From NCBI GenBank assembly GCA_017499595.2, contig CM039001.1, positions 2,108,001 through 2,172,000 of the forward strand: DNA of 64,000 nucleotides, given 5' to 3'. Positions 1 to 64,000 of this stretch are shown here, piece after piece; positions within the stretch are counted from its first letter, which is position 1; each line of letters begins with the position of its first letter. The stretch is from Psilocybe cubensis (Eukaryota). The position numbers and the translations under genes are program-made. Under the pieces are notes generated by a model. It was given only the letters and a program-made list of their open reading frames with translations, searched no databases and had not been told where the DNA came from.

Positions 1-540
1 ACAATCCTTACTACTAGCCTTTATGCCCACAATAATAGAATTACACCTCAGAGGTCAAATTGTAGTCTCTGGAAGTCCATAATGAGTCTGAGAGGTATTA
101 CTTAGGCGTGACTTATTGTCACGTGTGGTCACGTGTACCATTATATAAGCGGCCAAAAGAACATTGTCAAATTTTCGAAAATCTCCCAAACTCGAGAAAA
201 CACCATTTCTGACGTGTTAGACTAAAAAAAAAGGAAAAAAATTAAAATCTTTATAACTTCTTGAGATCAAAATTTTTTTGAAAAAAAAAACCACAGATGT
301 GTTCAAAGAAGCATAACCTACATATCTGTGGTTCAAAAATGTAGAATAGTGTGAGTGCAGAAGGGTTGAAAAGGTTCGGAGGTAAGCCAACTTTTGCTTA
401 CCTAAGGGGGTGCTGGTTCCTGATGAGCCCAATCTTACTTACTTCTGCCTAAATCTATTGGATACTATGTACTTCATTACGTAGGACGTTCTTCCAATGT
501 GATGGACAATTGCTTCTAGGCCGAGGTTGATAGGGTGCAA

Positions 541-2210
541 TTAGGGCATTGATCGCCTGCCGACCGCACCGAACCACGCTAGTCCAGCGCATCCGCCCGT
601 CAGGATGGCAACGGGAGGAGGGGTTGAAAACCATTCTACTGCAATGAAAGTCGACGCAGCCACTACCACCCACCATGGCTCCTGGCCCAAACTGCTTCCT
701 CTAGTGGCTGCAGGTGTTAGATATCCAATTTCCCATAGGCGATAGACAGCAGTAAAGATTAAGCCAACGGCGGTGGCATTTAATCCCCGCAAGATGCTGG
801 ACACTTCTCTTCTTTTGCGTAATGACTGCCATATGCTCTGAAAGCCAATAGAAAGCCAAAGGCCTGGGGTGAAAATGCCCAAAAAGGCCACTATCGCACC
901 AGCTATAGAAGGTGTCGAGGGTGACGAAAAAGGTCCTGCTGCCACAAGAGCTCCAAGATAAACAGCGAAATTGAAGTTTGGACCGGGCATCGCCTGGATA
1001 ACGGCGAGTCCAAGCAAGAAATCACGAGGAGAAACCCAGCCGGGGTCTACAACATAGTCTCGCAATAGAGGTATTACGACAGGCCCACCACCAAAAATGA
1101 TAGTCCCGGCCAGGAACATACTATTGAAGAGGGAAAGGAGGATGGGGACTGGGTGAAGGGCACTGCGAATGGAAATAAAAACGGCAAAGGTAACCACAAA
1201 TATTCCAATGACGCCGACACCTATATTTACCGGAATGGTGTGTCCTGAACGCTCAGTGTGCAGGACTTGTCGACTTTGTTCTTGCTCTTGTTCGGATGGC
1301 ACATTGGCATCAGAGTCGTTAGCAGTGGGTGTTGATGCTGTTTGTCTGCGATACGAAGCAGTGGCGCTTGTGTTGATGTTCTCTTTCTGAATACCGTCCA
1401 TTGGAATACTCTCAACTTCAGGACCGGTCTCCGGTTCATGGACGGACGTTCGCCTTCTGGTATTCCTCAAAACCTTCCACCTCCGTACCCAATTCTGGAC
1501 ATAAAAGTCCCAACCAAAAGTTGAAGATCCTCCTATAACAAGTAGCACAGGAAAATACCACAGAGCGTTATAACACATCCCCGCACAACCGCCCATCGTG
1601 ACCAATAATCTTGTCAAGGGATCCGTAATCGCCTTCCGGGAAAGTTGAACGGCAGAAAGGGCAATAATGCCAACAATGGAGGCATTTAGTCCAGAAAGGA
1701 GAGCGTAAGCGGGACGGGGAAGAGTGTCGTTGATTCTTTGGACGCCAAGGGATAGACCATACATCGCGATTCCAGCAGGAAATGACCATAGCAAGAAAGC
1801 AAGAAAAGCTGGTATTATTCCAGCATGTATCTGCACTATGTTGAACAACATTTTGGTTGAGGCCGGGCCAGGTAGCGCCTGTGATATCGCAAATAGTTCC
1901 TGATACTACAAGGCAACTATTTAGCGGAAAGCGGATTGTATTCATGGTGAGTTACTCTCACAGTTTGCTCATCTATCCACGGAGTTTTTCCTAGCCCATC
2001 CACAAATCTTCGGTGAAAAATCTGAAAGTGGACTGGAGGACCCCCAAAGGCTGTAAAACCAAGATCCCAAGTACGCAGAAAGACATCCAAGAGACGCGTG
2101 GTGAGTTTGGAGGTGTTCGCTTCATACGGTGTCCCATGCGGGGGATCGTCACTAGCAACCCCACGCCGAATGCGACGTAAAACAGTGTGTATGAGGGCGT
2201 CAAAAGACAT
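541..2210 (-). CDS. Chromate ion transporter (CHR family, long-chain), 2 exons
   Basis: ATG at 2210 (MSFDALIH...); LGFTAFGGPPVH motif; intron 1906-1961 joins to YQELFAISQALPGPASTKMLF; second repeat GTIIFGGGPVVIP...AVIQAMPGPNFNF; many hydrophobic segments. Confidence 0.92.
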
Positions 2211-2589
2211 TGTCGATAAACTGCGACGCAAAGCCACACGGCGGGTCAGAAACTCATACAAGTCGTCCGCGTCGAAAGTAGGGCATATCTGCCTGATGGC
2301 GAATGAGGTGACCCACGTGTGTTGTTTGCATGACACCTATTCGCGCGAGAATGGTTGCAAAAGATTAAGCAAAGTCTAAAACCATAGCACTTGTTGATGA
2401 TAGAGAATGTTGTTGACGCTATGGAATAGACCGGTCTTGCATGGAAATCACGCGCAACGGAGACTCCGCTGATTAAGTGCAGAGACCAAGGATCCGGCCA
2501 CTGACACACTCTTCACATTCCCATTTTTATTTCTTTTTTTCAAATTTCACTATAACTATTTCTTTCATCGTCCCCATCTATCGAGGAGT

Positions 2590-3755
2590 ATGCCAATGAT
2601 TAATTCATACGAACATTTGCTTCCCCCAAGCTGGAAAACCCAAGTGGCCGCTTGGTTAGCAGAAGATACACCATCATTTGACTATGGAGGGTATGTAGTC
2701 GGAGAAGTCCTTCGCGAAGCGTTCTTGTTCGGAAAGGGCTCCCAACCTGCTGTCCTGGCAGGATCGCCTTTTGTAACAGAGATCTTTGCTCAGCTTGGAT
2801 GCGAGTGAGTAGTGCAAACTTATCGGCATTAGAGGATCATATTATCTTATCTACGCTTAGGGTGGAATGGCATGTCAAGGAGGGCGACACTTTCGAACCC
2901 GTAAAGCACATCGCCACGGTCAGGGGCAAGGCCCGATTTTTATTGCTAGGAGAGCGGATAGCCCTCAACCTTCTTGCCCGGTGTAGTGGTATAGCAACTA
3001 AGTAAGCAAAGCAACATCATTCACCCTTGTAACTTGAATCACAACATTTCAAGGTCGAAGAGAATCAAAGATCTAGCCAGAGGATACGGTTTCATGGGAA
3101 CAATTGCTGGGACGCGGAAAACTACGCCCGGTGTGTTTCTTGAGAGTAAATACGCAGATTATCGCTGACTTGGAATGATTTCGTTCAAGGCTTTAGGCTC
3201 GTTGAAAAATACGGAATGCTTGTAGGTGGGATTGATTCCCATCGCCACGATCTTTCCAGCATGATTATGCTGAAAGATAATCATATTTGGTCGTCGGGTG
3301 AATTTCTGTTCAGTAACAATCAAAACGCAAAACGCGTGCTTATCAGTGTTCTAGGCTCGATCACAGCTGCTATTCAACAAGCACGAAAAGTCGGCGGATT
3401 CAGTCTCCTACTAGATGTCGAAGTGCAGTCGGAGGCTGAGGCGGATGAAGCCATCGACGCTGGAGCGGATGTTATTATGCTTGACAATATTGAAGGCAGT
3501 GAGTTGGCAAGTGTTGCAAGGAGCTTGAAGACGAAATGGAAGGGGCAGCGGAAGTTCCTTTTCGAAACAAGTGGGAACATCACAGAGGCCAATCTACAGG
3601 AAAGAGCCATCAATGGTGTGTTAGTTTAATCCTGACCGGGTAAAATGGTTCTGATAGCGTGTGACCTAGATATCGATATTCTGAGCACAAGTGTGGTGCA
3701 CCAATCTGTCCAGCATATAGATTTCAGCCTTAAAATTCAGAAACCCAAAGCATAG
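2590..3755 (+). CDS. BNA6: Nicotinate-nucleotide pyrophosphorylase (quinolinate phosphoribosyltransferase), 6 exons
   Basis: [79 protein letters not shown] introns keep frame; stop TAG 3753-3755. Confidence 0.96.
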
Positions 3756-3809
3756 ATTATTCAAAATGTGTATCACTGATGGTTGCATTTAGATAGCATC
3801 CTATCCATG

Positions 3810-5129
3810 TCACTTGTCCAGTGCGAATAGAGATACAGCGTTCCCTCCTCGTACACCATCTTTATCTTCTTGAGACCATCCCTGTACAGCTTCAATAGCT
3901 TCCAAATTTTCAACAACACTCTTCCACTTTTCTGTCATCGACAGTGGAGGGAAGAATGGATGGTCTGTTCCAAAAAGCATTCTTTTGCTCCCAGTACTTC
4001 GATCAGCACCGTTCTTCACAACCGAGGATGTAGTTTCATATTTCGGTGCTCTGGAAAGGATGTCACTTGCAAAACCTAGTTCTTCTGGTCCATACGCCAC
4101 GGCGTCGAGGTATAATTTTCCTAAATAGTACCTTGCATCATGCTTGAGTCTTGATGCCACCACCGGATCGTGGTCGATACATGAAGCGAGTCGAGAAGAA
4201 AGGGCAGGAAGTGCGCCTCCCGAATGCGCAAGGAGCAAACGGAGAGATGGAAACTTGTCGAAGACTCCTGATAAAATTAATCTGGTGGCGGCCTGCGAAT
4301 ATATAGTAAACTACAGATTTGATCAAAAAAGTCAAAAAGGCATACTGTGGTAGTTTCAAATGGGAAACCCAGAGCAAGAGGGAGGACATGTCCGTTATAT
4401 TTATCGCCCCAAGCACTTGCGTCAACTCCATAATGCGGGTGTAAAAACACAACGAGGCCGGCCTTCTCAATTGCTGCCCATACTGGGTCAAGGGACTCAT
4501 CGTCCAGACCCTTTCCGATTCCCCGAGTGCCCATAATAAGACCACGCAAATGTGGCAAATTGCCAATTTGATGGACTACATCGACCAAAGCAGACGTGGT
4601 TATTTCCGGGACCAAAGGTAATAAACCGAAGCCGTACAATCTCTTAATTTCATGACTGCTCAGGGAAGGACCAGTCGAACAATATTCTTCGAGGTCGTTA
4701 TTCAATTCGGACGCAAGCGTCTGCGCTTTTGAAGCTGGAAGAAAGTCCAACCAGGGGTTCGCAGTGCTGGTAAAGTCCCGCGACCATGAGCTTCGCGAGT
4801 GAGGAATCGGGGACTCGTAAGCATACCTTACGATTGAGACATCAATACCATGTTTGTCCATAAATTTTAACTTTTCTGGTACAGATGTCAGAAAAATACA
4901 GATTAAACAGAAGTCCCTTTGTACCTTCTCTGTCCCAGTACTGTGATCCTACTGGGCGACCACCACTTGGTTCATGGTCCAAAATCAACAACCGATCATC
5001 TGTTGCGCCTTCAGGAGTGGTTGTACTCCGAATAAAAGGAACTGAAGTTCTGGATCTCAGCAAAGCAGTATATCGCGGGAGATATACATGCGTGTGAATA
5101 TCAACAAGCAGTTTACTGGTAAGTGACAT
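3810..5129 (-). CDS. Amidohydrolase-2 family decarboxylase, most like uracil-5-carboxylate (isoorotate) decarboxylase, IDCase; 4 exons
   Basis: VDIHTHVYLP metal HxH, GRPV, STANPWLDF, GIGKGLDD, VFLHPHYG, GHVLPLALGFPFETT, LLAHSGG, MLFGTDHPFFPP; these blocks match fungal IDCase as recalled rather than ACMSD. Confidence 0.85.
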
Positions 5130-5332
5130 GAGAGAACGAGGAAAAGGACGAAGTAGTTGTGAACTAGCACTTGAAACGATATCTATTTCAGTTGGCGGGC
5201 CGGGCCGGTGCCACGCGAACCAATCAAACGCAAAGTCATGCGGCAAACACTTGAACTCAACCGCTTGTCACAACCATCTCCAGTCAAGTGTCAAGCGTCG
5301 GCAGCTCAATAAGCCCATTTCTTTGAGAGATT

Positions 5333-7049
5333 ATGTCTCTACCTGATACCACCGAGCAAAATTCCTTTAAGGAAGAGGTATGTTCAGAGAGCTCGGTCCC
5401 ATTGTCAAAATGAGCTTAAATTAGAACCCAACATTGCCATTTGCCTCCGTTTGCTACTCAGATCGTGGAGTTGGCTAGAACGCTAGCTGAAATTCAAAGT
5501 CGTTTACAGCAACTAGCTCTACGCCTTGAAGAAAAGGAGAAACACAGTGAAATTTCGGGGCGTTGCCGAGAATTAGAAGAGTCGCTCAAGGTTGCAGTCA
5601 ATAGCGCTAAATGGCTTAATGCTCAGAACAAGGACTTGCAATTTAGGCTGGACCAGAGCCGTCCGGAAATTGACCGTCTCTTGATTGCCAGAGAAAGTGC
5701 TTGTAAAAGGTTGAAGCATGCGCGCAAAGTCATCCGGGACCTTCTTGAAGAAAGAGTGCGTTGTTCTGGTTATCTAACGACGTTTTACCCAACCGTATGC
5801 AGGGAGATATGTCCAGTCCTAGAACACAAGGCTCCCTTAGTCAGGGAGAAATAAACGAAGCTTTAAACGATGACTTTCGACCAGATGACTCTTCCAGTAG
5901 TTCGAATGACAGTGCCAGTGACAAAACAGTTCGTTTAAACAAAACCCCACTGGTTGAGTTGACCAATCCGATTTCTCCGAGTTCTGAAGGCATAGTATCC
6001 CATTTTCCATTAGGTCGCAGTCCAATTACTTTGCACACCAATACTACCACTCATAGTAAGAATGCAACACCTTCGACACCTCGTTCACGGTCAACTTTGT
6101 CGTTTCGAACTGGAAATACCAGTTCCAGTAACTTGCAGTCTCCCCAACGGCCATCATCAGTAACACATAATAGCTCGCCCAACAGTTCCACTGAATCACC
6201 AGGCAGATGGCTGATTCAGTACACCAAACCCCCTGGCAGTAGGGCATTGGAGGTGCCACATCCTGTACAATCGGATGTACTTCAAGAATTTTTGAACTTG
6301 GATGAAGATGCAGTAAGAAAGGTTTCCATTTGAATGGAGTAGAGTCTGACACCTTTTAGATGCAATCCTTACAAGGGTCTGTAGTTCAGTTCTATATGCA
6401 ATCCTTCACTTTCTCCTTGGTGCTTAATGTATATCAAACAGTACCATGACTTCATCAGACATAAGCATGCGGTTGCATATCGTCAGGCTTCCCATTCAAC
6501 ACAGCGTGGCCTTTCTTTACGATCCTATATTCGCTGAAACTCGTCAACTGAAAAGTTACATTGTTGATTGGGGACGACAGCAAACAAACCAAAATATAGA
6601 AAGATATATCTTGCAGCACAAGGAGGTTGACCCTGTTTTTGAAGTTTTCATCTTTCCGATAAGACAGGTGAGATACAAATTGTGCCTTATCATATTCACG
6701 GACTCACCCAATCGACATCAGCAAAAGTGGTATTACGTCGGGCCAATGGAGTGGTCGGTTGTCGAGGGAAAGGAGGTCTGGCAGGGACTACAAGGAAAAG
6801 TAGGCATTTTGATAGCACCACAAAGCACTACATGCTAAAATTCGTTCTCATATAAATAACAGGACAGGACGAAAATCATCAGCAAACTTTGCAAAAGAAG
6901 TCGAGGCCAAGTAAATGGCAATGAGATGGAGAAACTACTTGATGAGGCTGAACTCCATCAAATCTGCGTTGAGATGAAAGGCGTAAAGGATAAACATGAA
7001 TTCGAAGAACGTGTTTTTGGGAGCCGTCCTGCGCTGCTCGAGGACTTGA
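5333..7049 (+). CDS. Hypothetical protein: N-terminal coiled coil, Ser/Pro-rich linker, C-terminal globular region; 3' end uncertain
   Basis: ATG 5333, intron 5378-5461 joins in phase to IVELARTLAEIQSRLQQLALRLEE; consecutive same-strand ORF pieces (5441, 5761, 6446) separated by GT-AG introns. Confidence 0.6.
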
Positions 7050-7405
7050 GACCCACCGAGCGGAGTGCTTAGGAGATAAAGGGATCATGTGGAATGATGC
7101 AATTCAACTGTGCTACTGATGCCAAACCGCGATCTTGAATCTCGATAGTATGCATTTATTTATGGTAATATAACGGGTTCAAGAGTTGCTCATTTTATCG
7201 GCATGGTTACCGTTACAGGTTGACAGGTCCGAAGAGAGGTACAACTTGTGTTCAGGCCAAAAATAGAATCAAAATCCATCTTTCAATAAAACCATTCACA
7301 CAGCACCCCCCCTTATGCATCTCCATTTCTCTGCTTCCTTCCAGCTTTGCTTCACCGAGGAGCTTGAAGACAGGCCGCAACCGTTCACCTTGCCTGAATT
7401 TTTAC

Positions 7406-8680
7406 ATGGACTTTGGGCATCGCTGGTCGCCTTCCATCGTTCGTAGATTTCTTTTGGTTATCATTCTCGTTTGTGCCCCGGTAGCCCATTGTTCGCAGAC
7501 GGTCGCTGCTCCCAACAATGAAAAGAATGGCTTTAACCTTCGTCGAGACGGGAATCTGACCGATCCAGGTCTCAACCACACCAGTGCACAGATGTCTTTT
7601 CCCCTTGCTTCTTCGACTTCTATTATCATAAGCGCCGTAGAGTCTTCCAGCTTGTCGAGTAGTTTGCCAACCAGCTCTGGTTTGTCCTCAGCATCTAGCA
7701 ATTCGTTAAAGCGCCCTACACCTACAGCTATGTCGTCGAGTACTTCAACGTCATTGACATCTCGATCCGCTTCCGCCTCTTTGCGTCCACCGTTGTCAGT
7801 GGCCGATATCCTATCCACGCATTCCAAAGCAAGTTCTTCGAGCGCACAATCTTCGTACGTAAATTTATTTATTTAAGGATATATGCCCTCATTTAGATTG
7901 TTGTGCTGTTATAGAACGTCCTTTCAAGGTATAAGCACTACTCAGCCGAGCACGACGCCACCAATCCCTGAGACAATGACCCCACCACCTACTCAACCTA
8001 TAACCATATCAGCATCCACACCTTCAATTTTCTCTGATGTTAACCCTGTCACCTCTCCATACATTTATCCTTCTCCTGATCCTACATCTGAGGCAATAAT
8101 ACCATCGAGTAACTCCGCCGCCATAAGCACTACCTCGTATGTTGACTCTTTTACTATAGTGTAACCATTCATTAACCTTCTTGAGACCAGCTTTTGGCAC
8201 AAGAAAGGAGCCGTCGCTGCAGTCTTTCTTTTTATATCTCTCATTGGTGTGGCAATCATTGCTCTTGTTGTCGTATACTACGTGAAGAAACGCAACAACC
8301 GCAAACACGCCCGGCTGGATGAAGAACTCTTTGAGAAGTACTCAGAGCCTGGCCACAGAAGCAACTCTCCTGGACTGAGTATTAATGGCACTCCTATGGA
8401 CGCGTTTGCTACGAGCGGAATTCAATATAACAATCATTTCACCAGCGAAGATCACCAAACCCCCTTGGCAACTCCTACAGCCTCGCAATCTTCGTTTCCC
8501 ATACAGCATCCCGATTATTACAATCCTCATCCTGTCCGATACCTTGCACCGTCGCAATTTCAACCTTCAGTGAAGAAGCAGGGTCAACCTCATGCACATT
8601 CTGATTCCCGTGCTTCTTATCAACCATCGGTTGATTCATTCTATGGTGCTGCCAGTCAACCGCTAGGATACCATGTGTAG
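7406..8680 (+). CDS. Ser/Thr-rich single-pass membrane protein (mucin/Mid2-like cell-surface protein)
   Basis: Signal-like FLLVIILVCAPVAHC, long S/T/P ectodomain, TM GAVAAVFLFISLIGVAIIALVVVYYV followed by KKRNNRK, cytoplasmic tail ending SVDSFYGAASQPLGYHV; two introns. Confidence 0.75.
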
Positions 8681-9129
8681 ATTCTGCGCGGATAACGCGT
8701 ACATACTTCCCTACGCTATTCAAGGCTCATAAGGCGTCTCTAACTGGCATGTAATTATATAGCTAACTTTTAGCTGTTAATGTAACCTTGTTGAATGTAC
8801 TGCGCAATCGTCCTATACTCTGTTGTACAAATATTAATTGACCATCAATTGAGAAAATCATGAAGTTAATAACGACTGGATGCATGAAAACTGGACAATG
8901 TAAGTACCTTCAGCAGAGACATTGTCTCATGGTTTATGATGTGCGCTCAATAACAACCAACTCGAAGTTCGACTGAGCCGAGTTGGCATCCCTGCTTCTT
9001 GGATGTTCGGCCCACGTAATTGCCGAACGTCCGGAGATACAGATCAATGGAACGGAGCTTGACCCCAGACCCCACCGCTTATTCGAGGACGGACAGCTAA
9101 TGAAGAGACATCCCTTGTAAAAAGGCGTC

Positions 9130-10375
9130 ATGTTTCGTGCAGTGAACAATCTTCGTAGAGGAGCACTCAAACTCAATGTTCATTCGCTGACCCCACAGAG
9201 AAGATGGCTTCTCTTGCCATATTCGAACTCAACTCGACAAGCATTCCTTGAAAACCTTGAGTCAATTCCAGGGGTATCATTCCTTTCTCTAAATCGGCCA
9301 CAGACCCGCAATGCCATATCTACCACTCTACTACAAGTGGGTTGAATGTCATCATCACTCAACTGATTTAAATAATGATGTTTCTTAACTCCAAAGCAAC
9401 TTCGTGAATGCCTGGAGCATGTTCATTTTGACAAAAGGTATGTGAGTTCATTGCTGTACAGATGATTTAACTTGTAACCTTGATCGTCGAAGCGTCCGAG
9501 TTCTAATCCTTCGTTCTTCTACGGCTGGATCATTTTGCGCTGGCGCAGATTTAGCTGAGAGGCGGACGATGTCCCAACCACAAGTTGCCCGATTTCTTGC
9601 TGAACTTCGGGATGCTCTTGGGAAGCTGGAATCGCTCCCTATGCCTACCATTGCTGCTATTGATGGACCTGCACTCGGTGGAGGATTAGAAATGAGTCTG
9701 GCATGCGATTTACGCGTAGCAGGTGGGCTTTTGCCAACACGTCTTCATGAGTATGAAAGTAACAAGGTTAACTTTCAAGGACATAATGTAACAAAGATCG
9801 GCTTGCCCGAAACTAGCCTTGGAATTATACCAGGAGCAGGTGGGACTCAAAGAGCGACCCGAATTCTAGGGCCTTCAAGGGCCAAAGATTTGATATTTAC
9901 AGCACGAACCTTAACGGCCACGGAGGCTTTGGATTGGGGTATGTCCACGTATCGCGGCATTCTTGACTGAATTTCTAACTTGGGCCATTAACCATCTGTT
10001 CCGTTCAAGGGCTTATTAATTATGTATCTTCTTCCAGTCAGACGGCAGTGGAACGTTCTCTTGTGCTGGCAGAAGCCATCGTCAAGAACGGTTTGTAATC
10101 GTATAACTCTACCATGTAAACATGCGACGTTGATGATATTTCCTTTTGGTAGCTCCTCTGGCTCTTCGTGCAGCCAAACAGGCTATTTCACGGTCAGAAG
10201 ACTTGCCATTGGAAACAGGTGTGTCTTGCATCAAATTGCATGGGCATTCTGCTGACAAATGCCAGGGCTTGACTTTGAGCGTGCCTCCTATGAAACATTG
10301 CTTACCACACGAGATCGTACGGAAGCGCTAGATGCATTCCGAGAGAAGAGACGTCCTCAGTTCAAAGGAGAATAA
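9130..10375 (+). CDS. Enoyl-CoA hydratase/isomerase, methylglutaconyl-CoA hydratase (AUH)-like, probably mitochondrial
   Basis: Arg-rich presequence; LNRPQTRNAIS, FCAGADLAER, AAIDGPALGGGLEMSLACDLR, IGLPETSLGIIPGAGGTQR, EKRRPQFKGE* (TAA 10373-10375). Confidence 0.92.
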
Positions 10376-10453
10376 AAAATGTTACAGCACCAAAAATATA
10401 CCCCTTTTGTCGTATATGACGAGTTATAACAAATATTAACGACGACTGGATAG

Positions 10454-13400
10454 TTATGTCGGGTTTGAGCTAAACGGTCGTGAAAAAGTACCTGAGAAGC
10501 TAGTTGGGATTCCCATAGAGATACCATCGACCTTCAGACCTTCCAGTTCTTTCATCATCACACTCAGGCGGCCAAAGCGGTCTTTTAGTCCATGCCCTGG
10601 TATGGCTTCATCTGCATTCGCTTCTGAGTCAAATCCCTTTTCAAACTGACCCCAGTCACTCCGCAGAGAAAGGTAAGGTTTGAGAAGTGAAGAATCGATC
10701 CGACCAAGATAATTCTCCGTGATATATGACTTGAGTATTTCGGGTCGGACCAAAAAGACATTCCCAAGTTGGCGAATAAACTCAAATCGTTCATGAAGTG
10801 CTGGAATACCGAAGCTGCTGACAGTGTCTTGATACGATTTCAGGTCTCTGTAATAGTATTAGACTAAATCAAATTAAGGATCATGATTTTTTGTCACTTA
10901 CTTTGCAAGCATAAGGCCTCCTGTAGCGCTCACTGGGAATTTTCTAAGGTGGTCTAACAGCAGACTAGAAAGCATTAGTATCTTTTAGGTCATTGCATCT
11001 GGTGGACCGAGACTTACCTATGAAATCCTATACCAATTTCAGTTAGAAACATTTCAAGATTTTTGCCGCTTAGGTTTTGTTTTGCTGCATCTCGAACCCT
11101 TTCTAAAGTCTCACAACACAGTACGCACGGTTCTGTGTTCACGCGGGCAAAAGATAAATCATCGTTCCTCGGCTTGAAATCATTGCGTTTTTGCTTGGTT
11201 AATTGCGCTGATAACCAATTGATGATGGCTGTCGAGCAATATTCAACGGCGTACTTTGTCTAAATAGCGTTCTGACGCACCGTCTGTGACACGCTGTAGT
11301 ACAGCATTTGACCCAGTTTCCATTCGGTTGACGGTCAAATTATTGAATACAACCATTTCCCGTCGTATGGTAACAGATGAGCTGGCGAGTGGAAGGAGAG
11401 CAATGTTGACATATTGTTGCCAAAGATGGCAGATCAAATCAACTGTCCGAACAATGGCAAGAGGTTGCAGAGATGGTTCGGACTTGGTATCGGCTGCTTC
11501 AAGTCGAACCTGTGCTCTAAAGGGAGAATGAGTCATGTAGTGGATTATTGAACCGAAAGAAGGTGCCTACGATTCAAGAGCCGAATCAACGTAGGAAGTG
11601 CCTATCGCATCAGCCAAGACACGAAGCAGGGTAGAAGTGTTTTTGGGGCTGAAATACAATAAGTAACCAGAGCGGCAATAAAATCATGAATTAACTTGCA
11701 CGTCATTAGGTGGACTCAATTCCACACAACGTCCAATCGCTTCAGCATGCCATTTTAACATCGTTTCTGCAACGTCGACACTAAGAAGCCCGTCCTCCTC
11801 CCGGATAGGTTCTTCGTTCGCCTTGTCGTTGTTGCGATCAGAATTTATTACTCCAAAGCGCATAAGAGCAGCGGCAGCTTGTCCAGATGTCGTCGACCCA
11901 CCGTTTGAGGTCGTATTCGTTGTTGCAGCACTGATCTGATTCACCATGCGATCAAACATCGATGACTTGGCTTTTTGGCTTTTCTTCGTTTACAAGGTCA
12001 GTTATTATCGAGTGGCAGGTAATAATTTGGTTACTAACGTGGAAGCGAACAAAATTACTGAGTAGATTGCTGTACAATAAAGCCAGGCTTTTGCACTCCC
12101 TCTCCATGTATCGCTGACCTTCGGTGTATGGAACAAAGAGCTCTTCCATTGCTGTTTCTAGCATTGTGCTAATGGCTGCAGATGTTGAGGATGTAGTCAC
12201 CGGGGCGGAGCCCGTCAATGATCGGCGAAATTCTGTAACCTCATAAGGAGTTTTGGAAGAGCTGTGAGGTAGCTCGTGAGCCTTCAAATCCTCCACCAAA
12301 GCCGAAGCCTGGAAATGGACAAGCTGTAGAATTCTTAGATATGCCAAGTCTGAAATTTCTGAGCCCCTATGAAGTAACTGCTCCATGTGCTGTTGTATCT
12401 GGGAAATTTTCAAAGATTTATCGGATACGCAAAATATTGGGAACGTACGGATTGCGCAAAAACCCGCTGCAAGAACACTTGCATCACAACAGGAGGGTTA
12501 GGAAACACAGCTTTGACTATCTGAGTTTCAGTGTCGACTGTGGCCCTTATTTCAGCAAATAATTCTGTTAGTCCAGCTTCAGTTTTAGGGGGTGATGTAT
12601 TAGGATCCGCAATAATACTCCATCTAACATCGAGAATTAGACGTAACACAAAAAAAACGGCACTGTATACCTACAGGAGGTTGTCAGTGGGAGCAGGTTC
12701 GTCCCGTACGTTGTTGATGAAAAAGTCATGTTGATTAACGTATACTTGGACACATGATGCCCCCCCATTGAATTCAAGCAACGTCTGGGCACAATGCTTT
12801 GATAGGTTTTTTTGGTAAATTAGTAAGATGACCTTTCCGTCATAACAATGGAACGAACATGCATCATTTTGGGGTCGCCTTTACGATAGCATCTATCGAA
12901 AAGATTCAACATTTCCTTCTCAAATTTTTCGCAATATTTCTCGATCGCCTCACGCGTCTGCAGAAAGATTAATCGTGGTACATGCCAGAATAAGACATGA
13001 ACGCAACTTTATCGGAATTAGGCAAATCCACCTCTTTCGCCACGGTGTTCAGACGGCGCAGAATAACAGCAACCTGCCGTCTGCCTGCCCTGCCTTCCTT
13101 ACGCAAAACATCAAGCCTGGTTGTATCTCCTTTGCTAAATTGGTTATAAAAATCAATCAGATCATACGCAGCTTGAGCTCTTTGTCGCTCGATATGTACA
13201 GTTTCCAGTTGATCGCCTCCACAAACGATAAGCAACAGATAGTTTACATAACAACTGCGAACTACTCACCTATCCGAACTGCTGTGCTGCTGACTTCATT
13301 CATTCGGCTTTCCATCCCGTTAAATGAATTTCCGACATTCTGTGTTACGGAAATATGAAGGCGAATGCGCACAAACACAATAAGAAACTGACCTCGAATC

Positions 13401-13806
13401 CCTTGGCTAATTCCATCATCTTCTTCGAGTACTCTCTTTCGGTGACACGGACTGTCTTTTCCATTTGTTCTGTCTTTGCTTGCACATCTTTCCTAACAGA
13501 TATCAACTTGTCAACGGCTGCTTCAAAGGATCGTATAAATGGCTTTGGGTCGAATGCTGGATGACAATAGGTCAGGGAGAGCAGAGCAAGCAAGTGGATC
13601 GACATACGTCCGTTGTTGGCTTTGGATTCCGCAATCAATTTCTCCGACGCATGTCCAATAAAATCCGTAATATCGAATTTTCCCTGAGTGTAGACCGAAT
13701 CATCAGACTACGACGAGCAGAACGGCAAAGTATGCTTGTATACCTTGAATGCAGATAACTCCAGGTATTCCAGATGGTCGTTCTGAGGTGCTTCTTGCCT
13801 GGACAT
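10454..13806 (-). CDS. SEC10: Exocyst complex component Sec10
   Basis: ATG 13806; FDPKPFIRSFEAAVDKL, IGDQLETVHIERQRAQAAYDLI, VFPNPPVVMQVFLQRVFAQ, QRKNDFKPRNDDLSF, VFLVRPEILKSYITE; many GT-AG introns. Confidence 0.92.
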
Positions 13807-14048
13807 TTTTGACAATAACGAGATGTATTTTGAAGGAATATATGCCCTGAGGAAGTGTCAAAAGATTCAAGGTGCTACCAAGTACAGGCCGCCCGCATCA
13901 GAGTTGCCAGTGTCCATAACGGCTCACATACGCGGCGGTAGCTGTGATTGATCGGCAACGATGACGCTTGTTTGCGGATGTTAGGCTCAGGGGCACGCAA
14001 TTTGGCAGGCCGTCATTATTTTTGTATGCCAAGACTTGGTAAAGTTGA

Positions 14049-16734
14049 ATGGATCCTGCTAATCATCTTAAATATCTGCTGCAGTCGCAGCTGGCCACCG
14101 ATGTGTCTGCAATTCGATATCTTCCTTTTTGTCTTTCGACGTTGAATGAGGACTCCTTCCTTCCTTCCTCACATCTGACGAAATGGTCTACCCGAATACA
14201 ATCTCTTCTTCATTCCAAGGAGCCTGGGGCTCGTTGGGCTGGTCTTTGTATTGCATACAAATCATCCATGCTTTCACAAAAGTTTATGATTGACTCCGCT
14301 CAATCGTGGTTGACTATTGTAATGCCAATGCTTTCAGTCAGTATACTTGTTCCCATTTCTGCCATTTTCTAAATTCAAGGTTTTTTCAGAGAAACGAACC
14401 ACTTCCAACTCTCAAAGCCGCTATAAGACTTCTACGTGTTGTTTTCACTAAATCGTCGGAAATTACAGAATTTCAGAGACAAATCTGTTTACCGAATGTC
14501 GTCAAATTCACGCATGCAGTTATTGCGATCGCAGATAATCACAATGATTTGGAAGTAAAAGTAAGTGAAGTGCTTTCGCTACCGTTGGACAAAATAATTG
14601 ATCGAATTCATCAGATTTTGTGCTTAAATACTTTGTCATGCGTTATAAAACTCTATCCTACCGCACACAGAGCTTCAAACACGGTGCTTTCCGCCCTTGC
14701 CCTTCGTCACCTTAGCGGTTCCAGTCAGGGTCCAACCAGCAGCGAGTTATTAGAAGCAGCTTCCGGGTTTTTTGCTGTTCTACCTCTTACTGGAGGCAAA
14801 GTAGGGGCAATAAATTTATGGCGAAAATCATTTGATGAGACCCTTGCATTTGGGTTGGAAGCCTTCCACGCTCTCCGTACCACATTCCCTATAGGAGGCA
14901 AGTTATTTTCTCCAACGGAGTATGCTGTGTTCACAGAATCCTATAGGCCCAAATGTTCCTAGACCAATACTTGTCGATGAACCTCAGGTAGCAATTCCTC
15001 TCAATCAAGACCGATTGCACTGCAGCGTCGTAACCCTTCAAAAATTACTCAGGTAGAATTTCCCGAGTAGTATATATATATATATATGTCATGCTAACGT
15101 TAAATCAGTGCCCCTGTTCAGCGAACAGTGCAATTACCTATGGGGTCCCTCGTTAAGTTCATTGACAGTCTTATAGGCTGTTCGATGGACGAGGAGGTGT
15201 GTTGTCTAAAAATGGTCCTTACTACCCCATGTTGACAGAAAGCAGGTTGAAGGGTTTATCGATCCTTCTGTTAGGTCTATGGAGGTTTCCATAGTTTCTG
15301 AGATATGGAATCTAGGCTATCAACTCCTTGCAAGCGTAGCAGAACAGTTGGTAACATCTAAAATTTTCAGACCATCAGTTAAATTTTTGTGACAGGTTTA
15401 AATACCGCCTGGATCCTCATGCTACTAGACTGTTATCGATAATAGCGTTCCGCCTTGAGCAAAAACTCGATGGGTACGTTACTCTCAATGCAAGGTATTG
15501 AAGGTACCCATCATTGATTTTTGAAAAGGTTCCAAAGGCTCTGCCTTCTCAATGCTCTGGACTCTCTTTTGAATAACTGCCATACAGTGGATTCCACCAT
15601 TTTACCCATCAGATTGGCTAAATCTGCTTTATATTCGATCACCAAGATCCTCTCGTCCTCCAACAGAGCAACGAATCAAGTCGAACCATCTTCAAGCCAG
15701 AAGAAGAACGGCAAAAAACGATCACGAAACTTCGAAGGAGACGAAGTTTTCAAGGTCACTCGTCCGGTTATTTATGCCTCAAAAGAGGACAGTGACGCTT
15801 TGTTAGTTTCTATTGATGGTAAGTTAATAGCCAGTTTTTTATCAAACAGAAGGTTTGCTAAATTTTGTAACAGTTGTCCAGTCGCTGCTCAGGAATCCCC
15901 ATCTATCTTCTTCAATGCAGTCTATCATTGCACGACTAATTACGTCCGTTCTCATGACACTCCCCAGGATGTCATTTTCGACATTGTCTGGAGACCCCAC
16001 CTTTTTTGAACTGGTCAGCGCTAAAATCCAACGTCTGAGCTTTAGGATAGGCTCTGGCACAACTAGTGTCATGAGTAAAACATTGCCTTTTGTAATTGAG
16101 GCAGCCCTTGCCAACAGCAATTCAGAGGTTTGTCGACTACCAATAACACTTGCAAAATTTTGACTTAATATTTTTTTTCTAGATCCAGCATGATATTGGG
16201 ATGCTCATTCATCCCCGTGTACCACCGTTGGTACGATCAATGCCTCATATCGAAGCCCTTTCCCTTTTCAAGGTGGAGGAATCTCTAGAAGAGACCGAAA
16301 ACTTATCATCGTTGGGAATAGCAAACATACATTTACATCCACATCAAATTGATGAACAGCGAAAGGATGTTTCCATGGAGGACAGCAGTATGCCAGAAGC
16401 TTCTATTCTAATAGATTCCAAGCAGACTGTACACCATGTGCCACATAGTGAAGGAATCTTAACCATCGACCATGAAGATTCGACTTTCGTTTCCTGCGAA
16501 GAAAATGAATCGCAGAAAAATGCTCCACCCATAGAGCTCGCCAACTTTGAGGATACAAGCAAAGCGATTCCGGCATCTAGTACAAAATTTCCGACTCTCA
16601 ACCACACCGCACAAGGAGACATGGCACCAAATCTACGGTCGATTGCATTCACTGTTGATGATGATGAACAAGACGAGGACAAGGATATGCCTGTCATTGA
16701 CATGGACTCGGACTCGGAAGACGAAGATGATTAA
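14049..16734 (+). CDS. RIX1: Pre-60S processing protein Rix1/PELP1-like
   Basis: N-terminal KWSTRIQSLLHSKEPGARWAGLCI, helical-repeat body, LIHPRVPPLVR, acidic tail DMPVIDMDSDSEDEDD. Confidence 0.78.
15071..15087. repeat. (TA)8 microsatellite inside a Rix1 intron
   Basis: tatatatatatatatat between a GT donor near 15053 and a branch/acceptor near 15108. Confidence 0.9.
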
Positions 16735-16781
16735 TTGATTGATACACTTTGGAAAATACGTCCTTGTCGCACATTGCAGCT

Positions 16782-17667
16782 CTACGCTCGCATTCGCTTC
16801 TTGTCGGGCAGAAGTTCCGTGAAGTCCATCGGTTCATCGTCGGAATCTTCTTGGACTGTTTGATTACCTTTTCGTAAATCGGTTATCTGTATTCGGGACC
16901 GTTAGTCTTATCGAATATCCTGACCAAACCACGGACCTTTTTTAGGAAGGCGAGGGCGACGCTGTTTGATGGATCTAGGGCCGTGGCGTGTTCAAAGTGG
17001 GTTTGGGAATCCCGAAGTAAAAGTTGATCATAGGCACCGAATTTGTCTAATGCAGAAAAAACAATCAATGAAGGCTATGATAGAAAAAAAAATTGAGTCG
17101 AACCGATATCAGACTGAGCAAGATATAGCGAAGAGAGTCCAGCGTAAATGTGAAGGGTTGGGTTATCTTGGTAAGGAAAGGAAGGTAAATATCTAGTAAA
17201 TCACGTTTCATGAGTGAGGCCAGGAAAAGTAAAAGGAATAATACAGCTCTAGCTCGTCTAAAGCACCTCTACAATTTCCTTGAAGTAGAAGGTGGAGGAT
17301 GAGTTCTTTGAGTATCGATTCACGCTGAGCAGTCTGTGAGTTTAATGGAATTATTCGAACAGGATCCGTTCCTTACATCGTCAGGGTGTTGGAGCATCAC
17401 AGCACGCAAATATTCGACAGATATTTGACTATTTTTTTCGCAATCTTTCCCTCCGAGAATGTGCAATCCGATGGGCCATAACGCTTTCCAATTGATCTCG
17501 CTACATCGAGCAAGAATTGCCCAGCACTTTTGCGCACGTTCAAAGTTGCATCTTTGGATACTCAATTGCAATAAATCATAAAGCCGTCGAAGGTGCACTT
17601 TCCGAGCTGTTGAAGGCTTTTTGGAATCCAAACCGGCGAAAAGGAATATATGGTCATCGGAAGACAT
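16782..17667 (-). CDS. RNA polymerase I core initiation factor subunit Rrn11/TAF1A-like (TPR-type)
   Basis: RKVHLRRLYDLLQLSIQRCNFERAQKCWAILAR, spliced ELYLPSFPYQDNPTLHIYAGL, TPR-like HFEHATALDPSN; last exon ends KKRMRA* (TAG 16782-16784). Confidence 0.6.
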
Positions 17668-17790
17668 TCAGACATCTGAAGCTGATCAGCAAACAACACC
17701 AAAGACCGCTACTGTTTGCCTTCTTCTGATTTACGATTTTTTGTTATACCACCACCTTTTCTTATAGTTAAGCGCCAACATTTTAGGGTT

Positions 17791-18941
17791 ATGGACGATG
17801 ATTTGACTTTCGGAGCTTCTGTCTGGGCAACAAGTGAACCTACAGAGTCTGATTCTGTTCTGAAATCAGAATCACGTTTAATTTCTCAATTCGATGACAA
17901 CACTTTCGACGACTTCGATGAATTTGGGGAACCGGAGGATGCTACAGGAACAGATTTAAAAGATGACGATTTTGGAGATTTCGAGAATGTAGACACAGGC
18001 CCGTCTACGAGTTTCCGCGACGTGCTTTTCGAGCCAGATGGTGCTACAGTTGGGTCCTCATCGCGACCCTGGCGTCCACTACACCTGGATCCACCCCTTT
18101 CTCGATCTGATTTGGAGTCTCAGATAAACGAAACTTTAGGTCCTATTTGGAATAACGAAGACCTCTCATCATTCACCTCTGATGACAGTATTCGGGAAGC
18201 AGAAGGGATTTCTCAAATCTTATGTACATCCAGCAGGTATGTACATGGTTTACTTTGTCCCCGTTACAAACCGTCATTTATCTGCCCTTTGGAGTCGTGA
18301 AATGTACATGATGTTACTGCAAACCCCACCTCCGACAAAACCTCCAAACTGGACTCGATCTCGTATACGTCGCCAACATCTGATAGCTCTAGGAATTCCA
18401 GTCAATCTTGATGAAGTACTTCCTCGAGCCAACGTTAAACCACTGCCGCCTCTCGAAATCCATACCCGTCCTATGTCTGCCCCTCCTGGATCCCGTAGCC
18501 AATACGGAAATAATAGTTCTGTATCGATGTCAAAGTCCAACTCAAGATCGGGGACCCCCCAACCTGGGCAGCAGGGCATATTTGCTCAATTCGGACCCAA
18601 ACCTGAGTTGGATACAACTCGCATCAACAAATTACTTCAGCTAAGCAGTGGTATGTTTAGGCTTTATTCTTACCTTCTATTCTGCTACTAAATCACGTAT
18701 AGAAACGCTGACTTTACAACCACTGGCCAATTTGGAACGATATCTTGCCGACATTCGCTTACAAACGGCAAACACCTCGAATTTGTTAACATATCTTCTC
18801 CAATCCCGAGATGCTTTGCAGCAAGATTCGGAGACATATAATGGCCTCATTGCAGAAATGGTGGGTGAGGCTCAAAAGCTGAAGTCAGGTAAACCGCCGA
18901 GTCGCATGGGCAGCATCCGAAGAGGAAGTGGCATCTCTTAG
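17791..18941 (+). CDS. Laa2/YBL010C-like (DUF5102) AP-1 accessory protein
   Basis: Acidic N-terminus with DDFDEFG and DDDFGDF motifs; conserved PPNWTRSRIRRQHLIALGIPVNLDEVLP; C-terminal coiled coil. Confidence 0.6.
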
Positions 18942-19781
18942 TTCAGGTTTCTTGAACTTCATTATTTCGCCTGTGCATCCACCAATTTGTCTATGCGACT
19001 TCCTTGCTGGCACGTTGGATGACAAGAAATATGATTCCTTTGGTTAATCCTAATGTCGGTCTATAATCTCAGCGCGGAGGGACCTTGTGATATTGGGCTC
19101 GTGTATCAGTTGATGGGTTACTGTGGGGTTAAGTGCGAATAGAAACAAATGGAGAACCTCACAAAACGCGCTCTTTGAAGGAAACGGAGACACGACGGGA
19201 AGAGACCAATGTCTTCTGGAAATTTAGTTGAGGGTGATGACAACGCCAAGTTCCCATGAAGGCCAATATAAAAGTTATCAAAATGGTGTTGTCAGGTGTT
19301 TATATTAGTGATAGACAACTAGGGCATTCTGGTGGATGCTGATGCAAATTCCAAATAGCCAGTGCCACGATCTGTACATGTAATATCGCGTGCACTGTGT
19401 GTTTTGTGCGTATTCGGGATTACATACAGTGACGTTTTGATCTTTCAGCACAACCCATGTTATATGCCGAAGCCCTTGCACCCGAGAGGTGAGATAGGTC
19501 ACAAAGTAGATAAAAGGTTTAAATTAATGACTTGATTAATAGTAAGTAGAAACAAACGCCTGTGAATTTCAACTTCGAAGATGTCTAATGTGTCGCTTCC
19601 AGTTGACCACGTGATCTTACAAAAAGTTTGTGATCGCGACTTCTTAGCAGGTGTCTACTGTACCATCATTTATCGTTCTGTCGCCTACATCGTCTCCTCG
19701 ACGCCCTTCATACATGTCGATTCATATTTGACTCTAAACACAAAATTTTAGGTCCCCATAAAGTTTCACTGCATCTCTGTG

Positions 19782-22700
19782 ATGAATATCGCGCATTCAT
19801 TACCATCTACCGTTACTGGTGTATCATTCTCCTTCCTCACTTCGGATGACATTCGAAGGATCTCTGTCAAGCAAATAGTCAACCCCGTTCTCCTTGACGA
19901 CTTGAACAGGCCAAATATTGGAGGTCTGTATGATCCTGCTCTTGGGCCGAGCGACCGTTCAGACATGTGAGCTCATTTATTGATTAAATTGTATTTTATA
20001 CTGACTGATGCTGCAGCTGTGCGACATGTCATCTCACGTACTTTACATGCCCTGGACACTACGGGCACATAGAACTACCCGCTCCTGTATTCCACCCACT
20101 GTTTATGGGAAATATGTTCAATCTCTTACGAGGGACTTGTATGTTTTGCCATAGATTCAAAATGAGCCGTACTGCTGTATGTCCAAACTATCTTACGCTA
20201 CTGAGCACGACAATTATTAATATTAAATGCCAGCTTTGGAAATTTTTGGCTAAACTTCGATTGTTAGAACGCGGATTACTTGAGGCAGCTCATGGCGTTG
20301 ACGATATTAGACTAAGAGTCAAACAAAAGAAAATGAAAACTTCCAAGGGCGATGAAGGAGAGGATGCGATCGACGACGACAAGGACTCCGACGTTCCAGA
20401 TGAAGCGCCCCATGAATTTATGGCTAGACTTAACCTTTATGTCGCTATTCACCTTGCCCGATCGCCGACGAGTACTCGTGATTGTTATAAAGATGGTCTG
20501 ATATACCAGACACGAAAAGATTTGATCAACGAGTTTTTGAAGGCGTGTATTTCAAAAAAATGCCAAAACGAGGATTGTGGATGGTATGCTTACAGGTTTT
20601 CAGTTTTGAACAGTGTTAACCGATATTTCCAGTGTGGCTTATACATATCGCAAAGAAGGTCACATTAAAGTCATTGAATACGATCTCTCCGCCCGTCAAA
20701 AGGCTCAGCTGTCTCGGAAGCGGCCTGATGTTCTCCTAGCAGAAAAGTCAGACACCCTCGCTTCTCGACATCCCCGGGAACATGTCATCAACGAGGATGC
20801 TGAAATGAGATCAAGCGATGACGAAGATGACGAAGACACGGACGATGAGCTTGCGGGGGAAGATGTTATGAGTGAAGCAGATAAAGGGCAGGAGGCCAGT
20901 CTCCCTAGAGCTGCCAATGGAAAAGTCAAGACACTCAGAGGGCGCAATGAACGCGTAGTTGCCCCTGAGGAATGTCGCGCTCATTTGCGACGATTATTCA
21001 AAAACGAAGCTGTCATGTGCGCGTTGTTATTTGGAAGACATGGCCCCTTTGCCCCACTTTCTGCCGACCAACTCTCATTTGCATCTGCCGATATGTTTTT
21101 CATGGATGTTCTCCCGGTGTCGCCAACACGTTTCCGACCTCCTGCAAAAATGGGCGAAACTTTATTCGAGCATCCTCAAAATGAATTGCTTTCAAGAGTT
21201 CTGCAAACTTCCTATCGTATGCGAGATATCACTATCAGTCTTCGTGAAGCCTCACAGAAAGGTCCTGATTACGATGCGTCTGCAAGAAAAGCTGTTATGG
21301 GTGCCTTGCTAGAAAGATTGGTTCAGCTCCAAATTGATGTAAATAGCTTTATGGATAGTAGTAAAAATCCTCAAATCGTTCGGCAAGGCAAGCTGCCTCC
21401 TGCGGGTGTCAAGCAAGGTTTGGAAAAAAAGGAGGGGTTGTTTAGGAAGCACATGATGGTTCGTGGTTCTGTGATTACTGTGTTCAAGGCTTACAGACGT
21501 GTAATCTTGTTCAGGGTAAACGGGTCAACTATGCTGCACGATCAGTCATCTCTCCCGACGTCAATATTGAACCCAATGAAATCGGTATTCCCCCAGTTTT
21601 CGCAAGGAAACTCACATTCCCCGAACCTGTTACTCCATCTAATTTCCATGAAATGAGGCAACTTGTAATAACGGGTCCTCATGGTTATCCTGGAGCTGCG
21701 ATTGTGGAATATGAGGATGGACATCAGCAGTCTCTGGTAATTATTTCGCTTTCGTATAACGATCTCTTCTAATCTTTTAATAGGACAAACTATCCGTTGA
21801 ACAACGCACAGCCATCGCAAATCAATTGCTTACGCCCCAAGAAGGGGAGAGGGTCACTACTGGACGTCATGGGTTATATACTAGGACTATTGCCGTTAAC
21901 AAAAAGGTGTATCGACACCTTCGTGATGGAGATATTCTCATTTTGAATCGTCAACCCACATTGCACAAGCCAAGTATGATGACCCATAAGGCCCGTGTGT
22001 TAAAAGGAGAGAAGACCATTCGCATGCACTATGCTAACTGGTGAGTAGCCATACTTTGGGAGTAACATCTTCGATTTAATGCACCCTTGTCGTAGCAATT
22101 CTTACAATGGTGAGCATGAATAAGATCATATTTCTGTATTGTCAATATTCAATCAAAACCTCAACCCCAGCCGACTTCGATGGTGATGGTAAGTTTTTCA
22201 GTCGTAAAGGCGCATTTAACGTTGAATAAAATCCATCGTATCTAGAAATGAATATCCATTTCCCTCGTAAGATTTAATAATTTCTGTGATGTGTTACGTG
22301 CTAATAGAGTCTCAGAAAACCATGTTGCGCGTGCGGAAGCGATGATGATCGCAAACACAGATAATCAATATCTTGTACCAACCTCTGGAAATCCAATTCG
22401 TGGCCTCATTCAAGATCACGTTGTTGCTGGTGTTTGGATGACTAGTCAAAATAGCTTTTTCAACCGAGAAGAATATCACCAATTGCTTTATGGCGCGCTT
22501 CGACCTGAAGATGAAGTTGACCCAGGAACTCGACTACTAACTCTCCCTCCCGCCATATGGAAACCTAAACCTCTCTGGACAGGGAAACAGATCGTGAGCG
22601 CGTGTTGTCATGTAATAGTTATCGGCCCTGATATCTATTCAGATTTCTACAGTGATGAAGAATTTGACACCCAGGCAATTTGACGGGCTTAATTTGAATG

Positions 22701-25700
22701 CGAAGACCAAAGTTCCGGGGAAATTATGGGGCCAAGATTCCAAAGAGGACAGGGTCGTGTTCTTGGACGGCGAATTACTATGTGGTGTCCTCGATAAAGC
22801 GGCGTTCGGCGCTTCCGATTATGGTCTTGTTCATTCGGTTTACGAGCTATATGGATCTGATATCGCAGGGAAACTTCTCGGAGTGCTCAGCCGACTCTTC
22901 ACGAAGTTCCTTCAACATCGCGCATTTACATGCAGGATGGATGATCTTATGCTGACTCCAACTGGAGACGAACGACGTAACGAACTACTGGCAAAGGGGA
23001 AGAATTTGGGCCCAGAGGGTGCTATTGAGAATTTCCCCTCACTTAGCACAACACCCATGGCAGACATACCTGCAACGCTCCGGTCGCTGCTAGAAGACGT
23101 TCTCAGAGACGACACAAAGATGGCTGGTTTAGATATGACCGTCAAGACCAAGCTTTCTAAACTTACCTCTTCAATCTCTGATGCTTGCTTACCTGATGGC
23201 CTCCTCCGCCAATTCCCTTATAACCACATGCAAACCATGACTTTATCCGGTGCTAAAGGTTCTGCCGTCAATGTTCGTCAAATATCTTGTGCGCTGGGCC
23301 AACAGGAATTGGAAGGCCGTCGTGTTCCGGTGATGGTCAGCGGTAAAACACTTCCTTCATTCCGCCCCTTTGAAACAAAGGCTATCGCTGGTGGTTACGT
23401 CGCCAGTCGTTTCTTGACTGGCATCAAGCCCCAGGAATTCTATTTTCATTGTATGGCTGGGCGAGAAGGCCTCATTGATACTGCTGTCAAGACATCTAGG
23501 TCTGGATATCTGCAAAGATGTCTGATCAAACATCTGGAAGGCATCCGGGTTCATTACGATAATACTGTTCGAGGAAGCGACAACTCCATCTATCAATTTG
23601 CATACGGAGGTGATGCTCTCGACGTTACCAAGCAGAAACACCTATACCAATTCGACTTCATCGTGCAAAACAATAAATCCTTCGCTCGTCGCTTAAAACC
23701 TTATGTGTTGTCTGATGTTGTTGATCTCAAGACAGCAGTATCGTATATGAAAAAAGTTTTGAAGAAGTCCAACGACGCACGTCCTAATCGGAAGACAACT
23801 AAGAGAGATCAATATGATCCCGCCCTATCTTTGTTTAATCCAGTCCAATACTTGGGGAGTACATCAGAGGAGTTCGCGAGTGCAGTTGATGAATACGTCA
23901 AATCCAATCCAAGCAAGTTATTGGAAGACCCTGATTCAACACCCTTTTACAAATGTCGGAAAGAACCAATGCTTCCACGGAACTTTAGAACTTTGATGAA
24001 TGCAAAGTATATGAGAAGTCTAGTGGAACCTGGTGAAGCCGTTGGTCTTCTTGCTTCCCAAGGGTATGTTGTTATTAAGTTCCCCCAACCATAGTTCACA
24101 TATCTACATTTATAGTGTTGGCGAGCCTTCAACTCAGATGACCCTCAACACCTTCCATTTTGCTGGTAAGTGCGCACGCGGTAAATTACAATTCAATCTT
24201 AAATTTCTTTCTAGGCCACGGTGCTGCCAATGTTACATTGGGTATTCCTCGTCTTCGAGAAATTGTCATGACTGCCTCTCAGAAACCAAAAACACCTTCA
24301 ATGTCCATGAAAGTCCGTCCTGGCACCTCGTCAGAAGACATCAGCCTGTTCTGCAAAAGAGCAAGTCGGGTCACCCTATCTCAGGTGGTTGACAGTGTGA
24401 CTGTTCAAGAACAGTTGCGAACTGAAGGGGACGCTCGCCGCACTCAGTTTACCGTTGATCTGAATTTCTACCCTAAGCACGAATATCAAGAAGAGTACGA
24501 CATCGAACCGGAGGAAATCCTTGCTGCGCTTGGTGTCAAATTCCCTCTCACTCTGAAAAAAGAGATGCTTTCCGAAATGAAGAAGCTAGATGCAGATCTC
24601 AAAAGCCAAATGGCTCAACTGGGCCAAGGCAAAAAGGTCAAATCTAAAGAGGCCGACACAGGGAATGACGATGAGGAAGAAGTTGCTCCAAGGAAAAGGA
24701 AAGACAATGACGAAGGCAGTGAAGTGGGTGATGGCGATGCAGATGACGCCAAACACAGTAGGCAGAGGAAGCAACAAGCGACATATGAGAGTGACGACGA
24801 AGAGGATGAAGAAGAAATCGGTGCTTACGATGATGCTGCTATTGAGGCGGAATATGCAAGCGGATCCGAGAGTGCTGATCAATTACCAAAGAAATCGAAG
24901 TCATCTTTTAAAGACCTTGTTAGTCGTGCCTCCGACCTCTTCCAACGCCATATGCAACACTGTATATCTTTTGATTTTGAGGAATCGAAGTGTTCCTTCA
25001 AACTCGAAGTAATTCATTTTTTTGATCCCTTATCATACCATTACTAATATCTTCGCAGTTTCCTCCGGACATGCCCAAATTGCTTTTCGTCGGTATTGTA
25101 GAACGTGCTTGCCGGTCCACAATTATCCGCCAAATTCCAGGAATTACCGACTGTTTCCAAGTCAAACAGGATAATCAAAAGGGCGGGGAACCAGAAATTA
25201 AGGTAACATACCTTACATTGTTGGTGGTTTGTGTCTAATCATTGCTCTAGCTTACGACCAACGGTTCAAATCTCCAAGGGATATGGGATTTCGCCTGCAG
25301 CTCCGAAGAAAGCATATTAGAAGACGATGAGATATACTCGAACGACATTTATGCCATTCTCAAAACATACGGCGTCGAGATGGCTCGCGCCGCTATTTTA
25401 AAAGAAATGAAAGGAATTTTTGCGGTTTACAGCATCGACGTCAATAAACGCCATCTTGAACTCATCGCTGATTACATGGTACGTTTCAGAGATAAAACTT
25501 GCTCAAAATTTTGTGTGCTGATAGTTGCAGACTTTCGATGGCGGGTATAAACCATTTAATCGCAAGGGAATCTCCACCAACCCATCTCCATTATTAAAAG
25601 CATCGTATGAGACCACGGCAGCATTCCTGTCCGACGCCACTCTGTATGGCGATTTCGACGACTTGACAACGCCCTCTGGTAATATCGTTCTTGGGAGGCC

Positions 25701-25761
25701 AAACGCGACTGGAACAGGGGTGTTCGATATAGTAATACCAACCGTCCCTTTGACGAAGTAG
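19782..25761 (+). CDS. RPA190: DNA-directed RNA polymerase I largest subunit
   Basis: [60 protein letters not shown], spliced [58 protein letters not shown]. Confidence 0.98.
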
Positions 25762-25811
25762 AAGTATATTATCTAGCTAAAAGTAATATAGCATGTAATT
25801 GTTCTGACATT

Positions 25812-25848
25812 TCGCGTTATGTCACGCGACTGTGACAGTGCCACGCGG
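25812..25848. promoter_or_regulatory. Cluster of three CGCG-core (MCB-like) elements upstream of the 25954 gene
   Basis: tcgcgt (25812), acgcga (25824), acgcgg (25843) within 37 bp, about 105-140 bp before the ATG. Confidence 0.4.
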
Positions 25849-25953
25849 TCGTCGCATTGTTCGAGTTGGAAAAGATGAACTGTTGACAAAATAACCGTCT
25901 TTCATCTCTACCCCACCCGCCGTTCACTTTGCAGACTATTCTCCCGCCACACT

Positions 25954-26910
25954 ATGCAGCGACCAGGTCCACTGCAAGAGCTACCTCTAGAACGCTTTTT
26001 GCCTTCACATCCCAGTACCCAACCGGCTGCCGTCAAACCGATCAGAAGTAACAAACGCCCGCTTTCTCCGGGCGGCCCTTCTCTCTTCAGTCCAACAAAA
26101 CGTCGAATCCTGAACGATGAAGGCGTATATTCTCCTGATAAGACGTGCAAAATTCCACTGCCGTCTCTTTCAAGTTCGCCAGCTCGCTTCAGTCGTGTCC
26201 TTGCCGGTCCCGCCAGTCCAGCCCGAGTACTGGATTTTGGATTACCACAACATGTCTACGGCGACCCTCAAAAACCCACAATCTCTAGGATCTCGTCAAT
26301 TGAAATCATGGCAGTTGAAACCTCATCCTCCTCTACACATCTCGCCTCCTCACCAGAGTTGAAGGTCAGGAAGGCTAAACCAACACAACGCCCACCATCT
26401 GCTGGCCTCCCATCGGATTTCGATAACAATGGACATGAACAGGACATTTTCGGTACTGGACCTTCTGCCGCTTTCAGCCAATTCATTGCGCGTGAACTCC
26501 CCCCTCAACCTGATCTAGATTCTGTTCATTATCCAGGTTTTCGTGTGTTCCAAGATCCATACGTTACCGTCTTTCGAACAACGGAAGAAGAAGATTTGCG
26601 CTCTGCTTGCATTGTAGAAGTTGATGCGCAAAAGGAAAATTTACCGCCTCGACGCAAACCGCGGAAAGTGGAAACGGATTTGAAGGCAGCTCAAGATCTG
26701 TCGCACTGTGACACAACGACGCCGAAGAAAATGAACCAAACACCGAAGAGGATGGAATCTTGGGGGAGTGCAGAACTTTCGTCAACAATTGCGAGGAATA
26801 TGTTCAGAATTTCTACTCCCTCAACGACTTCGCGACAGGGGCAAAAATCACCACTACAGATGATGAAGGACGAAATGGATGTCGTAGATGATGACTCAAG
26901 CGACGAGTGA
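25954..26910 (+). CDS. Intronless disordered protein with KEN box and multiple CDK consensus sites
   Basis: 318-aa ORF; QKENLPP; SPTK, SPDK, SPAR x2, TPKK, TPKR; short conserved-looking HYPGFRVFQD block. Confidence 0.75.
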   Translation: MQRPGPLQELPLERFLPSHPSTQPAAVKPIRSNKRPLSPGGPSLFSPTKRRILNDEGVYSPDKTCKIPLPSLSSSPARFSRVLAGPASPARVLDFGLPQHVYGDPQKPTISRISSIEIMAVETSSSSTHLASSPELKVRKAKPTQRPPSAGLPSDFDNNGHEQDIFGTGPSAAFSQFIARELPPQPDLDSVHYPGFRVFQDPYVTVFRTTEEEDLRSACIVEVDAQKENLPPRRKPRKVETDLKAAQDLSHCDTTTPKKMNQTPKRMESWGSAELSSTIARNMFRISTPSTTSRQGQKSPLQMMKDEMDVVDDDSSDE

Positions 26911-27494
26911 TATTTCCCTCTCACTATTCCTTCTTTATTGACCCAACTATCCACAAGCTAAACCTAAATCGTCCCACATTAACGTCTACATACAGCAAGA
27001 AACCCTCGGTGGTCATTTATATACAGTGGCACGATACATTTACATTCATGTTTGTTCAGTATTTTGTTTTGTACCATTTTCTAGCATCTTATCCCCCATT
27101 TCATTGCCTGTAAATACCTACGTAGGATTCATTCGTTTATCTACAACTTCCCTTCGATCTACCATTTGACAGATACGACTTGAATTTTTATTTAATTGCG
27201 GCCAGCATGCTTGCTCAAAATAAAAATTTGAAGACATTGGCCATCGGAAATAGAATTATTAATATAAAAACAATTAAATATAATATTAATAATCAATGAG
27301 TAAATTTGTAAATCTAAAATGATTGTTTATTTGTGTTTATAATGATTATCTAATCAAGTGCTTAGGCCTTAGGTCTTACACGGAATTGACACGTCTCAAA
27401 GTGTCGACTGCTAGAACTCAAAGCGAATCTTGACATTATTATACTATTATACTGATAGCAGACAAGCATCTTGACCTCATCCTAGTGGCACAAC

Positions 27495-27923
27495 ATGCTA
27501 AAATCCATTACCATTCTCCCTCTTTTCTTTCTACTGAGTCTTCAATTAGTCTCAGCTCAGTTCAACTTCTTCGAAAACATGTGGGGTCAACAGCAGCAAC
27601 ACCAACAACACCAACAACGAGCAGGGTCGTCTCAATGGGCAGCTTATGCAGATAGTGGTACGGGAAGAATTCCGGAATGATCAATACAACACTAATTTCT
27701 GCAATTGCTAGTTTCTTGTTCACAATATCTTTGCCCGGATACTTTAGACTGTGTCGTCAGACCATCGGATTGCCCGTGTCCCAACGCGGAAGACGTAAAA
27801 TGTGTCGTTCCGGACATGGAAGGGTCTCTGTATGATGCAACGGTCATCTGTACACGAGGACAAGATGGTTGTGCAGAGGTGGAGAAGCTCTTGAAGAAAG
27901 GCTCTAAACCGAAGAAGAAGTAG
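27495..27923 (+). CDS. LCL2: Long chronological lifespan protein 2 (Lcl2)-like small secreted/ER protein, 2 exons
   Basis: Signal peptide, [37 protein letters not shown] Cys pattern; intron about 27658-27711. Confidence 0.82.
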
Positions 27924-28605
27924 ATCTTGAATGGAGAACTTCAATGCTATTAATGGCTGTGAAAATAAGATCTGATTATTATACTTACAGAATCTACTTA
28001 ACCGAAGTGCGCACCGCAAAGCTGCAGAGAGGCGTCCATTGTTGCATGTTGCACACCATTACGTGGTCCCATGAATTTATGGATCAAATGTCTATTCATT
28101 GGGCAGTGTGATTGCCATCCTCCTGATTATACACCTCTTGGCTTTTACAATCTCACATGGCTTTCCCAGGCAGATCGTGAGGCAACGGCAAAGAATGCCA
28201 TGAAGACGGCCCGATGCTCACCTTGGTCGTCTGCTTCCCAGAATGTCCTTTTTGCTCAGGCTGAGGTTTACCGTCATATTGATGCTTTTCCTATTTTTTT
28301 TTGACATCCAGCCCACTGCATTTTTTACTTACCGTTAGCAATCCGATTACTTAAAAGGCTTTTAATTAACCTTGATTTTCCAGATATGCATTGGAGGTTT
28401 GTTGTAAGCTGACGGTCTAATTTTAGGCATTACGTATGGCGGGACCTCCGGCAAACTGTGTGTGCGTACTCCCTCTTTTCTTATTAGAATTCACATTATG
28501 TCATGCTATTCTCAGACTTAAGTATCCCATCTGATACTATCCTCGTCTTTATAAACACAAAGGTGTGAACTCACTGGCGAGTAAGGTCCTCAATTTCGCA
28601 TAACA

Positions 28606-29566
28606 ATGCTCTTCACCTTAGTATCTGCGGCTTTGTTGCTTCCCTGGTGCTTTGGTCAAACATCTACCCCCGACTTAAACAATGTAACAACAGCATTTTC
28701 TTCGGCCCACATCGTACCGGATGTTGTACAGTCCTTCAATCCTATGGATGGCGTAAACATTTCTTTTACAGACCCTGTCTCTGCACAAACAGTAGACGTC
28801 GTACCGGGGATCTTGTTGACAATGCAACGTATGAATAATGGCCTTGCAAAATCTGGCAATACTTGATCTATTTTATTTTTTAATCAGAAACCTCTATGCC
28901 TCCGGACCTCACATTGGTTACTACAACATCTGACTCCAATAGCAGTGCCATGTTTGTTGTGGTTATTGTGGACCCCGATGCGCCTACTCCCCAGAATCCC
29001 AACGTATCAGAATTTCTTCATTTCCTGGGAGGAGATTTCACTGCCGGTTCTACATCCGGTCTTTTATCTAACAATTCACCAGCACTCGCGGAGTTCTTCC
29101 CCCCTACCCCTCCCGTTGGATCTGACCCACATAGGTTAGTGATACCTCTGAACCTTGCAATCATTTATTTACATTCGATAGATATGTGCTCCTCGTTTTT
29201 GATCAGCCCGACAGTTTTGACGTGAATGGGCCAACGTTAGTCAATGCCACAACCCCCAGGACAAATTTCAGTATCTCCGACTTTGCTCAAGCAATCAATC
29301 TGGGAGATGCCATTGCTGGTAACTTTTTCCTTGTTGGTCCCATGAACGCATCAGCGTCAGCGACACCTTCAGCTCCACCATCTACTCCTTCGATACCCTT
29401 GGCAAGTTCGCCTACTTCCGGAGACACTTTGGCGTCGCCCACACCTACATCGAGTGCCACATCGCCAAACACATCTCCTTCTTCGAAGGCTATGAAAGCA
29501 AGATCCGCCATTTCACCATTTACCGCCGCCATCGTTGGGGTGGCTGCATTAGTATTTCAATTGTGA
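28606..29566 (+). CDS. Secreted, probably GPI-anchored PEBP (phosphatidylethanolamine-binding) family protein, 3 exons
   Basis: Signal peptide; IVDPDAPTPQNP, FLHFLG, PPTPPVGSDPHRYVLLVF; S/T/P stalk and hydrophobic C-terminus AAIVGVAALVFQL. Confidence 0.85.
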
Positions 29567-29988
29567 TTCGACACTGCTCCGTTACCTCGAAAATTCAATT
29601 TGTACCGTTTCGAGTGTCTGTATAACATGGACATAAAATAACAACGTTGAAAACCACGAATGAGGACTGCAAGACAATGTTTTGTAGTAATTGCATGGGG
29701 CAAAGAAGTTGAACCGTCCCAAACTACTTGTACCTGAGTCCTGCCAATGTGCTCCATGGGTAACAGATACAGGATTCCTTGGGAAAATCATATCATTGTG
29801 TGACTCCTTAGTGAAAGTTGTTCAATCAGCTGAAAAATTATTGTCACCGGTCGGCGGTTAGCAACGGCGTTAATTACCCAATAATTATAGTTAAGTTGAT
29901 AGGTATATGTAGTAAGTGGAGGCAGCTGACAAATATAGACAAGCAACCGTCTCGGTGTTCGTCCAGCCTCAAAAGTGAAACTACCATC

Positions 29989-30469
29989 ATGGCCCTTGCA
30001 CGACCAACAGTAAGATATTCTTCCGACTCAAATTGCAAACGCTATCTGACTTACTCATGAGTAGACCAAACTCCCCCCTGGAGCCAACCGAATCCTCTTT
30101 GTCAAGAATTTGAACTACCAGATCACAGGAGAGGACCTGTACGATTTGTTCGGGCGCTATGGCAGCATCCGTCAAATCCGAATAGGAAATGAACAAAAAA
30201 CTAAAGGCACGGCATTTGTCGTATACGATGATGTTATGGATGTAATTATCACTTGGATCGTCGTTTTCTGCGCGTTACGTCTCATTTCAGGGTTTTAGGC
30301 TAAAAACGCGCTCGACCATCTGAATGGTTTCCACTTACAAGAACGGTATATCGTTGTGTTGTATCATATGCCTGCGAAGCAAGATGCTGCAGCTGCAAAA
30401 GCTGATCTTGCCAGGAGAGAGGAAGAGCTTGCTCAATTGAAGAAAAAGCACGATATTGGGGATGCTTAA
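29989..30469 (+). CDS. SF3B6: U2 snRNP SF3b p14 (SF3B6/SF3B14a) branch-site RRM protein, 3 exons
   Basis: [25 protein letters not shown]...[14 protein letters not shown]...[34 protein letters not shown]; stop TAA 30467-30469. Confidence 0.95.
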
Positions 30470-30686
30470 AGGTAAGCTGTTCGATGTTGTGTTTATATAC
30501 AACAATTCTCTCATAGACTACAGTTCGGGACTCACAGACTTTTCTTCTACTGTACAACAACACTGATGCTCCTGGTACTCCCAGTCTATATATTCTGTTA
30601 TTAATTTCATCGCGGATGTTACTTTTACTATGAGTCTCATTCTTCTTCTGCTCCAGGCGTTCTGGTTTCGCGTTTTGTCGACCCCA

Positions 30687-31180
30687 TCAAGCCTTCCCGC
30701 TGCATGCAGGACATTCCTTATCGATATGTGGGGAGTATTGTTGTGGATATTGCCGACTGGTATGTAATTAGATCTGGCGTACAATAATTGTTTAAATGAC
30801 ATACTATTGCCAACATGTCTGAGTGCAACGTGGAGGCACGCAGTCCTTTGGATGTGCGGGACTGAATTTGCAATTGACAAGATTGCATTTTATCTTCGGG
30901 AAATTTAGAGTTTGGCAATCACTGTTCACGCGATTGACGTACCTCTTCATCGGGCTGTACAATAATTCGATATGAGCGAAGAACGATAGTTCATGGGTTC
31001 CAGTCTTACCATTGTGACCCCATGGTTGCATCTAGACGAGCAGACATAAATTATAGGGCAAGGTTGATGCTTTCATAGAATCACTGACTTTGTGTAGACA
31101 TTACGGACTCTGGTTCCGTAAAGGTTGGTAAAGTAAATAGTTTTAAATAATTCGTCTACTCACCTTCGCCAATAGCACAT
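30687..31180 (-). CDS. 76-aa Cys/His-rich microprotein encoded by six exons (not recovered by the ORF track)
   Basis: Exons 31180-31164, 31109-31089, 31031-31010, 30954-30943, 30893-30805, 30756-30687 (17+21+22+12+89+70=231 nt); five GT-AG introns of 48-57 nt; MCYWRRVRNVYTKCNHGVTMPDEEIKCNLVNCKFSPAHPKDCVPPRCTQTCWQYRQYPQQYSPHIDKECPACSGKA*. Confidence 0.88.
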
Positions 31181-31228
31181 GATGATAATAGAAGTGGGGG
31201 ATGAAGAGCTGAGGGAAAACATCAATCA

Positions 31229-31235
31229 TTTTATA
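31229..31235 (-). promoter_or_regulatory. Putative TATA box of the Cys-rich microprotein gene
   Basis: TATAAAA on the minus strand about 50 nt upstream of ATG 31180. Confidence 0.45.
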
Positions 31236-32189
31236 GGTAACAGGGAGAACCAGGATCTCACTTCTGCTCAACCGCCGCATGCAGTTTGAAATTTCGGAGT
31301 GGTGTCTACCCGCGATCTCGTACAAAGCTGTTAACTACCTCTGAATCTTGTTCTTTTGAGATCTCACTATGCCTCATGCAACTCTGTTTAGGTTTGGTCC
31401 CGTCCTGGCATATAGTCGGGGGAATTGAAGGCTAATCCCTAAGTTCAACCCTCCCAGAGCTCGCTAGTAAAAACACTTGTTCTGTTCAAAAGGAGTGTTA
31501 CGACATTGTGTGTGCACCCCCCACAGATATATTGACGTAAGGCTGAAGCTATTAACCCGCCACGCGCATCTCTATGGTGAATGCGATCGAAAATCTCGCA
31601 TACACATCTAGGCTCACCAAGGAAGGCACGTCGCTTACCGATCTGTGTCTCTCTGCCTTTGTTTGAGCTTTGCAGTCCATTTTAAAAGCCTATAGACTGT
31701 ACCTGGCGTAACTGGTAGTTATAGGAGCCAACTGCCCGGCAGTCTCTGGCAGCCTTCATCTGCCTTGATTACTACTCTGATTTCCAATAATATCAAAAGA
31801 TATTATTGTCTGTACATATCTGCAACAGGAGATTGAGGTCCAGAACGCTCCTTCAGAGTCCGTCTCAAACCATCTGCATCTCATAGTTCGGTTATGAGGA
31901 AACAACAGGCATCGGCGCAGTATGCCTTTGCGCTTTTCATGGTTCCGGTTTAGTTGGGCCGGAAGTATATCTAGACTGAACATCGTTGCCCCTCGGCAAT
32001 ACCGAAGTTTTCATAATGCTTGGACGTTACTTTGCCGCTTACCTGCTTACTTCTTCCAGTTGAAGTCAATCGGAAAATCTAACATCTGGAATACATCTAC
32101 CGTTCTTGGCATACGCGAAAATTAACACTTGATCAGTACAGGTGCTAATCCGGTGTAATAGCATATATAATTGGGTGCAGAGAATGAAA

Positions 32190-33140
32190 TCAGACATAAA
32201 TTCATTAAAACACATCATCGCACATGTAAGGACATCGAGTAGAGATTAAAGCTGATGAAAATTCAAGGCCCTTATAGATAAATGGCAGCCTTCCTAAAAA
32301 GCAGCGACGTCCATAATACGCAGGTTTTGTCTATTCTTCCGTCGGCCCTTTAACTTCCAACCTCGACTCCTCAATAGTGCCAGGGCGAACTGGCCCAAAA
32401 TTCTTAAAAGCTGCCAAACAACCGTTTATTTGCAATAGGGTCGGCTGATTTCGAGGAGTTACCTGGAGATACCCGTATGCTATAGCTGCTACTTAGATCC
32501 AAAATGCCTAAATGTTGGCGACAAGTTACAGCGAGGCGCTCATCGGACTCCATCGGCTTGCGCAGCCTACAGGCTACCATACAGGATCGACGACTTGTAC
32601 CGTGGTCCGTTAAACGGATTTGAATCTATCTGAATCTGAACTCACTTTTGGCGATCGTGATCATAGTTTGCCATGCGTTGATAACGTGAGAGGGTACTAC
32701 TTCCGCGTGTGCCAAGGGTCTACCTAGGTCTTCCTCGAGCTTCCTCCAGCTTCATCCACGAGCCTCCGTGACAAACGTACCTTACATGGGAAGTTGACAA
32801 GAACTTACAGAGCCCCAGGAGGTCTAGTCTAGAGTTTGGATTCAACAGCCAATGTCACATGATGAACATAGAACACACGAGGCCATCCCGTTCTTCTGAA
32901 AGCAATTTTTGTCATTAGTACTCTCTAAGTGAAAACAGCCAGCGAATATGCCAAACACACGGGCCACCTAAAAAAAGAAAACACACTATCAGAAAAGCAA
33001 AATAGTTATTGACGTCGCGCGAACCTCACGTGGGAGATAGACTTCCAGGGAAAAGGCTAAATATTGATATTGTATATAAAACCTACCTCAAGGCCACTAA
33101 GTACCGAAAAGATATTAAGGGGAAGGGGGAATCACGCGTC
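32190..33140 (-). other. Probable multiply spliced transcript without a convincing ORF (lncRNA or unresolved micro-exon gene)
   Basis: Minus-strand donors GTAGGT 33086, GTAAGT 32808, GTACGT 32780, GTGAGT 32645, GTAACT 32462; acceptors at 32968, 32896 (branch TACTAAT) and 32411; upstream CCAATGACGCGTGA then a pyrimidine tract. Confidence 0.35.
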
Positions 33141-33422
33141 ATTGGCGAGTGTTTGGTAAAACGTGTCAATAGTAGACTGCCTCGGAATCACAGAACACCA
33201 AAGAAGGAGAAAACTAGAAAAAGGCGTGGATCCAATGTTTGTCTTCTAGTTCAAGTTGTGTCAAAGTTGTTTCGGATATAGTGTCAAGATATCAAGATTT
33301 GAGCAAAGGAGTCAACTTTTACATCCTAAAACAATGGCTTAATAACTGCAGAATTAATAGAATACACGAAGTGGTATCGCAGTCCTGTTCAGTAAGAATA
33401 GGTCATGCCTATCGAGTATAAA

Positions 33423-35059
<1,637 letters not shown>

Positions 35060-35152
35060 TTTTGAGTGGTGGTGGTTGAAAGAAGATCGGAGTTTAAATA
35101 TGAGAGTTGGTTGTCTCCCTCACCAGTCCTACTTAACCTTCCAGACTCGACT
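35060..35152. promoter_or_regulatory. 93-bp bidirectional promoter between eIF4A-III and Prp9
   Basis: Divergent ATGs at 35059 (-) and 35153 (+); central tttaaata with a pyrimidine-rich leader facing each gene. Confidence 0.7.
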
Positions 35153-37049
35153 ATGGACTCCATCATTGAAAACCAACGCCAAACTCATGAAGAAGTTGAA
35201 CGTTTAGAAACTGCCCTCTATACCTTACTCTCGCGCCCTAGCCCTACCCATGAACGCACTCTCCAGAAAGAGCACAAGGCCTCACAGATGCTTGACCGCA
35301 TCGCCGCCAAGTTCACAGACTTAAACAATTCCTATCAGGATGACGACGCAAGGAAAGCTGAGCTTAACGCACTATCCGCTCCCTCTCAGCAAAACGATCT
35401 GTCAGAGTTTTACTCGCGGTTGGTAAAAATCCAAGAACACTACAACAAATACCCTGATGCTATGCCAGTTGGCTTCGACCTTGAGATTGCTGCATTCCTC
35501 GATGAACCTGGTCAGGAAGGTGAAGAGGACTATGAAGAAGAAGATCGTACGTCATTGTTTCTCTGGTCTAGAGCTACTGAAATTTTATTTCTCTATGTCT
35601 GGATAGCTATTGCCTTGCTATTTTCGGGCGAAGAAGGGTACGGGAAATACCTTGACTTGTATGCAAACCATACTGCGTACAACAACCTCAAAAATATTGG
35701 AAAAAGGCCTGGGTATTTGCAGTATCTAGACCTCTTATTGGCTGCTCAAAATGGGCCTGTTCATTCCGAACTTCCTAAAGAAACACGGTGCACCAGAGAC
35801 TTCGAAACGTGGGTTTATTGTATTTGTTAAACCTTATATCAAATTCACCGATAATGGGATGCCAGGTATATCAAAAATTTACATAGCTATCTTTTATCTT
35901 TCACCAAAAGGACGCAGCCGCTCGTCGACATCGATACTCGGCAACGCGATGCTGCGTCAGAATTTGACCAGAAGTGGGAGGAACATGAAATACCAGGCTG
36001 GGAAGTTGCTTCTGAGTCCAAGTCCCTGACAAACGGCAACGAAAATACAGGAATATGGTGCAGCGCGTGTACGAGTATTTCGTGTTGGTTGTCGTTCCAT
36101 TTCCTTAACTTTGTTTCGCAGGCCAAAAGCATTACTCGAAGCAAACTGTTTATGATGCACATCTGAGCTCGAAAAAACACATAAAGGCTGTTGCTAAACA
36201 AGCATCTTCAGGAGAGCGTCCCTCGAACCCGAATGGGTCCACACAATCTGCACACACCCATAACACATCACAGTCGTCCTCCAAGCTTCGCATCCGAAAC
36301 TCGGCGTATTACACGCACCTCGCTACTGACCTCCTCGTGTCACTGGTTTCAATATTAAATGAAACAAAGTCCAACGTGGAACGTCGCTTCTCACTTACGG
36401 CTAGGGAACGCGAGCAAGAACTTTTGGAACAAGCTAAACCTGCACCTCCACCACCCAAATCCTCTGCCGATGCCGCCGCCGAGGAAGAAGAAGAAGAAGA
36501 GAGAATATATAATCCACTCAAGCTTCCCCTAGGTTGGGATGGCAAACCAATCCCTTATTGGTTATACAAGTTGCATGGCCTAGGGGTCGAATACCGCTGT
36601 GAAATCTGTTCTGATCATGTCTACATGGGCAGGTGGGCTTAATACGTTTCTGCTCCAATGATGACAAACTAAATTGGAACTGTAGGAAAAACTTCGACCG
36701 ACATTTCCAAGTAAGTACTCCGGCTGTCTGCTCCCGTTTCATAAATCATCCGGACTGTTTAAATCTAGGAATCACGGCATGCTTTTGGAATGCGAGCGCT
36801 TGGTCTTCCGAATACTAAACATTTTCACGAGATCACGCGCATCGAAGATGCACTTGCTTGTATGTCGTTTTATGCCAATGAAAAAGCTGTCTCCCCTGCT
36901 GACTCGGCATATTAGTGGCTGAAAAGCTGAAACAGGAAGGGAGACATGAGATTTTTGAACAGGAAACAATGGAAGAACTGGAAGACGATGAAGGAAACGT
37001 GTACAACCGCAAAACATATGATGATCTTAAAAAGCAAGGACTGATTTGA
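35153..37049 (+). CDS. PRP9: Splicing factor SF3a60 / Prp9
   Basis: [114 protein letters not shown]. Confidence 0.97.
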
Positions 37050-37120
37050 TTTTATTGTTACTTGTACTTTGATGATAAATCATCTGTCTGTACTTTTTGA
37101 GAACAGTTCATTGTTCTCCG

Positions 37121-40100
37121 TCATGTTTCTTGTCCGTTTGGATTCGATGGCCGAGTTGGTGGTGGTGGTGGTGGCGGCCTCCGCATGGATGTCTGGACTG
37201 GGGTGATAGGAGTATGCAGCGCAAGTGCATGCGAATAAAGTTCTTCATCAGAAGACGACGGGGAAGAAGAGAGAGGAGATATGGTTGGAGAATCAAAAGG
37301 GTTGTTCCTTCGATATAGGTCTAATTTTTGGAGTTCCGATATTGGGATAACGCCTCCTGGACAATCTGAACGGTTTTAAGCATCACAATGATGTAAGATA
37401 AGGATCGATCTCTTTATACCTGGATTGTTCCACCAAGCCTTCTCTTCTGTACTGGGCGGTGGTACTGGTTTGTAAACACAGATATCAGCAAAATTGATCC
37501 CCAAGGGACCACGAACACGCACATTCTTCCGTATCCATCGGCAGTGCGAGTCTCGCAAGCTTTTGATCCAAATTCTCTCCGGGGTGTTGTGTCGATGAGA
37601 TGCCTTCAAAAAGTATGCGCGACAGATTGGCCTTCTTCACAGGATCGACGATGCGCACTTCAGCTCTATAGATAGCAAAAACTAACGCAACTCCATGAAT
37701 AAAGGAGAAAAGCTAAACCGCATGCACCAAAAGTCTTTGGCTCACCTGGTTTGTGGTCAGATCCTCGTAGCTCAGCCCTAGAATAAACGGCAAGGTCAAA
37801 AGCATTTCCGCGGTGTAATATGCGGTCTATGAAATATCAGAGACCTATTGTTGACAAAAACCCTGACGACTCACCTGTCCACGCAGGAATTCTCATCTTT
37901 TCGCTAGTGTCGTAATTATCAGTTCCCAGGTCATAACGGTAAGTGGGCCGGAAAAGTAATGGCCCTTCTTCGTATCCATAAAATACATCGCGGTTGTCCA
38001 TTGCATTCCGGAGCTAACAGACGGAGATAAATAAATATACATCAGATAGGTGGTCAAGATGAAAAAAATGACCTGATCGGCAGCCAAAAGAGGGTCAAAG
38101 TCATCGTGTTCAGCTAGCGAGCGGACCGTGGCATTATCAAGATCAATACGGTAGTTTGTGTCAGCCAGCCAGATCACATTTCTAGTTGAGTAGTTAGTCA
38201 ATACGATACCTAATGTGATTGGCATTCCTTACTCGTGGCTTTGGATGGTCTTTCCCTTCTGGAAATGCAAGCCGTTAACTATGGTTCGATAGTCTGCATT
38301 CCTTTCTTCGACATTGGAGTGGCCGGCAGCAAGATGTGCCGTTAGGAAGCAAAAACTCGTGTCGTAGTAATCCAGCCGTATCCCTACCGCACCCTTGTTC
38401 CCAGACATACCCCGAAGACCTGTCTGATAACGATGTTAAAAAGAAAGTCATGGAATGTACAAGAAGAAAGACCAACCTTTCGTGTTGCTCCTTCCACGTT
38501 TCTTATGACAGCTGTCAGCTCTGATTTGACCAAGATTAACAAGGCCGTTCCGACTAGCTGGAAACCTTGAATATAGACATGCCATTCTGATCAAGTGACT
38601 GAAAATACCTGTTCACTTCTCAGTAGTAGATAATCAGCCTGCTTGTTAGGACGGCGATCAAGGGTATCCATGATTTTGTTCTCCCATATGCGACTGCGTA
38701 CGAAGTCGGTTCAGCTAATCAGAACAATTCTTGACCATGAACCGACCGTTTTTCAGGGTCTGTCTGCACAATCTGTTGCGCAGTCAACGGAACAATTTCT
38801 TGAAATCCGAGGACAAACATGTCAGGTCTACAATTTCTTGAGTATTGAACACATTTGGATTGATGACCACATACTCGTTGGTACCTGTAGTAAATTTAAT
38901 AAATATTTTTCATCAGATTAGTAGTTCACTTACTTTGCCTGGGAAATAACCATGGCAGTAGAGATTCGGAAGGGGGCTTCGAATAGGAGACTGCATTCAA
39001 TTATTGCGATCACCTCAGTTTCTTTTTTAAAAGTACCTTGCCGTTCAAATTCCACGTTCCTATAAAAAAGGTACATTGTCTCGTGGTGGAGTATTCTGAA
39101 GACCTTTAAAATATCAAAGAGCCGAAATATCAAGGAGCCGGCGGCGATGAAGAAGTAAGAAGGCCCACCTTCTTTCAAGAGTGGCTCTAACGTAATCGTG
39201 TATAGGGTCATAGATTGTCACTTGAAGTTGATTGCTGAGGTTCCCCTATGATCCCTATTATCAATTTCTGGTCTAAATGTTCACTTGACAAATAAATACC
39301 AGGAACATATCGATTGCAACTTGTTTCCCTTTATCTTGAAAGTTATTAATGTAGGCCCTTGACACACTTTTTGTGGCATCAGAAAGAACACCTGTCGGAT
39401 ATTTTGATATGCAAACAAACATACGACACCAGACTGTATGATCTTACCAGCAAGAGTACGTTTGCCGCTCCGCGTAAAGCTCGTATTTATGGCGCCAGTT
39501 CCCGCGTAAATTCTTGACAATGCATCCCCATTTTCGGCCCAAAGTTCTCTGTGATGTGTCCAAAGCGTATTGGAGTGCACCCATTCACGGCGAACAAGAA
39601 GTAGATACTGTTCTAGTGTGGTTCGTGAAAGAATGTCCTGAACAAAGTTGGTGCGATCTAGACTGTTTGATAGGTATTTATAAGCGAGAAATTTTGTTGA
39701 GACAAATATTTTCCATACCAGTCTAGGCAATTTGTTCTGAAAACCCCCCTTTGATCGGTCACAAGTTCGTCTGAGGATGCGTCGCACATGGTGAAGCCAA
39801 ACTTGTCAACATTGTCTACAATTGATTCTATGCGTCTTAGTTGCAACGTAAGGCATAGGTATAACGGGATGAGACAGAAAAATGCATACTTGACTTCTCG
39901 GATTACATTATCGTGACCACCGATCCTGACGGCATTGTGGAAATCGAAGTGCGTGATTCCAAGTTCATCCCCGAGAGCTGCACGAGATATTTGTAAATGA
40001 CGAGCATAAGCATTCGTTAAAGAGGCTTCGTTCTCTTTTTGACCAAGTAAATTGACGGCATGAATAGATCCGTACTCTTCCATGAGTTGAAAAAGATGTC

Positions 40101-41339
40101 GTTCAAAGGCAGGCTGAGAGGCATGTGGCCTTGTTATTTGAATTCGTTGTCCAAATGTCTGCAACCCTTGTTGCTCCCAAAAAACTGTGTAATGTTACAT
40201 TGTCAATTTAACAGTAAATTATCGACAAAATCACTTACGCGGCACACTGCCACGGACTTGAACATAGCTGACGCAATGCTGATCCGAGCTAAAGATCGTT
40301 TCTGTCTACATTCTGGCATAAGGAAACCGTTTCTGCACGGTGTTAGTATTCACAAACCTCGACAAAGTTGGCAGTATTTCCGTCGTCATCAACGCCTCGA
40401 GTATTAAACCTTGTCCCTGCTCGCTTCCATCCGAGTCTGGATATCAGGGCGAGGGTTGCCACAGTTGGAGCTCCATCAGTAGGTGGAGCAGGTAAAGCCA
40501 TGGTGAACACGCCTACAAATCCTTGAATTGCAAGAATCTAACCATAATGTTAAGGTATCAACCAGGAAAGCTATGCAAGCGCCTCACTATAAATTGACAA
40601 CGGTCGAGGTCTTCCTTTTCTTCAATATCTAACCGCTCCCGAAAGTCGAGTAAGCTGCGAATAATATACTCATTCCAAACAAATCTTTCATCAAATGTCA
40701 AAGTTTCTTTTGAAGCATTTCTGTCCCTGGTAAGGCGTACGGCAAGTCGGGAGGATAGATCCCATTGCGATTCAATCGCATAATAAAAAGATCCTGATGA
40801 CAATATCTTGGTCAAAGGCATACAAGGATGTTCAAAAACTGGAACAGGTTGTTGCCCATAGTTCTCTCTAAAAGCGGAGTCGACGGCATCGGGACCAATG
40901 ATTTGCTCTGCAGCGGCAGATAAGTCGTCCCAGGTCGATGAAGTCAAGCTATAGAAAGAAACTTCATGAATGCGGGCAACGGATTCAGGAGTATGGCTCG
41001 ATGGACGAGTATTCCCGATCTCCGTGGCACTAGTGATAACAGCGAGGAAGATGTCTAAGATGTGGAATTGTATGAGAATTATCAGTCAGAAGTAAAGACC
41101 AAGAACATACCTTTTTCAACTGATATTAATCCCAGACAACCTTTAACAACTCTGGCCGTCAATCTAACGAGATTTGAAATGTCCACTTGGTCTTTGTGAA
41201 GAAATTCCACGATAGCCTTCGATTGCCCTTCTCCCGCCGAACGAAATACGAGTGCACGTCTAGGTCGGCCCAACCGCTCGTCATGAGAGCTTGTAACGAG
41301 GTATAGAGCACGAGGAGCGGCCGCGAGATAGAGATACAT
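37121..41339 (-). CDS. Synaptojanin-like phosphoinositide phosphatase (Sac1 plus 5-phosphatase domains; Inp52/Inp53-like)
   Basis: [94 protein letters not shown]-terminal poly-Pro; stop at 37121-37123. Confidence 0.94.
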
Positions 41340-41858
41340 AGCTCAGTGCATATATATCATTTATCGAGTTATACTTATACGTCCCACAGTGTTCAATGTG
41401 CGATGGAGGAGGGCAAAGAGTTGAACCTGATTGAGGTTTGTGATGCGATGGTTTTTGGACATACCTCCGAAACGGGACTGTATTAATATAGTATTTGCGT
41501 CATGCGCATTGCGGTCATTACGCCGACGCAAGCAAAATTTTAATGCATATCACACAAGAATCAGGCATATTGGTCCGAGTACTGATCTATTAGGGCATTC
41601 ATGAGGGGACAGTAAGTCCTCTTGTAATTTATGTACCGACAGTATTCCTTCAGAATTTTTTGAAAGAAGGTTCTAACATGCCCAATGATACCCTGATTTA
41701 TTTTGGCGAACATTATTACTACACAAAGTTGGAACCTTTGCACCTGTTTCTTCCGTCAAAAATTCATTGAGCTAATAGTCAAACAGAACATAAATATATA
41801 TATACTGGGACCAATAATTCGAGTTCTAATCCAAACTTCATGATGTTACTGTCATTCA

Positions 41859-43051
41859 TCAATTATCGTCTGCCATAAAGCTGGGTGTTCTCCGCAGCCC
41901 ACTAATACCCAAGCCGGTCGACTCTCCTGCGTTTTGTCTTGTTGGCTGTGGCCTCCTTCTTGGTGGTATTTCTTGAAGAGAAAAGTTCGAGTTATTTGCC
42001 GGTTGGTTTGGAACTTCCAGTTCTTGTACCCTTGGTCCTGGAGATCTTGGCGGAGGCGGATATGCCATGGGCCGTAAAGAGGGTGATAAAGCAATGTTGT
42101 TGTTTGGTGTGGAATGTGTGCGAGGGATGTTAGGAGAGCGTGGAGCAATTAAGCCTTCTGACGTATCTTTGCGCGAGGGTCGAGATCGGAATCGGGGGAT
42201 GCTTCCCTCGAAGGAAAAAAAAGACAGTATGGACCTTATCAAGGAAATTCGAGAGGGTTGAATGTGAGTGGAAGATCCAGAAGTGGGGGACGAGGGTTCT
42301 GCTGGTAAGGAATAAGGAAACCTGTGTTAGATATGAAAAAGTAACGGAACATAACAGACATACCAGCAGTTGTCGGCAGCGCGTTATCATTGGCACTAAG
42401 ACTTAGGAACAAGAATAACGGGGTGTACCAAACACATATTGCAAAGAATGTCGCTATTTCGGTAAAGCCAGGCGCTTCGCGTATTTTGCTACGGTGCGCC
42501 CTAACGTGCCTTGCTTCATTTGTGATGCGCGCAAAGTAGAAGAACCAGATGAAATGGTCGGCAATGACAAGAGCGCATGATGCAAGGAATGACAGGGAGG
42601 TGAGAGAGATAAGTGGCCAAGAGCTGGAAAAATTTTGCAGGTATACAATGTGGCATGTTAGGGAGAATAGAGTTTGAAGAAGTGGTAAGGAATCCGTGAA
42701 GTAAAACACAACATGCAAGGCCATTATCACCTAGATTAGGGCGAAATATATCAAGGAGAACGCTGCAAATCTGAAGATAAATGAGACGTACATATATACT
42801 TCTCTGACCCACTGTTTTGGCTATACGTGAATACTCCTCGATTAATTCAGATACGTAGAGTAATCCGCTTGCTAAAGATGCATGAACACGGATTGTGGAG
42901 AAATTAATTGCGCAGGATAGATACCTAGGGAGAGTGTAACAAAGGCGAAGGCAGCGACTATAGCCACATAGCTGTACGGTAAAAGGCTCAATACCCGCCC
43001 GCGAAACGAACACGACGATGGGACACACCTGACGTAGTAGAGCAGGCCCAT
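41859..43051 (-). CDS. SVP26: ER-Golgi cargo adaptor Svp26/Erv26 (TEX261 family)
   Basis: MGLLYYVS|YVAIVAAFAFVTLSL|ASGLLYVSELIEEYS, CHIVYLQNFSSSWPLISL, DHFIWFFYF, EIATFFAICVWYTPLFLFLSLSANDNALP. Confidence 0.9.
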
Positions 43052-43351
43052 ACTGAGTTGCAGTGCGTTTGCGAACCAGCGCCTTAATTGGAATACAGAA
43101 ACGTAATACTAGTTTCAAGAAGAAACTACAGTCAAGAGCAACACGGCGAGAGACGAGCCTCAAATGTATCCGTGATTTTGGTATTGGAAGCAGTCCATTC
43201 GACTTGCCAGCCAATTGGGCAAATGGATTCGCGTGTGCTTGCCAGGATCACATGATTATCGAGCACTGCTTTCGATTCACTAAAGACGCTGCTTGAACTG
43301 AACACACAACCGTCCGGACCACCCTTCACAACACATATCGCCAACTCCAGT

Positions 43352-44182
43352 ATGAGCAATCTTGAGAGTATGTTCTACTGACTCCTCAATCATCAGACAA
43401 ATGACAGTTTTTCTCCAGAAACCCTCTTCCAGTTAAAGGTGAGCTTACTGTGATCGGAGATCATTACGACGATGTTATTGACAACGAACAACCCCAGTTT
43501 ACAGCAAAGACTCTGAGTCGCCAGGCGAAAAAGGCTCAGAAAGATGAGAACAGCGAGAAACTACGACTGAAGAAGGTCCTCAAGTCGCGTTCCTATCAAT
43601 GAATAGCAGCTAACTTGGAGCACAGGCACTACAGCAGGGCAACAACGATGGAGCTCGTATCTACGCCTCAAACGCAATTAGAAAGAAGAGCGAGGCACTC
43701 AATCTACTTCGTCTATCGAGCAGGATAGATGCGGTCGCCAGCAGAGTAGAGACAGCCGTTACAATGCGTCAAGTGACTGGGAACATGACTTCAGTTGTTC
43801 GTGGAATGGATAAAGCTATGGACAGCATGAATCTCGAACGAGTGCGTTTTCTGTGTCCGGATGCGCGAATTAAATGCTTATCATAAATACCAATATTCAG
43901 ATATCGATGGTCATGGACAAATTTGAGGCCCAATTTACCGATCTCGATGTACAAACCTCCTACATGGAAGATGCCATGAGTTCGACAACCGCAACTTCTA
44001 CACCCCAAGACCAGATCGATCAGCTCATGCGTCAAACAGCAGAGGAAGCCAATATAGAGCTTCAACATGACCTAGCTGCGAAGGAAATTCCTTCCTTAGC
44101 TGATCTTTCTCCCAAGGAGAAGGTCCAAGATGAAGATGACAAACTGGCAGATCGACTGCGGGCGCTGAGACCCGCAACATGA
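43352..44182 (+). CDS. DID2: ESCRT-III accessory subunit Did2/Vps46/CHMP1
   Basis: [74 protein letters not shown]-terminal [14 protein letters not shown]; first exons are 16 and 20 nt. Confidence 0.95.
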
Positions 44183-44946
44183 ACAAGTTTCCTTCTAGTT
44201 GCCTCGGATTTTCGGAAATGGAATTTCTTATGTACCATTTATGTATAATCAACCTCGTTTATATTTCGTGGATTTGTAGATAGCGTCTCCTTTCAATGCT
44301 GAATTACTGTTATCAATTATAGGATCAATCTCCAAGGTGAAGCATACATTTTTTTCTATCTGTTGTTCCTACATGATCAAGCTTAAAATTTGTGAGGAAT
44401 GAAAGAGGAGCGTAGGGAATGCGTTGTGGTCGGTAGTAATGACATGCGATAGTAATTAGAGACAATAGATGAAAAAATTAAGTGCTGGAAAACCGACAAA
44501 ACGGATACAAATATGATGATGATGGAGCATCGTAAAATGACATGAAAAGAACCCTCCTACAAAATTTTGGGAAATCAGAACTCATACAAAACATGCAACG
44601 AAACGAAACTGAAAAGAAACGGAGAACTACATAGTCTATAATTATCTTCCAGAAAAAGACGACCAAGAAGAAACAGAAAAATTAAGCAACAGCTAGGCTG
44701 TATGAATAAATTAGATATGAATATGGCGATGTTAGATGTTGGTTGAAGGCTTGTCAGGCGAAATATGGATAATGTGTGGCTGCACGACCAAAGTGAGAAC
44801 AAGGGGCAGTGAATGGCGGGAAGCAGAAAAGAACGAATAACAACAGAGGAGCAAGGCAAGCAACAAAACGAAAAGGGGTGCAAGTGGAGTGATCACTACC
44901 AGCAAATAAAATCCAATCCGCGGGGACTGAAAAGCGGATACGTCGA

Positions 44947-47900
44947 TTACGCTTGTTGTAGGATGATCCTCACGAACTTGTCTAACAGTCGTCGTTTGCC
45001 ATCCTCTCCTAGATGGGGGGCCGACACCAAAAGATTTTCTACAAGTGATACTATACCCATAGGGCCATCGAATGGGATTTCATGTGCGTCGAACTGATGC
45101 ACATCTGACGGAAGTTACAGATAAAGGTCAGCAAGAATTCAACAAGAACCTAGTTAAAGCCCTCACAAGTTCTGAACAGCCTGTAGTCCTCGGGATGAAG
45201 GGCAGTTTTAAACATCTCGGCGACTTCTTTGCCCAATTTCGACCTCTCGACGTCAGTGATTGCATCCACGCCCTCATCCCTATATCTCCCATTACCGTTA
45301 CCACTTGCGCTGCGATCCATGGTGACAGTAGCGGAGCGACCGGTAGCTGTTGTAGACCCAGAAGCAGTACGTGAGATGTTACGATGTCCTCCCGATGAAC
45401 CACTTAGTGATCTCGAAAAAAAACCAGAGGAAGGGAGCAATGCTTCCTCGCGCACCTTGTTGGGCGCCCAAGAAAGCCCAAGGCCTAGATCTAATGAGCG
45501 ACCCTTCGTCCCAGAGCGATGACCGGCATTGCCGTTGGATAAGTGCGCAGGCACGGTGGGAACTGGAACGGGGGCGCGGTCTCCGATTCTCTTGGATAGG
45601 CCATTGGTAGTTTTCCTCGTCGTCAACCGTTCCTTCTCATCTCGCACCCTTTCTCGCTCCTTTTCCGCTTTGTTCGTCCATGAATTTGAGAGGATGACTT
45701 CATGGGCAGTTCCTGTGCTCGCCGTCCCAGTACTTCTTGTGGGTGATGGAACAGGTGGCTCGAAAGAAAAAGGCCCATGTTGGGAAGGCATCAATCCAAT
45801 AAGCCGTGTGACCCCTGAACCGCTGGCGGTCTTTCTTTCTGTACCGCCGTAAAGCAAGCCGCGTCTCCCTGTAGCTTTGCTCATACTTGATGTCTTGCCG
45901 GTTGCTGCAGACGATGAACCGTGAAGATGTTCAGATCCAGACGGCGTTGATCCTGGCGTTGTCCGCTGCGATGCTGTAGGTGGTCTTTCTCTGTCCCTAT
46001 GTTTTTCTCTCGCCCGCTCCTTTTCCTTCTCTAGAGGTGTACCGTGAACCTGCCTTCTTTTCTCCTTCAATTTCAACATTTCTTCCCTCTCTTGTGCTCT
46101 TTTCATTGACACCTCTCTCTGCAAAGTACCGACCCCAGCCAAGCCTGGCCCATATGTACTTTCTCTTTCCTTCTCTATATTCGCCGATTCTGAATTCTTA
46201 CTCCATGTACTATTCGCAGTTGCCGTGGTACCATTACTTCCAGTGCGTTGAATTGCCGTCGTGCCCCATCCAGGCCGCTCAAAGTCAAAGCTTCCGTGCT
46301 TTGTAGCGCGCGTTGTTTTGCTCATCTTGAGTCCAGTCCGTGGTGTGGGAATTTGGGAGAGAGTAGAATCATGAACCCCAGCAGATATTGCGCCCTCACG
46401 GTGTTTACCTTTATAATGACCCGCGGATGAAAGCTGCGCAGAATTGGCTTCTTCATTAACTACGCCCATCGTAGCTCCGCGATACCGATAACCAGAGTCA
46501 AGAGAACCCTTTGTGGCGTGGTATCCCTGCCGCGCTGCTGTCAGTGGAGGATGGGTTCCGCTCCCACTGGCATTGCCATTAATGCCTTTGGATGAGTTGC
46601 CACCAGGGTCTCTGGCGGGACTTGGAGGAGTATGAGTTATTATCTTCGGCGGTGCAAGGCCAGATTGGGTTGGAGGCTCTGTTGGATCCTTCACGCTACT
46701 TCGGCGATGCAATGAGGTAACCCGTTTAATAGGCGCAGATACAAAAGATGGTAAAGGAGGCAAGATAGGAGGGCCACCAGAAGTTGTTGGCCTTTTGGGT
46801 AAAGCTGGCTCGGGGGTGTTACCTGTTTGAAGACGGGTGTAAATGAAGAGAACAACTATAGTGTTGCGATACGTACTTGAGAAGAGCTTGGTGATTTTGA
46901 TGGACGCAGCTGTAGACCCGGTGGAAGAAGAAGTGGTAGTTGCGTTTGTAACACGGAGGACTTTCGGACCGGGAGTAGGGGATGGGGTTTGCGACGGTCG
47001 AGGTTGTGGGATATATGACTTTCTAGGGCGCGGAGTCGGGTCATCGTCGATACCAGAAGTGGGTAATGGGGGTATATCCAAAGAAGCGCGCGGGCTGCTG
47101 GGGCGAGACCTTGACCTCGATCGCGAGGATTTCCGGCCTAGTGGGATACTAAAGAAATCCTGAAGTTTCTGACGGGCACCCGACAGCTTAGGTGTTGTAG
47201 GTCGTGGGGGTGTCCCCCCAAAAGTAGATTTCGGAGGTAGAACGGCGCCTGTTGAAGGTCGCGGTTGGTGCTGCTGCTGCTGCTGGTTCTTAGGTTTGGG
47301 CGTTCCGGGCGTTACAGTAGTGTTCGTAGCAGTAGTTGTTGAAGAGAGAGGGCGTGATTGAATCCGAGAAGGAGGTTTAGAGCCTGGTGAGTCGGCAGCG
47401 GTGTCAAGTTGTGTCCGTCTGCTAGTCCTTGACTTTGAGGGATTGTCAGGCATCGTAGATTGTCGAACCGACGGGGGTTCGTTCTTTGATCGTGAGCGTG
47501 ATCGTGACCTTGTGAGGAAGTCGTAGAGCTGTGTAGAATTATCAGAGTCAGTAAACAACGCAGACAAGAAGATTCACAGACTCTATTCTCTGATTTGAGT
47601 TTCCGTGAAGGACGTTCGTCTTGGTGTTTCGTCTGAATCGCGGACATGACTTTGTCGTCGGTTAAAGGTGGAGGTTGTACCAATTGAGGTTGGTCGGCAT
47701 AACCCGAAAAGAAAGCACTGCTCGTTATATCTGATGTCTGGTGGGTATTATTGAACAACCTGCAGAGAGACATGTAGATGGAGAAGAATTGACCTCGATA
47801 GCGGGGGGTTTACGGGCAGAGGATCTGTGAGAACGAATCAAGGTGGCGAACTATGTGGAGGACGGAACACACGTGTTAGGCACAAGGTTCGTAGTTGATA

Positions 47901-48136
47901 TAATAAGATGTAGAAGAAGAAGAACGCACATCTGGAATCAACCTGAGGCTTCGGCGGGTGAAGGAGTAGCGTTTGTTCAAAGAGGCTGACGTCGATGTAG
48001 AGGATTGGCGAGAGTGGTGCAACTTGGAAAGCAGCCCAGGACTGTTTTCTCCCGACGGTGATTCAGCTCTAAGGTCAGACCCTGGTGTGCTGGGTGAACA
48101 AGAGGACTGCATGCATGGGTTCCGCTCATAAGCCAA
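44947..48136 (-). CDS. Large low-complexity Ser/Arg/Pro-rich protein with a small C-terminal helical domain
   Basis: ORFs 47876-48136, 47312-47773 and 45150-47567 join through GT-AG introns; last exon YVHQFDAHEIPFDGPMGIVSLVENLL...LLDKFVRIILQQA* (TAA 44947-44949); start codon uncertain. Confidence 0.7.
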
Positions 48137-48294
48137 TCTACTTTTTCAAAAAATATGGTCCAAAGTGCAGACAAGCATTTCAACCTCCAAAGATCACAAT
48201 ATTTACCTCGGCGTGACTCCCAGACGACGCCATCAACTGCCATCATCATCAACTCCTGTTTTTCCGAGTATTTTTATTCCAATAATCATACAAA

Positions 48295-49981
48295 TCACAG
48301 TTTACTCGAAAGTACTTTGAAAAACCCACGTCGATCCCAGGAGCCTTCCAACGGTGCCTCGCCTTCCCGTACCCATCCCATTCTGTTCGCAGTTAACCCC
48401 GCAGTTCTGATAAATAGACTGCCATCGATGAGCTCTGCATCCTTCAGTTCCGTTCCCGCAAACGTGCCCGCTCTCACACTCCCAAAATGCGACGCATGTT
48501 CACTGAGTGCTCTCTGTAACTTGGGCAGGTGATCGTCCGGGTATGTCGCGGCTGACTGCAGAATGGCCAGCCATGGGTCCGGTGTGATGGCATGAGGCGA
48601 CGTTGCCGATGGGTACGTGTCTTTGTGCGGAGTTGGCTCAGGTCCAGGTGCTTTAGGATGGACCGTGTCCGGGTTCTTGAAGAATCCCGCGATATCAAGA
48701 GCCGGACGTCCGCGGCCAATGTACCATCCCAGAGAGACAGCAAAGTAGCTTCGCAAAAGCAGCACTTGGGAACTTGGCTTGAGGTGCGAAAATATGCTGG
48801 AAAGAAACACTGAAGATGTGACTAGGTGCATACTATATTACCTGGTGATCAGCGACTCATACTGTCACTCGGAAAAGTATATACATACTGGAAAAAGTCT
48901 GCGTTGAAGGTTGGTTCCTCAGATCCGCCCACACCATATATCAGCGTGTTAACCCAAATCAATTGTTCGAGGCTTTTCTCCAAATCGCCCTCAAGGGTCC
49001 ATTCGTCGACATATTTCTTGATGGAATCTCCCAGCAGTTCAACTGTAGTCTTGTAAAATCCATACATCTCTGCGACTTTGGTGGGAACAAAGATAGGGTC
49101 TGCGAGAATTCGAGCGAGGACTGTAAAGGCATGAACTGGTTTTTTGGTGCTCTTGTCCCCAAAACCAACAGCGTTTGCAAATCGCGACGAAAGGCTTTCA
49201 TATTGGTTAAACCATGTTTCAGGAATTACCTTTGTAGAGGATGCGCCGTGAACGGCTGCTTGTGCAAGGCCTATGGAGCCCATTTAGCCACCAGCCTGTC
49301 TTCTCTACAATACTGTTACCTTCTGCGAATGTACCAGGCAGAGCAAACTCGACACCAAACCCTGTGTGGATGAGAGGATGAAGAAGACCCTCCATGAACC
49401 GGTTTAGCATTTCTGGTTGTTTGTTGGCTCCTGGGACGAAGTTTGCGGCTGTCGAGAAGATGTATTCCTCCAGCATGACGCTGATGCTCTTGGTCTGGAG
49501 CTCGCCCTTGAAGAATTCAAGGTAAGCTTGATAGTACCTTGAGATTATTAGAACGCGATGCGCATGAAGGGTTGGCATGAACACCTCTCATCACCAAGAT
49601 AGTCCTTCCAGTCTTTCTTGGAAACAGCGTTCGGAGAAGTGAAGGCGGGGCGCTGCTCCTGGGCATTTACTTGATACGACTTTTGGAGGATGGTCTCATG
49701 GGCCCCGAGAGACCATAGGGTGAGAGCTGCGTGGGCTGTATGGCTACGAACAGGGGAGAATTGAATGTCTGGATAGCATGGGAAAGGGATAAGACAGACT
49801 TGTGAAAGCCACGGTCATTGAAGAATATGTGCCATTTCTTGTGGTTGTCTGTGAGAATAGCCTGGAGAGCGGCTGTAGATGCTGGAGAGACGCCAGGCCA
49901 GGTGCGAGGGGCGAGGAGATTTGGAGGAGAGCCTCTGTGAGAAGGAGGGGGAAAGAACTTGTCGTCAATGTCGGATAGCAT
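48295..49981 (-). CDS. Questin oxidase/AflY (HypA)-like oxidoreductase with C-terminal PTS1 (-SKL)
   Basis: [71 protein letters not shown]; ends FFKVLSSKL*. Confidence 0.85.
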
Positions 49982-50045
49982 GGGGATGCGGGGTAAATGA
50001 CGCATCCGGGGTGCTCTTTATGCAATCAGTGGGAAGGCCAAATGC

Positions 50046-50097
50046 ACGTGATGACATTGACAATGACAAAGCATACCCTAGATTAGGGTTAGGGTTA
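50046..50097. promoter_or_regulatory. Divergent promoter containing CACGTGA and telomere-type TTAGGGTTAGGGTTA
   Basis: cacgtga at 50046; acccta at 50075 inverted against ttagggttagggtta at 50083-50097; lies between ATGs at 49981 (-) and 50140 (+). Confidence 0.45.
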
Positions 50098-50139
50098 CAA
50101 GATATATTCATTGGCTTGGGAGAAAGCCTCTGGTTTGTC

Positions 50140-51800
50140 ATGGCCCTCGTTCGACTGCTCAGACGCAGCCAGCACTTGGCCCGCATCGGCTGTCGCTCCC
50201 TCTCGTCTCCATCGCCTGCATGTCCTCCACCTGCACCCAATCAGCCTAATTTCCCTTGCGTTGACGCCCATGCTGCCCGTGAATCTCGTCTCAAAGCGCG
50301 CAGGTCTAAGCCTGCACCACCAGCCATCCAGCAGGATGCAGAAACAGGCCCAGAGCCTCCATATGCTCGTCCAAATCCAACCACGTATCACACTTACCAT
50401 CATCCCCATCCCCTTCAGCTCTCTTACTCGACTACCCCCCTCCCAGCTTTTGACATTGCGTATGAAACATGGGGCTCCCTTTCACCCTCCAAAGACAATG
50501 TCATTCTTCTCCATACCGGCCTCTCTGCTTCCTCGCATGCTGCCTCTACACCTGCAAATCCCGCCCCAGGTTGGTGGGAGAAATTCATTGGCCCCGGAAA
50601 AGCCATCGATACGAATCAGTTCTTCGTGATATGCACCAATGTCATCGGTGGGTGTTATGGCTCTTCTGGCCCTTCGTCTCTCGAGGAAGCAACTGGAAAG
50701 CCATGGGCAACTCGTTTTCCTTTGGTCTCCATCTTTGACATGGTCAATGCCCAATTTCACTTGCTCGATCATCTGGGCATCAATAAGCTTTATGCTAGCG
50801 TCGGTTGCTCTATGGGTGCTATGCAGAGTTTGGCTGCTGGTTGGTTGCACCCAGAACGTGTTGGAAAAATTGTGAGTATCAGCGGTACAGCAAGGAGCAG
50901 TCCTTCAGCTGTAGCTATGCGATTTGCACAACGAGCTGGTGTGTATTCCGCCTTCTCTTTCGCCATTTTTCTCATTCAAAATTCTCCCTTAGTTCTTATG
51001 GCTGACCCCAACTGGAACAACGGATTCTACTACGATGGCCTGCCACCTCACACCGGCATGAAACTTGCTCGTCGTATGTTTCCACCCGGTCACTCCTTCT
51101 CAAATTTCTCTTACCAATTTTCATCACAGAAATAGCTACAATCACTTATCGTTCAGGTCCTGAGTGGGACCTTCGCTTTGGGCGTCAACTCCGGTCCAAT
51201 GAAAGTCCTTCATTGCCTGATCAATCACATCCCAGCATCCAAAGGCCACCAGCATTGTGTCCCGATTTCCTTATCGAAACCTACCTCGATCACCAAGGCG
51301 AATCTTTCTGCCTCAAATATGACGCGAATTCTCTCATCTACATCTCAAAAGCCATGGACTTATTTGACATGACGCTGCCCGCTCTTCAGGCGCTGAATAT
51401 CAAGTCGAATACTTCCCCGTTCCGCAAGAAAATGCACACTTCATCTTCTGTGCCCCACAAAACATCCCATTCCAAGTCCCATCCGCCACCTGTCAACCCA
51501 CCACCATATCTGCCTGCCCTTGCGGCTGGTATGGCACCCCTTGCCCACATACCGACCCTGGTTCTCGGTGTACAAAGTGATATCTTGTTCACCGTAGAGC
51601 AACAGCGCGAAGTCGCGGATGCGCTGCGCATGGGAGGCAACGAAAACGTGAGCTATTACGAACTGGGAGGTGTATGGGGTCATGATACATTCTTGTAAGT
51701 TCCTGTGACACTTGACCAAGATTTAAATCTAATCGTATATATAAGGATCGATACATTGAACGTGGGAGGCGCGATCCGTGGATTCTTGTCGTTATCATAA
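50140..51800 (+). CDS. Homoserine O-acetyltransferase-fold enzyme, Cys2-type serine O-succinyl/acetyltransferase, probably mitochondrial
   Basis: Arg-rich presequence; [42 protein letters not shown], nucleophile [44 protein letters not shown]. Confidence 0.88.
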
Positions 51801-52223
51801 GCTCGCTCTCCAAGATTTCACCAGGTCACTGTGTTGTAATGTTTATGTATTTTTATGTATCATCTCCATCAGCCTTGTATCTACTTCTATTCAAACGGTA
51901 AGTCATAAACTATACAAAACATGGCATACAGTTCGTTATTATGGCGATCTAGTAATGTTCTTCTACAAATACAAATATCGCAATGTGCTGAAGACACCCC
52001 AAAACGGGCGTCAAGATAGTGGAGAGCCCGGCCCGTTGGTTCCAATTAAGGGATCATGCAATGATCATGCTCTGACCAGTGAGTCAGTGACATGCAGAGG
52101 CAAACCCAGCAATCGTTACTTGTCCTCGACTTATCACTATCCGAGGTTGCCAGAGACCGATCTCGACGATAATCCTATAATTCTTTCTGCTTGAGTGCAT
52201 CTGCTTATCTTTGGCATCTCACG

Positions 52224-53168
52224 ATGAACAGGCTTTTTGGAACATCGGCTAGTAAGAAACCCAAACCAACCCTACAAGATGCAATCAACTCGGTAGGCAA
52301 TCGCAAAGGACTCTTCTGGTATGAATATACAAGAATGAACTTGTTATTTTATATAGACGGATGCGCGTATGTCTACGATTGAAGTGAAAATCCGCAAATT
52401 GGATGGTGAACTCGCGCGATACAAGGAGCAGATGTCAAAGCTGCGCAACGGTCCTGGAAAGGTCTGTGGAATCGTTATATGAATTTCGAGCCACATCTAG
52501 AGGCTTTACTTAGGATGCGATACAACAACGCGCTCTACGCACACTGAAGCAGAAGAGGATGTACGAAGCGCAGATCGCGCAGCTAACGCAACAGACATTC
52601 AATATGGAGAGCGCAGCACTCGCTACTGAAAATTTGCGCAATACCATGGCCACAGTTGACGCCATGCAAATTGCGAACAAGGAGATGCGCAAGCAATATG
52701 GAAAGATCGACGTCGACAAGATTGAGGTGCGTCACTTTTTTGGTTTGGCCGATTGCACGTTCGCAAGGAAGTGAATCTCGATTTTTTGGCGTCAGAATAT
52801 GCACTACGATATGGAAGATCTGCTTGAACAGGCAAACGAGATTCAGGAGACGCTCGGTCGCTCATATGCTGTACCAGACGAAATTGACGAGGCCGATCTA
52901 GAAGCTGGTATGGTTCCTTTGCAACACTGTGATTGATAGTCCCACTCATAGGTGATTTTCCAGAGTTGGACGCTTTGGCGCTGGAAGAGGAAGAAGAAGG
53001 TCCTTCATACCTCGCTGACCTGAATAAGGTGCCAGATTTCATAGACGAACCCCCTGTGGAAGTAGGAGAGGTGGGTACTACTCATTTAATATGACCAGAC
53101 TTTTTTCAACTCATTCTTTGCTCTGCTTCTAGACACCGAGACCGGAAGCCGTGAAACAGACTGGTTAA
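52224..53168 (+). CDS. VPS60: ESCRT-III accessory subunit Vps60/CHMP5
   Basis: MNRLFGTSASKKPKPTLQDAINS, KIRKLDGELARYKEQM, ALRTLKQKRMYEAQ, QQTFNME, EIQETLGRSYAVPDEIDEADLEAELDAL. Confidence 0.95.
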
Positions 53169-53301
53169 GCCGATACCACGGTTTTATATGTGTTTGTATT
53201 AATATGATGTTTCCTGGGCATTGGTATGTGTAGATATTAATTGAAATGGAGTGCTAGTCTTGGGCATGGAAGCGTTCTAAAGTATGTTCCAAGGGCGCGA
53301 T

Positions 53302-55636
53302 TCAACCGTATCTTCTCGCCGATCCGTCATTACTGCCAAACCAGTCGTCATTTTTTCTGGTTTCCTCCACGGAAGCAATGTTCACGATCGTCGATTTGCT
53401 TTGGGTATCTAGGGTTACAAGCCACTGAGATACCACCTCAATAGAGGTCGAAACATTTACTCACATGCTTCAAAAGCCTCTAGACCATTTTCCCTTCCAA
53501 TTCCGCTTTCCTTCATTCCGCCCCTTTCATTGTTCGATTGCTCATTAGCTTATCAATATTTATCTACATTTTAGTGAAAAGCGTACCAAGGGGAACTAGG
53601 ATCGTTTCGATGGTGTGTATTGACCCAGCACAGTCCAGATTCGATCGCAGCGGCCACGCGGTGCGCTCTTGAAATATCCAGAGTCCATATCCCTGCACCG
53701 AGCCCATACTTGCTAGCATTCGCCAATGCAATGCCATCGGCCTCGTTCTATCGATTTTTTTCATGTCACTACCGCAATATGCTACCATATGACAGCTTCT
53801 ACTGACCTCGAATGTTTTGACAACGACCACAGGGCCGAAAACTTCCTCCTGCCATAACTCATCTTCAATGCTCACTCCGGTGATAACTGTCGGAGGATAG
53901 AAACTGCCCTTTGAGAAATCGAATCCGTCCAATGTTGATGCGTGGTTCCCTAACGGTTCTCCGCCTGTGAGGATCTTAGCATTTGCGGGTGCACGTTTGA
54001 CCATGGCGTCAATTCGTTCCAGATGCTTGGTAGATATGACAGTACCCATGGTAGATGCAGGATTAGAAGCTAATATGTCATCGTTGAAACTTGGTTATCT
54101 ATTAAATTATAACCGATGAAAACACGTACGATTACCCATGCCATTTCTGATGAAGTTGACTTTGGTAAGGAACTTATCCATGAATTCTTCGTAGATTGTG
54201 CTGTGGAGCAAAATTCTGGTACCAGACACACATGTCTGGCCAGACGCAACAAAAGATGCAAATGCCACTCCATTGACTGCACTAACCAAGTCCGCGTCTT
54301 CAAAGACAATTATTGGGGCCTAAATGCCCATTATTTAAATGGTTGCTGTGTGTTAGTTCGGGATGAATCAAGTAGCACAATTTACCTTTCCTCCTAGTTC
54401 TGCAGTATACCTAGAAAGATTTGCGCCTACTATGCTTCCCAATTGTCGACCCGTTGATGTGCCAGCCTAGAAGTTGGTAATGAGATTTGTTTGAATTGAT
54501 GAGACGAAAGAAGCGCACAGTTATGTCCACTTTGCGTATCAGCGGATTGCGAACTATATCTTGTCCAGTTTGATGTCCACCAGGTAGTACAGAGAGTACA
54601 CCAGGGGGTACTAGTAAAATATAGGTATTTCACGTCGAAAGAACAGGATCACAATCTTACCTCCAGCCTCTTGTGCCATTTCCACAAATTTGTAAACTGT
54701 AAGAGGGGCAAGCTAGGAATAGCAGTGAAGACTTGATAACAGGTAAAGGCAGGTAAATTAACTACCTCTGAAGGTTTTACGATAACACTATTGCCAGCTG
54801 CCAGAGCGGGGGCGATCTTTTTGATGGCAATCAATAATGGATGGTTAAATGGCTGCGGATGGAGGTGTATTCAATAGACGATAAACACAAAATTTAAAAG
54901 CGCCCACTGTAATCTGTGCAACGACGCCAAGCGGGACCCTTTCTACATAGTTGAGGAGCTTCCCTTGCGTAGGGGCCACGAAAGCTTGATGTGTCCGTAG
55001 CACAGCAGCAAAATAATCACTAATTTCCGATTGAGATTGGAAAATATCTAAGTAAAAACATTGAACTCACAGCCATTCAGGCAGTCGTCCAAGTTGTGCA
55101 TTCATTTCACGAATTGTCCTGCCCGTTTGAGCTGTTTCCAAAAGAGCAAGTTCCGGGATCTTGGCCTCTAGAAGTCTCGCAAGTTTGGATAAAACCTTTG
55201 AACGTGACAAAGGTGATGCCTTGGACCAGACACCAGAGGTATAGGCTTTCTGGGCTGTATTTATGGTGTCTTCCACTAGTTTTGAAGACGAGGATACAAC
55301 ACTGATTTATTTGATATTATCAGAGGACATTCTGAGGCCGTCAAGAGGGTCGGCGCGTACTTTGCCAATCCTTCACCTGTAGCTGGGTTGATTACTGGTA
55401 TCCTTCAAGAGTGGCACAATGTTATTGATAATTTGGTCGTAAAAGTACTTGGCTCACTCGTCTGCTGCATGATTGAGGTCGTATGGTTTGATCATAGTAT
55501 TATTGTGAATAAAGCTCTTTGGGTTTAAAATACACATTAACTGGTTGTTGGATCGACGAAAGGAATTGTAAAATGAACACACTCTGGAGACTTTTGCAAA
55601 CAATGACCTAACGGTCGCCGGTGGTTGAGAAAGCAT
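53302..55636 (-). CDS. Aldehyde dehydrogenase (NAD+), many exons
   Basis: [39 protein letters not shown], catalytic FVASGQTCVSGTR, EEVFGPV, GGMKESGIGRENG; start codon approximate. Confidence 0.92.
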
Positions 55637-56055
55637 TATCACTTCAGAGCTCACCTGAAGCTGCTGGGCCCAAGAACCTGAGCGGGTATTGCGGGCCGGG
55701 CGCAAAGACCTACTACGCTACTATGCGACCTTCTTCAACAACAATTTGGTATCCTCCTAGGACGAATATTGCATTCTTCCTCAGTCAGACTTGACTGATA
55801 TATGGTTTGCCTGCAACGCAGTGTCTCGTTTGTAATAGTAGTATCCACCCAGCGTAGATTGGGAATGGCCAAATAAACCCAAAGAACGCGTCAGTCACGT
55901 GCTATTTTGGCTGTTGGTGGCCCATCGGTTCCGATGGCCCAAGGAAATATTATTAAGTTGGGTGCCAACGACCTCCGTCCACAGCCCTTCCTTCACTTCT
56001 CTATACCACCATCACCACACTCTGCGATACAAATTCAGACAAAGATATCCGGTTA

Positions 56056-57840
56056 ATGGCTCCCCGACGTTCCTCCAGGGCGCCTTCAGCGAAGCCTGCT
56101 TCAAAAGTTGCTTTGGAACCAACTGCGCCAAAATCCCAGGTCAATGGTGTTTCCAAGAAACGCGCAGCTTCCCCAGAGCGAATCGAAACTGCACCATTAA
56201 AGCGCTCTAAATCGGAAACCGAGAAATCGGAGAATGATCCTCCGGTAAAACCTGCTTCCACACGCAAACCGCGCTCAAAAACTTCTGTCGCAAAAGTCCC
56301 AGCAGAACCTGCCACCAAAAAGGCAGCAAAAACCAAACTTTCACCCGTCCGCGAAACACAGCCAACGCCGCATGTTCAAGTAAAGCCATATTTCAATCAG
56401 CTGCCTTCACCTCCTCAAAAGCAGCGACCTGGTTTAGTTCCCTTTGCCTGGGGTGCAGGCAATTTTGGGCAGTTTGGAATGGGTGCTGATGCACTCGGTG
56501 AGTTTGCCAAACCCAAGAAAAATGTTTGGGCAACGGAACAGATGGAAGATGGTGCGTTTGGCGATGACAACGCTGGGATCGAATCTGTCGTGGCCGGTGG
56601 TTTGCATACTATCTTCATCGACGAGAGGGGCACAGTGAGTATATTTTTTCTAAATTGCAATTCCATTCCTTACATTGTTACCCATAACTAGATTTGGACA
56701 TGCGGCGTGAACGATGACGCCGCGCTTGGCCGAATCACCCAAGATGTCCCAGACCCAAAAAATCCCGGTTCTTTCTTAAGTGTTGACGATCTCACCGCCG
56801 TCCCTCATCCTTTGCAATCGCTGGTCGATGAGGGCTTCCGTGCCGTTACGGCTGCTTCTGGTGATAGTATTTGTGCCGCCGTCAGCGACAAAGGCGAATT
56901 AAGAGTGTGGGGCTCATTCCGAGTGAGCATTTTTAAGAGTTTCCATTATCCTACATACTGATTTTAACTATTATAGGTCAACGAAGGCTCTCTCGGTTTC
57001 TCCAACGGACTTAAGCATCAATTCAAACCTGTGCCCATTCTGGAACTCAGCCATAAACCAGGTGATGCTGAGAAGGTCTCCTCAATTGCCGCAGGGAATA
57101 ACCACCTGCTTGTGCTAACGACGCACGGACATATCTATTCTTGGGGCGCTGGAGAGCAGTCTCAACTAGGAAGAAAGGTTTTGGAACGCCGTAAAATTCA
57201 TGGTACAGTGCCGGAGAAGGTCACTCTTGGTACACGACTTCGGAAGGCCACTGTAGTCGGCGCAGGTGCCTTCCATTCGTTTGCTGTTGACGACAAAGGC
57301 GATGTCTGGGCCTGGGGACTGAACAGCATGGGCCAGACTGGAACGGGCTATGCTTCTTCAGAGGATTCTGTCGTACAGCTGCCCAAGAAAATTCAGAAAC
57401 TGAGCAAAGAGACGCTTGGTGATGATGTTGTGATTCAAATCGCCGGAGGTACACACCATACTCTATTCCTACTGCAATCAGGAAAGGTCTATGCATGTGG
57501 TCGTTCAAGCTCTGGTCAACTTGGACTTCCCGCTGATGACCCAGCGTTCAAAGATCAGGTTGACCCTGACTTCGTTTCGGAACCTGTGTTGGTTCCTTTC
57601 CCAGACTCTGACGATCCAGTTGTTCAGATATCATGCGGATCTCATAACAACTCGGCTGTGACAAGAGGAGGAGCACTTTACTCCTGGGGACAAGGGGTTC
57701 AAGGCGAATTAGGTCTAGGGGATGAGGAAGAAGTAAAAACACCCCAGATTGTTGTGCGCAAAGACGGTGGCGCATGGTTTGCTGCAGCCGTGTCATGCGG
57801 TGGCCAACACTCAATAGGACTGTTCCGTAGCAAGAAATAA
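56056..57840 (+). CDS. RCC1 family Ran-GEF (Pim1/Prp20-like), 3 exons
   Basis: Basic N-terminal tail; RCC1 repeats VVAGGLHTIF, TCGVNDDAALGR, IAAGNNHLLVLT..G.IYSWGAGEQSQLGR, WAWGLNSMGQTG, SCGGQHS. Confidence 0.93.
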
Positions 57841-58767
57841 ACTTGTTGGCCATTTTGTTTCGTTCTTGTTTACTTGTTTTCTTTTATCACATTTATGGAT
57901 AGATTTATTTCCTATTGTCGATTTATTCTTTTCTTGTCGTCCATCCATGTTGTTTAATTTAATTACCCACACACGTTAACTTTTTATCGTCAGCCCTCTT
58001 AAATTCAGAATCATACAAACTCCAAGACTGCTTTAAACCACCACATTCTGCAGTAATGGTCTGCCAATTGATACTGTTTTGTTTCTGGAAGCCTGGCTAT
58101 TCATTTCTCAATGTTAAAAGCTCACAATCATTTCCTTTAAAGCCAAAGCCAAAGCAAAAGTCGGAGCAAAAGGCATGTTCCTTGAAGATTCAAAGAAATA
58201 AAATTCTGAACTCCTCGACCTGTATATACACAACGGTACGCAGACAATACTCCCTTGGTAACAGTCACTTCGATTACCTTCCAACACTTGTCGTCGGAAA
58301 AAAGATACACAGGCACAATCTCCAGCTTTCTTCTTAACAAAAGTCCTTGAGGCGATGGTGAAGTCGAACGTCGGATGAGTTTTCGTCGAATTCGAGCTGG
58401 TTTATGCATGTGAGATTTCTAACGGCTTTGCTCTTGGTCATTCCGCGAGGACAACAGCTTAACATTTTAACGTCCATCCGACTAGCTTCTGGAAAACAGA
58501 CCAAGTCTTGTCATCTGATCTCCTGGGGTTATAATAAGGCCCGCTGGAGTGGAATTCTACGCAGTGGATTGCAGAAGATAAAACGAATATTTCAATTCAA
58601 CGCAGATGGGGGGTCCGATACTGATGGGTTTTTGAAATACGATGATAAATGTCCCTAATCGAAGGAGATTCCAGATAAATACACAATGGACAGCTTACAA
58701 GTGTCCTGGTATAATAATACTGCAAATTAAATTTGCAACTGATAGATAATGTTGCAGAAAGGTATGT

Positions 58768-60173
58768 TCATGAGTATGTTACCGCAAGACGCCCGACAAT
58801 GTAGTCTCCTGCATTGACAGGTGGGTATTTGGGCACATCTCCGCAGTTCGGCAGGCAAGCAACTTCAGCAGAGAAGTTTGGATTGCAGAAAAAGGCAATG
58901 GACTGGCGTTTGGGCGTCTCGCTTTCAATTTCGTTGATCTTCTGTGCAGCAGGTGCCACAACGCGATGCAACGTAGATCTGAGGACGTCATTACTCCAGC
59001 GCGCCAAAAGATCCCCAACATTTACCACGATTGTTCCAGGCTACGAGCAGCATTGAGAAGTGAATGACATCGAAAAAATAAGACCGAACTTACGACAGGT
59101 ACGGCAGGATGAAATTGACCTGTCAGTGGGTTCTGCACCTCGAGTCCCCCGACTGAGTCTTGGAACAGTAAAGTCAATGTACCGTAGTCTGAGAAGACTA
59201 GTTTAGGCTGGGGGGAAATGGAGCAATAGGAAGTACCGACCACTGTGAGCACCAGCCCTTGCTTGTCCTTCCTCTTTCAAAAGGTTTGTCTTGATAGGGG
59301 GATACGACAACAACCTCAAATTATGGCATTTTTCGTCGATCTTATCATCGAAGAAATGCTCCTTCAGTCCCAGCCCAAGCGCAATCGAACGCATAATATG
59401 GACGTGTAACTCATGGCACGTCTTGCAACAGTAGTCGGGTTAATATCCGGAAGGCTCAAACATGCAATACGGACATACCTCATAGAAGTCTAGCATATGT
59501 TGCTTGAATCCAGGAGCCAAGTGTTCTGCCGGCCATTGATTCTTCCATTCTGAGTCCCAGTCTCTCCCAATCTCCATACTTTCTTTAAAATCCGGAGCTT
59601 TCTCCCGAAGAGCAGCTATTTCTTCACGGTTTGCAGACTGGGTGACACGTTCACGTCCGATCGCTACGTATCCACGATTGGAGCGAGGATCCTCCCATGA
59701 AAGATTTTTCTAAACATATCATTGAAAGAAGTTTATGTGTCCGAGCATTAATCAACGCACCTTGACATCGGATGGTAATTCAAAAAACTGAGCGCTCTTT
59801 GGTTGTTGGGAGAATATGAAATATGAGACAATGAACCAATGAAGACAAGATTGTTGTCACCTACTCTCCGGAATGTACTTTCAACCTCAGCTATGTTAAT
59901 GAGCGCTTTTGAATGACATGGACGGTCTGAAAAATGTCGCGGCTTACATGGAGTTATACCATGGTTTGTAAGATACACAAACCCGCTTTCCTTGAAGGCA
60001 GATACAATCTCTTCCGCCGTTCCCTTCTTTTCCTGAGGCGAGGACGAATTTCGGATTTTCGCAAAGTCGATTATAGGTATCCGGAACTCAGGATTTAATC
60101 GTGGAGCACTGTAAGAAAACTGGCGCTTCGAGAGGGCAGTGCGCACAAGGACATTTAATCTGCAGGCAAGCAT
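58768..60173 (-). CDS. Fe(II)/2-oxoglutarate dioxygenase, thymine-7-hydroxylase-like
   Basis: IPIIDF, GFVYLTNHGI, SNRGYVAIGRERVTQ, APDFKESMEIGR, NLRLLSYP, RAGAHSDYGTLTLLFQD (HxD), VNVGDLLARWSND, STLHRVV, RQSIAFFCNPN, RLAVTYS*. Confidence 0.85.
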
Positions 60174-60560
60174 GATGGCAAAAAGACAAGGAAGCTCGAA
60201 CTAACATGGTTATGCCGAAGGTACGCGGGCGATAAGACTAGAACCATGTGTAGTTCCTGATTAGGGTCTTCACTCTCTCAAGTTACACGTTCCCTGACAT
60301 TTGAGCATGCTTTAGCCTGTCATCAGATCAAGGCCTTCGCCTCCACCTTTTTCACCATTTCTGACCCAGCGAACGTGAACAGCACAATGAAATTTACAGT
60401 GCGGTTTGCGCGCGACTTAAAAACGCCTGCACCGAATATTTAAACCCCTGAAAATCCGACCTCTAGCCCAATTTTATATTATGCATCCTAAACAATCATT
60501 GGCCAACTTGCAGAGGCACCCCCCGTTCTCACAATTTGTCCTTCACATAAACCTGACGCA

Positions 60561-61804
60561 ATGTCCGATAGCTCTCCGCCCACTTATAACTTTCACGGTC
60601 CAAATACCAGTCACTCCAAAGACAACGGGTTGGTGATATTCCTCCGACCGCAGCTTAGAGCTCCTGTCTCATGTCGCACATTCCACGAACGAAAAGGTCA
60701 GGCAGTCGAACCTATCACGTTCCGAACTATGCCACAAGGTTTGTGGGTCCACTGTACCTGGAAGTTTGAGTCACAATGTTCTGGTAATAGCTACGCCAAC
60801 GACAAGTCGAAGTTGATCTCCGTGAAGTTTGTAGAAGACAAAGAATTATCTCGAGCAGTTATCGTTGTGGTCTCCGTTTTTCTTCTCTTTGCCGCAGTTA
60901 CTCTGTGCATGACAACATCACGGTCTCCACAGGCGGCGATGTCCCATTCTAATCCATCAAGAAGTTCGGATTGGAAAATGATCCCTGAATTGAAATTGCC
61001 AACAGATGACGAAGATCGAGGTGGAAATAACAAACAGCAGACGGTTCATAAGGAGGAAAAATACAGCGACGAGAATATTTCTAGGAACAACGCACCTCGC
61101 AAACACGAGAGATCCGCGGACATACATTGGGGTGATCCTCAACCGGATGAAAGGTGCATGGGGTTCGGAGCAAGGGAATACACGGCCAACTTGGAAAATT
61201 TGCCTTTTTTTGCCAACTGGGAGGCAACCTGCATGGAGACGCCAATAAAAATACATGGTGTTTTAATTCCGCAGGCAGCTCGCTGCGAACGAAAGGTAAA
61301 GCATCTTTTTGGTTGCAAATACCAAACACAACACCATAATCAATCCGCAGTGGCCGTTGGGAAAGGTAACGGGACATTGGGTTGTCAATTTTCAAGAAGA
61401 TCGATGTTTAGCTCGGTGGGGGAAGATTATAAACAAGGTCTGTAAGGTTTGAAGCTCTGGACATTTCCTGATTGTCTTCTTTCGGATTGTCCAGGGATGC
61501 ACCAAGAAAGGATCTGGACTCCGAGTAAGTTGCTACTTATCCACGCCGCTTTAAGTGGCTAAAGTTTCTATTATTGAACAGCGATTTTCTTCACGACTTC
61601 ACGATGTTGCAAAAGGCGAAGATTGGAAAGCGATTTGTAGCACGGCTCCTGTCGTAATAGATGGATCAGAAATATTAAAACCCACGTTCTGTGAGCATCT
61701 TGTAAGCGGCCCTTAATTCATCGAACGCGTGATAAAACTCAACTCACCTCCAGGGATTTTGGGGTGTTTATGGAATCTGGGACCTAGAAGATCAAGCGTG
61801 CTGA
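60561..61804 (+). CDS. Hypothetical membrane-anchored protein with two tandem Cys/Trp modules; start uncertain
   Basis: TM AVIVVVSVFLLFAAVTLC; spliced C-terminus CMGFGAREYTANL...W...C..TP..IHG...CE|WPLGKVTGHW...C and GCTKKGSGLR|RFSSRL...W...C.TAP..IDG...P..CE|GFWGVYGIWDLEDQAC*. Confidence 0.75.
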
Positions 61805-61969
61805 GAGTCAATACGAATGACTTCGATGTTATAACGAATAGCGCTACCGTTCACAATGTCCGCATTTATTTAATGATAATACAGTGCCATGATACAAATT
61901 ATACAGCTACAGGAGAGTTATTTAGGTACACACATGAATACAGAAGTCAAGATTAACTGCTCCTGGGAC

Positions 61970-64000
61970 TTAAGGCAGAGAAGGAGAGCGAAGTCGTCTG
62001 AATACAGACATCAGGGTTTTCCCGCCATCTGGACCCCATCTGCTCGGATACTTATTGAGAGAGTGTGATAGTAGATATGTTTGTTATTCTGTACTCACTC
62101 TCCAGCTGCAACCTCTTTGCAGCATTGTTCAAATTCCAGCGAAGCTGATACCTCGTCCCACCTTTCTACAACGAAATCCTGAAAATCAACTTGAATAAAA
62201 CATTGTTCCATTGAAGTACCAGAGACGTACCTCTATTATGCTATGTAACTCATCCCAAAGGGATGTTGCAAGAAGGAGTGCGAAGCTAGATTCAGGAGAT
62301 ATAGTGGACATAATGTGCTCCAGTGCAAGAGTCGCCAGATTGGGCATTGAATACCGATGCGCAATTTGATAGATAGACAATGCTGATGCAGGTCTAGGTG
62401 CAGGAGTTGGATGCGGATGTGGGTCAGGACTGGTTGATATGACACCAGGCTTCCTGCTAGATCGAGGAGATGTTGAATACTGATTTGTTGATGAAAAATT
62501 ACTTGAAGGAGAAATCGTCAATGGCTTTGACCCCGAAAGAGTAGATGAGCGTCCACTAGCATTTATACTGAGATGATTTGTCCCAGAAGTGGCCACAGGT
62601 TTCCTAGGTGTAGAAGTATTGAGAGGGCGTGAAGTATTGCTGGAGACCGGATTTGATTTAGTAGGATTTGTTCTGCTGGAATTCGCGGAAACCTGAGAAG
62701 ATATCACGTTGGTGATAGAAACAGAGTTGGGATGGTATGTGTCCGACTTTCGACTTGTCGATCTGCTGATGGAAGAGCTGACTGGTAAACTGTCACCACT
62801 AGTTGAGCTTTTATTGTCGCTTGCACTATCAATGCTGGGTCGTGCTCTACGATGGAACCTTTTCCAATCCCATTCATCCTGAGTGCCACTTAACCACCTC
62901 GCACTCCAGCCTGCCCCAACTCCTTCCACTGCAATTCTGGGGTCATCATTTTCTTTGAAGAGAAGCCAATTTGCATAGCAGTACTTAAGAAGCCAGTACA
63001 TTGTCTCGAACTCCGCTTCTTCAACGACAATTGTGTAAACTTTCCTTTCGCCAGTTGTTCCTATTGAGTTTTCGGAGAATGATGACGACAGCATTGTAGC
63101 GAAGTATTCTGCACGACGTATCAAAATGTCTGAATGAGCATAGATAATGCGTTTTCTTGCAGCTGAATGGAATCCGAAAGGGGAACTAGAGCTCGATGTT
63201 GTTGATGTTCCAGATTGAGGAGAATTGAGACTAGGTGAATCCCCACTTCCCGTGTACTTCTCTAAACATATGAACCGAACATCTCCTGTATCTTTAGACT
63301 TGATCAATAAAATATATGATAATATATCAATAATGGCATTACTTGGGTTATCTAAAGACGCCTCCAGACCGTCTAACAGGTCGCGGGGTATGTAATAAAT
63401 GGATGGTTGCTGAGGAATTGAGGGGCCAGAAGGAGAGTGTATTTGGACGACAATGACAAAGGAATCTGTTTCCCGGATCCGAGGATTCTGAAGTAATGAA
63501 CTTAACGACGGCAATGGACATTCTGTAGCAAAGAAATAAGACTTAGATTTACAGTGTGACTGTTTGCACAGTTGACTCACCCCACACTTCGCTTTCTCTA
63601 CGAAAAACCCAATCGTTTTGCCAAAACTCCCAAACCCATTCGGGGCGCGCACCTCGTTCTCCGACCCGATCCTCTTGACATTTGATAGCGGCCATCATGG
63701 AAGCATAGGTTTCATAGTCGCCTTGTGTCAAATCAAGCATTAGGGAAGTGATGTACATGCACAAAGTTGGAATGGAAGACGCAGAGCCTTCAGGTGAAGC
63801 TTCAGTAGGTACTAGAATGTATATAACGTCAGGAAATGAGTCCATTGAGCACCCAAGCTGAATTGAGACTACCTATTTCAAGCTTGAATTTATGGTCGCC
63901 AAGAACTGGCGATTGCTTTAAGATCTCAAAGTCCCCAAGGTCTGCTGAAAGAAGGTGGGGTCCTCCTTCAAGAGGAGCTGATGTTATTCCTTCGACAAAG
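61970..64000 (-). CDS. MATH/BTB-like domain protein, 5' part outside the window
   Basis: WVWEFWQNDWVFR, GDVRFICLE, RKRIIYAHSDILIRRAEYFATML, ETMYWLLKYCYAN, SALSIYQIAHRYSMPNLATLALEHI; last exon WGPDGGKTLMSVFRRLRSPSLP*. Confidence 0.8.

What the first reader, a model, noticed from the sequence alone, without database searches (positions are those of the whole stretch)
30687..31180. Hidden six-exon gene encoding a 76-aa Cys/His-rich, probably metal-binding microprotein
Seen: an apparent gene desert holds a minus-strand gene with exons of 17, 21, 22, 12, 89 and 70 nt. All five introns are canonical and typically sized (54, 57, 55, 49, 48 nt), the phases match, and a TATAAAA lies about 50 nt upstream. 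The product MCYWRRVRNVYTKCNHGVTMPDEEIKCNLVNCKFSPAHPKDCVPPRCTQTCWQYRQYPQQYSPHIDKECPACSGKA has 9 Cys and 3 His and no signal peptide. Inference: C2, C14-x-H16 and the terminal C69xxC72 could form one Zn site and the central C-x4-C-x5-H-x3-C-x4-C-x3-C further sites, giving an intracellular zinc-binding mini-protein. It resembles small 'MC...C.H...C..C' hypothetical fungal proteins with no function known to me. About 2.2 kb upstream lacks any clear protein-coding gene, which suggests complex regulation.
Basis: partly seen in the sequence, partly recalled or inferred. Interest (0 to 1): 0.78.

Follow-up and report, generated by a model that had tools for sequence, protein, structure and literature searches.

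The report
Conserved mushroom cysteine-rich microprotein gene
This is a real, expressed six-exon gene for a 76-residue cysteine/histidine-rich protein that mushroom-forming fungi widely share, that nobody appears to have studied, and that gene finders often get wrong because four of its exons are only 12 to 22 bases long.

Summary
Its arithmetic checks out. Spliced transcript contigs from two runs of one study show intron 5 exactly. One run also shows introns 3 and 4 with the 12-nt exon between them. Introns 1 and 2 rest on homology and on exactly conserved exon sizes (17/21/22/12) in two fungal metagenome contigs.

The 76-aa product belongs to an unnamed family of 'hypothetical proteins': 37 hits down to E 4e-40 and 142 representative clusters. 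Every organism-named hit is an Agaricomycete. No Pfam family, solved-structure relative or paper was found.

Eleven Cys/His positions are invariant or nearly so, with occasional Cys/His swaps. A confident AlphaFold model (pLDDT 89.7) has no fold match. Best reading: an intracellular, structural zinc-binding microprotein. Metal binding and function are inferred, not shown.

The 'gene desert' is not one. The gene lies between eIF4A-III and a convergent SF3B6/p14 gene, and p14 is adjacent in 4 of 4 related loci. 17 of 37 public homologue models are defective.

The parts
31164..31180 (-). Exon 1 (17 nt): start codon and codons 1-5 plus 2 nt. ATG has A at -3.
   Evidence: Met1-Cys2 is invariant in 61 of 61 family members. 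The same 17-nt exon occurs in L002 and L003.
31110..31163 (-). Intron 1 (54 nt, GTGAGT..AG, phase 2)
   Evidence: Not seen as a listed RNA joint. Supported by peptide continuity in homologues and conserved exon sizes. An X1 block that covers 31082 ends 30 letters away; if that end is 31111, it is this acceptor plus 2 ambiguous bases (inference, table 3).
31089..31109 (-). Exon 2 (21 nt)
31032..31088 (-). Intron 2 (57 nt, GTCAGT..AG, phase 2)
   Evidence: Not seen spliced in the listed rows. An X1 contig (depth 35.7) covers 31082 inside it. The cDNA-like contig L001 of a related species runs straight across the exon 2/3 junction. The public model P0022 reads through an intron at this site.
31010..31031 (-). 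Exon 3 (22 nt), holds Cys14-x-His16
   Evidence: The X1 joint lands at 31010 (table 5c).
30955..31009 (-). Intron 3 (55 nt, GTAAGA..AG, phase 0)
   Evidence: table 5c: an X1 contig (depth 109) joins 31010 to exon 4.
30943..30954 (-). Exon 4, a 12-nt microexon (Pro-Asp-Glu-Glu)
   Evidence: table 5c: its letters lie between the two sides of the X1 joint. The same 12-nt exon is flanked by AG and GT in L002 and L003 and is recognisable in L004.
30894..30942 (-). Intron 4 (49 nt, GTACGT..AG, phase 0)
   Evidence: table 5c (X1). The public model P0013 reads through an intron at this site.
30805..30893 (-). Exon 5 (89 nt): Cys27, Cys32, His38, Cys42, Cys47, Cys51
   Evidence: tblastn with family members hits here. 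RNA contigs of X1 and X2 cover it.
30757..30804 (-). Intron 5 (48 nt, GTATGT..AG, phase 2, inside codon 54)
   Evidence: table 5: the joint 30756->30805 skips 48, CT..AC, in X1 and X2 and is absent from X3 and X4. In L002 and L003 the last intron lies 8 codons further on, phase 1 after codon 61.
30687..30756 (-). Exon 6, coding part (70 nt with the stop at 30687-30689): Cys69-Pro-x-Cys72
31229..31235 (-). TATAAAA, 49-55 nt upstream of the ATG
   Evidence: Use as the promoter is not shown. A low-depth X1 contig also lies further upstream at 31262-31525 (table 8).
29931..30597 (+). Context: convergent SF3B6/p14 gene. Coding end about 30467-30469, 3'UTR intron 30470-30521. Its stop is 217 nt from the microprotein stop.
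   Evidence: The p14 ORF of L001 matches PDB 2f9d at E 5e-38. p14 is adjacent in 4 of 4 related loci.
33119..34856 (-). Context: upstream same-strand eIF4A-III (DDX48/Fal1-type) gene, part inside the laid stretch
   Evidence: PDB eIF4A-III matches at E 3e-136, against eIF4A-I at 4e-108. It is also upstream in L002.

Best explanation
It is translated from the ATG at 31180 into a basic 8.9-kDa protein that stays inside the cell.

The protein is the slowly evolving core member of an unnamed family, seen so far only in Agaricomycetes. It most likely folds around two or three zinc ions held by nine cysteines and two histidines (C2, C14, H16, C27, C32, H38, C42, C47, C51, C69, C72). The predicted fold is compact: an N-terminal beta-hairpin, a third strand and two short helices.

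The zinc sites are probably structural. The equally conserved non-ligand surface (F34-S35, W52-Q-Y54, P58, Y61) and the basic first strand would then bind a conserved partner, protein or nucleic acid.

Shown: the gene, its splicing at introns 3-5, its conservation, its exon architecture and its neighbours. Inferred: splicing of introns 1-2 in this organism, the start codon, zinc binding, the fold, and a binding/adaptor role. The partner is unknown.
For: Gene and splicing:
- intron 5 in two runs; introns 3 and 4 with the 12-nt exon in one run.
- unique chain in the window; the same 17/21/22/12 exons occur in L002 and L003.
- L001 is a cDNA-like contig of a related species with exons 2-6 joined.

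Family:
- 37 of 37 candidates hit, E 4e-40 to 2e-13, 57-86% identity.
- 142 representative clusters at E<=1e-3, 92 at E<=1e-10.
- 28 of 30 looked-up clusters carry an organism name. All are Agaricomycetes, from Cantharellales and Auriculariales to Agaricales.
- 48 of 49 hits are named, all Agaricomycetes.
- The p14 search in the same database returned Dacrymycetes, Pucciniomycotina and Ustilaginomycotina, so such genomes are present there.

Start codon:
- Met1-Cys2 is invariant in 61 of 61 sequences.
- N-terminal extensions in 11 of 37 public models are not conserved.

Metal ligands (61 sequences):
- Counts: C2 61, C14 60, H16 59, C27 61, C32 61, H38 61, C42 57, C47 58, C51 59, C69 61, C72 61.
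- The exceptions include His->Cys and His->Asp at position 16, and Cys->His at positions 42 and 51. Such swaps keep a metal ligand but not a disulfide.
- The number of Cys is odd (9).

Intracellular: the N-terminus is hydrophilic and basic with no hydrophobic leader.

Fold: the AlphaFold model of the 80%-identical homologue P0002 rises from pLDDT 61 with 28 sequences to 89.7 with 61. C14-x-H16 sits in a hairpin turn and C69-P-x-C72 at a helix start, as in zinc knuckles (my reading of the secondary structure).
Against: - No metal was measured and no model coordinates could be inspected, so site assignment and stoichiometry are guesses.
- Eleven ligands do not divide evenly into four-ligand sites.
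- No known zinc-finger family matches by sequence or by fold.
- Iron-sulfur or copper binding would fit the same residues.
- Translation is not shown: no ribosome profiling or peptide data.
- Splicing of introns 1 and 2 is not seen in the listed RNA rows, and some RNA keeps intron 2.
- The RNA evidence comes from one study only.
- Absence outside Agaricomycetes rests on predicted proteins, and gene callers often miss this gene.
Confidence: 0.6

Rival explanations
1. The same residues hold an iron-sulfur cluster or another redox-active centre, so the microprotein is an electron-transfer or redox/iron-sensing module and not a structural zinc protein.
For: The ligand set mixes Cys and His, and it contains H38-x3-C42-x4-C47-x3-C51. 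2 of 61 members give weak hits to the NADH-G 4Fe-4S region model PF10588 (best E 0.012).
Against: Those hits are weak and occur in only 2 of 61 members. Eleven conserved ligands spread over 70 residues, with a C-x-H knuckle and a C-P-x-C helix cap, look more like several zinc sites. Nothing here can tell Zn from Fe.
Confidence: 0.12
2. It is a metallothionein-like buffer or chaperone for Cu, Zn or Cd.
For: It is small, cytosolic-looking and Cys-rich.
Against: Only 9 of 76 residues are Cys, and it has 8 aromatic residues. The predicted fold is ordered and confident. Non-ligand residues such as S35, F34, W52, Q53 and Y54 are strongly conserved. There is no Pfam metallothionein hit.
Confidence: 0.07
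3. The invariant Met-Cys start is the functional point. After Met removal, the N-terminal Cys is either oxidised to give regulated turnover or lipid-modified to anchor the protein to a membrane.
For: Met1-Cys2 is invariant in 61 of 61 sequences and is followed by basic and aromatic residues. Proteins starting with Met-Cys in plants and animals are used this way (recalled).
Against: N-terminal cysteine oxidases were found only in chytrids among fungi (PMC10092093, section 3.4 and discussion, passages read). Cys2 is conserved together with ten other ligands, and it directly precedes the first strand (residues 3-11) of the model, which fits a metal ligand. It could also be both.
Confidence: 0.05
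4. It is a disulfide-rich peptide exported by an unconventional route for defence or signalling.
For: It is small and Cys-rich, with fast-evolving paralogues in several species.
Against: It has no signal-peptide-like N-terminus, an odd number of Cys, and Cys/His swaps at conserved positions. The core orthologue is 57-86% identical across orders, unlike typical secreted effectors.
Confidence: 0.04
5. The six-exon model is a chance construction and the locus is non-coding.
For: Short exons give a free-hand modeller many degrees of freedom. Some RNA retains intron 2.
Against: Three of five junctions are seen in RNA. There are 37 homologues down to E 4e-40 that cover the microexon-coded N-terminus. 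The exon sizes are identical in L002 and L003. Shuffles gave 0 such chains.
Confidence: 0.01

Closest known systems
Unnamed family of Agaricomycete 'hypothetical proteins' (for example the 76-aa models of Gymnopilus junonius P0002 and Plicaturopsis crispa P0007, and the Pleurotus ostreatus model in the P0041 cluster)
   Same: Full-length similarity of 57-86% identity, the same 11 Cys/His positions, the same microexon architecture where genomic DNA was available, and the same p14 neighbour.
   Different: Nothing of substance: the window's gene is one more member. The family itself has no Pfam model, no solved relative, and no paper found.
PHF5A/Rds3 (SF3b14b), the small three-zinc protein of the SF3b splicing complex (properties recalled)
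   Same: A very small, basic, intracellular protein built around several Cys-ligated zinc ions, serving as a structural adaptor. The window's gene lies next to the gene of another SF3b subunit, p14.
   Different: No sequence relation: Pfam scans of 6 and of 61 members found no PHF5 hit. The ligand spacing differs, and there is no fold match to any PDB chain. This is an analogy only.
Zinc-knuckle, treble-clef and zinc-ribbon modules
   Same: A C-x-H turn in a beta-hairpin and a C-P-x-C at the start of a helix are the usual half-sites of such modules (secondary structure; the classification is recalled).
   Different: Only one C-x2-C pair is present, 11 ligands form one 72-residue unit, and no Pfam or PDB match was found.
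Metallothioneins
   Same: Small, Cys-rich and probably metal-binding.
   Different: 12% Cys, 8 aromatic residues, a predicted ordered fold, and a conserved non-ligand surface.

Membership tests
Unnamed Agaricomycete MC...C-G-H...C-P-x-C microprotein family | Significant full-length sequence similarity to members | tested here: met
   best E 4.1e-40, 84% identity over 97% of the query; 37 of 37 candidates hit.
Unnamed Agaricomycete MC...C-G-H...C-P-x-C microprotein family | Met-Cys start and the 11 conserved Cys/His positions | tested here: met
   the window's product has all 11. Its residue 15 is Asn where most members have Gly.
Unnamed Agaricomycete MC...C-G-H...C-P-x-C microprotein family | First four exons of 17, 21, 22 and 12 nt | tested here: met
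   found in the window, L002 and L003. It could be tested in only 3 genomic loci, and L004 lacks it.
Unnamed Agaricomycete MC...C-G-H...C-P-x-C microprotein family | Convergent SF3B6/p14 gene directly downstream | tested here: met
   found in the window and in 4 of 4 metagenome loci.
Any curated zinc-finger or other Pfam family | Score above the family's gathering threshold | tested here: not met
   6 members gave one sub-threshold hit (14.1 bits against a cut-off of 25); among 61 members, no family matched more than 3, best E 0.0096.
Proteins with a solved structure | Sequence or fold match | tested here: not met
Metallothionein | Very high Cys content in C-x-C/C-x-x-C clusters, few or no aromatic residues (criteria recalled) | tested here: not met
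   9 Cys of 76 residues and 8 aromatic residues. There is one C-x-x-C pair.
Secreted small cysteine-rich proteins | N-terminal signal peptide | tested here: not met
   GRAVY of the first 25 residues is -0.76. The start is basic and invariant. No dedicated signal-peptide predictor was available.
Twin CX9C / CX3C mitochondrial intermembrane-space proteins | Two CX9C or two CX3C motifs in a helix-turn-helix (criteria recalled) | tested here: not met
   Direct reading of the product: the spacings are x11, x, x10, x4, x5, x3, x4, x3, x17, x2, with a single CX3C.
Substrates of the Cys branch of the Arg/N-degron pathway | N-terminal Cys after Met removal, plus an N-terminal cysteine oxidase in the organism | tested here: inconclusive
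   The Met-Cys start is present. The oxidases are reported only from chytrids among fungi (PMC10092093, passages read). The window's own genome could not be searched.
Zinc-binding protein (functional class) | Stoichiometric zinc bound by the conserved Cys/His | not testable with these tools
   Indirect only: the conservation and swap pattern.

The most novel reading that the evidence does not exclude
The family is an Agaricomycete-specific zinc-cluster microprotein with a fold not yet seen in solved structures, and it works with the splicing / exon-junction machinery. Its gene is locked between the genes for the exon-junction helicase eIF4A-III and the branch-site protein SF3B6/p14, with 3' ends that overlap p14's. 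It also carries five introns in 231 coding bases, so its own output would depend on, and could report, splicing capacity.
Probability: 0.06. Interest if true: 0.85.

Novelty: new variant of a known kind. Interest (0 to 1): 0.55.

Why it matters
A protein this conserved (57-86% identity across orders of mushroom-forming fungi), with no domain model, no structural relative and no paper found, is a clear gap in fungal biology. It is cheap to close because the protein is only 76 residues long.

It is also a clean test case for annotation. 17 of 37 public models of its homologues miss the microexons or read through an intron, and 11 more carry unconserved N-terminal extensions. Small microexon-rich genes like this one are therefore probably under-counted in intron-rich fungi.

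If the predicted fold and metal sites hold up, it would add a new small zinc-binding architecture.

Tried and rejected
- Whole genome of the window: none is held, so paralogues outside the 64 kb could not be sought. Inside the window, tblastn with 13 family members found only this locus.
- Run search: no RNA holder is listed on record. X1 and X2 are labelled 'RNA? (a guess)'. I treat them as transcript assemblies only because their contigs are spliced.
- Parts without RNA cover (31769-33023 in both runs; 31016-31768 in X2) are not used as evidence. Contig depths were not used to rank genes.
- Complex prediction of p14 (A4) with the microprotein (A3): no verdict, score 0.02 against a mark of 0.34, and the alignments were not used by the tool. 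This is no evidence either way.
- The fold libraries pdb_via_wide and pdb_via were not on the machine.
- Protein atlas: only the family's own Basidiomycota clusters (378, 53 and 53 members), with no Pfam and no structure search.
- Rfam on 27000-34500: 0 matches. Tandem repeats in 31200-33200: 0.
- Earlier findings of this scan: none by place or by sequence.
- Literature: searches (six locus tags) found nothing on this family. In PMC10282164, only three passages on 'unannotated genes' were read; its supplementary tables, which could list this orthogroup and its expression, are closed.
- Enzymatic N-terminal Cys oxidation was considered and put low after PMC10092093.
- Fused forms: the length-free HMM search found the domain in only a few longer proteins. 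These look like merged gene models (for example 462 aa with the domain at the very end). They give no recurrent fusion partner.

Full report

Reading the minus strand of 30687-31180 and joining the stated exons by script gives exons of 17, 21, 22, 12, 89 and 70 nt. The introns are 54, 57, 55, 49 and 48 nt. All are GT..AG with good fungal donors. The 231-nt reading frame gives the stated 76-residue product (9 Cys, 3 His).

TATAAAA lies at 31235-31229. The ATG at 31180 has A at -3. An in-frame ATG 14 codons upstream (31222) begins 7 nt after the TATA box and follows an in-frame stop.

As a rough chance test, I searched for any ATG followed by exons of 17/21/22/12 nt, GT..AG introns of 40-90 nt and no stop. 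The whole minus strand of the window holds exactly one such chain, the finding, and five shuffles of the window hold none. The architecture was defined after the fact, so this is only supportive.

**Transcript evidence**

No genome is held for the window. The run search listed five runs of one coded organism. X1 and X2 come from one study, hold 18-20 million letters and are labelled 'RNA? a guess'. X3-X5 come from a second study and look like DNA.

I laid these on 27000-34500. The X1 and X2 contigs skip 47-62-nt stretches with GT..AG or CT..AC ends. X3 and X4 each carry the same stretch as one unbroken piece. X1 and X2 therefore hold spliced transcripts.

For the gene in question:
- The joint 30756->30805 (skips 48, CT..AC) is predicted intron 5, in both runs.
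- Table 5c shows an X1 contig joining 30895 to 31010 with ten letters between. These are the reverse complement of the first ten bases of exon 4, and the last two bases, AG, are ambiguous with the intron's end. Introns 3 and 4 and the 12-nt exon are therefore confirmed in X1.
- Joints for introns 1 and 2 are not among the 15 rows shown.
- Against full splicing, one X1 contig (depth 35.7) covers base 31082 inside intron 2. Its block ends 30 letters away. If that end is 31111, it is the acceptor of intron 1 plus two ambiguous bases. That would mean intron 1 removed and intron 2 retained in this contig. This is my inference, not a listed joint.
- A low-depth X1 contig also lies at 31262-31525, upstream of the TATA box, so the transcription start is not settled.

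All RNA evidence comes from one study.

**Homologues**

The peptide found 37 proteins among 37 candidates, with E from 4e-40 to 2e-13 and 57-86% identity. All are 'hypothetical' or 'uncharacterized' proteins of mushroom-forming fungi.

The alignment shows that the part coded by exons 1-4 is as conserved as the rest. This is the support for introns 1 and 2.

Sorting the 37 public models:
- 9 are clean.
- 11 differ only by unconserved N-terminal extensions.
- 17 are defective. They lack the microexon-coded part, carry an in-frame insertion, or have an aberrant C-terminus.

The insertions and aberrant tails sit at the sites of introns 2, 4 and 5, which indirectly marks those introns in other species.

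A profile of 28 of the 37 hits (A2; nine aberrant models were dropped) was searched against 1.84 billion representatives. It found 142 proteins at E<=1e-3, 92 at E<=1e-10 and 3 at E<=1e-30.

Taxonomic range:
- I looked up 30 representative clusters. 28 carry an organism name.
- All 28 are Agaricomycetes, reaching Cantharellales, Auriculariales, Gomphales, Hymenochaetales and Russulales. Class membership was checked with the taxonomy tool for three and is recalled for the rest.
- A profile search with names gave 48 named hits of 49, again all Agaricomycetes.
- Several species hold both the conserved core protein and a divergent paralogue of about 30-40% identity.
- The p14 search in the same database returned Dacrymycetes, Pucciniomycotina and Ustilaginomycotina. 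Those genomes are represented, yet none appeared among the family's named hits.

Because gene callers often miss this gene, absence elsewhere is not proven.

**Gene architecture elsewhere**

The metagenome scan confirmed 4 of 33 pattern matches as loci L001-L004.

- L001 is cDNA-like. Exons 2-6 are joined without introns, but the exon 1/2 junction is 4 nt short, which breaks the frame.
- L002 and L003 are genomic. They carry first exons of exactly 17, 21, 22 and 12 nt, which encode the family's N-terminus.
- Their last intron lies elsewhere, in phase 1 after codon 61. The window has phase 2 after codon 53. The read-through models of Boletales species end at that other site.
- L004 has recognisable exons 2-4. 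It has no Met-Cys first exon and lacks the first part of exon 5, so it may be a decayed copy.

**What the protein looks like**

No Pfam family matches. Six members were scanned, and all 61 members of A3, where no family matched more than 3 members and the best E was 0.0096. No solved structure matches by sequence (best E 0.92).

In A3 (61 of the 69 full-length sequences; eight near-duplicates or aberrant ones were dropped), the conserved positions are:
- Invariant: M1, C2, C27, C32, S35, H38, C69, C72.
- Present in at least 57 of 61: C14, H16, C42, C47, C51.
- The exceptions include His16->Cys, His16->Asp, Cys42->His and Cys51->His.
- H64 is present in only 17 of 61.

Three things point to metal ligands and not disulfides: Cys/His interchange, an odd number of Cys, and a hydrophilic basic N-terminus without a leader (8.9 kDa, pI 8.8). 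Eight aromatic residues and a conserved non-ligand surface argue against a metallothionein.

AlphaFold2 on the homologue P0002 (80% identical to the window's product) gave pLDDT 61 with A2 and 89.7 with A3. The model has strands 3-11, 17-19, 23-25 and 56-61, and helices 46-50 and 70-73.

The model has no fold match:
- Foldseek against the PDB found nothing at E<=0.001 (best E 1.0, TM at most 0.34).
- The viral library gave nothing at E<=0.001.
- The two wider aligners were not available.

The fold is thus unmatched within these limits. I could not inspect coordinates, so which ligands form which site remains open.

**Surroundings**

The 'desert' is an effect of short exons. Spliced transcripts and protein matches identify four genes:
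- a small protein with a signal-peptide-like start (27411-28108, +);
- a PEBP-family gene (28333-29506, +; PF01161);
- SF3B6/p14 (about 29931-30597, +; PDB 2f9d at E 5e-38 for the L001 orthologue);
- eIF4A-III upstream on the same strand (33119-34856 and beyond; E 3e-136 against eIF4A-III versus 4e-108 against eIF4A-I).

eIF4A-III itself has exons of 24 and 40 nt, so microexons are not peculiar to the finding. Five introns in 231 coding bases is still the densest arrangement here.

p14 converges on the microprotein gene. Its stop lies 217 nt from the microprotein's stop, it has an intron in its 3' UTR, and its transcript reaches at least 30597.

The same convergent p14 neighbour is present in 4 of 4 related loci. 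eIF4A-III is upstream in L002 with a spacer of about 500 nt, and is not within 1.25 kb in L003. L001, a transcript-like contig, carries both spliced genes in opposite sense. This suggests that their 3' ends overlap in that species.

**Mechanism and rivals**

Best reading (0.6): an intracellular structural zinc-binding microprotein that uses its conserved surface to bind a partner. Rivals:
- iron-sulfur or redox centre (0.12);
- metallothionein-like buffer (0.07);
- a role centred on the N-terminal Cys (0.05; N-terminal cysteine oxidases are reported only from chytrids among fungi, PMC10092093, passages read);
- exported disulfide peptide (0.04);
- artefact (0.01).

The splicing-linked reading rests only on conserved neighbours and intron density.

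**Novelty**

The family already sits in public databases as unnamed hypothetical proteins, so the gene is not new as a sequence. No domain model, structure or paper was found (searches; supplements closed). I rate it a new variant of a known kind (small Cys/His metal-binding proteins), of moderate interest.

Noticed in passing
window 29931-30597 (+): SF3B6/p14 gene converging on the microprotein gene. Its coding region ends about 30467-30469, and the RNA joint 30469->30522 is an intron in its 3' UTR. The two stops are 217 nt apart, so the 3' ends probably overlap.
   Followed up: partly
window 33119-34856 (-): eIF4A-III (exon-junction-complex helicase type) with at least six introns in the laid part and exons of only 24 nt (33507-33530) and 40 nt (33588-33627).
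   Followed up: partly
window 28333-29506 (+): PEBP-family gene (PF01161) with five RNA-confirmed introns and a Ser/Thr/Pro-rich C-terminal tail.
   Followed up: partly
window 27411-28108 (+): Spliced transcript with one intron. It encodes a protein of about 120 aa with a signal-peptide-like start, a Gln/His-rich stretch and several Cys. It was not searched further.
   Followed up: no
window 31262-31525: Low-depth X1 transcript contig (333 letters, the first 66 placed elsewhere) upstream of the TATA box. It could be an alternative start or a separate weak transcript.
   Followed up: no
L001 430-460: In this cDNA-like contig of a related species, the exon 1/2 junction is 4 nt shorter than expected, which breaks the reading frame. 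It could be an alternative splice form or an assembly error.
   Followed up: partly
L004 330-710: This copy has recognisable exons 2-4 next to p14 but no Met-Cys first exon, and it lacks the part coding for Cys27 and Cys32. It may be a decayed copy.
   Followed up: partly
window 28136-33789: The DNA-like runs X3 and X4 differ from the window at 6 single bases and 3 small indels within 7.5 kb. Two of the base differences (31082, 31123) lie in introns 2 and 1 of the gene, and none lies in its exons.
   Followed up: no

Follow-up and report, generated by a model that had tools for sequence, protein, structure and literature searches.

PHF5A/Rds3 of the SF3b complex holds three zinc ions in about 110 residues. 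The gene described here lies on the minus strand of a 64,000-nucleotide stretch of Psilocybe cubensis DNA (contig CM039001.1, positions 2,108,001 to 2,172,000; hereafter the window, to which all coordinates refer) and encodes a mini-protein of 76 residues. The mini-protein resembles PHF5A/Rds3 in being small and stand-alone, with about a dozen conserved Cys and His residues and no other domain, and its gene adjoins the gene of an SF3b subunit. Membership in the PHF5A/Rds3 family was ruled out, as the spacing of the ligands is unrelated, no Pfam family matched at E ≤ 10, and no match in sequence or fold was found in the PDB. The mini-protein would work like the small multi-zinc modules of eukaryotic complexes, and it is a member of no curated family tested.

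Two further groups of small Cys-rich proteins invite comparison. Metallothioneins are small, Cys-rich and intracellular, as the mini-protein would be. The mini-protein differs from that group in that only 12% of its residues are Cys, in the lack of C-x-C or C-C clusters, and in its conserved aromatic residues and predicted regular strands. Twin Cx9C (CHCH) proteins carry two C-x9-C pairs on a helix-turn-helix hairpin.

The closest relatives belong to a family of Agaricomycete hypothetical proteins that is unnamed and uncharacterised, and by sequence comparison the window gene is a further member of it. The family includes CPB84DRAFT_1757435 of Gymnopilus junonius, BJ165DRAFT_1521324 of Panaeolus papilionaceus and PLICRDRAFT_33756 of Plicaturopsis crispa, as well as a paralogue, CC1G_04861, of Coprinopsis cinerea. 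The window product shares with these proteins its length, the Met-Cys start, the motifs C-G-H, P-D-E-E, C-K-F-S..H, C-W-Q-Y and C-P-x-C, and the positions of its introns. It has Asn in C-N-H and in C-N-L, where most orthologues have Gly and Asp, respectively. The locus thus draws attention to a strongly constrained, Agaricomycete-wide family for which no name, Pfam model or paper was found.

Gene structure and splicing

The coding sequence runs from 31180 to 30687 on the minus strand, and its six exons add up to 231 nt, or 76 codons and a stop. Exon 1 (31164-31180, 17 nt) contains the ATG at 31180 and encodes the invariant Met-Cys start; it was placed by the arithmetic of the exon lengths and by the N-termini of the homologues. 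The arithmetic, the RNA-type contigs and the alignment of homologues together define exon 2 (31089-31109, 21 nt), exon 3 (31010-31031, 22 nt), which encodes the C-x-H motif, and exon 6 (30687-30756, 70 nt), which encodes the terminal C-x-x-C and runs to a TGA. Exon 4 (30943-30954) is a micro-exon of 12 nt encoding the P-D-E-E motif, recognised from letters inside a contig joint, and exon 5 (30805-30893, 89 nt), supported by the arithmetic and by homologue searches, encodes five of the nine Cys together with the invariant Ser and His. Four of the six coding exons are therefore micro-exons (17, 21, 22 and 12 nt), and all four encode conserved residues.

The five introns are intron 1 (31110-31163, 54 nt, GTGAGT..CAG), intron 2 (31032-31088, 57 nt, GTCAGT..TAG), intron 3 (30955-31009, 55 nt, GTAAGA..CAG), intron 4 (30894-30942, 49 nt, GTACGT..AAG) and intron 5 (30757-30804, 48 nt, GTATGT..CAG). 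A first-pass annotation, made from the letters alone, had proposed this hidden six-exon gene with these exon sizes and canonical introns. The arithmetic is exact and returns the same peptide, and the proposal is borne out by RNA joints, by homologues and by the conserved exon plan described below.

An open frame alone is weak evidence at such a locus. Free GT..AG threading from ATGTGY starts across 1.2 kb around the gene gave 1533 open models of 55-120 aa, and the case therefore rests on RNA and relatives. The six-exon model came out on top of the 1533 when they were scored against the family profile (126 bits); since the profile includes the window peptide, this score is a consistency check and no independent test. 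Regular expressions for introns, applied crudely to the window, failed to tell genes from non-genes, and Rfam and tRNA scans of positions 27000-36000 gave no match.

Sequencing runs of the same organism were available from two studies: X1 and X2 from study P1, labelled 'RNA?', and X3 to X5 from study P2. The runs X3-X5 contain 0.96-0.97 of the sampled words of the window. Contigs of X1-X4 were compared over positions 29800-35200. X3 and X4 each span this region in one piece with zero joints, and we therefore take them to be DNA. In the two neighbouring genes, the contigs of X1 and X2 are joined across introns, with GT..AG ends in SF3B6 (the RRM gene on the plus strand) and CT..AC ends in eIF4A-III (the helicase gene on the minus strand). 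X1 and X2 are assembled contigs of two runs from a single study, and their RNA nature is on record only as a guess; we treated them as RNA because of these intron-type joints.

The first-pass annotation predicted five junctions, and introns 2, 3, 4 and 5 are indeed joined in these contigs. Intron 2 corresponds to the X1 joint 31031>31089, where 57 letters are skipped with CT..AC on the plus strand, at a depth of 109. Intron 5 corresponds to the joint 30756>30805, with 48 letters skipped, at depths of 132.6 in X1 and 249.5 in X2. A further X1 joint, 30895>31010, has 10 letters between its sides; these letters and two ambiguous bases equal the reverse complement of exon 4, so this one joint covers introns 3 and 4. 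None of the three joints occurs in X3 or X4. A joint for intron 1 is not among the 15 of 18 joints that were listed, and here the prediction is reached by a less direct route. Record 4 of X1 (333 nt) matches positions 31262-31525 only from letter 67 onward, and its first 66 letters comprise 21 and 45 nt. We read these 66 letters as exon 2 (21 nt) followed by a 45-nt exon, 31208-31164, from which the removal of intron 1 and of a further 53-nt intron can be inferred. Splicing of intron 1 would thus follow from the length arithmetic of this record and from the homologues.

The contigs of X1 and X2 do not cover positions 31610-33057, which is not a sign of silence. One X1 contig, 30866-31111 (depth 35.7), is unspliced across introns 2-4 and might represent a precursor, a transcript that retains these introns, or carried-over DNA. 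The window and the runs differ at 31082 (C>G), 31123 (G>A), 31428 (ATT insertion) and 33789 (T>A), all outside the coding sequence of the mini-protein, with the differences at 31082 and 31123 falling in introns 2 and 1, respectively. They are probably strain variation.

Transcript leader and upstream region

The same X1 record points to the 5' end of a longer isoform. Joined to exon 1 would be a leader of 28 nt (31181-31208, minus strand) with an A at -3, preceded by a putative 5'-UTR intron of 53 nt (31209-31261, minus strand, GTGAGA..CAG) and by an upstream non-coding exon (31262-31525, minus strand). The contig with this long leader has a depth of 14.5, compared with 109-133 for the X1 contigs of the coding exons, depths being a poor measure here. 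The long leader contains four upstream ATGs, which open uORFs of 2, 7, 23 and 40 aa; the last uORF, 40 codons long, runs across the main ATG. In this isoform the upstream ATGs would hamper translation of the main frame.

The TATAAAA reported about 50 nt upstream of the gene is present at 31235-31229 on the minus strand, 49-55 nt upstream of the ATG. Its position was thus given correctly, but it falls within the putative 53-nt intron 31209-31261 of the longer isoform. The gene-free upstream stretch also exists; its size, first put at about 2.2 kb, is corrected to about 1.9 kb, counted from the ATG to the 3' end of the eIF4A-III gene. The complex regulation that had been read into this gap finds no support in the present data.

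Conservation and coding status

A search with exon 5 found six hypothetical proteins of Agaricales at 61-86% identity, and a search with P0003, a 76-aa Gymnopilus protein, found 16 proteins in Agaricales, Boletales and Amylocorticiales. The window product aligns with the annotated homologues end to end and free of gaps at 55-84% identity, with 61 of 76 residues identical in the Gymnopilus protein P0003, 62 of 76 in the Panaeolus protein P0007, 57 of 69 in P0002 and 42 of 50 in P0004. The 76-aa length of the product is confirmed by this alignment. Homologues with faulty gene models point to the same intron sites. In the Hypholoma model P0013, an insert of 20 aa sits exactly at the site of intron 4. 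Of 146 family proteins, 12 stop precisely where exon 5 meets exon 6, a point at which reading on into the donor gives a stop.

A family profile built from 16 proteins was run against 1.84 billion representatives and retrieved 135 of them at E ≤ 1e-3, 83 at E ≤ 1e-10 and 7 at E ≤ 1e-30. All 20 distant members that were sampled are hypothetical proteins of Agaricomycetes, from the orders Agaricales, Polyporales, Russulales, Gloeophyllales, Jaapiales, Auriculariales and Cantharellales; a wider-alignment search likewise gave 26 proteins, all of them Agaricomycete hypotheticals. The resemblance first noted to small fungal proteins of the type 'MC...C.H...C..C' is thus supported, and homologues with the Cys/His pattern conserved occur across the Agaricomycetes. 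Several copies per genome are found, for example three in Agrocybe pediades. An Atlas cluster has 378 members from Basidiomycota and is without a Pfam family; an Atlas search limited to named clusters gave no usable match.

No informative domain fusion was found among the longer family members. Two long hits among the 135, P0112 and P0145, are tandem-repeat artefacts, and a third, P0071, is a probable fused gene model. Pfam gave no match in six longer members, and Pfam-A at E ≤ 10 returned zero families for the orthologues P0003, P0006 and P0002, which stood in for the window product. A PDB sequence search with the family profile reached E 0.33 at best (a retroviral integrase N-terminal region), which is not significant. 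Literature searches with the locus tags of 12 members, four short motifs and keywords, which did not extend to supplementary tables, found nothing on the family.

When 146 family proteins were compared with the window by tblastn, exon 5 was the sole significant family match, and no second gene copy was found in the window. A weak cluster at 4536-4631 (best E 0.012) was discarded, its translation being without the Cys pattern. Neither the exon 5 search nor the P0003 search returned a protein identical to the window copy, which is therefore probably unannotated. A real gene, probably overlooked by annotation, was recovered here by reading the raw sequence; of its six coding exons, four measure only 12-22 nt. 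A study on Coprinopsis cinerea puts the share of gene models with an internal exon no longer than 15 nt at about 9%, and overlooking such an exon often breaks the model (PMC12230235).

A scan of metagenome contigs yielded 30 environmental loci, in which the exon plan was examined by holding the exons to 17-21-22-12-89 nt and accepting every intron of 40-100 nt with GT..AG ends. This exon series gives a family-type peptide in 19 of the 30 loci (14 distinct sequences), through GT..AG introns of 45-65 nt. The other 11 comprise one cDNA-like contig (L001), four variants (L004, L006, L010, L025), three loci of paralogue type (L008, L009, L015) and three truncated contigs (L017, L018, L030). In the best models of L003, L005, L016, L019, L023, L027, L028 and L029, an extra intron splits the last coding exon. 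In L023 and L027-L029, the resulting 23-nt exon ends after a Q-Q-Y motif, the point at which the annotated proteins P0016 and P0005 derail.

The window gene was compared with the 14 distinct environmental orthologue coding sequences over the first 53 codons. Third codon positions account for most of the differences (for example 27, against 7 at first and 6 at second positions). Values of dN are 0.07-0.29. Eleven of the 14 comparisons are saturated in dS, and the three in which the ratio could be computed give dN/dS of 0.05, 0.05 and 0.12. The shared exon series and the third-position bias together indicate that the gene is protein-coding and under purifying selection.

These data also bear on a different account of the locus, in which a spliced non-coding or antisense RNA overlaps the 3' UTR of SF3B6 and the 76-codon frame is fortuitous. 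The overlapping 3' ends of the two convergent genes, the 1533 open GT..AG-threaded frames possible within 1.2 kb and the four upstream ATGs of the long-leader isoform would all suit such an RNA. A fortuitous frame is nevertheless scarcely credible for a protein that is conserved end to end across several orders, with near-invariant Cys and His columns, exon phases conserved in 19 of 30 loci, a third-position bias and a dN far below dS. That the minus-strand gene is real, expressed and protein-coding is close to certain.

Conserved residues and predicted fold

Conservation was counted by column over 154 domain rows aligned to the profile. The candidate ligands are C2 (conserved in 91 of 92 aligned rows), C14 (120 of 122), H16 (118 of 123), C27 (133 of 142), C32 (139 of 141), H38 (135 of 138), C42 (130 of 136), C47 (128 of 129), C51 (122 of 128), C69 (69 of 69) and C72 (67 of 67). 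The window product has all 11 of these residues, nine Cys and two His, and at every one of these positions at least 94% of the aligned family rows agree. The first-pass annotation had counted nine Cys and three His as possible metal ligands; the nine Cys, H16 and H38 are near-invariant, but H64 is His in only 27 of 85 aligned rows and drops out. The exceptions at the ligand columns include swaps from C51 to His (three times), from H16 to Cys (once) and from H16 to Asp (once). Metal ligands would be expected to exchange in this way, disulfide partners would not.

Given these residues, zinc binding by the mini-protein appears rather probable. Eleven is not a multiple of four, and three four-coordinate ions would need either a bridging thiolate or a twelfth ligand, for instance the amino group freed on Cys2 when Met is removed; two ions, with three residues to spare, would fit as well. 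With its invariant set of nine Cys and two His, the protein lends itself readily to metal analysis and structural work.

AlphaFold2 was applied to the Gymnopilus orthologue P0003 (61 of 76 residues identical to the window product), modelled as a metal-free chain. With 16 close sequences the pLDDT was 48, and with 55 diverse members the mean pLDDT rose to 93.3, with a pTM of 0.64 and 73 of 76 residues at 90 or above; the confident model thus depends on the deeper alignment. Strands are predicted at residues 3-11, 17-19, 23-25 and 56-61, and short helices at 46-50 and 70-73. Foldseek against the PDB gave zero matches at E ≤ 0.001 (best 0.63), and VIA-align against 48,161 chains gave five with Z ≥ 2 (best 3.1), a missing match being no proof of a new fold. 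The confidently predicted structure of the family would accordingly seem to resemble no solved fold.

The conserved Cys could instead be paired in disulfides, in an oxidised protein that is either imported without a presequence into the mitochondrial intermembrane space or released from the cell. The mini-protein is indeed small, Cys-rich and without a presequence, and it has one C-x9-C spacing, from C32 to C42. Membership in the twin Cx9C (CHCH) group was rejected, because C32-C42 is the only such spacing and because the model consists mainly of strands with two short helices, unlike the helical hairpin of that group. An odd number of conserved Cys (nine), two near-invariant His that adjoin Cys, and the exchanges of Cys for His, His for Cys and His for Asp at the ligand columns also argue against disulfides. 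Finally, by inspection and not by a predictor, there is no signal peptide, as first noted: in place of a hydrophobic leader, the N-terminus forms the first strand of the conserved predicted fold. We regard an oxidised, disulfide-bonded protein as highly unlikely.

The same ligand conservation would be seen if the mini-protein were a metal carrier, a buffer or a redox sensor (with an Fe-S cluster, copper or a zinc-thiolate switch) and not a structural zinc module. The C-terminal Zn(Cys)4 dimerisation domains of PerR/Fur, which are weak structural neighbours, lend this idea some colour. Their resemblance amounts to Z 2.6-2.7 with an rmsd of 5.2-5.9 over 51-52 residues, scores that are far below significance and, by the tool's own note, far below the chance level of unrelated models. 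PerR/Fur proteins show no sequence relation and belong to another domain of life, and the mini-protein is without their DNA-binding domain. A carrier or sensor is also at odds with a Cys content of only nine in 76 residues, with the absence of any match to a known carrier family in the Pfam and the PDB sequence and fold searches, and with conserved aromatic and polar non-ligand residues, which point to a fixed fold and a specific surface. We think a carrier, buffer or sensor role unlikely.

S35 is conserved in 137 of 138 aligned rows. Many residues that are not ligands, among them this invariant Ser, a W-Q-Y motif and a Pro, equal the ligands in conservation, and for this reason we read the mini-protein as a binding module and not as a metal store. 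The window product is basic, with a pI of 8.8 and 11 Lys and Arg against 6 Asp and Glu. In our preferred reading the mini-protein would fold as a compact, strand-rich domain held together by metal ions bound to the 11 candidate ligands, with zinc as the most probable metal, and would serve as a small intracellular binding module whose role is a guess. We consider it quite likely that this expressed six-exon gene encodes such a stand-alone, zinc-scaffolded 76-aa module inside the cell, with two to three ions as the likeliest number.

Genomic neighbourhood and possible link to splicing

The mini-protein gene lies between two splicing-related genes. On the plus strand, the last two coding exons and the stop of SF3B6/p14 occupy 30065-30469, as judged from an RRM_1 domain and RNA-type joints, and the X1 and X2 contigs define SF3B6 introns at 30010-30064 and 30242-30298. 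The orthologue of this neighbour on L001 matches p14/SF3B6 chains at E 1e-37. Upstream of the mini-protein gene, a minus-strand DEAD-box gene at 33119-35100 is closer to eIF4A-III (E 3e-136) than to eIF4A-I (E 4e-108), which is what places the mini-protein gene in this company. eIF4A-III is the core helicase of the exon-junction complex, and SF3B6 is the branch-site protein of the U2 snRNP.

Some 220 nt separate the stop of the mini-protein gene from that of SF3B6, in the window as in the environmental locus L002. Past its stop, SF3B6 has a 3'-UTR intron at 30472-30523 on the plus strand, starting 2 nt beyond the stop (joint 30469>30522, cut +2) and seen in both X1 and X2. A second plus-strand intron in the overlap zone, at 30597-30656, is seen in X2 only (joint 30596>30657, GT..AG, depth 76). 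The stretch 30568-30686 is transcribed past the stop of the mini-protein gene and is its probable 3' UTR, overlapped by the 3' UTR of SF3B6. It is covered by contigs that carry no strand, namely X2 record 7 (30568-30686) and X1 record 2 (30522-30684); X2 record 8 runs over 30657-30756 and is joined to 30805. The two plus-strand introns and the layout of the contigs show that the convergent 3' ends overlap in the window. The SF3B6 message reaches at least 30686 and so overlaps the whole 3' UTR of the mini-protein gene.

Wherever the downstream flank is long enough, in 22 of the 30 environmental loci, the mini-protein gene and SF3B6 stand tail to tail; the other eight loci have at most 306 nt of downstream flank, which falls short of SF3B6. 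On the upstream side, eIF4A-III exons are found in one of the 30 loci (L004, positions 78-714), the flanks being too short elsewhere.

This setting leaves a slender chance that the mini-protein is a new multi-zinc fold, confined to mushroom-forming fungi, with a function tied to pre-mRNA splicing or mRNP assembly. The eIF4A-III and SF3B6 neighbours and the micro-exon architecture are all that suggests the link. Four micro-exons in a row must be joined correctly in its own message, and the mini-protein might therefore be an accessory protein of the spliceosome. Alternatively, the gene might act as a gauge of splicing capacity, by way of its demanding splicing and its antisense overlap, that feeds back on SF3B6. 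The overlap with SF3B6, taken on this reading to recur wherever the flank is long enough, makes a link to splicing testable. A complex prediction of L001 SF3B6 with the mini-protein scored 0.00 against a mark of 0.34 with the alignment unused, and speaks neither way.

Among the environmental contigs, two cDNA-like ones carry sequence of both genes. Spliced forms of the mini-protein message and of the antisense SF3B6 message are merged in the single contig L001. Where exons 1 and 2 meet (positions 429-450), this contig is 4 nt shorter than the conserved frame requires, which may be either an alternative splice or an assembly error. L018 contains a spliced SF3B6 message together with the C-terminal part of the mini-protein.
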